DNA from: Isurus oxyrinchus
Lineage: Eukaryota
Reading direction: 5' to 3'
DNA: 64,000 nt
NCBI GenBank assembly: GCA_026770705.1
Contig: JANJGN010000024.1
Coordinates: forward strand, 62,001 to 126,000
Positions 1-64,000 of this stretch are shown in pieces. The position numbers and the translations under genes are program-made. Within the stretch, counting starts at the first letter, position 1, and every line of letters begins with the position of its first letter. The notes under the pieces were generated by a model. The model had not been told where the DNA came from and did no database searches. It was given only the letters and a program-made list of their open reading frames with translations.

Positions 1-1580
1 TTGCCAGGACCTGATAACCTGCATCCAAGGGTTTAAAGGAAGTGGCTGCAGAGATAGTGGAGGCATTGGTTGAAATATTCCAGAACCCTTCAGATTCCCG
101 GAGGGTCCTAGCAGATTGGAAAACCACTAATGTGACGCCCCTGTTCAAGAAGGGAGGGAGACAAAAAGCAGGAAACTATAGGCCAATGGTCCTAACATCT
201 GTCGTTGGGAAAATGCTAGAGTCCATTATTAAGGAATAAATAGCAGGACACTTAGAAAATATTAACACAATCAAACAGAGTCAACATGTTTCATGATAGA
301 AAATCATATTTGACAAATTTGCTGGAGTTCTTTGAGGATATAACAAGCAGATTTGATAAAGGGGAACCAGTAGATGCAGTGTATTTGAATTTCCATAATG
401 CATTCAATAAGGTGCCACATAAAAGTTATTGCACAAGATTGCTCAAGATATTGGGGAAAATGTGTTAGCATGGATTGACAGAAGACAGGGAGTTGGGATT
501 AATGGACCTTTTTCAGTTTGGAAAGATGTAACTAGTGGAGTGCCACAAGGATCAGTCCTATTTACTGTCTACAATTATTTACTATCTATATTAATGACTT
601 GAAGGAGGGGGCAGGGTGTAATGTATCCTAATTTGCTGATGATACAAAAACAGGTGGGAGGGCATGGTGTGATGAGGACATAAGGAATCTACAAGTGGAT
701 ATAGACAGGTTGAATGAGTGGGCTTTTTGCTTGGCAGTTGGAGTTTAATGTAGGAAATTGTGAGGTCATGCACTTTGGTAGGAAAAATCAAAAGGCAGAC
801 TATAATTTAAATGGAGAGAGACTCCAAAAAAGTGCAGCACAGAGGGATCTGGGTGTTCTTGTGCATGAAACACAGAAAGTTAGCATGAAGATGCAGCAAG
901 TAATTAAGAAGGTAAATGTAATTTTGGCCTGTATTGCTGGGGTGGGGGGGGGGGGGTTGGAGTTTAAAAATAGGGAAGTCTTTTTACAACTGTACAGGGT
1001 GTTGGTGAGACTGTACCTGGAGTACTGTGTACAGTTTTGGTCTCCATGTTTAACAAAGGATTTACTGGCATTGGAGACAGTTCAAAAGAGATTCACTAGG
1101 ATGATTCCTGGGATGAAGGGATTGACTTATCAAGAATGCTTAAACAGGTTAGGCCTTTATTCATTTGAGTTTAAAAGAATGAGGGGTGATCATATTGAAA
1201 CGTAGAAGATTCTAAGGGGGCTTGACAGGGTAGAGGTTGAGAAGATGTTTCCACTAGTGGGGAAATCTCGAATTAGGGGACATAGTGACAGAATATGTGG
1301 ACGCTATTTAAAATTAAGATGTGAAGAAATTTCTTCTCTCAGAGGGTAGTGAATGTCTGGAGTTCTCTACCCCAGAGAGTTGTGGAGGCTAGATCAATGA
1401 AAGTATTTAAAGAGGAGGTAGATAGATTTTTGAAATATTGGGGAGTTGAGGGCTAAGAGGAGCTGGCACAAAAGAGGAATTGAGGCTTGGGGCAGATCAG
1501 CCATGATCTTATTGAATGGCTGAGCAGGCTTGAGGGGCCGAATGGCCTATTCCTGCTCCTGTTTCATATATTCTTATATA
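1..1580 (+). mobile_element. CR1-clade LINE, 3' part with decayed RT ORF2
   Basis: ORF pieces DWKTTNVTPLFKKGGRQKAGNYRP, LTNLLEFFE, VYLNFHNAFNKVPH, KC-like 'NCEVMHFGRKN', LEYCVQFWSP, with stops and frameshifts; CR1-type 3' UTR ending near 1580. Confidence 0.9.
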
Positions 1581-2337
1581 ATCAAAAAACTCCAATGAAA
1601 TTGGACAAATGTAAGATAAATTGCCAGTTATAAGGAAACATCAGGCAGGGAATTTCAGATAGCAAATATGAGACTTGCCATGTAAAGAGTACAGCTTCAG
1701 GCTAAAATAGTCATTTCAGGAATCACAACCTGTTCACAATGTTTAATGGCAACATAAAATGCAGATCCGGATACAGGAGAAGTAATACCCTAATGAATAA
1801 TAATTAATTAATGTGGTAATATGCGTGTTACACATGCAGATCTGAAACTCAATTCTCAGTGAAGACAATTAATTTTAACTGCACTGGCAAGAAGCTCATG
1901 CAGTTCTTCAAAATAGCTTTGTTGATGCCATTTGTAGTTATTCATAGATCTCTATAATAGTTTGGGATAATTATTTCCTTTTGAGTTTCATATCTTGCAG
2001 CACATTTGGACTATGTATCATTTTCTGTTAATTATTCATTGATTCTATGAGAACTTTTTTTATTTTATTGGTTAAATTGTGCACATTTGTAGCATAAAAA
2101 TGCCCGCATCTATCGTGAGGGATCTTGTGCAATGCGTAACTTAATTCACACCAAATATCGTTTCCCCATCACCCTTGTGCTTGCTGACCAATGTAGGCTC
2201 CTAATTCACCAATGCTTGAATTCCAAATTTCATTCTTTTCTTCAAATCCATCCGTGCCCTTACCCCTCCCAATCTCTGTAACCAAGAAATGCCTCTCTCT
2301 GTAACCTACTCCAGCCCAACAACAATCTGAAAACTCT

Positions 2338-2951
2338 GGGGAGAATTTTTTCCCCATTGGGGGGGCTGAGTGGGAGCAGGTGCGGGCAGGCAAACAGCCA
2401 ATCAGCGCCTGCAATCGGCTGCCCACCACCATTTTATGTGGGTGGGCCAATTAAGGCATGCGTGCGAAAGAGCGCAGAAATCTCCCTGAGGCACGGAGCT
2501 GCCTCAGGGGATTACTTTGATTTTGAAAAATTAAAATGAAGAAAAAAAAATATTCTGACATGTCCCCTCATGTGACAGTGTCACATGAACTGGGACATAC
2601 CAATGAATTTTATTTAAAAAATTTTTTTGGATTTTCAAACAATTCATGAAACCTCATCCCACCCGTGGATGAGATTTCATGATAAATGCGAAGGTGCCTG
2701 GGCTCTTCACCTGCCCACCAACCTTAGAGTTGGATGGGCAGCCCAGACAACTACTTCACTTAGTTTAATAATGGCCTTAATAGGCCTTTGACAGTTCAGC
2801 GGGTGCGCAGCTAACTCCTGTGTGCGCCCGCCGAACTGAAGATCAGAATGACACACAGCAATGTCGGGATGTCCAGCCCACATCCCCACATGCCATTTTA
2901 CTTGTCGGTGAGTGGGGCCTGCTCCTGCATGCCGACCAGAAGATTCAGGAC
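2338..2951 (+). mobile_element. PIF/Harbinger-type MITE, multi-hairpin family A (copy 1)
   Basis: Ends GGGGAGAATT...AGATTCAGGAC flanked by TCT/TCT 3-bp TSD; homologous to copies at 20626, 24322, 40395 and 43015; sits within an L2-like 3' remnant (~2165-3226). Confidence 0.8.
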
Positions 2952-3339
2952 TCTGTGTTTTTTCAGTTCTAACCATTTGTCCATCCTCAGTTGCTTTGCC
3001 TCAACATTGGCAGCTGTGTTTTTCATTGCCTAGGGTCTAAGTTCTAGAAATTCCTTTTATCTTTCCTCCTTTAAAACAATTCTTAAAGCATGCCTTTTTT
3101 GTGAAGCTTTTGATCACCTGTCCTAATATCTGCTTACATGACTCAGCGTCAAATATTGTCCAATATTGTTCTGTGAAGCACGTGGGAGGTTTTGCTATAT
3201 TAAAAGTTTTATACTAATGCAAGTGTAATACATTATAAAAGCACCTACTGAAATCAATTAAAGAAATTCCGTGCCCACAATGTTTGATTCACAACTGTGG
3301 CATGTGACTAGGAAAAAAGAGCATAAACTCACACATCAT

Positions 3340-3939
3340 GGGCTGAATTTTTGTTTAGGTTTGGGACCCCGACACGGGTACATTTTTGCGTCCTGGCCCC
3401 TTGCTGCATGTGTCCAATGCCTGATCCAATTTTTGAAGTGCAGATCAATTAGTGGCTAAGATGCCCTCTAAAGAGTTCTTAATGACTTAAAAGTAAGAAG
3501 AGGCCACAGCTTCCAGGCTGCAGTTGTGGAGGAGATGCCTGTGGCCATGATGGTCATCTTCCACTTGTGGCCTTGGAGGAAGGGGGTGTTTAGAGGAAAG
3601 ATGGAGGCTGAACCCCTGCTCTGTCACCAGGAGTCTGTGCACATTCATCAGCTGGTATTTGGCCTCAACATGGGCCCCAAGAGTCAATTGGAAAATTGCT
3701 GTATTCCTGATTGCACAGTGGCCCAAAAAGGCATCTTAAGGGACTTAATTAACAACCTGACACTTTCAGGCAGGTAGCAGACACCCCCAGCATCTCCCCC
3801 CTCCCCCTGCACCCCCACACCGAACCAGCATGTTTAAAAATTGCATAGAGGCAAAGCATGCTGACAAACTGGCCTGCCTGCTGGTGAAGGGCCTGTTTGT
3901 CTCTGGTACCACCTCTGCGACCATTTAAAAATATGGCCC
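3340..3939. mobile_element. PIF/Harbinger-type non-autonomous element
   Basis: TIRs GGGCTGAATTTT / AAAATATGGCCC with CAT/CAT 3-bp TSD. Confidence 0.7.
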
Positions 3940-4379
3940 CATGCATTTATGAAATTGATCTCTATTGATGTATAAGAGCTCGTGTTCAAAGAAACTATTT
4001 AACAGATGGTCAACACATCCATAAATATTTTGCACGAAAAAATATTCTCTCAAGCTTTAAAATCCAAGATGCCAAGCAATTCTATTTATAGATAGTGAAC
4101 ATGCTAGGTTTATTTTATGATAAAAAAGATCATTGATAGGAGGTGAATGCTACTAAATTTGCAGTCATGTCATCAAAGTTGAAAGCTAAAAGGACAGAAG
4201 TTTCTAAAGCCAAGTCGCCTTGAGGGGGCCTTCGCAACATGGAAAATTGCAAATTACACCTGATTTCTGTCCTGTGACGTTAACGGATGGAAGCCAGTGG
4301 CAGTGTGCTGAAGTTTTCCAATAAGCTTCCGTTGTGTTAGGCTCTATCTTTTGCAAAAGGCTCCTGGATATCCCTGCAT

Positions 4380-4730
4380 TTTTTTTTATTCATTCGTGGG
4401 ATGCGGGTGTCGTTGGCTAGGCCAGCGTTTATTGCCCATCCCTAGTTCAGAGGGTATTTTAAGAGCCAACCACATTGCTGTGGGTCTGGAGTCACATGTA
4501 GGACAGACCAGGTAAAGGCAGCTGATTTCCTTCTGTAAAGGACATTAGTGAACCAGATGGGTTTTATGGCAATCGGCAATGGTTGCGTGGTTATTATCCG
4601 ACTTTCAACTTTAGATTTTATTGAATTTAAATTTCACCATCTGCCGTGGTGGGATTTAAACCTGGGTCCCCAGAGCATTACCCTGGGTTTCTAGAATGCC
4701 AGTCAAGTAACAATGCCACTACACCACCAC
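4380..4730 (-). mobile_element. tRNA-derived SINE whose 3' tail matches the APE-LINE family
   Basis: Minus strand begins GGTGGTGTAGTGGCATTG with a B-box-like GGTTTAAATCCC; tail GGGATGGGCAATAAACGCTGGCCTAGCC...GAATGAATAAAAAA matches the LINE end at 59720-59782. Confidence 0.75.
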
Positions 4731-5219
4731 CTCCCTTTATGTGCCCATTCTTGCTGTCACTGGAATGGAACTACAGAATGTCACATCAGGGGAATTGCAC
4801 ACAAAATAACTGTTCGCAGGGTAAGCTTGAAGTAATGGAATATACCATCTACATTATTGAAAGTACCTTATATTAATTTGGTGTTAGTCGCAGAGAAGAA
4901 TCCCAATATCAACAAACAATCTTGTAGCTCAAGCTTGTGCTGTCAATCCACCATTAAGTAGTCTTAGTGTGGCTTTAATGTTGCTCAGTAGGTAAAGTAG
5001 AGCATAGGACTATGGTTTGTAAGTTACTCTGATCAAATGATTGCTATCTACAAATTACAATATAAGATCCCAATTGGGCAGTGATCTAGAGTAACATTAG
5101 TGGAATTCTCCAAGACACATTTTGTTCCTTGATTCCTTTAATCTAAAGGGTAGGTTACTTAACTACTGATGTGACTCCATTTTACCAAATTAACAAATTA
5201 TGTTTTTCCTCTCTCTCAG

Positions 5220-5522
5220 AACCCCCTGAAGTTTCCACTGTGGATGGCACTTTGGTTGCTGGACAGAAGTCCAGTCTGACCTGCTCTGTCAAGAGGTTGA
5301 ATTCTGGGGATATCTCCTTTACATGGGCATGCTATGGAATAAACGGCTTTGCAAACAACACTACACCGACTTCAAAAATAACAGTTAATGGTACATCTGT
5401 TGCTACCAGCCAGCTTGAGTTCATCCCTAAAGTGACTGACCATGGAACTGTCTGTACATGTCAGATAAACCATGTGACTTTTAGACAGCCAGTGACAAAT
5501 AAAATCAAACTACATGTTATGT
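5220..5522 (+). CDS. Ig-domain exon (C2-set/CD80-like) of a Siglec/CD22/MAG-like IgSF receptor
   Basis: Acceptor tttttcctctctctcAG and donor T|GTGAGT, phase 1-1; PPEVS..LVAGQKSSLTCSV..ISFTW..SQLEFIPKVTDHGTVCTCQINH..IKLHVM. Confidence 0.88.
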
Positions 5523-5676
5523 GTGAGTATGATCTTTAACATTTTGAATATTTTGTATTATTCTCTGTAATTCTAATGCTTACTTAAACTTTGGACTCCC
5601 TCTTATTGTCTCCTCCCTATTCTCCATTTACAACCAGGACATATGTATGTGTGCCATGCTTTTGTAATCTGAATTT

Positions 5677-6140
5677 CATAGGAACATAGGAACATAGGAT
5701 TATAGGAGCAGAAGTAGGCCATTCGGCCCTTCGAGCCTGCTCTACCATTCAATATGATCATGGCTGATCTGGTTGTGATCTCAACTCCACTTTCCTGCCT
5801 GCCCCCATAACCCTTGGCCCCCTTGTCTATCAGAAATCTATTGAACTCAGCCTTGAATAAGTTTAAAGATCCAGCCCACACTACTTTCTGGTGAAGAGAA
5901 TTCCACAGTCTAATGATCCTCTGAAAGAAAGAAATTCTCCTCATCTCTGTCTTAAAAGGTAGACCTCTTATCCTTAAACTAAGCCCCTTAGTCTCCCCGA
6001 CAAGAGGAACCAGCTTCCAGGTATCTACCTTGTCAAGTCCCTTCAAGTTCTTCTATGTTTCAGTAAGATCACCTCTCATCCTTCTAAACTCCAATAAGTA
6101 TACGCCCAACATGTTTGCCCTTTCTTCATAGGATAAGTGC
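5677..6140 (-). mobile_element. CR1 LINE 3' fragment
   Basis: MKGLDKVD..FKTEMRRISFFQRIIRLWNSL; (TTCCTATG)n-type tail at 5677-5700. Confidence 0.85.
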
Positions 6141-6559
6141 TTCATGTCAGGAATGGGATTTCCTCTCTGTTCATTTTGTCCGTCGTTCCAGACCCAGACC
6201 CGTTATTTCTATCTTCCTTTTTCTTTCTCTTTTCTTTACCTCTCTTGGGCCCTCTTCTCCTGTCTCTCATTCTTCCTGTTATTCAGTCATACATCCTTTC
6301 ATTTCTCATCTCCTCATCCAACTCCCAACACCAACCTTCCACTATTCCTCTATCTTCTTACTCTCCTGTTGCTCTCCCAGGCTTAAGTGCTTCTTAGGCA
6401 AACCCATAGCTTCCCTCTTTGCCTTTCAATAATCTGTGCAGGCCATATCTAGACAAATTATTGCCTCTTTATGAACCACAAACTCAACTGCTGTGCCTCA
6501 TTCTCTTTGCCTATCTTCTCACCCAGTGCACCTGCTGAGAGCTAATGCTGCCAACCTCC

Positions 6560-8705
6560 TTCCTGTCCTGTACTGACTTTGTGAACTCTTCAAGCAGATC
6601 AATTATCCCCGTCCCTCTTCACAACTCCCTCAAAACATATTTTCATTTGTAAACAAGGCCCTTGCTGCCCATGACCTTATTATGTATGATTGCATTGACC
6701 TCATGCCCTTGATGAAAATTTGGATGATTCCTTGCCCCCTACTGAAGCCTTTCCTTGTTCTAGCCTCATGCCTCCTCTTTAAAATCTTCACAATCTGCCA
6801 CCTCCTAAAGCCCCACTCCTTTCCTCCTTCAACTTTTGCAGTAGCTTCTCATCCTCAGTGACTTCAATTTTTGTCTCACTAATCCATCTTGATCTTATTC
6901 CTCTGAGTTTACTGTCCTCCTATCTTCCTTTAACTTCTCCTTCCATATATTCTTCCATAATAACAACTACTACTCAATATTGCCATCTCATGCAGCCTCC
7001 CCATTCTCACTATCCCAAACACAGCCAAGGTCATCTCTAATTACTTCCATGTATCCTATACCACTCACATCCTCCTTTCACTTCTAACCCCACCTACTTC
7101 TATGTCCACTTGTGGAAAAACTTCCCCTTAACTCATTACAATGGCATTTTCAAATTCCTAACTATCCAGCCTTTGTCCCTGCATTAGCCACACTATTTCT
7201 TCAGCAATAGATCTGATCAATCACACCCTCAGCTATGCTCTTGTCCAAAATAGTCTCTCCCAACTTGATTGTTCTCCTGGTATAGTGACTATCTTCAGTG
7301 CTTCAAGACCAGTAGGTGCAAACACAAATGTATATGATGCACAACTGGGTTAACCATGCATTACCAATTCTGATCTGGTCACCACTCCTCAAAAATCCAC
7401 CCATGACCATGTTTCCAACCTTCCTTTCCTCTCCGAAGTCTTTAAATATATTGCTTCCCATAACCATGACCAACTGCATCTTTGAAGTTCTCCAATTGGG
7501 TTCCAGAGCACTGGAATGGGCTAAATCAAAGTCACAAATGACACTCTCTATAACTGTAACCCTGGTGCACTATCCCTTCTCATTCTTTTCAACCTTTGCA
7601 CAACCTGTGACACAGTGAACCACATCAGACTCCTCAAAAACCACTCATCCATTGAGACTGTACTCATCTGGTCCCACTCTTAACTACTCTACACAATTAT
7701 ATCTGGTATCCTTGAACTATCCTTGAACTCTTCCTATCTCTCACCTACATTGCTGACATTAGCTGAAGAAATGGTATCAGGTTCCACTTGCATGCTAACA
7801 ACACCCAGCTTGAATCTACCATCCTATCACCTGATTCCCCCATCACCTCTTTAATATGAGATTGCATGTTTGAGATCCAGCTCTAGAGGAGCTGCAACTT
7901 CTTCCAACTAAACATTTGAAAGACTGATGCCATTGTTTTAGACCCCTGTCAAAATTTCTGTTCCTTCTTCACCAATTACATCCTCCTCCCTTGTTACTGT
8001 CTAAGGCTGAAGCAGACATTTTGCATGTTGCCATTCTAATTGATGCTGAGCTGAGCTACCAACCCCATATCCCCTCCATCACAATGACCTCTCACTTCCA
8101 GCCTCATAATATTGCCTGTCTCTGCCTCTTCCTCAGCTCATCTGCTACAGAAACCCTCATTTTTTTGTTACCTCCAGACTCGACTATTCCAGTGTTGTCC
8201 TGGCCAGCCAGCTCCCCACTTTTCACCTCCTCGTAAACTTGAGGACATTCAAAACTCTGCTGTATGTACCCTAACCTATACTGAGTTCCACCCTCACACT
8301 CACTGTGCTCATGAGCCTGTATTCGTTCCCAGTCCATCAATAGCTCAAATTTATAATTCTCATTCTCATGTTCAATTGACCCCATGGTCTTGCTCCAACC
8401 CATCTTTGTAACCTCTTCTTTCCAGCCATACAATCCTGTAAGAACTCCACATTTCTCCAACTCTGACCTTGTATATCCACCACCCTCTTCGCCCCACCAT
8501 TGCTAGCCATCGCCTCAGCTTTCTAGGCCTTATGTTCTGGAATTCTCTCCCTAAACTAATCTCTGCTCCTTAAAGACAATTCCAAAAATCTTCCTTTTTG
8601 ACTCAGCTTTTATTTACTCTTCCAAATACTTTCAGCTTCAACTCGATGTCTATTTTTGTCTGATTACACTCTTGTGAATCACCTTGTGATGTCAGAAATG
8701 CCACG
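6560..8705 (+). mobile_element. Degenerate L2-clade LINE
   Basis: Pyrimidine-rich strand with L2-type remnants (CCTCCAGACTCGACTATTCCA, CAAAACTCTGCTG, TCTGGAATTCTCTCCCT); no long ORF. Confidence 0.65.
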
Positions 8706-8796
8706 TAAAGGTCCTTGTTAACTAGCTGCATCTACATATGTATTGATTATATGTGGTTTCTATATAAAATTAAGTGTACATTATCTTTACTGTTAG

Positions 8797-9117
8797 ATGG
8801 ACCACAAAATCTCACAATAATGTACAGGTTGAACAACAGTGATAGTTACCAGCCTTGGAACAATAGCCCCATCACTGTCCCTATGGACTCCTTCCTGGAA
8901 CTGAGATGCTCTGTAGATAGTCATCCAGCCTCCACTGTGATCTGGGGGAAGAACAGTGAAAACTACACTGAGATATTACAATCCACAGCTGAATTAAATA
9001 GTTCCAAAGTGAAGATAACAAATTACCAGTCTACAGATGGAGAAGTCTACTGGTGTATGGCAAACAATAGCTACGGCTGGAGAAATGCAAGCATTTGGAT
9101 AAAAGCCAATGAGAAAG
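8797..9117 (+). CDS. Second Ig-domain exon (C2/I-set) of the IgSF receptor
   Basis: Acceptor ctttactgttAG and donor AAG|GTAAAC, phase 1-1; splicing gives ..HVM-YGPQNLTI..LELRCSVDSHPASTVIW..DGEVYWCMANNSYG. Confidence 0.88.
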
Positions 9118-9694
9118 GTAAACATAGGTGTAATAATGCATGTGTAAAGATCTCAATGTCTGTTAAAGAAAAACTGCTTTTAGAAAATGAGAGCATAGAT
9201 TGATTATGTCAAGTATCTTCTTTCTTGGTCTCAGAATTAGTAGGGTTGTAATATGTATTTTATTTTAAACTGAACTTGTATAATAAATAGCACATCCCAT
9301 TCCCAAAAAGATGGGGCAGAATCTTCCCCTCTCACCATCAGTGGGAATCGTGGTGAATGGGGGAGGAGATGTGGTGAAAATCCAACAATCAGTTTCCTGG
9401 CATCAGGAAATCAGGTCAGAATTGTGTTCTCTCAACTTTCATGGTGTGTGAATGGCAGGTCTAATTTCTCGCTGAAGATCATCGGGAGTCCATTTTGCAT
9501 CTCATGAATGCTCATTACCAGGCCAACAGACAGGAATCTTGTGACCCCCATCAAATCTTCTGCCCAGTAGGAAATTATGCCATCCAGTTATCTGACTTAA
9601 CAAACATGGCATGCACCCGGCACAGGAAACTTATAAGACTTACCGGTCAGTGTGCACCATTGGTGAGGACCACAGATGATGATATGCAATGTGG

Positions 9695-10278
9695 TGGGGG
9701 GATGGGGGAGGGGGATGTTGAAGGCTAAAAGAGAGGGCGAGTCTGAGGGAGGAAGGAGGGGTATGAGCGGGGAAGAGGGGGTGCAAGCGAGGAAGGGGGG
9801 ATATGGGCAGGGAAGTGGGGTGTGGGCGGGGAAGGGGGTTTGAGTGGGGAAAGGGCTGTGTGAGTGGGGAAGGGGTGTGAGAGGCGAAGTGGGTGTGAGT
9901 GGGTAAGGGAGCGTGAGCAAGGAAGGAGGATATGAGCAGGGATGGGTTTGAGTGGGGAAGGGGTGTGTGAAGGGAGAAGGGGCTGTGAATGGGGAAGGAG
10001 TGTGTAAGTGGGGAAGTGGGTGTGAGCAGAGAAGGGGTATGAGTGGTGGGAAGTGTGAGTGGGAAAGGGGGTGTGAGTGGGAAAGGGGGTGTGAGTGGGG
10101 AAGGGGGTGTGAGCAGGGGAAGGGGTTGTGAGCGGGGAAGAGGGGTTTGAGTGGGGAAGAGGTGTGTGAGTGGGGAAGGGAGGTATGTACAGGGAAGGGA
10201 CAATGTGTCGGTGCAGATGTGTGATTCTGTGATTCTGAATGTGAGCGGGGAAGGGAAGGTGTGAGTGGGGAAGGAGGG
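9695..10278 (+). repeat. G-rich degenerate ~18-bp tandem repeat (GTGAGTGGGGAAGGGGGT)n
   Basis: Directly visible; explains the Pro/His/Ser-rich ORFs on the minus strand. Confidence 0.9.
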
Positions 10279-12379
10279 AGTGTTTTATAGATAGGGCTCA
10301 GTGGAGTCATTAGCGGAGTCCTGGGGATGAACTGAGAGTGTTGATGGAACGAAGGGCTGGTGACAGTGAAAGGGGGAAGTGGGATGCAGTAGGGAGGGTC
10401 ATGGTGTGGGCATGGCATGTATAGTTCTCATCGGGAGGGTCTTTAATGGGGACAAGAATGGTGGATAATGGGAGTACGCAGAATCAGGATGGGCATTGTG
10501 ACCGATATGCGCTCACCGGGGAGGGAAGGCATTTCCAGGTTAATGGTTATAAGGTCCAGGGTGATGTAGGGGGATGTTCAAGGGTAACAAAAGGGAGAGT
10601 AAAGGTCACATTGTGGTATGGTGGGGTCACTGGTGATGGGGGAGGAAGTTGGCAGGTGACAGGGGGAGGGTAAAGTGTGGTGGAGAGAATTTGAAAGGTT
10701 ACATGCACCATCAAGGAACCAAGGAAGCTCATCAGAAAGGCTGTGTCCTCAATGTCCAACTGCCAAAAAAATAGAGGTGGGAGGAGGGTGCTCTCAGGTG
10801 GGTGGAGATGAAGGTCAGCAGAACTGGACAACTAATGGGAAACTCTAATAATCGTGGGGCGACAGCATGAGAGCTTTGTTCTTCTGAAATCCTCACTGTT
10901 TGGTGAAGCTCACACGGCAGCAGGTCTGACCCTGAGGGTTCTCATTACAATGAGATCCCAGCAAGATGTAGAGCTGCCATTCTCTCTGAACCATTTTCCA
11001 TCAGCTCCAGCCAGAGTTAGAGATGAAGGGTGCGATGGAGGGGGATGCCTACAAGGGACATGCAGCTGAAGGACAGCCAACTGGCGACTGCAAACCTCCA
11101 GCTTCCGAGGGAATGTACTTGCCTGACAAGGGCTCATGTGATTAGCCTTTTGGTTATAACAAGGCAAAAGTCTCTGCAGAATCTCAAGGGCAGTGGAGAA
11201 GAGTGGAATAGTGTGAGTCGGAGGATTCTCGCACAAGGCTCTCACCACCCTTATCAAAGAACAATGTCTCTATCTGCAGGCATGTATTAGGTGGAGGAAC
11301 ACACACTCTTGGCCCCTCAGGATGTCTTTCACCTGGAGTGCGCGCGGCCTTTGAAAAAACTGGCAGCAAGAATGAATCCAGGAGACTTCCAATTGATGCA
11401 AGCTAACATATATTTACAAGTGCCAAAACTGTATACAATGAGTGTGTACCCTGTTGTGCATTCCAAACTTATTAATTTTTCTAACTCTACAACGACATCT
11501 GGGTACATCCACAGCAGAGGTGGAAGCTGCCTGCTGACTGCTATGCCCTGTTGTCTCATATGACTTGGGCGGGTGTCCTCTGGAAGCCCAACACCTGGAG
11601 GGCCCTGACCTACTAAGGGTCTTCTGCTCCTCCCTTTAAGCGCCCAAGGGCCCTTCCTGACTCCTTGAGAAGAAGGAGCACCTGGAGGAAGGTCAAGGTG
11701 CCTCATTCCCCTCTCACCTAGGCATTGCTGAAACATAGCCATGGCTAGAGTGATGGAATGCAGGTCTGAGCACATATCCAGCAGAAACTTTGCATTCTGC
11801 TGGGCCGGGTCTCCAAGGCGGCCGCCAACCTTTCTGTGGAGACCTCGAGGCACCAGAGACTTTGGCTCTCACTGCTCTGCCTGAAGACGTGTCAGTGAGT
11901 GACCAATAGTGAGTGACCCTGAGCCTACTCTTGAGCAATGTCCCACCGATATGTGTTTCTCTGTGCTGGTGGAAGCTGTGACAGGTGTGAAAGGGTCTGC
12001 TTTATCCCCTGAGGTGGCCGGTGGTGGGGTGGGCAGTGAGGCTGGGGCTTTCTTCACTGCAGGACCCTGGCCTCCCCCTCTTCCTACTGTCACCTGGAAT
12101 GAGTGGCTGCATAAGCTGGCTCAGACATTACAGACATCACACTCTCTTGTCCTAAGTCTCTGCTTTCTCACTGGATTGTTGGGGGTAGCCAAACTCACCA
12201 TCGGTGCAGACACAGTCTCTTTCTTCCCTGCCAGCTCTGGAGCCTACTGCTCAAATTGCGTGAATGAATAGCTCTATTATTCCACCTCCCGTCTCTCTCT
12301 CTCATGTTTGCCCCATCTTGTCCTGCATAATGATAGATGGATTGAGCATTAACATGTTGGATGGAAGAGCGCCGGAGGC

Positions 12380-12960
12380 TGGAAATCCTTGGAGAATACC
12401 TCACCTCCTGACTCATCAAAGCATATGCAGCATCTACAAGGCACACATCAGGAGTGTGATGGAATACTCTCCACTTGCCAGGATGAGTCAGCTCCAACAA
12501 CAATGAGGAAGCTGGACACCATCCAGGACCAAGTATCCTGCTTGATTGGCACCCCATACACCACCTTCAACATTAACTTGCTTTGCCACTGATGCAGCAA
12601 CAGCAGTGTGTACCAGATATAAGCTGCACTGCAGCAATACACCTAGGTCCCTTTCATAGCACCTTCTAAACCTGCAACCTCTATCACCTAGAAGCACAGG
12701 GAACGAGGGAACACCATGCAAGCTCCCCTCCCAGCCACATACCATCATGGCTTGGAGCTGCACTGTTGTCCCTTCACTGCTGGTGGGTCACAATCCTGGA
12801 AGACCCTCCCAGACATCACTGTGGGTGTACCTATGCCACATGGATGGCAGCAGTTCAAGAAGGTAGCTCACCACCATCTTCTCCAAGGCAATTAGGGATG
12901 TGCAATGAAAATGCTGGCCTAGCCAGCAATGCCCATGTCCCATGAAAGATGAGAAAAAAA
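12380..12960 (+). mobile_element. APE-LINE 3' fragment nested in the Harbinger element
   Basis: IYKAHIRSVMEYSPLA; 3' end GGCAATTAGGGATG...CATGAAAGATGAGAAAAAAA similar to 59700-59782. Confidence 0.75.
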
Positions 12961-12999
12961 TCATTTCCAGTGTAAGTTTGGAGAGTAGATAGTTCACCT

Positions 13000-13245
13000 A
13001 CCCTAGCAGAGCGGGTGAGATCATTCACCCATTTTCTGTACTGCAAGGCTTGTCCTCTTGTGAACCCCACAGGCGCTGGCCACCCTGGTGAGCTCCTCCC
13101 AGGCTGCTGCAGTCAGATGGGAGGTCCTCCTGCTGATATCCCTCGGAAGGAGGATCCCCTGCCTTTCCTCGATGACCTGGAGGATAATCTCCAGGGAGGC
13201 ATCACCGAAGTTTGGGGCTGGAGCTTGTTGCCTTCTCATAGATGA
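13000..13245 (-). pseudogene. Harbinger Myb/SANT-like DNA-binding protein remnant
   Basis: APNFGDASLEIILQVIEERQGILLP..AAAWEELTRVASA..KRT, then frameshift to QYRKWVNDLTRSA. Confidence 0.7.
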
Positions 13246-13846
13246 CATGCCAAAATCCAAAGGTCTTGGTGTGGTGATTGAATGGCTGTCCAGTTGCCTT
13301 TTAAATATGCCATCTGGACATAATGGTGGGGCACGCAACTTCCTGCCTGCCCTTCTACGAGACTCGATGTGAACCTTGTGGCTGCATAATTAATTAAGTA
13401 AACGGTGTATGATTTGGCATGTACACCTGCCCTGCTCTCCTGCAAAATTCACTCCAACTCCCCAGTTTCGCCACTGGTCTTAGGCCTGGAGTGGAAAATT
13501 CTGGCCTTGATCAATGATAAACTGCTTATGGATTAATGCGTATTTGTTTTTAGCCATAACATCAACACTTTGCTTTCCTACAGTGTTTTTTAATGTTGGG
13601 CAAAGAAAATAGAAAGTAAAGATGCTGCAGTTTTATCTATTAACTGCAATATGTGTTAGGCACAAACCTTGTGATTTGTGAAGAAAATGGTTACGCTGTT
13701 GTCAAAGGAAGAAAATTAAGAATTGAATTTATATACCATTTATTCATGCCTTTCAGTAATATACCCAAGCGCTTCAAATTCTGTTTATGTGTTGTGATTC
13801 TTGTCACTAATTGTGATTTAATTTCCATTTATTATCTCTTTTACAG

Positions 13847-13948
13847 TTGATCCATTGCTTCTCATTCTAGTTCCAGCCATTGCTGTTATTGGGTTCAGCG
13901 TTGTGGTAACAATATGCTTATGTCTGATCTGCAAGAGGCAAATGAAAG
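13847..13948 (+). CDS. Transmembrane exon of the IgSF receptor
   Basis: Acceptor tatctcttttacAG and donor AAG|GTAAAA, phase 1-1; reads VDPLLLILVPAIAVIGFSVVVTICLCLICKRQMK in frame with the previous exon. Confidence 0.88.
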
Positions 13949-14419
13949 GTAAAACTTAAAATAAGTCTTTGGTTGTAGGTGTTAACCTTACCATTGACAT
14001 CAATAGCAAACTGTAAAATGATGTGGTTTTCACTAGCCGGTGTGACTCCAGCCTTTTGCAATGTGTTTGTAAATGTTCTTGCTTATCAGGTTATTTTTCA
14101 TGTCCCAGTCTCTCACTGTTATGTAGGCTGCTCATACCAAGCTAGGGCTTTATAAAAAATCTTTTAAAACACTTTCATCACTTGTGTCCTAGAAGTTATA
14201 CCAGAGTGATTCTTTGCTATAGCAGAAAATTAGGTAATAAAGTGGATTGTTATATTATTTTGCAGCAATTGTGAAACCAACATTTTCTATTAATTCCTGA
14301 ATAGGAAATATTTAGTAGTCATGGTTGGACTATGATACAGGAGGTAAAAGTGACTGTACTCTAATATTTCTATCCCTGTAATATTCTCCAATATGCAATT
14401 AGAAATAGCACTGTATTCA

Positions 14420-15825
14420 AACTAAAGACAAACAAATCAAAGGAACAGAAAGGAGCACGTAACAGAATACTGAGGGAAGCTGCAAAAGTAGTGTTAAAGG
14501 TTTTGACAATTTTCTAACTCATTGGTCAGGAGAATTATGCCAGATGACTGGAAGGTGACAAAATCAATACCCTTATTCAAAATGAAGATAAAGCTGTAAT
14601 TTAGTGTTGCACATATTAGTAAACTACTGGAATCTACATCACAGGAGGAGTTAACTAGGGCCAGTTGACACGGATTTCTAAGAGACAGGTTATGCTTGAA
14701 CCAGCTCATAGTATTCTTTAACAACAGAGAGGAGTTGCAATGGATGCAAGTTAATTGGATTTTCAAAATACATTTATTAAGCTGTCATAAAGAGCTTCAT
14801 CCAAAAGGCAATGACTTTTATAAATAGCTCCAGGAAACATCGGACAGCAGAAAGCAAAGGGTCAAGATAAAAGGAAATTTCTTGGACTCAAATTGACTGG
14901 TATTCCATAGAGATCGATTTTGGGTCATTATTAGTAATACTATATTTATAAATGATCTGTTTACGGGAATTGAGGAAAGAATGTCAAAATTGATTGATCA
15001 CCTGATGTTGAAAGATATGGAAAATTGTGATCAGAATTATGAAATATTGCAAAATATAGGTTTAACAGGATTGGGATGTAGAGAGCAGATGCAATTCAAT
15101 TTAGAAACAAATTGAGTTCAAACATTTTTGAAGTAAAAATTAGAGTAGTTTAATGGAAGTATTTTAGATTAGCGGAGCAGAACAAAGCAGATCACAAGTA
15201 ATTTAATTCACAAACAGGCCAAAGAACTGTAAATAAACCCTTGTTTTTGTATCCAGAATCATAGAATAGAAAAAAGGTAATGTTGAACTGTTGGCTGAAG
15301 TTAGAGCGTTGTGTGTAGATTTGAGCTGCTATTACAGGAAGTGGGAAAAAAAAAGTGGTGGTGAAGGTGCAGTCCAGAATCACTTGAATGTTATCAGAAT
15401 GAAGAGTTACTGTTATGAGGAAGCTTAAGAAGAAAGGGCTTTTTTGACTGAAGTTGAGGAGATTAAGGTTGTTCTGAAAGAGGATTATGTTAAGCTAAAT
15501 AATGAGAGATTGTCTCACCTGTTCACTGAGGCAGTACTGAGATGACAAAGTTTAATTTAAGCACAAAAAATTGAAGGGGATGTTCTCAGAAAAAAATAGC
15601 TTTTCATAGTGGCTGCTTCAGATGTGGAACTCCCTCCCAAAACCATTTTGGAATAGAACGCATGAATTATTTTAAAAATAAATTATATAATTGTTTGAAA
15701 AAGAGGGATATTAAAGAATATGGAGAATGAGCAGAAGAGTGGGAATAGGTCATATGGAGAAAAACACTGGAACAAAATTAATTGGGAAAATAGCCTTTTG
15801 CTATATTGTAACATGTGATCCTATG
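14420..15825 (+). mobile_element. Old, highly decayed CR1 LINE
   Basis: Remnants GATGACTGGAAGGTGACAAA, ACACGGATTTCTAAGAGACAGGTTATGCTTGA, TTGGATTTTCAAAA, TGTGGAACTCCCTCCC. Confidence 0.6.
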
Positions 15826-16467
15826 TAAAAGCAGCTTTATCAGTCTTTCAGACTAATAAATCCCTGCAGTGGAATTAAAGTTTAAATTGCAGCAATGCTG
15901 CTGGAGCTTTTTGTTGTTGTACAGCAGAAACTATTTAACTTTACATGTGTTGTGATTGCTTATCATTTTGTTACTGGTGCCAAACTCAACTTTGCCCTCT
16001 TGGTCCTCTTACGATCCAAATACAATGTCCTACATACACCGTCAGTGCTGAGAACAGAAAGTGTATTGAAATCAAAACTTATCACCTCAAAACCTCTATA
16101 ATGCAGAAGGCCTTGCCTTCCTCTGTGTTTCCTTTCTCCAACCATTTACAGGCCCTTATAACCAAAGTCTGACCACGAATTCTTGCTATTTCTCATCCTT
16201 TCTTTAGGCTCCTTCAACATTAATATCACGACTGTCTCAAAAAAGTATAGATGCCCAAAATGTCACCAGAACTAATAGCCTCAACACAAAGTTTATTGGC
16301 AATTTATAGTCAAACACGTAACACATTTGGATGGCATTCCTTTGTCAACTGCTTCAATGAAAGTGTTAACCTTTTGTGCTTTAAATGGTATAACACCAAT
16401 GAAAGCAGTAGACAAAGAAATATCACGTAAATGTGCTAAGCGTTTGTCCACAAATTTCAATGTTTAG

Positions 16468-17673
16468 GGGCGGAATTTTCCATGCCCATTGGCATCGGGC
16501 ATGTTTGGCAGCATGAGAAGGCCAAAAACCGTTGCCATCGTCCGCTCGGCCCATCAATGGCAGGTCATCGGACATCGGGAACCTCATTGTAATACATCTG
16601 CATATCATTGTAAGGCTAGCCCACTGGACTCATCCCCTCAAGCTGGATCATCCACCCGTTTCACTCCAACGCATATGCACCTGGCAAGGTGCACCTAGCT
16701 CAGGATTTTGAGGTTTGTTTAGTTCAGTCAACACTTGCAGTCATCAGCGCCAGGCTTCGCAGACAATGCCATGTCACTTTTAGGAGGGGGCTCACGGGCT
16801 AGTTTCTACCTACCAGACCAGCCTTAATGCAGGGGTGGCTTTGTACGACTGCGGGGTGAAGGCTTGCTTGGGGAATGGGGAGAAGTGGCCTCAGGCAAGG
16901 GAAGAGGTTACAAGGTGAGGTCTGCACTGGGAAATAGGGGTTTCCCATGGTCTGTGTGGGGCACAAGTTGATCTGTCCAAGTGGCCGCAAGATGGTGAGG
17001 GCTGGGGAGGCAGTCTCCAGAGCAGCTGAGGCCAGATGGAGGTTTGAGGGTGTGTGTGAAAGAATGAGTTGTGATGTCCCTTGAGCTGGCAGTGAGTGAG
17101 ATGCCAGTTACTATGTGATGGGCTTGAGTGTATGAGTTTAGAGTGATGAGATGGTTGTCTTACCCTGGCAGAACAGTTGAGATCATATGTCCTCTATCTG
17201 CATTGGACGGCCAACCTCTTCTGTGAAGCATTGGCACTGATCACCACTGCCATCGTCTACCAAGCCGGAGAGGTAATGTAGCTGCACCTCCTATAGCCAG
17301 AGTGGGGTTAGGGGACATCATGGCAGGCCTCCAAATGTGCTCAAGGGCTCATCACTAAACCTGAGGGCTGCAGTCTTCTTTCCGTTCAGGGCCAACCTGT
17401 CTTCTCTGCAACTCTGGGCAGGCATCACTGAGAGGTGTGTGCGTGGCTGCACTTTAAATATGGCACCCAGTGTGATGAAGCAGCGACATGATGGCCTGAC
17501 AGGTGAATGAGAGCCTGTCCACCATGGAAACGGCGTGTTTCCCCAGGAATGCATAATGAATACAGCAGGTTTGGGTTGATACAGCGTGAGAAGCCGCCAT
17601 TGCGGTTGTTGGGTAGAACAGCGTTTTTCCCGCCCACAATGGCACTTAAAGCAAATCTAGGACGATTTGGTCC
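16468..17673. mobile_element. Internally deleted PIF/Harbinger element
   Basis: GGGCGGAATTTTCC...GGACGATTTGGTCC with TAG/TAG TSD; minus-strand Myb-like remnant (KKTAALRFSDEPL) similar to 59890-60130. Confidence 0.7.
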
Positions 17674-18441
17674 TAGGTTTATCTCTGTTAAGTGATGGAC
17701 AACAGCTACACTGACTGTAATAATAAGAATCATTCACCTGAATTCGACAAAAGCTCTTGCATTCATTTCTATCCTTTTTAACTTATGTTATATTCAGCAG
17801 AATATAAAAATATTGTTAACAGTTGAAATTATTAAAGGATTTGTGACTCACATTTACTGAAAATTAACTGGGTGTTAACAGGGTTAACAGAAAATGTTGA
17901 TGCACTTGTTACTTATACACATTGACTCATCGGCTCAAAGTGAAAGAGCAATGGAAATCATGTGGTAAAAGTTATTCACCAGTAGATTCTTTTCACTAGT
18001 ATTTTTTACGGCTGCATCTTTAACTACATGCATTCAATGGTTTTCATATTTCACTGAGGCTTGGAGCAGCTGTTGTGAAGCGTGAAGTTTATGGGAAGAA
18101 ATGTGATTTGTGGTGAAAAAGCCAAGAATATTTGATGATACAGCACAATGAGTGTTTGTCAATGTCACAGAGCTGAAAATGTCGATTAACATAGATCTGG
18201 CTGTTTCTGATGGCAGAGAACATAGAATGCATGGTGGTGCAGATTAGGGGAATATTCCAAGCAATGAGTTGTTGTGGGTGCCACAGAGCTGGGAGTATCT
18301 GATGGCAGAGAGTTGAGCTTCTAATGGCACAGTTAAGGGAATATTACTGCAAATCTGAATCTAAGTTCCGTCTTATAAGATCTGTTTTCCATTATGTAAT
18401 GTTGCATGTATACTACAACTTTAATATCTCTGCACACAGAA

Positions 18442-18517
18442 TGTGTTATCATTGAATATGTGTGTTACCATTGAATATGTGTGTTACTATTGAATATGTG
18501 TGTTACTATTGAATATA
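18442..18517. repeat. 19-bp minisatellite, 4 copies (TGTGTTACTATTGAATATG)
   Basis: Directly visible tandem units. Confidence 0.9.
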
Positions 18518-18599
18518 TGGATTCTACCAGAGCTATTTGGCTCCATACCTCGCCACAGCCTGGATCCAAACTTGGGCATGATATCTGAATTCTGGAGGT

Positions 18600-19300
18600 G
18601 TGGTGAGAGTGACTGTTTTTGATATCAAGATGTTTGCCTGAATGTGGCATCAGGGAGACCTAGTAAAAGTGAAGTCAATAGGAATTGTGGGGGAGCTCTC
18701 AGGTGACTGGAATCCTATCTGTCACAAAGGAAGGTGGTTATGGTTGTTGAAGGCCAAGCATCTAAGTTTCAGGATATCACTGTGGGAGTTGCTCAGGTCA
18801 GAGTCCTAGACCCAACAATCTTCAGATGCTTCATGAATGACCTTCCCTCCACCACAAGGTCAGCAGTAGGGCAGCTCATTGATGATTATAGAGTTCCATA
18901 TGAAATTAGTCAGATACTGAAGCAGTCCATACACATGTATAATAGCAAGGCCTGGACAACATTCAGACTTCTGCTTATAAGAGCTACATTACATTAAGGC
19001 CACAGAAGGACCAGGCAATGATCAAGAAGAGAAAGTCTAATGGCTTTCTCATGACAATTAAAGTCTTTACCATCACCAACTCCCCCCCATCAATATTCTG
19101 GGAGGTCATCATACTGACCAGAAACACCATTAGACCAAATAGATGCCATGGCTTCTAGAACAGGTCAGGGGCTGTGTATTCTGTGCCTAGTGACTCGGGG
19201 AAAGTAACTTGTTTGATCGGCACCCCATCCACCATCAAACATACACTCCCTCCACCATCGATGTGCTATGGTTGCAGTATGTACCATCTACAGGATGCAA
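18600..19300 (+). mobile_element. Decayed LINE RT fragment
   Basis: VGVAQVRVLDPTIFRCFMNDLPS is a decayed GVPQGSVLGP..INDL motif. Confidence 0.65.
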
Positions 19301-20625
19301 AATTCTCCACACCAGTAGCTTTATTAGTCTTTATTAATTCAGAAATATCAAATTTCAAGATTCCTCAATAAAGCTAATAAATTAGGATAAAAATTATAAT
19401 TAATTGTTACTTCTTGCCATTAATTCATTTTAAGTTAAGCCATTAATGTAAAGAAGGGACATTAGGATATTCTTAACATCAATTAATTTCAAATGGTGAT
19501 TTGTTTCCCTTTGTAATGTACTCACTCAGATAAAAAATATTTTTCAAAGAAACTGGAAACTTTCAGTAAAGAGGTTATAATTAGTGTGACTCCTTGGGTG
19601 GGTGACAGTGTTACACTGATGCGGTAATTCCTGGATTGCTATCAGTAGTTATTTATTGTACCTGAACCGAAAGTGCGAGCTGTTATTTTAATTAAAATGT
19701 TATTGATTTTACCCTGTTAACCTTTGAAGCTGGAGGAAGTTGTTTAAATGGTAATTACTGTAGACAGAGTTTCCTCCTATTTTTGCTGTACAAAAGGCCA
19801 AGGTTAGGGGAAATTGTGCCTGAGTTACATCTACTAAAAATATATGGATGTGGGAAGAAACTGCATCCATGCCAATCTGTCATGGGCTTAGATGTGCAGC
19901 ATACAAGAGGTTGTTTGAAAGAGACTTAGAGAATATATTTGTTAAACGTTTCAAGTTTAATATGTAAACCATATTTGCTTCTTGTGTTTTTTTTTCCTTT
20001 TATTCAATGTTTGCTTGCTGCACACTTGCCACAAAGCGAATAGAGGCTTATTTCATAAAACTTCTTGTTTCTTTCAAGAAAAGTCAAAGGAATTCTTATA
20101 TTAGTTCTGGTTCACTATTGTTCTTATTCAATGGGACTTTCCAATTTAGTGGACCAGTTTCCCTCCTCACCCATTGTCTCAACCTCAGAATTTTGCTCTG
20201 GAGTTTTAAAATGTGGAATCTTTGGCTCTCCGATCCTCTCGCCCAAAATTTCATTGATCGCTTGCCTTCTGATTATGATCTCTCTGGTGTCATTCCTTTC
20301 TGATGAGGCACTCTATCCTACCAAACCACTGCTGAATGCAAGGGATTTCTGGCTGCCCTTCCTCTCTACCAGAGTCACAGCAGTGTTTGACTCACCTCTT
20401 TCTCAATTAGACACTTTTTAAATATATTTGTTGTACAGAAAACCAATTGGGCAAGAAAATAATCCTGAACGTATTGGCAAACAAAAGTTATTGCATTGCC
20501 CACCCATGTACTGAATATTGGACAGGACAAATAACTGGTGGCTGATACATCACTCATTTTACACTCGCCCTAACCAAGATGAATTCCTGTCCCAATACCT
20601 CCTCAACTCAGAGGAAATAAACTAT

Positions 20626-21331
20626 GGGCTGAATTTCCTCGCCGGTTAGGGGGGTTGTGCAGGGGCAGGCGGGAGCGAGTGCCCCCGATCAGGTCTGCGC
20701 ATCCATTTTATGTGGTGGGCCAATTAAGGCCCGCCCAGCATGACCCCCGCCCAGAGGCGCTGAGCGCTCCCTGTGCGGGCAGGGGTGGGGGAGGGGGCTA
20801 TTCCCTGAGTCGGGGTCTGCGCTGTTTCGAGCATGTGCTTAACAGAGCCCAAACATCTCCCTGAGACACGGAGGTGCCTCAGGGAGATCGGTTTGACATG
20901 TGTAAATTTAATTAAAGGGAAATAAAAACTTTTACAACATGTCCCCTCATGTGGCATTGTCACTTGAGCTGGGACATGTGAAATAGTTATTTTTAACATT
21001 TTTATTGACTTTTAAAACACTTCATGAATCCTCATCCTGCCTGTGAGTGAGGTTTGATGAAAAACGCGAAGACTGCCTGGGCTCTTCGCCTGCCCACCGC
21101 CAACCTTAAGGTTGGACAGGCAGCTCAGCAAACTGAATTAATTGCTAATTAAATGGCCTTAATAAGCCTTTGCTAGTTCAGCGGGTGCACAGCCAATTCG
21201 GCTGTGTGCCCGCCAATCTGAAAATCCAAATGATGCGTTGACATCGGTATGCCTGCCCGATCTCACCGCACGTTATTTTACACATCAGCGAGTGGGGAGG
21301 ACCCCTGCTCACCGACCAGAGAATTCTGCCC
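20626..21331 (+). mobile_element. Harbinger MITE family A (copy 2)
   Basis: GGGCTGAATT...AATTCTGCCC with TAT/TAT TSD. Confidence 0.85.
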
Positions 21332-22699
21332 TATACAATATAAGTGGGAATTAAAACTCCATATTTAATAACACTAACGTTCATGTCCCAGATTTGTTAG
21401 TTAAGAGATTTATAGAACATTCAAAAAAAGGAGTGAATCATATAATTTAATACTTCTACATAAGAATTTGGAAGGGTCATTTCAAAACAAGCAAGGAATG
21501 CACTGTAACTTATTGATTTCTGATGAAAAAAAATCCCACAACAGCAGATTCAGAGATATAAACTTTAAGGATACCCAAACACCATTTTCAAGTACTGAGG
21601 CAAATAGGGAGCATTATTAGTCACATATTAAATTGCAAATAGTTTCCGAATACATGTTTTTCATCCAGAATTTTCTTAAAAGGTAAAACAGGGCTGTATT
21701 TGAAAACTTGTGGTATTGCACACAATAAAGTGCCCTTGGTTCCAAAGCATGGTGATGATAAACAGGACGCTCTAAAATAATGCCTAAAGTACATTCAGTT
21801 ACATTTGTAATTCTTTGCAATGAACGGTTTCTTGAAACCACTGAAAATTAACTCTGCAAAGATTGAAAAGGTCAGTAGTTTTGCTGTTGCATTTCTTCTG
21901 CTTGTTATGCTCAGAGCAACCATTCTATAATTTTCGGAAACGTGGTTTACTGCAAGCTTTGTAAGTGAGAAGCAGTGTGCAGTACAAGATTAGATTTGCC
22001 TTCAGCACAGTACCTTAGAAATCCACAGACCCCCAAGAGTGATCTATCCAGCTGCAGATCTTAGTAGTTTAAACATAACATAAACCTATCTTTCTTTTAA
22101 AATGTTCCTATGTATGTGAAGATGTTTACATCAGGGAAATGACTGGAGTGGGAGCAATGATCAGAGAAAGTGGTAGATTGTATCCATTGACATTGGATGT
22201 GCTAATTATTTTTCAGAATCAGATAAATGAATATGTGTGATATACAAATTAAGATGATCAGCTTCACTCCCAATGATTAAGGGTAGCCAATCCTATGTAT
22301 ATTAATATTTTTACATGATTATTGGTGTCTCTTATCACAACAATTTGCTGAACTGTTCCGTGAATAAAATTGTTTTGAAAGTAACCAACCAATAATTCTA
22401 AAGAAAGTCTCACAACTAAAGAGAAAAATAAAAAGAAAGACTTGCATCTATATCACGCTTTTCACAAGCACCAGACATCTCAAAGTGCTTTACAGCGAAT
22501 GAAGTACATTTTGAAGTGTAGTCACTGCTGTAGGAAACCAATTTGCCCACAGCAAACTCCCATAAACAGGAACATCGTAATGACCAGATAATTCATTTTA
22601 TGATAAAGGCAAAAAACTGTGGATGCTGGAAATCCAAAACAAAAACAAAAATACCTGGAAAAACTCAGCAGGTCTGCCAGCATCTGCGGAGAGGAACAC

Positions 22700-22738
22700 A
22701 GTTAACGTTTCGAGTCCGCATGACTCTTCAACAGAACT
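22700..22738 (-). ncRNA. Minimal type-I hammerhead-like motif (U6 core)
   Basis: AGUU-CUGUUGA-A-GAGUC-AUGCG-GACUC-GAAA-CG-UU^AACU. Confidence 0.65.
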
Positions 22739-23226
22739 AAGGAAAAATAGAAAAGGGGTGAAATATAAGCTGGTTTAAGGGGAGTGGAGGGGGGTGGGAC
22801 AAGAAGAGCTGGATAGGGGGCCAGTGATAGGTAGAGATAACCAAAAGATGTCACAGACAAAAGGACAAAGAGGTGTTGAAGGTGGTGATATTATCTAAAG
22901 GAATGTGCTAATTAAGGGTAGAAAGCAGGATGAGCAAGGTACAGATAGCCCTAATAGGGGTGGAGCCTTTTTCGATTCCTTCACCCCATCCCAACCCACC
23001 CCCACTAGGGCTATCTGTACCTTGCTTGTCCTGCTTTCTATCCTTAATTAGCACATGCCTTTAGATAATATCACCACCTTCAACATCTCTTTTGTCTGTG
23101 ACATCTTTTAGTTATCTCCACCTATCACTGGCCCCCTATCCAGCTCTTCTTGTCCCACCGCCACCCCCCCCACCCCCCACCACAACCAAAACCAGTTTAT
23201 ATTTCACCCCTTTTCTATTTTTCCTT

Positions 23227-23265
23227 AGTTCTGTTGAAGAGTCATGCGGACTCGAACTGTTAACT
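23227..23265 (+). ncRNA. Hammerhead-like motif, mutated copy (GAACUG for GAAACG)
   Basis: AGTTCTGTTGAAGAGTCATGCGGACTCGAACTGTTAACT. Confidence 0.5.
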
Positions 23266-24321
23266 GTGTTTCTCTCCGCAGATGCTGTCAGACCTGCTGA
23301 ATTCATTTTATGATGTTGATTGAGGGATAAATATTGGCTAGGACACTATGATGACTCCCATGCTCTTCTTTGAAATTGTGGTATGTAATCATATGTTATG
23401 TCACCTGAGAGCTAGACAAGCAGAGCCCCAGCTTAATAGCCCATACAAAAAATGGCACCTCCAACAGTGCAGCTTTCCCTTAGGCACTGCACTTGAGTGC
23501 CAGCCTAAGTTGTTGTGCTCAACTACCGGAGTTCAACCTTCTGGCCCAGAGGTGAGAGTGCTACCAACTGAGATACAGCTGACACTGAGGGAAGGAAATA
23601 ACAAAAATGAATCTTTTCATTATTAAATTTGAAAGATTCATACAGAGATAAAGTTCCATGAAAAAGAACTTTAAAAGGGATTCATATTAACAAAAGTTAA
23701 TGCGCACATTGTTTTGAAGTTCCATTTGACCCACTTGTAATATAGTTGGTTAATTCTTGATGATCTCAAAATAGCTGCAAAAAGACGGATATAAAGTATC
23801 ACAACAAGAACATTACAGAGCGTGCTGTTATCTTGTAGTGAAATAACTACTTTCATAGATTTTAACAGTCAGATATCAAAACATTGTATCAATGCTGTTT
23901 ACAGGGAATTTCATGCCATGCTAGTTCACCAGTTAGTGAAGTGACTGAGAATAATAGATCTGTAATAATATTCCTTTCACATATCCCAAGCAACTAAATG
24001 CTAAAAAGGTTCAACTGATGCAAAGTTTGTGAAACCAAATAAGCAAATTAGATTTTATGTTCCTGTATCGAGGCATCTTTAGTGTAGCCCATCTTCACTA
24101 ACTAAGCAAGAATTAAACTAGAACTGTTTAAACATGTGAACTGGTGTCTGCAGATCAACTCTTGGATAAAATTATTGGAGGCTGATCACCAGTTCAATTG
24201 ATAGGCAATATTTTGTATGTGAGTGAAAATATTGCTGGTTAACAGAGTAAAGCATATTTTTTCATTCATATAAAAAGGTAAATTATGTTGTAGATCTCAA
24301 GACAAGGTTGTAGGAAAGACT

Positions 24322-24991
24322 GGGTAGGAATTTCCCCCCCGTTGGGGAGGAAGTTGAAGTACGGGTGTGCAGGGATGCACCTCCGATCGGCGCCTCCGAT
24401 CAGGGGCGCACTGCTATTTTACGTGGGCGTGACATCCACACGGAAGAGCTATGCGGTGGGGGGAATCCCTAAACCCGAGAGTGCTCTGTTTTGCGCATGC
24501 GCACGAAGGAACACACTCATCTCCCTGAGGCTAAGTGCTGCCTCAGGGAGATCGCCTCTAATGTACAAATTATTAAAAGTAGAAAAAAAAATTCCCCGAC
24601 ATGTCCCCTCATGTGACACTGTTGGAACATTTCCATAAATTTTTAAAAAACTCTAATTCAATTTTTTAAAACCTGGATGAAACCTCATCCCGCCTGTGGA
24701 TGAGGTTTCATGCATTTTCAGAAGCCAGCCAGGGCTCCTGGCCTGTCGCCAACCTTAAGGGTGGACAGGCAGGTCCATTAATTAGTTTAATTGCTCTGTC
24801 AATGGCCTCAATTGGCCACTAACAGGTCGGGGGAGGGGCACACAGCTGATTTTGTTGAGCCCCTGCCTACTGAAAATTGAAATGGGGTGCGGTGGCATTG
24901 GGAGTTCTGCCCGACGTCACTGCGCGTCATTTTACGCATCGGCGAGCGGGCCCCACCCCCACCCCCACTCACTGACGGGGAAATCCTGCCC
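24322..24991 (+). mobile_element. Harbinger MITE family A (copy 3)
   Basis: GGGTAGGAATTT...AAATCCTGCCC; same internal hairpins as other copies; TSD not preserved. Confidence 0.8.
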
Positions 24992-25844
24992 TGTGTTGGT
25001 ATTTAGAACTGTGCCTGTTCAAGCCGGTTTAGCTGATTAAATCCAGTTCTGTTTCTGTTGCCCTCTGTGCAGTTCTGGACTTCCTTCCCATGAATTGCTT
25101 TTACCAAGGCCTTTACTAATAGATAATTGAATTTGTAGGTTTTACTTCTGTGTTTTCTCAGAGTGACCTACACCAGCTAGCAGACTATCTTGAATCAGAA
25201 TCAGAATCCTGAGCTAATCTGTTGATCTATCTCTGCTGCACCATGATTTTTTTTTTAAATAGTGACATTCTTCATATTTTGTAATAGAGATAAAATATAT
25301 TTTCTAATTTTTCACACCACATTTTGTTTCTGCTTTGTGCTGCCACCATTTAAGATGGGAGTGAGGTTCTGAGTTCTGGTAGTGCTATGTTAACACTTTC
25401 GAACAGACTTACACACCTTTTTTCCATTCAACTTAATGCTGAAAGGAACACATCTCCCTCAGTCTGAACACAAATCAATAGATGGCTCCTCCCTTGCCCT
25501 TCCTGCACTGTTGCTGACTCTAATGATTTCAGATAAGTCATGAGTACAGTTGTGCTGCCTTCCTCTGAACGATTAATTTATGTTCATATGAATTTATAAA
25601 AAAAACACATCTTCCACGTCTTTAATTGACAGCAACAGTACGCAAATAGGACCAGACTCATAACACCCCTAAAAACACTAAAAGTCACAAAAATAAAGTG
25701 AACTAGTGGGAGTTATTAATCTGAAAGGATCTATTATTTTGTGACCTAGTCACCAGCACAGACCTATATTTGGTTTGAGGAAACTGAAGTTTGGCAGCAT
25801 GAACCAATATTTCCAGTTCTGTTGTTAGCTTCATCTTTCTTTAT

Positions 25845-26200
25845 TATTCTTTGATAGGATGTGGATGATGCTGGCAAACCCATCCCTAATTGCACTGGAA
25901 CTGAATGGCTTGCTAGGCCATTTCAGAGGACAGGTGATTTGGGTCTGGAGTTACATATAGACCAGACCAGGTAAGGACAGTAGATTTACCCCCCTAAAGG
26001 GCATGGTGAACCAGATGGGTTTTTCCCAACAGTTGATAAAAGTTTCATGGCCACCATTACTAAGACCAGTGTTCAGTTCCAGACTCGATTAATTGAATTT
26101 AAATTTCACCAGCTGTCATGGTGGGATTTGAACCCATACCTCCAGAGCATTAACCTGAGTCACTGGATTCCAAGTCCAGTGACATTGCCACTAGGCCACT
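25845..26200 (-). mobile_element. tRNA-derived SINE, same family as 4380-4730
   Basis: Shared GGGTCTGGAGTTACATATAGACCAGACCAGGTAAGG...GTGAACCAGATGGG core and GGTGGGATTTGAACCC B-box. Confidence 0.75.
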
Positions 26201-28065
26201 GTCACCATTTAACTAGTAACTTTTTACAACCTGCCAACCAGCTTGTTAATGAGGCATATGCAATGCAATGCAAGTTCTGGCAAAATGGAAAGTGATCATC
26301 ATTATCATTAACTGATGGATAAAGTGTGTTAAGGAGAAGAACTGGCTGTGGTGGGGTTGGTGCTGGGACTTGTGGTGGGGGGGGGCGGGGTGGATCTGTA
26401 GAGCTATTGCGACTATACAAATATTAGAGGCATTGCTTGCTTCTTTCAGGAAAAGGAACTTTTTTGCAAGTTAGGTTTTCTAATGTTAGTGATTAAACAC
26501 ATTTATGGCAAATTCTGCTCTGCCAGATCAACAGGCAATTTAACATGTTTACAATAAACAGGTTAATGTCCCTATTAAAGCAGAGAGAAATTTGGTGCTA
26601 ACACATTAAGCACTTTTTGTCTAATCTTGGATTGTGTACAATACTGACAAGACCCTATTTATGCAAATATTGACTAACTAGGGCCATTTCAGAATCAATG
26701 TAGACCAGAGTGTTGTGTGGATGAGACCAGTTAAGGGCAGCAGGTCCTGTGCCCTGAATGATATTAGCAAACCAGTTGTGTTATTATGACACAAAAATCA
26801 AAGCTTTCAAAGACATTTTTCTTGATGTTGACCAACTAATAACTAGATTTATTACACTAATTTCCACAATGTAGTGGGATTCAATCTCTTGACTTCTGGG
26901 TTGCTAGTCCAACGTCATATCACTATCCACCTCACAGGACAGTATCGTTATCTGCAATGTCTATTTTTCCATTGGAGTTCTTGAGGTGACTGTGTCCCTT
27001 TGAACCTAGTCCAAATGGTCATCCTTCTGGTGTGAGCCAGGATTGAGAGTGTTTACATATTATGATGCTATAGTATTGCTATATTACAACAGTGAGAGCA
27101 CTTCAAAAGTAAAATGTTTCATTAATCAGTAAGCCAGTATAATCCTATCCAGGGGTTACTGCACAATAACAAAAAAAGAAATTTGGTTGATCTTACCCCG
27201 ACCCAACCTTTTACCCCCTGCCTAGAAGGAAAAAAGCATTTGTAAAATATCAGCTGCTAAGTCAGGAGAGATCAGCTCCAAAAGGTAATCACAAATGGGC
27301 TCAGCACCACATTGCTTGGAGCACTTTCCTACCAAACTTTTTACAGCAGCTTTCATCTTTATTCTTGTTGAACAATCAGCAGCTGTGGACATGCAAAAAC
27401 AGGCAAAATCAAGGGAGAAGGTACCAATTCAGAAATAATTCAATTGTGTAGAATAATCAATGGTTGCTAAAATACAGCAGATTAATTATTTTTAATAAAA
27501 AATTCTTGCTGGCAGTTCAGCAGTATGTTATTAATAGAGTGGGCTCCATGCTAGACTGGTCTGATTTTAGGGAGGTATGGTACATGTTATCATTCTTTTG
27601 AGTGTTATAGTTACCCAGGAGTTAGAAGTGCTTTTAATCCTTCTAACTTTTCCTGGGTAACTATTATTGTAAGGCACTCTGAACCATCCAAAGTTTGCGA
27701 TTTAAATCGTACTTTCGGATAGTTCTGACCACAGGGCAATTGCCCAACGGAAGTTTGAATTTCCTGCGTAATTGCCCAGCAGTCCTTAGCTGGGGACTTC
27801 CAGGGTGGTGGTTGCCCAGTTACGACTCTTGGAAGCTCCTGAAGTTACGGGCCAAAGTAATCCCTACTTTTTTAAAGGCTGATGTTAGACATGAAGGTTG
27901 CAGACAGTGATATGCAGCTATTTTATATGTAGCCGCCTGCTTCCTATCAACTGCTGATGCTGTATCATTTTACCTTCTTTCCCCAGTCCTGCTCCATTTC
28001 TGTAACAAAAACAGAATTACCTGGAAAAACTCAGCAGGTCTGGCAGCATCGGCCGAGAAGAAAAG

Positions 28066-28104
28066 AATTGATGTTTCGAGTCCTCGTGACCCTTCGACAG
28101 AACT
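28066..28104 (-). ncRNA. Hammerhead-like motif, mutated copy
   Basis: Reverse complement AGTTCTGTCGAAGGGTCACGAGGACTCGAAACATCAATT. Confidence 0.5.
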
Positions 28105-28125
28105 AAGTAGAAATAGGAAAGGGGT

Positions 28126-28265
28126 NNNNNNNNNNNNNNNNNNNNNNNNNNNNNNNNNNNNNNNNNNNNNNNNNNNNNNNNNNNNNNNNNNNNNNNNNNN
28201 NNNNNNNNNNNNNNNNNNNNNNNNNNNNNNNNNNNNNNNNNNNNNNNNNNNNNNNNNNNNNNNNN
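28126..28265. other. Assembly gap (140 N)
   Basis: Run of N. Confidence 1.
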
Positions 28266-29075
28266 GGGGGCATGGATTGGGTTGGGGGAGAGAAGTGATG
28301 GGGGTTGGTGTGGTTGTAGGGACAAGCAAGCAGTGATAGAAGCAGATCATCAAAAGATGTCACAGACAACAGAACAAAAGAACACATAGGTGTTGAAGTT
28401 GGTGATATATATCTAAACGAATGTGCTAGTTAAGAATGGATGGTAGGGCACTCAAGGTAAAGCTTAGTGGGGGTGGGGGGAGCATAAAAGATTTAAAAAT
28501 ATTTAAAAATAATGGAACTAGGTGGGAAAAAGAAAAATCTATATAATTTATTGGAAAAAAAAAACAAAAGGAAGGGGGAAGAAACAGAAAGTGGGTGGGG
28601 ATGCATGGACTGGCGACGCATCTGTTCCGATGATGCTACCTTCAAAAACAGTTCCTTTGACATGTCCTCCTTCTTCCTTAACCGAGGTTTTCCACCCACG
28701 GTCGTTGACAGGGCCCTCAACCGTGTCCGGCCCATCTCCCGCGCATCCACCCTCACACCTTCTCCTCCCTCCCAGAAACATGAGGGTCCCCCTTGTCCTC
28801 ACTTATCACCTCACCATCCTCCGCATTCAAAGGATCATCCTCCGCCATTTCCACCAACTCCAGCATGATGCCACCACCAAACACATCTTCCCTTCACCCC
28901 CCTGTCGGCATTCTGTAGGGATCGTTCCCTCCGGGACACCCTGGTCCCCTCCTCCATCACCCCCTACTCCTCAACCCCCACCTATGGCATCACCACATGC
29001 CCACGCAAAAGATGTAACACCTGCCCCTTCACTTCCTCTCTGCTCATTGTCTAAGGGCCCAAACACTCCTTTCAA

Positions 29076-29405
29076 GTGAAGCAGCATTTCACTTGCATTT
29101 CCCCCAACTTAGTCTACTGCATTCGTTGCTCCCAATGCGGTCTCCTCTACATTGAAGAGACCAAACGTAAACTGGGCGACCGCTTTGCAGAACACCTGCG
29201 GTCTGTCCGCAAGAATGACCCAAACCTCCCTGTCGCTTACCATTTCAATACTCCACCCTGCTCTCTTGCCCACATGTCTGTCCTTGGCTTGCTGCATTGT
29301 TCCAGTGAAGCCCAACGCAAACTGGAGGAGCAACACCTCTTCTTCCGACTAGGCACTTTACAGCCTTCCGGACTGAATATTGAATTCAACAACTTTAGGT
29401 CCTGA
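29076..29405 (+). pseudogene. PLE GIY-YIG endonuclease domain
   Basis: FTCISPNLVYCIRCSQCGLLYIEETKRKLGDRFAEHLRSV..HFN..RKLEEQHLFFRLGTLQPSGLN (YIG changed to YIE). Confidence 0.9.
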
Positions 29406-29812
29406 ACTCCCTCCTCCATCCCCACCCCCTTTCTGTTTCTTCCCCCTTCCTTTTGTTTTTTTTTCCAATAAATTATATAGATTTTTCTTTTTCCCACCTA
29501 TTTCCATTATTTTTAAATATTTTAAAATCTTTTATGCTCCCCCCACCCCCACTAGAGCTGTACCTTGAGTGCCCTACCATCCATTCTTAATTAGCACATT
29601 CGTTTAGATAATATCACCAACTTCAACACCTATGTGTTCTTTTGTTCTGTTGTCTGTGACATCTTTTGATGATCTGCTTCTATCACTGCTTGCTTGTCCC
29701 TACAACCACCCCCCCTCCACTTCTCTCCCCCCACCCAACCCACCACCCCACCCCCCCCCCCACACACACACCTTAAACGAGCTTATATTTCACCCCTTTC
29801 CTATTTCTACTT

Positions 29813-29851
29813 AGTTCTGTCGAAGGGTCATGAGGACTCGAAACGTCAACT
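29813..29851 (+). ncRNA. Minimal type-I hammerhead-like motif (U6 core)
   Basis: AGUU-CUGUCGA-A-GGGUC-AUGAG-GACUC-GAAA-CG-UC^AACU; predicted cut after 29847. Confidence 0.7.
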
Positions 29852-31477
29852 CTTTTCTTCTCCGCCGATTCTGCCAGACCTGCTGAGTTTTTCCAGGTAA
29901 TTCTGTTTTTGTTTTGGATTTCCAGCATCCACAGTTTTTTGTTTTTATCTCCATTTCTGCAAGCCTCTCTGACAATTCACTTGTTCCTCGTTTATATTTG
30001 CTCTGCATTCTTGATTTATCTATGAATTGATATCTTTCCCCTTGATTCCGCTTGTCTGTACATAGCCACAAGTCAGGTCAGCATTTGTTTTGTGAGATAT
30101 AGGTTTATTTTGCCTCTTCATTTCGACTTCTTTATCTTTGAGCCCCCACACCCTCACACAGTCTGACCTAATGTTCAATTAAATGTGGTTGAAACCTGCT
30201 TTTATCAGCACAAATAATGTATGAAAGTACAAAGAAAATGGAAGTATGCATATTAAATTAATAATGCTTCTGTATTCAATCAATCACATGCTAAAATGTG
30301 CTGGTGACATTGAGAGAAATCTTTCTGCCTCCATTTTTAAACATGGTCCAGGACCATTTTAGGGACCAAACGCAATGGTTTCTGAAGTCCATCTGTTTGT
30401 GCAATCTTACTGAAGGAAGCCAATTAACTGGACCTCTCCAGAAGCCCCAGCTACTCAGGGATAGTAGACAGGCTGTGTAGGCAGGAGGACCAAACAGAGT
30501 ACCCGAAGCTGTGGGCAGCATGTAGCCCCACTGGAAGGGGTAGAAGCTGCTGAGTTAGGAGGGAACCCATGAGTGCATCTCAAGCAGGAGGTGCCTTCTG
30601 AAGACTTCAAACATCAGTATAAGTAAGTGTGATCACAATGCCAAGCCATCATCCCGGAGGGTGAACCCTTTCACAGAATGAGCTGTGGCCCCAGCTGTGG
30701 TTCCCTGGTGCCTATGGGTCTGGGGTGGGGGGTGGGGGGGAAATTAAAGGAATATGTATTGGAACCCCAGCTTGCCATGGGGTACCTCTGGTCACCTGTC
30801 CATCTTCGGCCTTAGCAAGGAGCTCGTTTGACATTGGGATGATCCTGGCAGTATCACCAATCTGCCCCTAAATGGCCAATTAATTGATGATAGTTAACTA
30901 CGTGCAGCTGCCAGGCAGGTAGCTGATGCTACTTTCATCCCACCTCATCAAGATCATTCAGAGGCAGGAATACACAAATTTCAAAATTTCCCCAGCCTCC
31001 TGCCTCCAAAGCTCCCTCCATGTGGCTGACCAGGTTCCACCTGAACTTACATGAAAATACACTTAATTAATTTTAAATGGAGCAAATATATTTTACTGTA
31101 CTTTTATTCAAATTGCAATTGTTAAAAATCATGACAACTCTCTTTGGCTATTGAAAGCTTGTTTTAATTTGTTATCTGCCCTTTCAGTGGATTAATCTTT
31201 TGTTCTCATCATGTGAAACTGGCAAGGATGCTTTATATGGGCATCTCTAGGTTATTCTGAGTAGGCAGTGGTGCTGTTGGGCCTTATACAAGCAATTGTT
31301 TGTGCACCTCAGAGGATATGAAGAATTAACCACACTATGCGGATTAAAGTCACATTTTAACCAAACCAGATCGAGCTGGCAGATTTCCTTCACTAAATGG
31401 CATTAGTTAAGCCAGTTCAAAAACAGAATTACCTGGAAAAACTCAGCAGGTCTGGCAGCATCGGCGGAGAAGAAAAG

Positions 31478-31516
31478 AGTTGACGTTTCGAGTCCTCATG
31501 ACCCTTCGACAGACCT
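31478..31516 (-). ncRNA. Hammerhead-like motif (U6 core)
   Basis: Reverse complement AGGTCTGTCGAAGGGTCATGAGGACTCGAAACGTCAACT. Confidence 0.6.
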
Positions 31517-32052
31517 TGAGTTCGAGTCCAAGAAAGAGTTGAAATATAAGCTGGTTTAAGGTGTGTTGGGGGGGGGGGGGGGGGGGGGGGGGGGTGGAGA
31601 GAGCGAGAGAGAGAGAGAATTGGAGGGGGGGGGTGTGGTTGTAGGGACAAACAAGCAGTGATAGAATCCCCACCCCCTTTCTGTTTCCCCCTTCCTTTTT
31701 TTTCCAATAAATTATATAGATTTTTCTTTTCCCACCTATTTCCATTATTTTTAAATATCTTAAAATCTTTTATGCTCTCCCCACCCCCACTAGAGCTATA
31801 CCTTGAGTGCCCTACCATCCATTCTTAATTAGCACATTCGTTTAGATAATATCACCAACTTTAACATCTATGTGTTCTTTTGTTCTATTGTTGTTGACAT
31901 CTTTTGATGATCTGCTTCTATCACTGCTTGCTTGTCCCTACAACCACACCCCCACCTCCACTTCTCTCTCTCTCTCTCTCCGCCCCCCCCCCCCCCCCCC
32001 ACACACACTTTAAACCAGCTTATATTTCAACTCTTTCTTGTACTCGAACTCA

Positions 32053-32091
32053 AGTTCTGTCGAAGGGTCATGAGGACTCGAAACGTCAATT
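32053..32091 (+). ncRNA. Hammerhead-like motif (U6 core)
   Basis: AGTTCTGTCGAAGGGTCATGAGGACTCGAAACGTCAATT. Confidence 0.65.
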
Positions 32092-33159
32092 CTTTTCTTC
32101 TCCGCTGATGCTGCCAGACCTGCTGAGTTTTTCCAGGTAATTCTGTTTTTGTTTTGGATTTCCAGCATCCGCAGTTTTTTTGTTTTTATCTCTTAGTTAA
32201 GCCAGTTGTTGCTTTATAGCAAGGTTCTGACTTCCATTGTCATTTTTCTTTTGGTGCTCCTCCACAAATATAAGATTTGAACTCAAAATCTCTGGGTTGT
32301 TAAGTCCAGCACCATGACACTCTCAATCTTCAATTATTCATTGACTAAAGTCTCATGTCAGGTTGTGGCATCTTTGGATAAGTAGGATGAATGGAATGTT
32401 TCAGTGTGAGAACATCTTGGGAGTAGTGATCATATATAATTAGGTTATGAACAAAGAAACATCAAATGTAAAAACATGCAACTGGAACAGAGCCAATGTC
32501 AGTGCTTTGAGTAAGGATCTAGCACAGGTAGACTGGAATAAATAAAATGGCCAGGGAAATAGTACATGAATAAGGCAGGCCTTTAAGGCAAAGATAATTC
32601 AGGTATGAATCTAGCATATTCCCAAAAGGGAAAAAGCTGTGGTATGCAAAACTCGAGTTCCCTGGATGACCAAGAAACTAGGGGCCAGAATAAAGCTGGA
32701 AAAAGAGGTTTATGACAAACACCAGGCACAGAATAATTAGGTAGCTGATTTAAACTCAGGCAGAACACAGGGAGAAGGGGTAATTGAAACAGGAAGGGCA
32801 AAGCGAGTATAAGCAAAGATTAGCAAATCTTGTGAAATGGAATCCAAAAATAGTTTATAAATACATAATAAGGATAGTTAAAGGAATGATGGGGCCAATT
32901 AAGGACAAGGAAGAAATCTTCTTGTGGAGACAGAGGACATGACTGAGGTATTGAATTATAAAAGAAGCAATACAGTTAAGATCAGAGTCGATGATGAGAA
33001 TAAATGTAAAATCTCTGAAACAATGAATGACTCAGTTGAACAGTTGTGTGCCATTGCATTTACAATGAACACTCAGTGCAGGCTTCAACTAGTGCATCAT
33101 TAAAAAAATTTTTAACTAACATCCTTTTTGCTGTTGATGCTCTAAGTATTTTCAAAGTA

Positions 33160-33770
33160 TTTATAGTACAGAAACAGGCCATTTGGCCCAGTCAGTCCAT
33201 GCCCGTGTTTCTGGTCCACACCAGCCTGCTCCCACCCTTCTTCATCTACCCACTCAACACATTTTTCTATTTTTTTTGGGATGTTCTTTAATTTTTATTC
33301 CTTGGCTGAAGCACTATCACTAATGTCTCTATATTTTTAAATATCAATTCATGCACTTATCTAGCTGCCTCTTCAATGAAGCTGTGCTATCCACCTCAAC
33401 CTCTGGTAGTCAGTTCCATATTCTAAGCACTCTCTGTAAGGAAGCTTCTCCTGAATTCCCTATTGCATTTATGAATGACTCATATTTACGGCTGGGAGTT
33501 CTGGCCTTGTTCACAAGTGGAAACATCTTCTCTAGATTTGCCCTATTTCAGATCACCTCTCAGTTTTCTTGTTTCTCAAGAAAAGAGTTTTAGCTTGGTC
33601 AATCATTAACCTCGGTTTTGGTCTCATACTGTTAAATATATTTTTCACCTTCTTCAGCACCTCAATTTTTTTTGTAATTTGAGTGTCAGAACTATTTACA
33701 GGAGTCCAATTGTTTTACCAAGCTCTTATACAAGTTTAACATAACTTATTGCTTTTCAATCCTACCTTTC
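33160..33770 (-). mobile_element. Decayed CR1 3' fragment
   Basis: ACAGAAACAGGCCATTTGGCCCA tail signature; CAAGTGGAAACATCTTCTC. Confidence 0.6.
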
Positions 33771-33977
33771 TGGTAACTATTTCCAAACCCAGCATGATGT
33801 CTGATCGAATTACTGCATAATGGCTGAAGCACTATCACTAATGTCTCTATAAATGTCAATTCATCTCCCTCATACTATCAATCTTAGCACCTCCACCAAG
33901 CAAATTTCCCCAAATTATTTTGTGAACGCTATTTTTAAAAAAACAAGAATATATAGATAGTCAAAAACTGAAATGAT

Positions 33978-34104
33978 GGGCGGGATTTTACAGCCCTGTC
34001 GTGGTAAGGGTGGGGTTCGAAAAATGCCGCGAGCCGTTCAAACGTCTGTTGCTTTTTGCTGTATCTGAAAATCCTGCTGGCAGGAGGGGTTGTAAAACTC
34101 CACC
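33978..34104. mobile_element. Short (~127 bp) Harbinger-like MITE
   Basis: Imperfect TIRs GGGCGGGATTTTACAGCCC / GGGGTTGTAAAACTCCACC. Confidence 0.6.
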
Positions 34105-36104
34105 TGATATTTCAGAATTCTTTGTAACTGTTTACTTTTATAAAGGTATGCTTAGAGTGAAGGTTGCTACAAACAGTTATTTTAACAACAGGCTACATGG
34201 TCAAGTTGTAATATTAGGAACACATGATTTCTTTAAAAGCTACAGGCCTGCAGAAGTAAGCTGTTTTCTCTGATATATCATGATGTACTTTCCAGCAACA
34301 ACCAATCCTAGAGGCAAAGGGTTGAGACCATTAAAAATATGATAGAAATGGTTCTCATTTTTAAAAAATAGCTTGAGCAAATGAAATGAATAGGTGCTTT
34401 TAATTCGATAATGTTCACCCGTTTATATTTTGCCCAAATCATTAATCAAATCAACACCTTTGTTAAATTAATGATTACTGCAGCTTTGTGAAGGTACATT
34501 TACATGTTTTATTGCAAATATTAGACAACAATTTCAACCCTGTCCAGTTTTCAAAGAGGAAAGGACATGGAATGTTTCATCTCTCTTAAACTCATTATTA
34601 AAGGATTTTGAATGAAACTTCAAATGTTATAATGCTATTTATTCTTGCCACATTTTGAGAAGCCCACATCATTTGTATTCTCTACAGTTTGCACAGGAGT
34701 TGCCTATGCTGGTCTGTGGTTCTCACTGTTTGAGCTCTACCTTATATATTTGCCACACCGCAGCTTTCACAGAAACATATTTATATTTCTACTAAGCTGG
34801 TGGTAGCAGCAAAATGTGTTGCTGTAGTTCCGTGGAATTCCTGTTTAACCAGCAGGATAATGAATATGGAGCGATTACTGTGGTGAAATAAGATGCTGTA
34901 ATTTAACAGAATTAAAAGCAAGTTTAATTGAAGGAAAAAATACCGAACAATTGGAAATGTAGCATTCAATGCTAAATATAAACATATACATTTATATCCA
35001 TTTATAAATATAAAATATGCAGGTGAAATAAAGATAATCTATAGCAGACTATCACCTGATCAGTTGTTGTGAATATTAATGTTGAAGAGGTTGTAATGTG
35101 TTAGATTTGTTAATGCTTGAACTTATCCTGGTGACATATGGTAGAATAATATTCAGATTTTAATTGTTAACAGATTTAGGGCAAGTACGTTTTTAGTGCT
35201 CCAATCAATTGAGAAACCAGCATTTTCACCTTATGTGGTATTTTTTTGCAAGGCTGCAGTGTGGGGGTCACAAGATTGCTGCATCTGTGGTCTTCTGTTC
35301 CTCCAGTTGCCTCCATTTTCTTGACTCTTTCATGGTATAATTTCCCCACCATATTTATTTGGCCTTCCTTTGCTTTTTTAATGCCTCATTGTGATGATCA
35401 TTTGCAACACTGGACATTTTTGTGGTAAGTAGTTTGCATTTAACACTAAAGTCTATTACCATGAGGTTATTGGCTGTTTTTTCACTTATCTGTCAGTTTA
35501 CAGTTAAGATGTCGGGTTACAAAAGATTAACTTGTCTTTTCCGTGATGCTGATTAGCACACTGTGAGTTAAAAAAAAAAATTGGCTTTGTTTTGAACACT
35601 GCAGTTCTTTTTCATAAATACAGGCGTTATGATTCTATTACCTAAACTTGGCTATAAAAACTGCCATACCTAATTGTTTGAGTAAAAGGTGATATAAAAC
35701 TAGCCTTGTTAACTGATAACTAATATTGAAAATAGGGGAAGATGGCACAGCAGTCTGTATCTTGAAATTTCCTTACGGGCAAATTGGAATAAAATATCTT
35801 GTAAACTTCAGTTAGAAGAGTATTACATTAATATTTATAGGTCTAACTCATAATGAGGATATTACTGAATAATATGCATCATTTGCCAACTTGCACAAAT
35901 ACTTTTTGTAGTCTGTTGAAATATGTATGAGATATCCTTACTGTCTCTCTTTTATGCTGTACTTCCAAAATGTTAATGTACAAATTTGGGCTCATAGTAG
36001 CTTTTGTGAAGGTATTTGGACAAACATGGGTGCCAGCCACTTCTGTCAAGAGAGGTTTAGAGTGATGTAATTATACCCACATGAGAGGAAAGACTTCAGG
36101 ACAC

Positions 36105-36483
36105 CTCAAAATGCTTCATAGCCTATTAGGTACTTAGGAAATGTATTCACTGTAGTGGAAAATGTGGCAGCTAATTTGTACACATCAAGGTCTCTCAAAC
36201 AGTAATGTGATAATTACCAGGTTAGGTGTTGGATGAGGGATAAATATTGGCCAAGGCCTCCCCTTCAAAATTGTGGCATTAAACCTTTTACACCCATCAG
36301 AGAGGGCAGGTGGAGCTTTAGTTTAGTGTCTCATCTGAAAGAAAACACATTCATCAGTGCAGCATTTCATTAGTATAGTACCAGAAAATCAGCTTAGAGG
36401 TCATTTAAGTCCCTCCTGCATGGCTGGAACCTACAACTTTCTGACTCAGAGGTGAAAGTACTACCAAATGAGCCACAGCTAAC
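36105..36483 (-). mobile_element. Deu-domain SINE
   Basis: Homologous to 22436-23585. Confidence 0.65.
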
Positions 36484-36616
36484 ACAAAGTCACAGTCAGC
36501 GTGATAGTTTAAGTTGCCTCTCTTCACTAATTCCCAATTAGATGTAACAGATGGTGGAGAACATATTTACGCTCTGAACAATCACTTCCATGCTGGTTAA
36601 ATTGATTACTTACTGA

Positions 36617-37712
36617 TCACAGAATCACAGAATTATTACGGTGCCAAAGGAGGCCATTCAGCCCATTGTGTCTGCACCGGCTCTCTGAATGAACATTTTG
36701 ATTTAGTGCCATTCTTCTGCCTTTTCCCTCAATCCTTGCACATTATTTCTATTCAAATAATTATCAAATGCCTTCTTGAATGCCTCGAATGAACCTGTCT
36801 CCACTACACTTCCAGGCAGCGCATTCCAGACTCAAACCACTTGCTGTGTGAAGTTTTTTCCCACATCACATTTGTTCCTTTGGCAAATCACATTAAATCT
36901 GTGCCCTCTCATTCTTGATCCTTTTACGAGCAGGAACAGTTTCTCCCTATCCACTTTATCCAGCCCCCTCATGATTTGAACACCTTTATCAAATCTCCTC
37001 TTAGCCTTCTCCTCTCCAAGGAGAACAGTCCCAACCTCTCCAATCTTTCTTTATAACTGCAGTTTCCCATCCCTGGAACCATTCTTGTAAACCTCTTTTG
37101 TACTCTCTCCAATGCGTTCACATCCTTCCTATAGTGTGGCTCCAAACTGTACACAATACTCCATCTGAAGTCTAGCTAGTGTCTTATATAAGCTCAGCAT
37201 ACCCTCCCTGCTCTTGTAGACTATGCCCCTATTAATAAAGCCCAGGATACTGTATGCTTTATTAACTGGTCTCTCCACCTGTCCTGCCACCTTCAGTGAC
37301 CTGTGCATATATGCACCCAGGTCCCTCTGTTCCCGCATCCCCTTAAGAATTGGACCCCTTATTTTATATTGTCTCTCCGTGTTCTTCTGACCAAAATGCA
37401 TCACCCCACACTTCTCTGCATTGAACTTCATTGCCGCTACCTATCTTCCCAGCCACCAATTTGTCTTTATCCTTTTGAAGTTTTATACTGTCCTCCTCAC
37501 AGTTTTCAATGCTTCCAAGTTTTGTATCATCCGCAAATTTTGAAATTATCCCCTGCACACCAGGAAAAGCAAGGGTCTCAATACTGACTCCTGGGGAGCT
37601 CCACTACAAACCTTCCTCCAGCCTGAAAAATATCCATTGACCATTACCCTCTGTTTCCTATCACTCAGCCAATTTTGTATCCACGTTGCTACTGTCCCTT
37701 TTATTCCATGAT
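36617..37712 (-). mobile_element. CR1 LINE 3' part
   Basis: WIQNWLSDRKQRVMVNG, ISKFADDTKLG, MKFNAEKCGVMHFG, LERVQKRFTRMVPG; (ATTCTGTG)n tail. Confidence 0.9.
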
Positions 37713-39199
37713 GAAGTGACACATCCTTCAATTCCTTTGACACATTGAGGAAACATATTTATTCCTCTTAGTGCATTGAGAAAGCCATAACTCTCATCAA
37801 ACTGCCTTTTATTGCACTATGAATAAAGTTATATTCATTATTACCCACTTCCTATATGAGGTTCCCCATATTTTAATTAATCTGTGTACGACAATAATGT
37901 AGAATTGTTTCTCTCATTTGCTTCAAGATATATACATGGGTTTATTAATAATGTCCCAAGGTTGGACTAGACAATCTGACTTGAGAATTCACCACAATGT
38001 AAGTTATAATTCATTGTCAGTTAAAAAACAAAGGTCTTGAAATTCATTAGACTGCTGCTGCACTGCTATAATATTGCCACATTTCCAGCAAAGATACAGT
38101 TTGCAGCAGGAGATATCCTCGGAAAATTTGCCCAAACGTAATTCACCAGTTTGAAAATAGCAACCTCTTCTACCTCATGTCCTTCATTGTTTCCTCCTTG
38201 GCTTTGTCGTCACACTTGACCATGTTGCCTGACTCAGTTCTTCCTTTATCTTAAGCGCTGATTTGAGTAAGAGATTGGGAGGACCACAAGCAATGTACAT
38301 GGGACTCTGCGTGTCAAACCCGATCATTTACATTCAGACTAGCGGGAGGGACATAATTGTGTGTGACTCAGAGTGAGGTCTGTAACTCCCACAATGAGTC
38401 AAATAGCCTGCCATTTACTCTCTCGGCTTAGATATGAAGATTGGCCATTTGGATGCAGCACCAGAATCTAACTGTGAACCTGACATTATGTATCAGTCAG
38501 GATAGAAGAGTAGGAAATAGTAGGAATAAAATTTTCTGAGAGGGAATAGCAGCATGGTCGTTTAAACACAGTATGAGCACTTTTAGGAGGTACAACAAAG
38601 CTAGCAGATGTTCTTTTGAAGAGTGTGGTCCTGAACTAAACAAATCCTATAGATTGGACTCAGGCAGATTCTTGTGAGAGACCATGAGTTGAATAAACAG
38701 GTATCTGATTGCCATTATAGATGAAAATACCTGCAGAAGACTAAAGCCAATGTTTGTAATACCAGTACCTAAGAGTCTAAAATGTAGAAAGGGTAGGTGG
38801 AAAACTGGTACCTTCTGAATGGTATCCTATTTTCCTGGTTTATTGCCAGATTTCTGGTTTAAATGACTCTGCGCTTTCAATGCTATGCCATGCTTGAGAT
38901 AACTGTTTAAAATTACTGCCCCAATTATCCCATCCTGTCTCCCTGTTCAGTCGGGCTGAGTGATACAAACACAAACTGTTATCTTTTCATTCTAAATCAG
39001 ATACTACCAATGCTGTGTTGTTCACATTATTAAAGTCCTGAAAGATTCACTACTAGCACAGCATCATCAGTCCCTGTGTCACTGTCACATTTTTAAATAC
39101 CTGGGACGTTAGAGAGGACTCACACTGTTGGAGGACCATTTAACAATATTTCAAATTATCGAAAAATGGCTTTTAAATACGGAATATTTTTAATGTTGA

Positions 39200-40205
39200 T
39201 ATTCAACTGGATTTGGATGTCCTTGTGCATGAATCGCAGAAAATTATCTTTCAGGCAGAGCACACAATTAGGATGACAATTGATATGTTAGCCCGAATTG
39301 CAAGGGCATTGGAGTATAAGAGTAAGGTGGGTCTGCTGTAAATATATTGGGTGCAATTTAATGCCTTCCCCAGAGGTGTGTTTGGAAATGGGAGGGCATT
39401 GAATCGGGTGGGAGGATGCCAAATGGGGATCCTACCAACTACCCATCTCTGCCTTGATTAAAGCTGGGGCAGAAAGAATCATGGACAGCCTTCCTGCCAA
39501 CCACCAATTGAGGCCCTTAAGTGGAAACTGATGATGCTGATACCACCACTGGTATTCAATCTGGATCCCAGGGAAGGCCTGCTATTGGCCACAGGGGAGA
39601 CGCGACCCTGTCGCAGAATTAAACCCTGCCCATAGAGTTTTTGTGAGACCACACCTTGGGTACTGTGTACAACCTTGATCTCCTTACCTAAGGGAGGTTA
39701 TACTTGCCATAGAAGGGGTGCGATATCGATTCACCAGATTGATTGTTGAGATATGAGAACTGTCCTACATGGACAGGTTTAATAGAATTATTTCATATTC
39801 TCTGTTGTGTGGAAGAATTAGAGGTGATCTCACTAGAACATATAAAATTCTTAGATGCTGAGAGGCTGATTCCCCTGGCTGGAGAGTTTAAGGTTCGGGG
39901 ACATAGTCTCAGCATGAGAGGTTGGCCATTTAGAGTTGAAATGTGGAGAAATTTCTTCAGTCAGAGGATTAAGGATTTTTGGAATTCTCTACCCTAGAGG
40001 ATTGATGATACTCAGTCAATGAGTGTGTTCAAGTCTGTGATTGATAGAATTTTGGGGCATGATGGAAATCAAGGGATATGGGGATAGGGTGGGAAAGTGA
40101 AGTTGATGTAAAAGTTCAACCTTGATCTTATTGAATGGCAGAGCAAGCTTGGGGGGGAAAATAACTTACTCCTGCTCCTGTTTTTTATATCGTTATTTTC
40201 TTATG
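39200..40205 (+). mobile_element. Decayed CR1 3' part interrupted by a Harbinger-like MITE (39349-39631)
   Basis: RGHSLSMRGWPFRVEMWRNFFSQRIKDFWNSLP; insert GGGTGCAATTTAA...TTAAACCCTGCCC flanked by ATT/ATA. Confidence 0.7.
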
Positions 40206-40394
40206 AATGGCACAGTATAGATGGAGGCTATTACTCTCGATTTGGTGGCTCTTGGAATTAGCTATCCAATTAATCCTGTACCCCCCTGTTCTTGCCCCAA
40301 TGGTATAAATTATATTGCACATTGAGGATTAACCCAATTCACCTATAAAAGTGGTTTAATTACTTATAATTAATTTACTTATTTAAAAATTAAT

Positions 40395-41087
40395 GAGGAG
40401 TATTTTCTTCCTGAGTGGGAGCGGGCGCAGGCTGGTGCGCAGCCAATTGGCGCCCGTGATTGGCTGCATGCCACCATTTTACTTAGGTGGGCCAATTAAG
40501 GCCAGCCCAACGTGACGCGCACCCAGAAGCGCTGAGCGCTGCCTGTGCGGGCGGGGGGGAGGAGGGAGAGTCAGGGTCTGCACTCTTTCGTGCATATGCG
40601 CTAAAGAACACAGAAATCTCCCTGAAGCACAGAGCTGCCTTAGGGAGTTTAATTTCATGATCAAAAACTGAAAAAAAGATTTCAAATAATTATTCAAACC
40701 TATCCCCTCATGTGACACTGTCACATGAGCTGGGACATGTCTATGAATTTTATGAAAAATTTTTATTAAAGTTTAAAAACCTTCATGAAACTTCATCCTG
40801 CCCGTGGTTAAGGGTCCATGAAAAATGTGAAGGCCACCTGGGCTCTTGGCCTGCCCAAACCTTAAGGTTGGTGGGCAGCTCTGTTAATTGTTTTAATTGA
40901 TATTTAAATGGCTTTAATAGGCCTTTGACAGTTCGGTGGGCGCACAGCTGACTCCAGTGCGTACCCGCTGAACTGAAGATCTGAATGACGCGCGGTGATA
41001 TCAAGACGCATGCCTGATGTCACTGTGCGTCATTTTATACGTCAGCAAGCAGGCCCCACCTCGCACTCTGACCAGAAGATTCAGGCC
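40395..41087 (+). mobile_element. Harbinger MITE family A (copy 4)
   Basis: AAT/AAT TSD; same hairpin chain. Confidence 0.85.
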
Positions 41088-41634
41088 AATGAATAATTAC
41101 ATTTTTAAAGCATGACTGCTGATAATACCATTTGGGGAGTGATTGGAAAGAGTAACTGAGAGTAACACAGTGTTGAATTGATAAGATCATCAACTTACCT
41201 ATGCTGTTGGTTCTATCTACTGCTGCCATGGTTGCGCTTTACTTCAATTTTAGCAAGGGTTTTGACAAGGTTTCACATGACAGGCTTCCTTTAGATTCAA
41301 GGAAGTATGGCAGATTTGATCCAAAATTGGCTTAATGGCAGGAAGCAAAGGATAATGGTTCAAGAGTGCTTTTGTGACTGGAAAGCTGTTATCAGTCACG
41401 CCCCACAGGATTCATTAATCAGTTTCTTACTTCTTGTAGTTTATATTAATGATTTAGATTCCAATGTAACTTTAGGCCGCAGGAAGATATGGATGATCTA
41501 GTCAGTTAGTGTCAGTCATAGCATTTTTTTATAAATTGATTCATTATAATTTTTAAGTAAGCTTATTTTTGAAGCGAGCTGTGCTCAAACCATCACACAT
41601 ATCTTTGATCTGTTATGATATGAAGAGCTAAAGG

Positions 41635-42030
41635 TGCACTCCATGGCTTGAGCACAAACATCAAGGCTGACACTCAAGTGCTGTACAGAAGGAGTGCTGC
41701 ACTGTCTGAAGTGCCAGCTTTCAGATGAAACGCTAAACTGAGGCCCCATCGGCCTGTTCCATTGTACGTAATCCACAGCATTATTTTGAAGAAGAGCAGG
41801 GGAGCTGACCCAGTGTCCTGGCCAAAATGTATTTCTTAGTAAGCTCAGAAAAACACATTTTCTGGTCATCATCACTTTGCTGTTTGTGGGAGCTTGATTT
41901 GCACAAATTAGCTGCCATGTTTCTACGCTAAACAGTAACTAAATATTCAAAAGTATTTCATTGGCTGCAAAGCGTGTTGAGGAATTCCGTGGTCATGAAC
42001 AGTGCTGTATAAATGCCAGCCTTTCTTTTT
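41635..42030 (+). mobile_element. Deu-domain SINE
   Basis: GAGTGCTGCACTGTC..TTTCAGATGA..TGCTGTTTGTGGGAGCTTG..CAAATTAGCTGCC..ATAAATGC. Confidence 0.7.
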
Positions 42031-42573
42031 ACTCCTTCTTCGCTTCCACAGGAGTTGATGTTTGTTAGAAATGTGGTCCCTTTAAATGCCTTGATATCTT
42101 TCTCTGATGACCACTTTAGGATTTTCCTTGAGATTATTTTTATACAGCTAAGGACCTAAAATAAACTTAGCTTTAGCCATTAAAGTTTATTGTAGGGGGC
42201 AATATTTAAACAGGTGGACAGGTTTCATTAAAGGGTATCACCGCTGAAGATAGGTCAGTGCATTGTTGGAGTAATTTGACATTAGCTACGTTTAACTCCT
42301 CTATTCCCAGTTAAAGAGAATTTTAATTTGTCCATTGACTTTCTATGGTAAATGGAGTCTTTTTAGAAACGGTTGAATGCTATGATGGAAGATTGTGAAT
42401 TGTGCTGTGGTGAGCCAAATAGTCTATCTAATGAAACATATTTTCTAAAGGACCAACGTTGCTGATACCCTGTGAGTGAACTGTCCTAGCATCATAACTG
42501 AGAAGACTCATACAGAAGTTAGGGGTTACCAGCAAACATTAAGTATTAAAATATCTTGTATTTATTTTTCCAG

Positions 42574-42601
42574 ATCCAGTTAATGTATCCATGGAACTAA
42601 G
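42574..42601 (+). CDS. Candidate 28-nt cytoplasmic micro-exon of the IgSF receptor
   Basis: Strong acceptor tttatttttccAG and donor AAG|GTAAGA in unique sequence; a phase-1 join to the TM exon reads ..MK-DPVNVSMEL(R/S) with no stop. Confidence 0.55.
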
Positions 42602-43014
42602 GTAAGAACCATTATTGAAGTTGCTCATTAACTTTTTCTGCAGCCACTTTCATGCTAAATAGTGCTTTTAACATGACAAGAAGTTATGTGTTTTAACTAA
42701 AATGTGTATATTTTTAATGAGATACATTTATTTCATATTGTGTCAGCTCTTGTAGAAACCAGCTCCATTGAATTTATGTAATTTCAAGAGCCTGACATTC
42801 GACAGCCAGGTCACATGATTCTCTCATTCAGCTCATACCACCAAATATGTCGATCACAGTCGCATAGACTTTCCTGAAATAGCATGACTAGCAGGTTACA
42901 CTGGCCTTTGTCTCAGCGAGATACACCAAAATTTCCTGGGAAACTCATTAGCATTCCCTGGAATATTCAAACTGGTGAAAAACAATAGGAAATCGATGTA
43001 AGCAACAGAGGCAT

Positions 43015-45871
43015 GGGCCAGAATTTTGACGTGGGCGTGTGGGGACAGGCCCAATACGCTGATGTGCAAAATGACGCCAGATGTCATCGGGCGTGCGTCC
43101 CCACATCATCGCGTGTCATTTAGATCTTTTGTTTGGCGAGCACGCACCGGAGGCAGCTGCACGCCCGCCGAACTGTCAAAGACCTATTAAGCCTATTAGG
43201 GAAGTCGTTTAGATAATTAACAGTGCTGCCCGGCAGATGAAGAGCCCAAGCGGCCTTCGCATTTTTCAGGAAGCTTCATCCATGGGCAGGATGAGATTTC
43301 CTGAAGGTTTTATTACATAAATAAAGCTTTTTTGCACAATTCATGAACATGCCCCAGCTCATATGACACTATCATATGAGGGGACATAGAGTCATAGAGG
43401 TCTACAGCACAGAAAAAGGCCCTTCGGCCCATCGAGTCTGTGCTGATCAAACAAGTGCCTAACTATTCTAATCCCATTTTCCAGCACTAGGCCTATAGGC
43501 TGTTATGCCATGGCATCACAAGTGCAATCCAAATACTTCATAAATGTTATGAGGGTTTCTGCCTCTACCACCCTTTCAGGCAGTGAGTTCCAGATTCCCA
43601 CCACCCTCTGGGTGAAAAAATTCTTCCTCACATCCCCTCTAAACCTCCTGCCCCTTACCTTAAATCTATGCCCCCTGGTACCAAGGGGAAAATTTCCTTC
43701 CTGTCTACCCTATCTATGCCCCTCATAATTTTATACACCTCAATCATGTACCCCCTCAATGTCCTCTGCTCCAGGAAAATAACCCCAGTCTATCCAATCT
43801 CTGCTCATAACTAAAACTCTCCAGCCCAGGCAACATCTTGGTAAATCTCCTCTGCACTCTCTCCAGTGCAATCACATCCATCCTATAATGCGGATTCCAA
43901 AACTGCATGCAATACTCTAGCTGTGGCCTAACCAGTGTTTTAAACAGTTCCAGCATAACCTCCCTGCTCTTATATTCTATGCCTCGGCTAATAAAGGCAA
44001 GTATCCCATATGCCTTCTTAACTACCTTATCTACCTGCCCCGCTACCTTAAGGGACCAGTGGACACGTACACCAATGTCCCCCTGATCCTCGGTACTTCC
44101 CAGGGTCCTACCATTCATCATGTATTCCTGTGACTTGTTTGTCCTGCCCAAGTGCATCACCTCACACTTACCTGGATTAAATTCCATTTGCCACTGATCA
44201 GCCCATCTGACCAGCCCATCTATGATCTCCTGTAATCTAAGACTATCCTCCTCACTATTTACCACCCCACCAATGTTCGTGTCATCCACAAACTTACTGA
44301 TCAACCCTCCTACATCCAAGTCTAAATCATTTATGTTTACCACAGACAGCAAGGGACCCAACACCGATCCCTGTGGAACCCCACTGGACACAGGCATCCA
44401 GTCACAAAAACATCCCTCCACTGTCACCCTCTGCTTCCTGCCACTCAGCCAATTCTGAATCCAATATGCCAAATTGCATTGGATCCCATGGGCTCTTACC
44501 TTCGTTACCAGTCTCCCATGTGGGACCTTATCAAAAGCTTTGCTGAAGTCCAAATAGACTACATAAAATGCATTGCCTTCATCTACACACCTGGTCACCT
44601 CTTCAAAAAATTCAATCAACTTGGTCAGACATGACCTCCCCTTAACAAAACAATGCTGACTGTCCTTAATTAATCCCTGCCTCTCCAATGTAGGTTAATT
44701 ATGTCCCTCAGAATTGCTTCCAATAGTTTCCCCACCATTGAGGTTAGACTGACTGGCTTGTAGTTCCTTGGTTTATCCCTTCTTCCCTTCTTGAATAACG
44801 GTACCACATTGGCTGTCCTCCAGTCCTCTGGCACCTCTCCTGTGATCAGAGAGGTATTGAAAATTATTGCCAGTGCCCCTCTATCTCCTCCTTTGCCTCA
44901 CTCAACAGCCGGGGATACATCTCATCCGGGCCTGCAGATTTTTCTATTTTTAAGCCTGCCAGACCACTTAGAACCTCCTCCATTTCTATGCTAATTTCTT
45001 TAATTATATCACAGTCCTTCTGCCTGATTTCCATACCCACGTCGTCCCTCTCACTTGTGAACACCGACACAAAGTATTCATTTAGAACCCTATCTACGTC
45101 TTCCGGCTCCACACAGAAATTACCACTACGGTCCTAAATGGGCCCAACCCTTTCCCTAGTTGTCCTCATAGTCTTAATGTACTAGTAAAATAGCTTTGGA
45201 TTTTCCTTTATTTTCACCTGCCAATGTTTTTCATGCTCCCTTTTTGCTCTTTCATGAATTATCCTCGTACTCTTAATGTACTTGTAATATAACTTTGGGT
45301 TTTCCTTTATTTTATCTGCCAATGTTTTTTCATGCTCCTTTTTTGCTCTCCTAATTTCTTTTTAAAGTTCCCCTCTACACATTCTATACTCCTCCAGGGT
45401 TTTGAGCCCTCGATACCTGCCATAAGCCTCCCTTTTTCTCTTTATCCAATCCTGTATATCCTTCGACATCCAGGGTTCCCTGGATTTGTTGGTCCTACCC
45501 TTTATCTTTAGGAATACATTGGCCCTGTACTCTCCCTATTTCCTTCTTGAATGAGTCCCACTGCTCTGACGCAGACATGTCTAAATAAATTTAAACTTTA
45601 TTATTTATGAACTTTTATCATGTACTTAATCTCCCTGAGGCAGCACCATGCCTCAGAGAGATTTCTGCACTCTTAGATGAGCATGCACGAAATAGTACAG
45701 GCCATGACTCTCCCTTGTCCCTCGGCTGGCTCAGGTAGCACTGAGTGCTATGGAATGCGTTTTACAGTAAGGCCTACTGATGTAAAATGGCGGCACACAG
45801 CTGATCGCGGGCGGTGTTCAGCTCCGCGCCCACTCCTGACCAGCCCACCCGACATGCAGAAAATTCTTCCC
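43015..45871 (-). mobile_element. Harbinger MITE family A (copy 5), split by a CR1 insertion
   Basis: 43015-43387 and 45574-45871 rejoin at GACAT into the reverse complement of family A. Confidence 0.8.
43388..45573 (-). mobile_element. Relatively young CR1 LINE (RT domain and 3' UTR)
   Basis: 310-aa ORF 43756-44688: SCLTKLIEFFE, YLDFSKAFDKVPH, GVPQGSVLGP, KFVDDT; (CTCTATGA)n tail; possible GACAT TSD. Confidence 0.93.
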
Positions 45872-47094
45872 CTGAAGAAAGCAGCAAATTTAGAACCATA
45901 TTCCTCCTTCAAGTCTCCCTGTGTGCATTAAAATTAATATCTGAATCTGTCAAACATCATTTATGCACATTTGACGCTTAACATACAAGAAAATGCAATT
46001 GTTGAACGTTTTCCTCAATTAATAAGAGTTCATCTAATGCTCAATGCTTAAATAAAAAAGTATTACCAGTTTGCCATGTATGCGATAGTGAGATGAATGC
46101 TTTCAGTTAATGGCTGAATTGCCATTCTATTGTCTACTCTTCTGAATAAAATATATTTTAAGGTGCAGTGATTTTGTTTCCTTTCAAACCTTGATTTGCA
46201 CCCTTGTCAAAAATAATTTAGAAGCTCAAAACTTACAGCTCATTTTTATGGAAGGGGATTTTAGTGATGTATGGATGAGATTTTAACCTCAATAAATACA
46301 CATGCATAGACTTGTAATTCATTCCATATCGTTGAGTCAAGGTCACTATTTGGCTTATCTATAGATACTTTTAATAAGCCTCTACTGTTTTGCAATAGAA
46401 ATGTTTTGTAGTACTCTTTGACATTGGTACTTTCTTTAATATTCTGCATGGCAGAATAGAATAATATCATAGGCTCAGCAGCACGTTGGAACTTTGAACA
46501 TAAGGGTTCAGAGGAGCGCAAAGACTTTGATTGCTCAGCTTTTAAATGCCAGCTGTATGTTTAACCTTAGCAAAGTACTAATGGGATATTTCAGATATTA
46601 GAACTAGTTTCACTGGAGCAGAGGAGGCTAAAAGGTACTTACATGGAGGTTATTAAAAATATGAAGGGTATTGTAAGGGAGAATGACAAAAGACTATTTT
46701 CTCTGAAGGGGAAAATTTGTGACAAAAGATCACCAATTTAAAATATTTACCAAGAGATTTGCCATTTCTATATGCAGAGGGTTGTTAGAATTTGGAATAC
46801 TTTGCTGCAAGAAATAGTTGTGAGAGAGAGAGAATTGTACTTCTAAAGGGAAAAGAGGATTAAAATAGAGGAAGGTACAGACTGATGGATAATAAGACCA
46901 GAGCATTGGGGTTCATTTAGGTTTGCTCTAGTAAAGAATTAGCACAGATATGATGGACTGAAAGGCCTTGTTTTTTGCTATGAGAGAGTCCTTGCTAACA
47001 CCATAAAGTCTTAAATCTAGCATATACTTCAGTTGGATTGAGACAGTGAAATTATGGACAGATGTGTTCAACGGAGTTTATGTGGTTTCCCAAT

Positions 47095-47716
47095 CAGGTA
47101 TACAGGATCCTAGGCTTTATAACTTTAACTTTATAGAGGGAAGGAGGATAAAAACAATGATGAACCTTTATAAAACACTGGCTCTGCCTCAAATGGGGTA
47201 TAGAGTCCAATCCTAAACACCACACTTTAGGAAAGATGTGAAGGCATAATAGAGGGTGCAGAAAAGATTAACAAGAATGGTTCTGGGGATGAGAGGCTTC
47301 AGTTATGAAGATAGATTGATGAATCTGGGGCTGTTCTCTTTAGAGAAGTGAAGGTTAAGAGGAGATTTGATAGAGGTGTTCAAAAGCATGGACAGAATAG
47401 ATAGGGAGAAACCATTCCCATTAGCAGAAGGGTCAAGTACCAGATGACACTGATTTAAGGTGCTTGGCAAAAGCAATGGTGACATGAAGAAAAGTTTATT
47501 TATGCAGAGAGTGCTTAGGGTCTAGAATGAACTGCCTGAGAGTTGGTGGAGCTTAATTCAGTTGTGGCTTTCAAAAGTGAATTGGAAAATTATCTGAAGA
47601 GAAAAAAAATTGCAAGGCTGACGGAAAACGCAGGGGAGCAGGGTAAGCTACAGAGAGCTGGCATGGAAAGAATGGGCCAAATGTCCTCCTTCAGTGCTGT
47701 AACCATTCTATGATTC
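47095..47716 (+). mobile_element. CR1 3' fragment
   Basis: AGAGGGTGCAGAAAAGATTAACAAGAATGG, AGAGGAGATTTGATAGAGGTGTTCAAAA, tail CTGTAACCATTCTATGATTC. Confidence 0.8.
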
Positions 47717-48504
47717 ACATGGCATAATTACAGAGCTCTTGTGGTGAAAATTAAAATGCAGAACTAAAGAATTGTACAGAATCCTGGAACTTTTAATTAA
47801 CAGCATTGAAGAATGAGTTTGGTTCTTGTTATGTTTTTGACTGAGATGCAGGGTGCTGCATTAATCTCAAATAGTTAAGCATTTCAGAGCAGAGCAGTAT
47901 TATGTGTTATTCTCATGACATTCAGTGGCCTAATGTGACACAGAACTCTTATTGAAACCACAATAAATGATTGCCTGACCATATTTGCTAAATGAAGTAA
48001 AGTGCTACCATGGTCATGCAGTTGACAATAGCTGGTACACTATCAATTATGACTGCAAGTGCTTGCAAGCATCAGTGGGTTTCATAAATATACAGATCTT
48101 TGCTTAGTGATAATGAGATGGTTATTCACCATGACTAAGATTTATATAATTTGTGGTTTGACTATTGATGCCTTGCCTTTCCTCCTCACTATATGCTAAC
48201 CTTGACAGCCTTAACAGAGAGCTGCTGTATGATTATTATTCGATTCACTAGAGTACCACCGCAATCCAGTGGGAATGGATTCCTAAATTCTGCATCTCCC
48301 AGTCATCATTTGTCTTTTATTTTTAGCAATGCCTTATTTTTGAAGGTGCTGGTGTTTACTGGGATAAGCGAGAAATCTTAACTGAACTCTGATAAACTCC
48401 TAAGCTCTGTTACGAGTGGGTAAGGAGGCATGAGCTGGCTACCCTTTTATTCCGCCCCCCTCTTTTGGTTGCAGCAATGGTTTTAAAAATTAATTTCCCC
48501 CGTA

Positions 48505-48788
48505 GTCTTTTGATTATCTGCTCGTATCACTGCTTGCTTGTTCTTACAACCACACCACCCCCAACTTCTCTCCCCCCACCCAACCCCCCTCCACCCCCCC
48601 TCCCCCACCTTAAACCAGCTTATATTTCACCCCTCTCAGATTCACTCAGTTCTGTTGAAGGGTCATGAGGACTCGAAACGTCAACTCTTTTCTTCTCCGC
48701 CGATGCTGCCAGACCTGCTGAGTTTTTCCAGGTAATTCTGTTTTTGTTTTGGATTTCCAGCATCCGCAGTTTTTTTATTTTTATCTCT
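48505..48788 (+). mobile_element. Solo PLE 3' end
   Basis: Homologous to 29660-29948; no inverted arm or TSD seen. Confidence 0.85.
48648..48686 (+). ncRNA. Hammerhead-like motif (U6 core)
   Basis: AGTTCTGTTGAAGGGTCATGAGGACTCGAAACGTCAACT. Confidence 0.68.
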
Positions 48789-51713
48789 TTGTTTATGTCC
48801 CCCCTGCTTGTCCTCCTTTCTCTGTTTGTCAGAGCCAGTTCGAACTAATGTCTGTATATTCCCAGATGGGAATTCAATTAGCATGCCTTGCATCTTTTGT
48901 TGCAGTAATCCCAGTTTTTTTTTTACCTTTCATCTCAGACACATCTCTGACATTTTTGAGATATAAATCAACAGGAGATGATGTTAGTTCATCCTCCACA
49001 GTGGGTTTTGAGTGTCTGGTGGGGGTGTAACTGTCTGGGTAGCAAGTCCCATTGTCATCACAGGAAGACAGTGGATTAAGAGTACAGTACTTTACATTTT
49101 TAATGCCTTCCCTTTAAGATCCCTTATTTAAAATGGGCCTTGACATCCCCGATATGTGAACTTTCATGTAACAGGTTTGCAGTGCAATTCATATAGACTT
49201 TCTAGAGAAGTGGTCAACTTTACAGTATCAGCCACCAGGTGACTGCTAGTATCCATCTTTGGTCAGTATTTTTGTAATTTTTTAAAAACAGTTCTTCTTT
49301 AAACAGTTAAGCATGTCTATCATTAGCTGGTGAAGTTGTAGGTAGCTCTCACTCGGTCACGTGACAGCTCCTATTTTGTAAGATTGACAAAAATGGTATT
49401 GCGCTGGTCACCTGCATCATCAGCTTAAAGGTGAGACCACACCATGTCATGTCATGCCACATTTTGGGATGAAATTCCTTCTAGCTTGAATAAGTTACAA
49501 GCTTATTGAAAAAGGTTGGGCTCAGAACTTGGCTATCTTACTGTGCCAATCTTCATGATGCTCCCAGTGGAATGCATTCAACAATTAGAGAGGGCACAGA
49601 ACCTTTTTTCCAATTAGTATATTATCCAAGAGTTCGGAGCACTGGAGATGGAATTCAGATGACCATAAGGACTCCACAGATGAACCACCAACTGGAAATT
49701 GCTAATAATGTTACAAATGTTTGAGGGGTTTTATGAGCTCTTGGGACACAAGGGCTACACTGACTGACTGCCCATCAGGAACACCTCAATTTACCAGCAA
49801 GGCAGTGATACAAGGTAGCCTATGCCATGCCACTATAATTATTAGACCTCAATAAATGCTTCTGTAGTTTGGACATCCTTCAAGTTTAGCTCTCAAAAAA
49901 AGAATGGTCAAACAGCAGCCCAAAGGAAACTTTGTCACCCCCAGGAAGAGGAGGCCTTCACAGAGGGAACTATTGTGTGAGTAGGCACAGAGTAAAACTG
50001 GTCAACTATTGTGTTTAATAATGGACACCTTCTGTCTCTGCCTGGTTTTTGTTACTCTCTAAGAGCAAACAAATTGTAAGCCTCACAAACATACATAGCA
50101 ACTCATTGGCTATTATGTGCTAGGATATCCTGAACATAAGTTTCTGCTTTTCTTCATTCTTTTATTTGTATCCCTTATCCTGCATTCCCTCTTTCTGACT
50201 TGTATCAGCAACATGACCCAATAAACCGTGCTAGACTTTGTGCAATAAAAAGCATTCTCCTGCCACAGTCTTAGCACTGAACTTCTCAGTTGGTCCACTG
50301 TGGTCTGCATGAGAGGAGCCTGTCCCCCACTGTGTGTAAATCTCTGTCCAAATGCTCACTCTGGTCTATGGCAGTCAATGGCAAAATGATAGACTGCTGT
50401 AACTGAGACCTAAAATCTTAAATAGTGCCAGTCACAGCAGTCATGCTAGATATCTCCTGTGGTTTGCTCCTTCACTGCTTTGGAGCTTCCTTACAAAGGA
50501 TTACAAGGATATCACTTGCTCCATGGTCCTTTTGATGTTAAAACATTCCTAGTATCTCACTGCGGTCATGTCAGTGGTGCATCACTGAATATTCCCTGGT
50601 GGCTGCTGAGGTTTGTTCATGGCAGACACAAAGGAGGTTGCAAATGCATCTTGCTTTCCTAAAAACCTTTTTAAAGACAAACCAAGTAGAATATGATCCC
50701 TTGTCTTTGCACTTGGCAAATTGCTCACAAAAATATAAGATTTTACATCTTTCACTGCTGCCATTTCTACTTGTTCCTCAATGACAAATTGTATGGATTA
50801 GGTTACAATACCACAGGGAATGTGTGCTTGGAAAGAACAGCCATTTCCTAGGCTTTGGGAAAATCTGCAAAAAAAAAAGTTTGTTTTACACTGGGAACCT
50901 CGATAATAACCTATAAGACAAGTTAGACCGTAAAACTTTAGTATATCATGTAACTAACAAACAGTCTCTGAAAGCAGGATTTTGAAATGGAATCACAAGA
51001 TGAGGATTATATCCGTTTCGTGCATAAGTGCAGTGGTGCTTCATCAGTGTCTTCTCAGTGAGAGGCTTTAATGAACTTCTGTAGGATGTCTGCTTCCAGA
51101 GGTAGCCTCATGGCATAGTCACATGCCTACAGAAAGCCTAGATGTGATAATCAGACTGGTTACATTTCAAAACCCAAAAAATAGCATACCTGCTCACAAT
51201 TCCAAATTTATCCTCACCAATATTCTAGAAGTCCTTCCCCCGTTTCATATTGAACAAAAGATATAAACATCCCCCTTTTCCTAGCAAACAAGAGACACCT
51301 TTGCATGCAAAATCATGTGTGACTGTGAGTTAACCAAGTTACCCACTATACACTGACTTTTCTCATGCATTAACCACTGTTTGTTCTATTAGTCAGTAAC
51401 TGCACATGCATTGCACACAGTCTTTAAATCATGCAGGCTTAATGGTCCACAAGCACATTGACATTGGCTGTTTGTCTGGGTGCTGTTCTATGTCTGGACA
51501 GTGTTGTTCCTGCGGCCCTTGTTGCCTTGGTGACTGTTGTTGTTCTGGGCTGTCAGGGACATGTGGACGTCCGGTATTGATGGTAGCTCTGTGCTCAGTA
51601 CAGCCAGTGAGATCCCTGTTAGTTAATTGCAATGAAGGAACAGCTTCACTGCCAAGTTTACAAGTGGGCTGACTCCTGTTGAGAGTTTGTACCCTGACTG
51701 GCTCCTCATGTTT

Positions 51714-52061
51714 TTACATGGCTACATATTGATTCAAGGAGCCTTTCAAGGTTGCAACTTCTTTGTGTGCCTTTCCTGTCTGCTGTTGTGCCTGGCTACA
51801 CATCTGGTTGAGTTTTTTCAACTCCTGTTTTGAGTTGCCAACTGTGGAAATGTGGGTCATTCTTTCCTCCTGGTATCTTTGTGTTGTCTCTGAAATGTAT
51901 TTGTTCTGATCACGCACAGCCTGGTCCATTGAAGACTTCAGTTTATCGTGCATTTTCAACAGTATATACTCAGCTGGAATTTTGCCCTTCAAAACTTCCA
52001 ATTCAGCTTTGATGTGTGCATTTTCCTGTAGAACTGCTTCATTTACCTTGGGATCGTGCAT
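51714..52061 (-). pseudogene. Coiled-coil segment resembling UACA/RAI14/ANKRD24, inside the Gypsy element
   Basis: LQENAHIKAELEVLKGKIPAEYILLKMHDKLKSSMDQAVRDQNKYISETTQRYQEE..KQELKKL..EVATLKGSLNQYVAM; resemblance is from recall only. Confidence 0.5.
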
Positions 52062-52527
52062 TTCCTTGTGCTGATGTGGTGGGCAACCATCTTGTGGTTT
52101 ATTTACATATTGTCTCCCTCGCTCCGGAATTTTGTTTCCCTTCCTCTGTTGGCACGTTTAGGATTATCAGTCCAAGCTTTCGATTTGCTTTTTTTTATTC
52201 ATTCACAGGATGCGGGCTTTGCTGACTGGGCACTTATTGCCCATCCCTAGTTGCTTCAGCTGAGATGAGTGGCTGTTGCATCCATTCTATGATCTGGAAC
52301 TCCAAATCTCCCTTCTTGCCATTGCATTGGGTTGTCAGACTAATTTGTCCTCTCAGTGTGAGTATTGTGCCATCATAAGCCTCAATCCTACTTTTGAGGG
52401 CTTCATTTTTAGATTGCCATGCTGAACCACTTCACACAGATCTGTGAAAGTCATTATGGTGCGTGATGCAAGGTAACAGTCATAAATCATTTGTCGCCCA
52501 TAGACTTGACTGAACTAATGTGTTGGT

Positions 52528-52806
52528 TCATGGCCATAGCATCTGCATAGACTTGTTTTGTTTCTTTCTAGCCAAACACTTGTTTGCGAAATGATTCTTT
52601 TTCTTGCAGTTATAACACTGCTTTCCCCTTGCTGAACAATCTTTCTTTTCTTTCTTTTGTGTTTGCTGTCCTCCACAGTATTTGCACCTGGCTCTTTGTC
52701 TGTGATTGCTCCGCTCTTTCAGCTTAGACAGTCTCTCAGCAGAATGTACCTCCTGGTCTGCTCTGCTATACATCTGCTCTAGCTGCCATTTCACAACTTT
52801 CGACAT
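52528..52806 (-). pseudogene. Gypsy gag C-terminus with CCHC knuckle
   Basis: CKYCGG..DCSARGKQCYNCKKKNHFANKC. Confidence 0.85.
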
Positions 52807-55800
52807 ACATGTATCACTTTCTTTAGCATCAGTTCCTCATCTTTCAGTAGGCTCTCACTGAGGGGGCTCTCATGCCTAAGACAAATCTATCTCAGGTCAC
52901 CTTTGAGCTGACTGAATTCACATTATTCTGCAAGCTGCATTATTGCCATCACGTACCATTCAATGGTCTCATTTTCACTCTGAACTTTAGTGTTGAATAC
53001 ATAATGTTCACATGTAACATTCACTCAGGGTTCAAAATGTACGTTCAAAGCATTCAAAACCTCTGTCTTTTTTTTCTTTGCTCATCTATTAGAGTTAGAG
53101 TGGTATACACTTTGAAGTAGTCCTTCCGCAGCAGTGTTAAAAGTGTGATACTCTTATCAGTTCATTATTGTTAATTAAGCCTATTGCAATCTCATAGTTT
53201 TGCCATTGTAAGCAGAAAAACTGCCAGTTCTTCCATGCATCACATTTTAATTCAACTGGATATGGGAGTGGAAAATTTACTTTAGGCATTTTACTCGCGT
53301 AGTAGTTTACTTGCAGCCTCTGCAGCTCAGTGCTTTTCCTTTATCCTATTTTTTAGTAGCTTGCTACAAATTTACATCTTTCTGTGTGCTTTTCTTAGCT
53401 GTGTCTTCTCTATAGCCAATATTTTCTTTGCAGCTTTTTTTCTTATTTTTTCAGTAGTGTTTGGCAGTTTTGAACCTTTCTGTGTTTCTGGGTTCTCAGT
53501 GTCTTCTCTACATAATTTCCAGGTTCAAACATCGATTCTTTTCTTCAATTTCTGACTCCAAGTTTCCTGCATAAGGGCAGCAGTGCTTTATCAGTGTCTT
53601 CTCCGTGATAGGCTTTATTGAACTGTTGCAAGGTGCCTTCCTCCAGATGCAGCCTCATGATATAGACACATGACTACGGAAAGCCAGATGTGACAATCAG
53701 AGTGGTTACATTTCAAACCCAAACAATAGCATACCTGCTCACAACTCCAAACTTATCCTCACCAATGCTCTACTGAAGGCCATCTTCCTTTACTGTGCCT
53801 CTTGGAATAAGATTTCAAGAATCCATTGTCATAATTATCATTAGAAATATCTTAGAATTTTTGCTGCACCTCCACCTTCATCCAGCTCTCGCATTTTGCA
53901 ATTCATCCTAAAGTTGACCAACAGCTCTTTACCAACCATCTTTCCAGACTTGTCTTCCTGTGCACACTTTCCATGCATCAGTGCATAAAGCTATTAAGAG
54001 CAGAGACCAAAATTGGAAATTTTCCCAGGCCAGTCCGAACTTTGCTGGCATGGTTGCATATATGACATGGCAACATACAACCAGAAATGTTAGTGGGATG
54101 AGAAAAGCAAGTGTAAGTAGATTAGTATGTTCTGTTAGCATATGACATGCTTAAGGAATTGGGGCCTGAAGTTCTGTCATGTTCTCCAATTTTATTGCCA
54201 TGGCTCCAGCAAGAGATTGCTGCAACTCCCAGGGAAGTGGCTGCTCATGGTGATTTATATTGTCAAGGGGTACCATTGGTTTCCCACTGGAATCATGAAG
54301 AGACAGCAGAGGAACCTGCATGAACTGTCAGGGCTAAGGTGCTTTGTTAGTGGCATTAGTTGTAAATGAGGAACTCTAAGATTACCTAACACTGTCTGCC
54401 ACTGTGTTTGAGTTGCTTTGCAAGCTTTGTGGTAGTTGGGGTTGTCAGAAAAAAAAACACCCTTACCACCTCAGATCACCTTTGAAATTCTCCTGAAGGG
54501 AGCTGCTGGAGTGGTGGAGGATTGTGGGGAGGATGAGGGGGGTTGTGGATGGTGTTCCCTTGTACAGAACTCCAGGAATGGGGTGGTGGGGGCTTAAATT
54601 AAGTGGAGTTTTTCATTGTAGGAAGAAGCCAGTTATCATCTGCTTTGACTGGCACACACTGGTAGATCCTTTACTTGCATGTTTGTGGTGTTTCACCACA
54701 GTTCTGGGTCTCCTTGTTGCTTGCAGTGAAAACTATATTAACATGTTGCACAACGTCGTCACTGCCCTCAAGGCATGGCCAGCAGGCAGGGAAACTAAGT
54801 CTGAGAGATTCAGCTGGGTGCTCTTGACTTTTGCAGTATTTCATTGTACAGGAAGTGTGTAGAACTGGTGTAGCCTCTCCATTCTGAAATGGATGGAACC
54901 AGTGGAGATTGTACATTAAGAAAGATTGTGTCACCCACACATTACCACATTTAGTAATTTGGAGGATTTGTGTCTGAACTTTCCTGTGTCCTCTGTTAGC
55001 TGGTAGTCCATCTCTCTCTCTTTGCTTCCTTTAAGCTTTCTGTGCAGTCTACTGACATAGCGTGAGAGCGGTATGCTCAGCAGCAGTGTGGTTATGGCTG
55101 CCCTTGGACTAAGGTGAAAGCTTGGCCTTGCAAGTTTCAAGAACTGTTATTTGCTGGTCCACCTCTGAAGAATCTATGGCCTAGATCCTGACATTCCCCA
55201 AAAGGATCAATGAACATCAGACATGTACGCTCTGCTGTGGATTGTTCTGTTGCTCTGCTTCCATTGTAGAAAATATCTGTGTCATGACTTTTGACTATCA
55301 CACACTGCAATATATCCCAACCTCTACCAGACAAGCAGTTTCTTTTGGTTAAAAAAAACCACATGAACACTTTCTAAAATGTTTTCATGAGATATAAGCA
55401 TCGCTGGAAAAGGCAAGCGTTTGTTGCTCATCCCCAATTTCCCTTGAGAAGGTGGTGTAACGTGCCTTTTACCACAAACTGACACAACTTTGATGTCATC
55501 TTCTTCTTCAGTTCTCTGCCCAGAGGCAGATTGGACCCACAGCGCCATGACCTCCGCCACAGGTAGGGCAAGAAGGCAGGTCCTGAATCCACCCCAGCTG
55601 GAACAGGGATCTAACCTTGTGCTGTTGGCAGCAATCTGATGCATATTGGCTATCTAACCAACTGTCATACCCCAAGGAGTCGGGGTTGCTGTGGAAACAT
55701 ACACTTTTACATGCATGTTGTAGCCTAGAGCTACGGAGAGTGATGGTGGAGGCTCCAATTTCTTTCCATCACATGGCTGACCAGAAAGCCCTCCCACTCC

Positions 55801-56049
55801 TACCCATCTGCCATTGGTTTGTGTTGAGAGGATTTGCAAGTTGATACTTAACCTGTTTGGCTGTGTTATGAATGCACTTTCCTTGGCCTTCAATTCCTGG
55901 AGTGGGACTGACCCCAGAGCTTCTGGCTCAGAGGTAGGGATGCTACCGACTATGCCACAAGATCCCTACTTTGATGTTATATAGACGCACAAATTAAGCA
56001 ATTATAACAACAAACTGTGCCTTGTGTAAGCAGTAATCTCCATTGGGCT

Positions 56050-57840
56050 AACACCCACTCAGTTGTATCAAACTGCTACAAAATCTCAAAAAAGGAAAGA
56101 AACCAGATGGACCATCCGGCATCGGCCTAGGCACCAGAAACGACAAAGGTAAACTCAGCCCTGTTGACCTTGCAAAGTCCTTCCTACAAACATCTGGGGG
56201 CTGGTGCCAAAATTGGGAGAGCTTTCTCACAAGCGAGTCAAGCAACAGCCTGACATAATCATCCTCACAGAATCATACCTTATAGATAATGTCCCAGACT
56301 CTACCATCACCATCTCTGAGTATGTCCTGACCCACCAGCAGGACAGGCCCAGCTCAGGTGGTGGCACAGTGGCATACAGTCAGGAGGGAATCCTCAGTAT
56401 CGACTCTGGTTCCCATGAAGTCTCATGGCATCAGGTCAAACATGAGCCAGGAAACCTCCTGCTGATTACCACATACCACCCTGCCTCAGCGAATGAATCA
56501 GTGCTCCTCCATGTTGAACACCACTTGGAGAAAGCACTGAGGGCGGCAAGGGCACAGAATGTACACTGGGTGGGGAACATCAATACCCATCATCAAAAGT
56601 GGCTCGCTAGCACCACTACTGACTACGCTGACTGAGTCCTAAAGGACATAGCTGCTAATCTAGGTCTGCGGCAGGTGTTGAGGGAACCAACAAGAGAGAA
56701 AAACATACTTGACCTCGTCCTCACCAACCTGCCTGCCACAGATGCATCTGTCCATGACAGTATTAGTAGGAGTGACTACTTCACAGTCGTTGTGGTGACG
56801 AAGTCCCACCTTCACATTGAGGAGACCCTCCATTTTGTTGTGTGGCATTACCGCTGTACTAAATGGGATAGATTTTGAACAGATCTAGCAATTTAAGACT
56901 GGGCATCCACGAGGTGCTGTGGGCCATCAGCAGCAGCAGAATTGTACTCGAACACAATCTGTAACCTTATGGCTACTCTACCATTACCATCAAGCCAAGA
57001 GATCAGCCCTAGTACAATAAAGAGTGCAGGAGGGCATGCCAGAAGCAGCACCAGGCATACCTAAAAATGACATGTCAACGTGGTGAGCCTATAACACAGG
57101 ACTACTTGCATGCCAAAGAGCATAAGCAGCAAGTGATAGACAGAGCTAAGTGATCCCATAGGCAGCGGATCAGATATAAGATCTGTAGTCCTACCACATC
57201 TAGTCGTGAATGGTGGTGGGCAAATAAGCAACTCAGTGGAGGAGGAGGCTCCACAAATATCCCCATCCCCAATGATGGGGGAGCACAACACATCATTGCA
57301 AAAGAAAAGGCTGAAGCATTTGCTACAATCTTCAGGCAGAAGTGCCGAGTGGATGATCCATCTCGGCCTCCTCTGGAGGTCCCCAGCATCACAGATGCCA
57401 GTCTTCAGCCAATTCAATTCACTCCATGTGATATCAAGAAATAGCTGAAGGCACTGGATAGTGCAAATGGCAATGGGACCTGACAATATTCTGACGATAG
57501 TACTGAAGACTTGTGCTCCAGAACTTGCCATGTACCTAGCCAAGTTGTTCCAGCATAGCTACAACATTGGCATCTACCCAGCTATGTGGAAAATTGCCCA
57601 GGAATTCACCAAGACTCCATAGACATCACCTTCTAAACCCACAACCACTACCAAGGACAGCAGATAGATGCGAACACCACCAGTTGGAGTTCCCCTTCAA
57701 GTCACTCACCACCCTGACTTGGAAATATAGCGCTGTTCCTTCACTGCCGCTGAGTCAAAATCCTGGAACTCCCTTCCTAACAGTAGTGTGGGTGTACCTT
57801 CATCACATGGGCTGCAGCAGTTCAAGAAGGCAGCTCACCA
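56050..57840 (+). mobile_element. APE-type LINE (CR1/L2 group) with most of the RT deleted
   Basis: QQPDIIILTESYL, DRPSSGGGTVAY, EPTREKNILDLVLTN..SDYFTV; GPDNI..LKTCAPELA..WKIAQ then jumps to the 3' end at ~57601. Confidence 0.85.
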
Positions 57841-59520
57841 CCCAAAGCGGTCACTCAGTCTGCATTTGGTCTCTCCAATGTAGAGGAAACCGCATTGGGA
57901 ACAACGAATACAGTAGACTAAGTTGAGGGAAGTGCAAGTGAAATACTGCCTCACTTGAAATGAGTGTTTGGGCCCTTGGATGGTGAGGAGAGGGGAAGTA
58001 AAGGGGCAGGTGTTGCACCTTCTGCGGTTGCATGGGAAGGTGCCCATGGGAGGGGGTTCAGGTGTAGGAGGTGTTGGAGGAGTAAACCAGGGTGTCCTGG
58101 AGGTAACGATCCCTGCGGAATGCCATCGGGGTGGCCGGGAGGGTGGGGGGGGGGGTGGTGGCGGGGGGGTGGCGTGGAGGATGAAGGGAAAATGTGTTTG
58201 GTGGTGGCATCATGCTGGAGTTGGCGGAAATGGCGGAGGATGATCCTTTGAATGCGGAGGCTGGTGGGGTGATAAGTGAGGACAAGGGGGACCCTATCAT
58301 GTTTCTGGGAGGGAGGAGAAGGCGTGAGGGCGGATGCGCGGGAGATGGGCCGGACACAGTTGAGGGCCCTGTCAACGACCATGGGTGGAAAACCTTGATT
58401 AAGGAAGAAGGAGGACATGTCAGAGGAACTGTTTTTGAAAGTGGCATCATCGGAACAGATGCGACGAAGGCGAAGGAACTGGGAGAATGGGATGGAGTCC
58501 TTACAGGAAGCAGGGTGTGAGGAGCTGTAGTCGAGGTAGCTGTGGGAGTCGGTGGGTTTGTAATGGATATTGGTGGACAGTCTATCACCAGAAATTGAGA
58601 CAGAGAGGTCAAGGAAGGGAAGGGAAGTGTCAGAGATGGACCATTTAAAATGATGGAGGAGTGGAATTTGGAAGCAAAATTAATAAATTTTTCCAGGTCC
58701 CAACGAGAGCATGAAGCAGCACCGAAGTAATCATTGATGTACCGGAGAAAGAGTTGTGGGAGGGGGCCGGAGTAGGACTGGAACAAGGAATGTTCCACAT
58801 ACCCCATAAAGAGACAGGCATAGCTGGGGCCCATGCGGGTGCCCATAGCCACACCTTTTATTTGGAGGAAATGAGAGGAGTTGAAGGAGAAATTGTTCAG
58901 TGTGAGAACAAGTTCAGCCAAATGGAGGAGAGTAGTGGTGGATGGGGATTGTTCGGGCCTCTGTTCAAGGAAGAAACTAAGGGCCCTCAGACCATCCTGG
59001 TGGGGGATGGAGGTATAGGGGGATTGGACATCCATGGTGAAGAGGAGGCGGTTGGGGCCAGGGAACTGGAAATTGTTCATATGATGTAGGGTGTCAGAGG
59101 AATCATGGATGTAGGTGGGAAGGAACTGGACAAGGGGAGAGAGAATGGAGTCAAGATAGCAAGAACAGGCTGACACGATCGGTCTGCCGGGACAGTTCTG
59201 TTTGTGGATTTTGGGTAGGAGGTAGAAGCGGGCCGTCCGAGGTTGGGAGACTATCAGATTGGAAGCTGTGGAAGAAAGGTCTCCAGAGGAGATGAGGTCA
59301 GTAACAATCCTGGAAACAATGGCTTGATGTTCAGTGGTGGGGTCATGATCCAGGGAGAGGTAGGAGGAAGTGTCTGCGAGTTGACACTCAGCATCTGCGA
59401 AGTAGAGGTCAGTGCGCCAGACAACAACAGCAGCACCCTTGTCAGCAGGTTTGATGACAATGTCAGGGTTGGATCTGAGAGAACGGAGTGCAGTAAGTTC
59501 AAAGAAAGACAGGTTAGAGA
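57841..59520 (-). mobile_element. Penelope-like element RT and GIY-YIG (frameshifted, no 3' pLTR)
   Basis: NPDIVIKPADKG, FYLLPKIHK..PGRPIVS, LFTMDVQSPYTSIPH, QIKGVAMGTRMGPSYA, LRYIND; then LVYCIRCSQCGFLYIGETK. Confidence 0.93.
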
Positions 59521-59524
59521 TAAA

Positions 59525-59782
59525 TGGGAACACCACATTTGGTGGAAGTTTCCCTACAAGCCACACGTCACTCTGGCTTGGAAATAAATTGCCATCCCTT
59601 CACTGTCACTGGATCAAAATCCTGGAACTCCCTCCCTAACAGCACTGTGGGTGTACCTACACCATATGGACTGCAGCGGTTCAAGCAGGCAGCTCACCAC
59701 CACCTTCTCAAGGGTAATTAGGGATGGGCAATAAATGCTGGCCCAGCCAGTGAAGCCCACACCCTGTGAATGAATAAAAAAA
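59525..59782 (+). mobile_element. APE-LINE 3' end with A-tail
   Basis: SKSWNSLPNSTVGVPTPYGLQRFKQAAHHHLLKGN*; GAATGAATAAAAAAAA. Confidence 0.85.
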
Positions 59783-59789
59783 ATTTGCC

Positions 59790-61700
59790 CCCTACACTCG
59801 CTGCTTCATCATGCTGGCTCCATATTTAAAGTGTAGCCACATGCAAACCTCTCAGTGCTCCCAGCCCCCATCTGCTACAGAGAAGACATGTCCCCAAAAG
59901 GCAAGATGATTGTAGTCCTCTGGTTTGGAGACAAGCTCCTCAAGCACCTTTTGGATGCCATAGAGGCCCATGATGTCCTTTACCCCACTCCAGCTGCTGG
60001 AGGTACAGCAACATCACCAATCCAGCAAGTTAGCCTGTGGCAGCAGTGGGCAGCGCCATTAACCTGCAAAAAAAGGACAGCTCCCAGTTCCACAAGAGGA
60101 TGAATGATCTTCTCCGATCCGCCAGTGTAAGGCACTCTTCTCATTTCTCTCAACTCACCCATTCACAAACCCATTACACATCCACAGGGATCTCACTCAC
60201 TGCCAGTTCAAGGGACTTCACCATTCACTCTCTCACACTCACCTTCATTGTCCTCATCCCATCCATGGGACCACTCACCACCCTCACATACCAGGTATAC
60301 TCTCATCTGCTTGCACTCTGTCCATCTGTATTCATGCATGTCAAGCTGGCACACGACAAGAGGGAGAGGTCGCAGAAAGGTAGAGGAATGCCCAACATCA
60401 AGGTCCTAACAGACTTGAAAGTAGAATCATCCAGCTGGCCGGCGAAGGTCTGGACCATTCCTGTGCTGATGGTGAAGTCAGCAATGCTCTACCAAGTGAG
60501 AATCCAGCTGTCAGTGATGTATCCTGTTCCACAGGCCACTGCCATGCATTAATTATCTCTCCTCGCTTTCACAGGCCCGTCTGGGAAATGGCCGAGAGAG
60601 TCCATGACCCCGGGCCTCCAATCAAGCCCCGAAGACATTTTGGAAGAAGAATCTGAAGGTACCTGCGTTGAAGATCAGTCACAGCGCTCACCCACACACT
60701 CCACCAGCGCAGAGACACACACCTCGGTGGGACATAGCTTTAGTATAGCCTCAGGCTCACAATCTGGTGAGCACATCGCACTCTCTGATCCACAGCAGGT
60801 GGCGACATGGACTTCCCTGGTTTCCGGCACACGGAGGACAGCTGGAGGCTAGAAATCTGCTGAGTACAAGTCAGATAACAAGCCTCTGGCCTCGATCATA
60901 CCTCAGTTGCTGAAGATGCAGAGGCAAGCTCGGGAACATCAAGAAGGGATGTCCACTGCACTCCTCAGATTGCAAAGTACAATGGAGGAGTCGCCTACCT
61001 TCAGTCTGAGGTGATAGTGCCAGCATGTCAACTCACTAAGGTCAACACTGTAGGATAGTGGACTCTATAGAGACCTTCGCCCAGGACCTCCTCCTGTGCT
61101 GCTGCGAGGGCTGAACTTAATCTTTGTTGCCAACAGTGTCTCCAACAGTGTCAACGCGAAAGGGGTGTGGGGCAGCTCAATCTCACGCCAGCTTACCCTT
61201 CACCACAATGAGTCAGCCAAGATCCCTTGGGCACCCATAGGGAGGAGGATCAGCAGGTGTAACCTCCCAAGACCACCCACCCAGGTGACTCTGGGAGTGT
61301 CTGGTCCATCCAAATCTCCTCTTCCTGTGACCTCAGCAGCTCCAGTTTCACAGGCTGAAGAGAGTGCCGCAGCAAGTTGGGAACCTCCCAGTTTTGGCCC
61401 ACCAGAGGATGCCCATCAAGGTCATTTCAGACAAAGGGTAGCCGTCTGCAGGCTGCCTCCACCTCTGCTGTGGATGTCGGGGGAGCACCAATACATAGCA
61501 CCTGCATTAAGAAGGTTAAGAAGATATGGTTGCACAGTGTGGGTACGGGTGTTAATCGCATGTACATAATGTTCTCTATTATAAATAAACCCACAATAAT
61601 GTCTCCTTGCCTATGTCTCCTCGTTCTGATGAGCAGTGTTCGTGTCACTCAGATGTGAAACATTGGTTCCTGCACAAGATAAAGGCAGGTATCTCAGTCC
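59790..61700 (+). mobile_element. Harbinger remnant with a multi-exon Myb/SANT-like gene
   Basis: MSPKGK..WFGDKLLKHLLDAIEAHDVLYP..AAVGSAINLQKKDSSQFHKRMNDLLRSA followed by GTAAG; acidic/Ser-rich downstream piece. Confidence 0.65.
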
Positions 61701-62435
61701 AGGACCTTTTCCCTGTGTTTTGTGCAGCCTTCAGACTAAATTGATGGTCAGGTTTCACACGCAATGGACACATTACTGATGCCTGCAGCTCAATGGTGCT
61801 TGTCATTGCTGCAAGAATGTTGTGGGCAGGCATCATTAAGTTCTGTCATTCTCTCTGTGTGCTCTCAGCACCTCTGAGGTAGGATTAGTACCCCGTGGCC
61901 CCCCCACCCCCATCATCACTTCAGCATCTGTGACCAGTGATGCTGTGCTCCTGAAGGGGTCAGGTACTGAAGGCTGACAAAGGATCAAATGCATTTACAG
62001 TTTCACAGCTAGTACCGACCTGCGACAGCTTGCTGTGGCTCTTCAGCAGCATGTTCAGGTTCCCTAGCCGCTCCTCTTCCTAAGAGTGCTGTTCCTCCAA
62101 CTGCCCAGCTAGATCCTCCGTTGCTCTCTTCTCTTTCGTCTTCACTCTCTCTAAGCCATGAGTCATACAACTAGATCGCCAGGCTCCATGCCCCTGATGT
62201 GCTCCTGCAGGATGAAAGAGAGATGTGTGGGCTAATTGGATGTACTAAGAATCTCTCTTTAGTTATGTCTGAAGGCCCCTGAATGCATCCCAGAGAGTGC
62301 TGGTCACCACTTGGATGGCCAGAGTTTAGTGCACTACATAAAAACAAAAAAACTGCAGATGCTGGAAATCCAAAACAAAAACAGAATTACCTGGAAAAAC
62401 TCAGCAGGTCCGGCAGCATCGGCGGAGAAGAAAAG

Positions 62436-62474
62436 AGTTGACGTTTCGAGTCCTCATGACCCTTTGACAGAACT
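62436..62474 (-). ncRNA. Hammerhead-like motif with G8A change
   Basis: Reverse complement AGTTCTGTCAAAGGGTCATGAGGACTCGAAACGTCAACT. Confidence 0.5.
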
Positions 62475-62790
62475 TGAGTTCGAGTCCAAGAAAGAGTTGA
62501 AATATAAGCTGGTTTAAGGTGTGTGTGTTGGGGGGCGGAGAGATAGAGAGAGAGAGAGGTGGGGGGGGGGAGGTGGGGGGGTGTGGTTCTGTGGACAAAC
62601 AAGCAGTGATAGAAGCAGATCATCAAAAGATGTCAAAGACAATGGTACAATAGAACACATAGGTGTTAAAGTTAAAGTTGGTGATATTATTCTTTAACTT
62701 TAACACCTATGTGTTCTATTGTACCATTGTCATTGACATCTTTTGATGATCTGCTTCTATCACTGCTTGTTTGTCCATACAACCACACCC

Positions 62791-62821
<31 letters not shown>

Positions 62822-62896
62822 ATCTCTATCTCTCCGCCCCCCACACACACACCTTAAACCAGCTTATATTTCAACTCTTTCTTGGACTCGAACTCA

Positions 62897-62935
62897 AGTT
62901 CTGTCGAAGGGTCATGAAGACTCGAAACGTCAACT
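62897..62935 (+). ncRNA. Hammerhead-like motif (U6 core)
   Basis: AGTTCTGTCGAAGGGTCATGAAGACTCGAAACGTCAACT. Confidence 0.68.
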
Positions 62936-64000
62936 CTTTTCTTCTCCGCCAATGCTGCCAGACCTGCTGAGTTTTTCCAGGTAATTCTGTTTTTGTTTTA
63001 GTGCACTACGTGGCTGCTCAAGGCCCCACCCAACTCTGCCTTACTCCCCCTGACCAACTGGCGGCAGCTTCATTCACTTTACTGCAGGCTGTGCCCTCAG
63101 CTCAGGCGCAGACATTCTCCTAACCCACACTGTTAGCTGGAACCACGGGGGAGACTGGTCCAAACTGGAATGATGACATCGCAAAGGGCTGTGAGCACCT
63201 CCAACAGTCACTGCTCTGTGGCAGCTTTCAGAAGGAGATTGTACAACGCGCCCACTTATGCAATTGTTCTGCAGTCTACTAAAATTCTCATTAGCTTGCA
63301 GTCTGTGCTCAAGAGGTGAAAAGCTCTGGAGCATTTGGTGGCTCTTTCATGCCTCTGCGTTGCTTGAGTGAGCACATAAGCTAGAGGCCTGACTCCAAGC
63401 ATGTCAATGCGGCTGCGTCTGAACTGTCTCAGCTGCAGAGGAATAGTCACTTTATAAAAGGTTTCATTAATGCGTGGCCACTCTCCTGCCCCCCCCCGCC
63501 CCCACCCCCTCCCAACTCCGCACGTGCTTATGCACCAACATCAACTGCAGTGCAGACCTCCTGACCCAAACAGATTCCATGGATTTCACAAAACCCCACC
63601 CAGACATTTTTCACATTGTGAGCCAACCAATCTCACTGAAACATTGCCTTCTCATGAGGGTTTCCAATCTCCACTTTTGAAGATCTCATCTTGGAATTCT
63701 TTCCAAAAGTCGCTCCCACTCAGACGCCTTCAGCAATGGCCCTCCTCATAGGGTTTCAATCTCGCCTTCCAAAATTCCTTTCTCCTGGATCTCTGAGTAC
63801 ACTCAAGCTATACCTTCCAAGCCCAGTTTCAGACCTTCGCCATGCCAAGCAGAGCGCCACTTCTCCAAGTGGTACCTTTGACCCAATGGCCCGCAGCATG
63901 AAGTCACCAACCTTCGGCTGCCTCCTCGGATCTTCAGGGCTTCTCTCGTGCCCACTTCACTCAAAGTCTCTCCCTGCAGCCCTTTCTTAAAGTTGGAGCC

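Follow-up and report, generated by a model that had tools for sequence, protein, structure and literature searches.

A hammerhead-like motif with a pyrimidine at core position 6 in a high-copy Penelope-like element family of Isurus oxyrinchus

Penelope-like copies and their two 3' ends

The window analyzed here is a 64,000-nt stretch of Isurus oxyrinchus DNA (contig JANJGN010000024.1). The repeats examined in it are copies of a Penelope-like element (PLE), truncated at the 5' end and mostly arranged head to head. The initial annotation had taken them for the 3' parts of PLEs, and this identity was borne out by reverse transcriptase (RT) and endonuclease (EN) matches to an intact PLE ORF, by the pairing of truncated copies, and by the presence of a tail. 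The intact ORF encodes 814 aa of RT and GIY-YIG domains on a metagenome contig (L010, MDSQ01024577.1). The shark RT shared 35% identity with its RT over 330 aa (E=1e-51), and the RT ORF also matched RVT_1 (E=4.9e-4) and RT/DUF8422/HTH_animal clusters of the Atlas (score 0.95). For the EN fragment, comparison with the EN end of the same ORF gave 29% identity (E=1e-13). While Pfam GIY-YIG was matched only at E=0.049, below the cut-off, the Atlas GIY-YIG clusters were matched at 0.96.

The copy studied most closely occupies 28603-29951 (+). It comprises the end of the ORF, the part of the 3' UTR or pseudo-LTR (pLTR) that carries the motif described below, and a long-form 3' end. The EN part of its ORF lies at 29055-29405 (frame 29055-29402, stop codon 29403-29405) and is C-terminal, with a GIY...YIG motif enclosing cysteines (CCHH). 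A C-x4-C-x2-C linker closely precedes the EN in that frame and is followed by an in-frame stop. A CX2-5CxxC linker is a criterion that separates Neptune/Nematis from Penelope/Poseidon elements (PMC8557442). By this criterion the shark linker is of the Neptune/Nematis type, which makes that group the candidate clade of the element. All PLE ORFs in the window are decayed by frameshifts and stops. A further decayed copy of the same family, at 57843-59566 (-), holds an RT ORF (58058-59566) and the start of the EN; it is 82% identical to 28614-29187 and breaks off within the EN, so that it lacks the motif.

At 28603 the reference copy meets, head to head, an inverted and shorter 5'-truncated partner (28004-28603, -) with a short-form 3' end. 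An assembly gap (N run) spans 28126-28265 inside this partner. Similar pairs were found at 31418-32192 (31418-31666, -, short end; 31666-32192, +, long end) and 62338-62999 (62338-62690, -, long end; 62696-62999, +, short end). A fourth, at 22602-23303 (22602-22963, -; 22995-23303, +), belongs to a diverged subfamily. One solo 5'-truncated element (48506-48787) bears the motif at 48648 (+).

In three of the four pairs, one end was about 35 nt longer than the other, and the same two ends recurred genome-wide. The short-form end maps to 29911-29915 (+), where the copies bearing the motifs at 28066 (-), 31478 (-), and 62897 (+) stop in alignment, and the long-form end maps by alignment to 29948-29950 (+), 35 nt further on. 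Both positions coincide with loose contig ends, which in three runs each lie behind 29913-29915 and behind 29948-29950. The shorter copy of the 22602-23303 pair stops even earlier than the short-form end. The extra stretch of the long form corresponds to the PLE tail: 5'-truncated inverted or tandem copies with a 30-40-bp tail at one end are known for PLEs (PMC8557442, PMC11167929). Relative to these two ends, the motif lies 64-68 or 101-103 nt upstream, and so not at the very 3' end.

Anatomy of the hammerhead-like motif

A loose pattern search of the window returned 14 matches where 2.5 were expected, and at least 14 were reached in none of 100 shuffles. Nine of these matches are copies of one 39-nt hammerhead-like motif, located exactly where the initial annotation had placed them and, as it had claimed, all with U at position 6. 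A descriptor scan of both strands found no canonical hammerhead in the window; only the U6 copies matched.

The reference copy of the motif (29813-29851, +) illustrates the arrangement. Helix I consists of 4 bp, AGUU/AACU, formed by 29813-29816 and 29848-29851. The 5' core box C3-A9 occupies 29817-29823, in which 29820 is U6 and 29821 is N7, and is followed by an extra A at 29824. Helix II (29825-29829 with 29835-29839) is closed by a loop at 29830-29834. G12-A14 (29840-29842), an ACGU palindrome (29843-29846), and H17 (29847) complete the 3' side. By analogy with the hammerhead consensus, the predicted cleavage site would fall after C17 of the GUC triplet, between 29847 and 29848.

Six of the seven letters of the 5' core box (C3-U4-G5-A6-N7-G8-A9) fit the consensus, the seventh being position 6. 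All nine copies share G10.1-C11.1, G12-A13-A14, and the extra A after A9, which leaves the nucleotide between 9 and 10.1 unpaired, a hallmark of minimal PLE hammerheads. Helix II has 5 bp, with 100% of cells paired. Seven copies read GGGUC/GACUC here and the other two GAGUC/GACUC, a one-sided G.U to A-U change. In seven of the nine, the GAA of the 3' core is followed by the ACGU palindrome, which stands in place of helix III, and by C (or U).

The remaining differences are the point mutations implied by the initial annotation. The copy at 28066-28104 (-) is decayed, with ACAT for ACGT (A15.1/U16.1 kept, G16.2 of the palindrome lost), loop ACGAG, and AATT in helix I. AATT also forms the 3' strand of helix I at 32053-32091 (+), while the 5' strand at 31478-31516 (-) is AGGT. 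Further changes mark 48648-48686 (+; U7, giving CUGUUGA), 62436-62474 (-; G8>A, by CpG decay), and 62897-62935 (+; G>A in the loop). Within the diverged subfamily, 22700-22738 (-) has U7, helix II GAGUC/GACUC, loop AUGCG, U as H17, and a U.G pair that extends helix I to five; 23227-23265 (+) has changes at A15.1 and C15.2 (GAAC-TG for GAAA-CG). As the nine copies belong to one repeat family, they are not independent and amount to one evolutionary observation.

Minimal hammerheads of PLEs leave one nucleotide unpaired between 9 and 10.1, have G10.1-C11.1 and a helix I of 4-5 bp, and use a palindrome as helix III; their motifs often form inverted pairs 100-700 bp apart (PMC4209133). The comparison with this minimal type-I architecture, drawn in the initial annotation, stands: every hallmark is present except A6. 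A relaxed descriptor of the minimal hammerhead, with position 6 left free, matched by chance 0.089 times per Mb of strand. This corresponds to a chance of about 5e-5 within a 550-nt 3' UTR, making a coincidental match here very unlikely.

Model searches and folding were less informative. Rfam hammerhead models, a search suggested with the initial annotation, gave no match at the gathering score across the whole window, nor at E<=10 within 29700-29960. We read this result as saying little, since a model with a paired helix III would not suit the motif. Energy minimization of the monomer favours another fold over the hammerhead, and the motif region folds no better than shuffled sequences (z=+0.97), as expected for minimal hammerheads. 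A dimer joined by an intermolecular 4-bp helix was calculated at -13.7 kcal/mol, which is less stable than the cofold minimum of -18.2.

Position 6 and constraint across the family and its relatives

The PLE family is present at very high copy number and ranks among the most abundant of the window's repeats in the contigs of two organisms. Contig pieces covering the motif (78,307 and 66,087, respectively) were tabulated, with variants listed at 3% of depth or above. In the contigs of both organisms position 6 was U, and the sole listed variant was T>C (3.3% and 3.8%). A6 did not reach 3% of depth in either. One raw-read run (X21, from organism C) contained only two reads, the family being absent there. 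Run X15, whose RNA origin is a guess, was not taken as a sign of expression. Fixation of U6 throughout the family implies that the master elements transposed with a U6 core, as initially annotated; an A6 family consensus, which would have spoken against this, was sought in both contig sets and not seen.

Ordinary CpG decay (about 9-12% per site) accounts for most of the variation among copies and extends to C11.1/G12 and the ACGU palindrome. That decay reaches even these positions points to a lack of selection after insertion. Variation outside CpG sites shows a different distribution: in a comparison based on one depth-weighted contig table with the 3% listing limit, variable positions made up 2 of 39 in the motif (6 and 7) but 17 of 64 in the tail beside it (Fisher p=0.008). 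The subfamilies are about 26% apart upstream, with 72-74% identity, and about 90% identical over the last ~140 nt, which comprise the motif and all that lies 3' of it. Core letters changed only at positions 6 and 7 across this distance. The differences of the diverged subfamily fall at permitted sites, namely N7, the G.U to A-U pair of helix II, loop II, and H17 (C to U).

To place the motif among its relatives, metagenome contigs were searched with a pattern that omitted helix I and allowed any letter at positions 6 and 7, yielding ten matches. Three of these (L003, L005, and L009), which read CUGGAGA and come from long contigs, were dropped because they probably arose by chance in unrelated DNA. 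The remaining seven had the same helix II and GAAAC, and all seven had A6. One lies downstream of the intact PLE ORF on MDSQ01024577.1, at a distance of about 830 nt. This hammerhead shares with the shark motif the extra A, the helix II of the GAGUC subfamily, and the GAAACGUC 3' box. It differs in having a canonical CUGAAGA core with A6, a longer and interrupted helix I, and a 4-nt loop II.

Helix covariation, for which a test was suggested with the initial annotation, was not found within the shark family, where changes were limited to G.U/A-U and G-C/G.U and no two-sided covariation occurred, but emerged once hammerheads of other PLEs were added. When the shark motif was compared with the L010 and L001/7/8 lineages, two-sided changes occurred at four of the five helix I pairs. 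In this alignment 92.9% of cells were paired, against 81% when shuffled (the observed score being reached in 0 of 500) and 15-37% when slid. These comparative data, drawn from three lineages, lend modest support to helix I across elements.

Interpretation and comparison with known systems

We consider it probable, at roughly 55%, that the motif is a hammerhead-derived module of the pLTR that is probably very slow and unnecessary for insertion. Under the standard model, two copies per transcript would pair through the ACGU palindrome to form helix III, and the RNA would then be cut after C17 (29847|29848). A pyrimidine in place of the A of CUGA (U, rarely C) is predicted to make self-cleavage very slow or absent. 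This prediction follows from all published mutagenesis, as an extrapolation from type III and minimal constructs to a dimeric, protein-assisted PLE setting. Mutating the CUGA turn leaves little activity, and second mutations do not restore it (PMC9901934); a natural A6C hammerhead cleaves at less than 0.1 per min (PMC3088659), and even canonical minimal hammerheads of PLEs are slow (PMC4209133).

All genomic copies continue without a break beyond the predicted site and end 64-103 nt 3' of it, indicating that reverse transcription began downstream on uncut RNA. Insertion from uncut RNA, together with the very high copy number, in turn indicates that cleavage was not needed for insertion. Strong self-cutting is thus probably dispensable for the spread of this shark family. 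A slow ribozyme might even be of help, as the RT entry site would stay joined to the coding RNA. Precedent exists in the Anolis Poseidon element PAc, where hammerhead-dead mutants insert normally in vitro, protein is required for cleavage, and no RNA-seq ends occur at the site (PMC11167929). The Naiads are PLEs that flourish with no hammerhead at all (PMC8557442).

The rest of the motif, seemingly held constant in the master elements, is probably still a folded RNA. Anatomy, PLE identity, U6 throughout the family, read-through past the site, and reduced motif variability are direct observations, whereas we infer both the weak catalysis and any remaining role; the latter might consist of residual protein-assisted cleavage or of a protein-binding fold. 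Two observations sit uneasily with this reading. A constrained remainder of the core would be odd for a dead ribozyme, and with about 90% conservation across the last ~140 nt the motif may have been kept as part of a larger functional tail.

In a rival reading the variant is functional, with U6 or C6 cleaving usefully in a dimeric and/or protein-assisted setting and selection on the masters keeping the core. We regard this as possible but doubtful, and find the stricter version, a working pyrimidine-6 ribozyme that is both dimeric and protein-assisted and was selected in high-copy masters, slightly less likely still. Non-CpG variants at 3% or above are confined to positions 6 and 7, with none at the ten other core letters or in the helices, and subfamily differences are confined to permitted places. 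The PAc hammerhead is itself protein-assisted (PMC11167929), and rare natural core variants keep some activity (PMC3088659). Folding calculations supply a possible reason for the pyrimidine. With A6 or G6, all 5 bp of a rival rod helix could form (-11.3 and -10.7 kcal/mol, respectively, against -5.9 for the hammerhead fold), which might lock the sequence into an inactive form; U6 and C6, the letters actually seen, avoid it (-7.3 and -6.8 kcal/mol), the argument being a nearest-neighbour calculation. However, a pyrimidine at position 6 violates the UNR rule of the uridine turn. The depth profile of the contigs likewise shows no step-up after 29848, such as frequent insertion of 3' product would give. 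Moreover, changes of A6 gave low activity in every systematic study (PMC9901934, PMC3088659).

Less likely again is a dead relic, in which an ancestral A6U change killed the ribozyme and the present conservation reflects a young family and hitch-hiking with the tail as RT entry site and promoter. The predominance of CpG decay, the absence of two-sided covariation within the family, and the contrast between the conserved 3' end and the diverged upstream part all suit such a relic, as does the dispensability of hammerheads in PAc in vitro and their absence from Naiads (PMC11167929, PMC8557442). A passenger would, however, be expected neither to carry fewer subfamily-level variants than the adjoining tail (p=0.008) nor to have core changes only at 6 and 7 despite ~26% upstream divergence. 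Finally, a conserved hairpin with some other purpose and no descent from a PLE hammerhead is very improbable: the unmatched Rfam models, the unexceptional folding, and the occasional chance descriptor match would fit it, but the ~5e-5 odds within the UTR, the PLE hallmarks outside the descriptor (PMC4209133), the near-identical motif with a canonical core in the related intact PLE, and the covariation of helix I across PLEs all argue against it.

Hammerheads occur in almost all canonical PLEs, although they cleave slowly in vitro and the one reconstituted system inserted without a working copy. The shark family offers a natural experiment on what they contribute, as a highly mutation-sensitive core letter has been changed in nearly all copies of an element that is nonetheless abundant. 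Should U6 prove inactive, PLEs can amplify on a large scale with no need of robust self-cleavage, and the remaining conservation points to another role of the fold. If U6 is active, the hammerhead consensus is too narrow at A6, and surveys fixing CUGANGA would have missed whole families. A working pyrimidine at this position would also constitute a natural functional variant of the uridine turn, with a core letter set by the avoidance of misfolding.

The closest known counterparts are the minimal hammerheads of metazoan PLEs (Cervera & de la Pena 2014, PMC4209133). Shared features include the location in the pseudo-LTR/3' UTR, a 4-bp helix I, G10.1-C11.1, the extra nucleotide, GAA followed by a palindrome implying a dimer, the GUC triplet, and inverted motif pairs a few hundred bp apart. 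A6 is invariant there, whereas the shark family has U (C at 3-4% of depth). In its text, that study names a single departure from the core, a U3-A8 covariation. Since the catalytic boxes were kept constant in its descriptors, a U6 family would have been missed. A text search of the literature returned nothing relevant on an A6U hammerhead.

PAc (PMC11167929) resembles the shark element in being an EN+ PLE with a pLTR hammerhead, in inserting from uncleaved RNA, and in starting reverse transcription at two neighbouring internal sites, the source of its genomic tail. In contrast, it has a canonical core, with tested C3 and G8 mutants, and a hammerhead that overlaps the start of the ORF. It also belongs to the Penelope/Poseidon clade and lacks the CX2-5CxxC linker present in the shark element. 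A natural change of A6 to a pyrimidine is known from the A6C hammerhead of phage Bcep176 (Perreault et al. 2011, PMC3088659). That example is a single bacteriophage locus with a low measured rate, while the shark U6, known from sequence, is fixed in an abundant vertebrate family. The Naiad and Chlamys PLEs (PMC8557442) are likewise highly successful without a canonical hammerhead. These have no recognizable hammerhead fold and an N-terminal EN, whereas the shark PLE has a C-terminal EN and retains the fold, along with all but one of the 11 core letters.

Nine copies of the motif in a Penelope-like element

Nine copies of a 39-nt hammerhead-like motif had been annotated in the window, and all nine were recovered by reading 29700-29960 and by a loose pattern search of the window (14 matches vs 2.5 expected; 0 of 100 shuffles gave as many). 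Pattern search and alignment placed them at 22700-22738 (-), 23227-23265 (+), 28066-28104 (-), 29813-29851 (+, the reference copy), 31478-31516 (-), 32053-32091 (+), 48648-48686 (+), 62436-62474 (-), and 62897-62935 (+). The motif runs from the 5' strand of helix I (4 nt) through a CUGUYGA core, an unpaired A, and a 5-bp helix II with a 5-nt loop to GAA, the palindrome ACGU, H17 (C or U), and the 3' strand of helix I. Gap-free alignment bore out the claim that every copy carries U at core position 6 (T in 9/9). The extra A after A9, G10.1-C11.1, and G12-A13-A14 were likewise each present in 9/9 copies. Seven copies have GGGUC/GACUC as helix II; the other two have GAGUC/GACUC. Individual decay events account for the departures among the copies: 62436- has G8>A, 28066- has ACAT replacing ACGT, helix I is altered in 28066-, 31478-, and 32053+, and further changes affect the loop in 62897+ and A15.1 and C15.2 in 23227+. 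As the nine copies form a single repeat family, they amount to one evolutionary observation.

Copy boundaries from self-BLAST and alignment of the window delineated four head-to-head pairs of 5'-truncated elements (28004-28603/28603-29951, 31418-31666/31666-32192, 62338-62690/62696-62999, and 22602-22963/22995-23303, each -/+) and one solo copy (48506-48787, +). A 140-N assembly gap (28126-28265) sits within the left arm of the inverted pair 28004-29951; inverted repeats of Penelope-like elements (PLEs) are known to give such assembly trouble. The long copy 28603-29951 (+) holds the ORF end. Here, frame reading identified a GIY...YIG endonuclease (EN) frame with cysteines between GIY and YIG (29055-29402, +), a stop codon at 29403-05 (+), and a C-x4-C-x2-C linker upstream. 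Translated frames revealed a decayed PLE copy with reverse transcriptase (RT) at 57843-59566 (-). Profile scans on the decayed frames were weak (RVT_1 E=4.9e-4; GIY-YIG E=0.049). Atlas assigned the RT piece to eukaryotic RT/DUF8422/HTH_animal clusters (0.95) and the EN piece to GIY-YIG clusters (0.96). Against the intact 814-aa PLE ORF (RT+GIY-YIG) of metagenome contig MDSQ01024577.1 (L010), identity was 35% across 330 aa for the window RT (E=1e-51) and 29% for the EN fragment (E=1e-13). A CX2-5CxxC linker marks Neptune/Nematis-type PLEs and is missing from Penelope and Poseidon (PMC8557442); read from the linker motif alone, the window family would be of the Neptune/Nematis type. A 310-aa ORF at 43756-44688 (-; RVT_1 E=7.8e-23) belongs to a different retroelement, with no sign of kinship to the PLE family.

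The initial annotation had placed the motif in PLE 3' ends. It does lie in the 3' UTR, beginning 408 nt downstream of the stop codon in the reference copy, but not at the terminus: 64-68 nt separate the predicted cut (29847|29848, after H17) from a short end downstream, and 101-103 nt from a long end. Three of the four inverted pairs combine a long 3' end (~29948-50, reference numbering) with a short one that stops ~35 nt earlier (~29911-15); in the pair 22602-23303, the shorter copy stops earlier still by alignment. Short and long ends recur genome-wide as loose ends in three runs. The ~35-nt difference matches the 30-40-bp 'tail' that PLE insertions carry at one end only (PMC8557442), which originates from two adjacent internal RT start sites (PMC11167929).

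Several features accompany the motif. In one subfamily, the ~30 nt directly upstream of helix I (32026-32056, 31513-31543(-), 62870-62900, and 62471-62501(-)) contain a partial duplicate of the motif 3' half (GGACTCGAAC) and, 5' of that, a repeat of the stretch 3' of the predicted cut (TCAACTCTTTCTT). This arrangement may be a template-switching trace or a former tandem, and the GACUC of the upstream duplicate could form an alternative hairpin with the helix II strand GGGUC. Every copy has, 40-110 nt upstream of the motif, a C-rich/CA-rich tract of low complexity whose length varies (29700-29775 in the reference); AC-rich or C-rich tracts adjoining hammerheads have been described in other PLEs. 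The reading frame of an ATG in loop II (29830-32) is closed after only 18 codons by a stop at 29884-86, and an invariant CCAG|GTAAT (29893-29901) resembles a splice donor. Introns are known in PLE pseudo-LTRs (pLTRs), and the ORF of the Anolis element begins at stem II.

Position 6 across the family and its relatives

Public runs were aligned to 29774-29960 at ≥80% likeness, with variants listed from 3% of word depth. The family has a very high copy number in organisms A and B, the sources of two contig sets (78,307 and 66,087 contig pieces aligned); a raw WGS run from organism C gave 2 reads only on 29774-29960. At position 6 (29820), the sole listed variant was T>C (3.3% and 3.8% of word depth), with A below 3%. 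The family consensus is therefore U6, extending the observation beyond the nine copies; the A6 consensus named at the outset as refuting was not found in organisms A and B. Position 7 (29821) was C, U (40-44%), or G (5%). The remaining listed motif variants were CpG transitions (9-12% per side, at C11.1/G12 and the palindrome CG), which are ordinary post-insertion decay. Non-CpG variable positions numbered 2 of 39 in the motif (6 and 7) vs 17 in the next 64 nt of tail (Fisher p=0.008). That the motif otherwise varies so little speaks against its being a relic with no function at all.

Contig depth is ~ten-fold higher in the motif than immediately 5' of helix I. Upstream of helix I, subfamilies diverge, so the common block starts at the motif. 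No step-up was found after 29848 in the contig depth profile of 29774-29960, such that inserts starting at the predicted cut are no large class. A T at 29870 is private to the reference copy and marks it (G in 96-97% of family depth). Run X20, recorded as a coral metatranscriptome (RNA), contains 40% of sampled words of 29055-30100, which could reflect host or environmental carry-over, or transcription of the family somewhere.

Relatives were sought in metagenome contigs using helix II and the flanking core letters, leaving positions 6, 7, and the extra nucleotide free. Seven of the ten loci obtained were hammerhead-like, with the window family's helix II and GAAAC box, and all seven carried A6 (CUGAAGA in six, CUGAUGA in one). 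The other three, which have CUGGAGA and sit on long contigs, appear to match by chance. In L010, one of the seven, the hammerhead follows the intact PLE ORF at a distance of ~830 nt. Helix I letters differ among the shark, L010, and L001/L007/L008 lineages, with two-sided change at 4 of 5 pairs; 92.9% of cells were paired across the three, vs 81% when shuffled (0/500) and 15-37% with the partner slid. As helix I was outside the search pattern, this pairing evidence is independent of it. Covariation across these three lineages only lends modest support to homology and to helix I pairing. Inside the shark family, helix I and II changes were one-sided only. Five loci (L001, L002, L004, L007, and L008) form a second family of minimal hammerheads (min-HHRs), with a canonical CUGAAGA core, GAAA loop, ACGU palindrome, and 5-bp helix I. 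In L007, RT-like ORFs (RVT_1 E=4.8e-5) precede the min-HHR in the same orientation. This second family probably belongs to a PLE of some eukaryote in the samples.

Cleavage prospects of the U6 core

Several results lend no support to a ribozyme. Rfam hammerhead models gave no match at gathering scores in the window or at E≤10 in 29700-29960. The monomer hammerhead (-5.9 kcal/mol) is less stable than the minimum-energy fold (-7.3), a dimer joined by an intermolecular ACGU helix (-13.7 kcal/mol) is less stable than the cofold minimum (-18.2), and the motif region folded no better than shuffled sequence (z=+0.97). A pyrimidine at hammerhead position 6 violates the UNR rule of uridine turns. Published data concur that the CUGA turn does not tolerate change: its single and double mutants all have low activity, the C3/G8 swap excepted (PMC9901934), and phage Bcep176 has a natural A6C hammerhead with a cleavage rate of <0.1 per min (PMC3088659).

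Folding calculations offer a lead, not evidence, on position 6. Within 29817-29848, U4-G5-N6-C7-G8 and C15.2-G16.2-U16.1-C17-A1.1 are complementary at every position but 6. With A or G at position 6, a 5-bp rod helix, U4-G8/C15.2-A1.1, would be completed (computed -11.3 and -10.7 kcal/mol), ~5 kcal/mol more stable than the hammerhead fold (-5.9 kcal/mol). U6 and C6, the sole two letters seen in the family, would escape it (-7.3 and -6.8 kcal/mol).

In all nine copies and most of the family, the sequence continues unbroken across the predicted cut and ends 64-103 nt beyond it. The template RNA was therefore uncut there when the downstream RT start occurred. We infer that the U6 core is a very slow or inactive self-cleaver. 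Weak cleavage would be harmless and may even be helpful, because a 3' pLTR cut would leave the coding RNA without its RT entry site. In the Anolis Poseidon element, hammerhead-dead mutants insert normally in vitro, cleavage requires protein, and no RNA-seq ends occur at the cleavage site (PMC11167929). Canonical PLE min-HHRs cleave slowly even when dimeric (PMC4209133), and Naiads thrive without hammerheads (PMC8557442). The conserved letters leave room for residual protein-assisted cleavage or a protein-binding fold.

Standing among PLE hammerheads

A relaxed descriptor with position 6 free matched first-order random sequence at 0.089 per Mb of strand; with a chance match of ~5e-5 for this UTR, coincidence is no serious option. 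By descent, the motif belongs to the PLE min-HHR group, minus one defining core feature; it is a putative ribozyme. The U6 family is a clean natural experiment on whether hammerhead cleavage is necessary to PLEs and on whether A6 is truly invariant. In metazoan PLE min-HHRs, helix I is short (4-5 bp), an unpaired nucleotide separates 9 from 10.1, G10.1-C11.1 is conserved, 15.2-16.2 or loop 3 is palindromic, and opposite-strand motif pairs 100-700 bp apart are frequent (Cervera & de la Pena 2014, PMC4209133). The window motif fits this description except at position 6.
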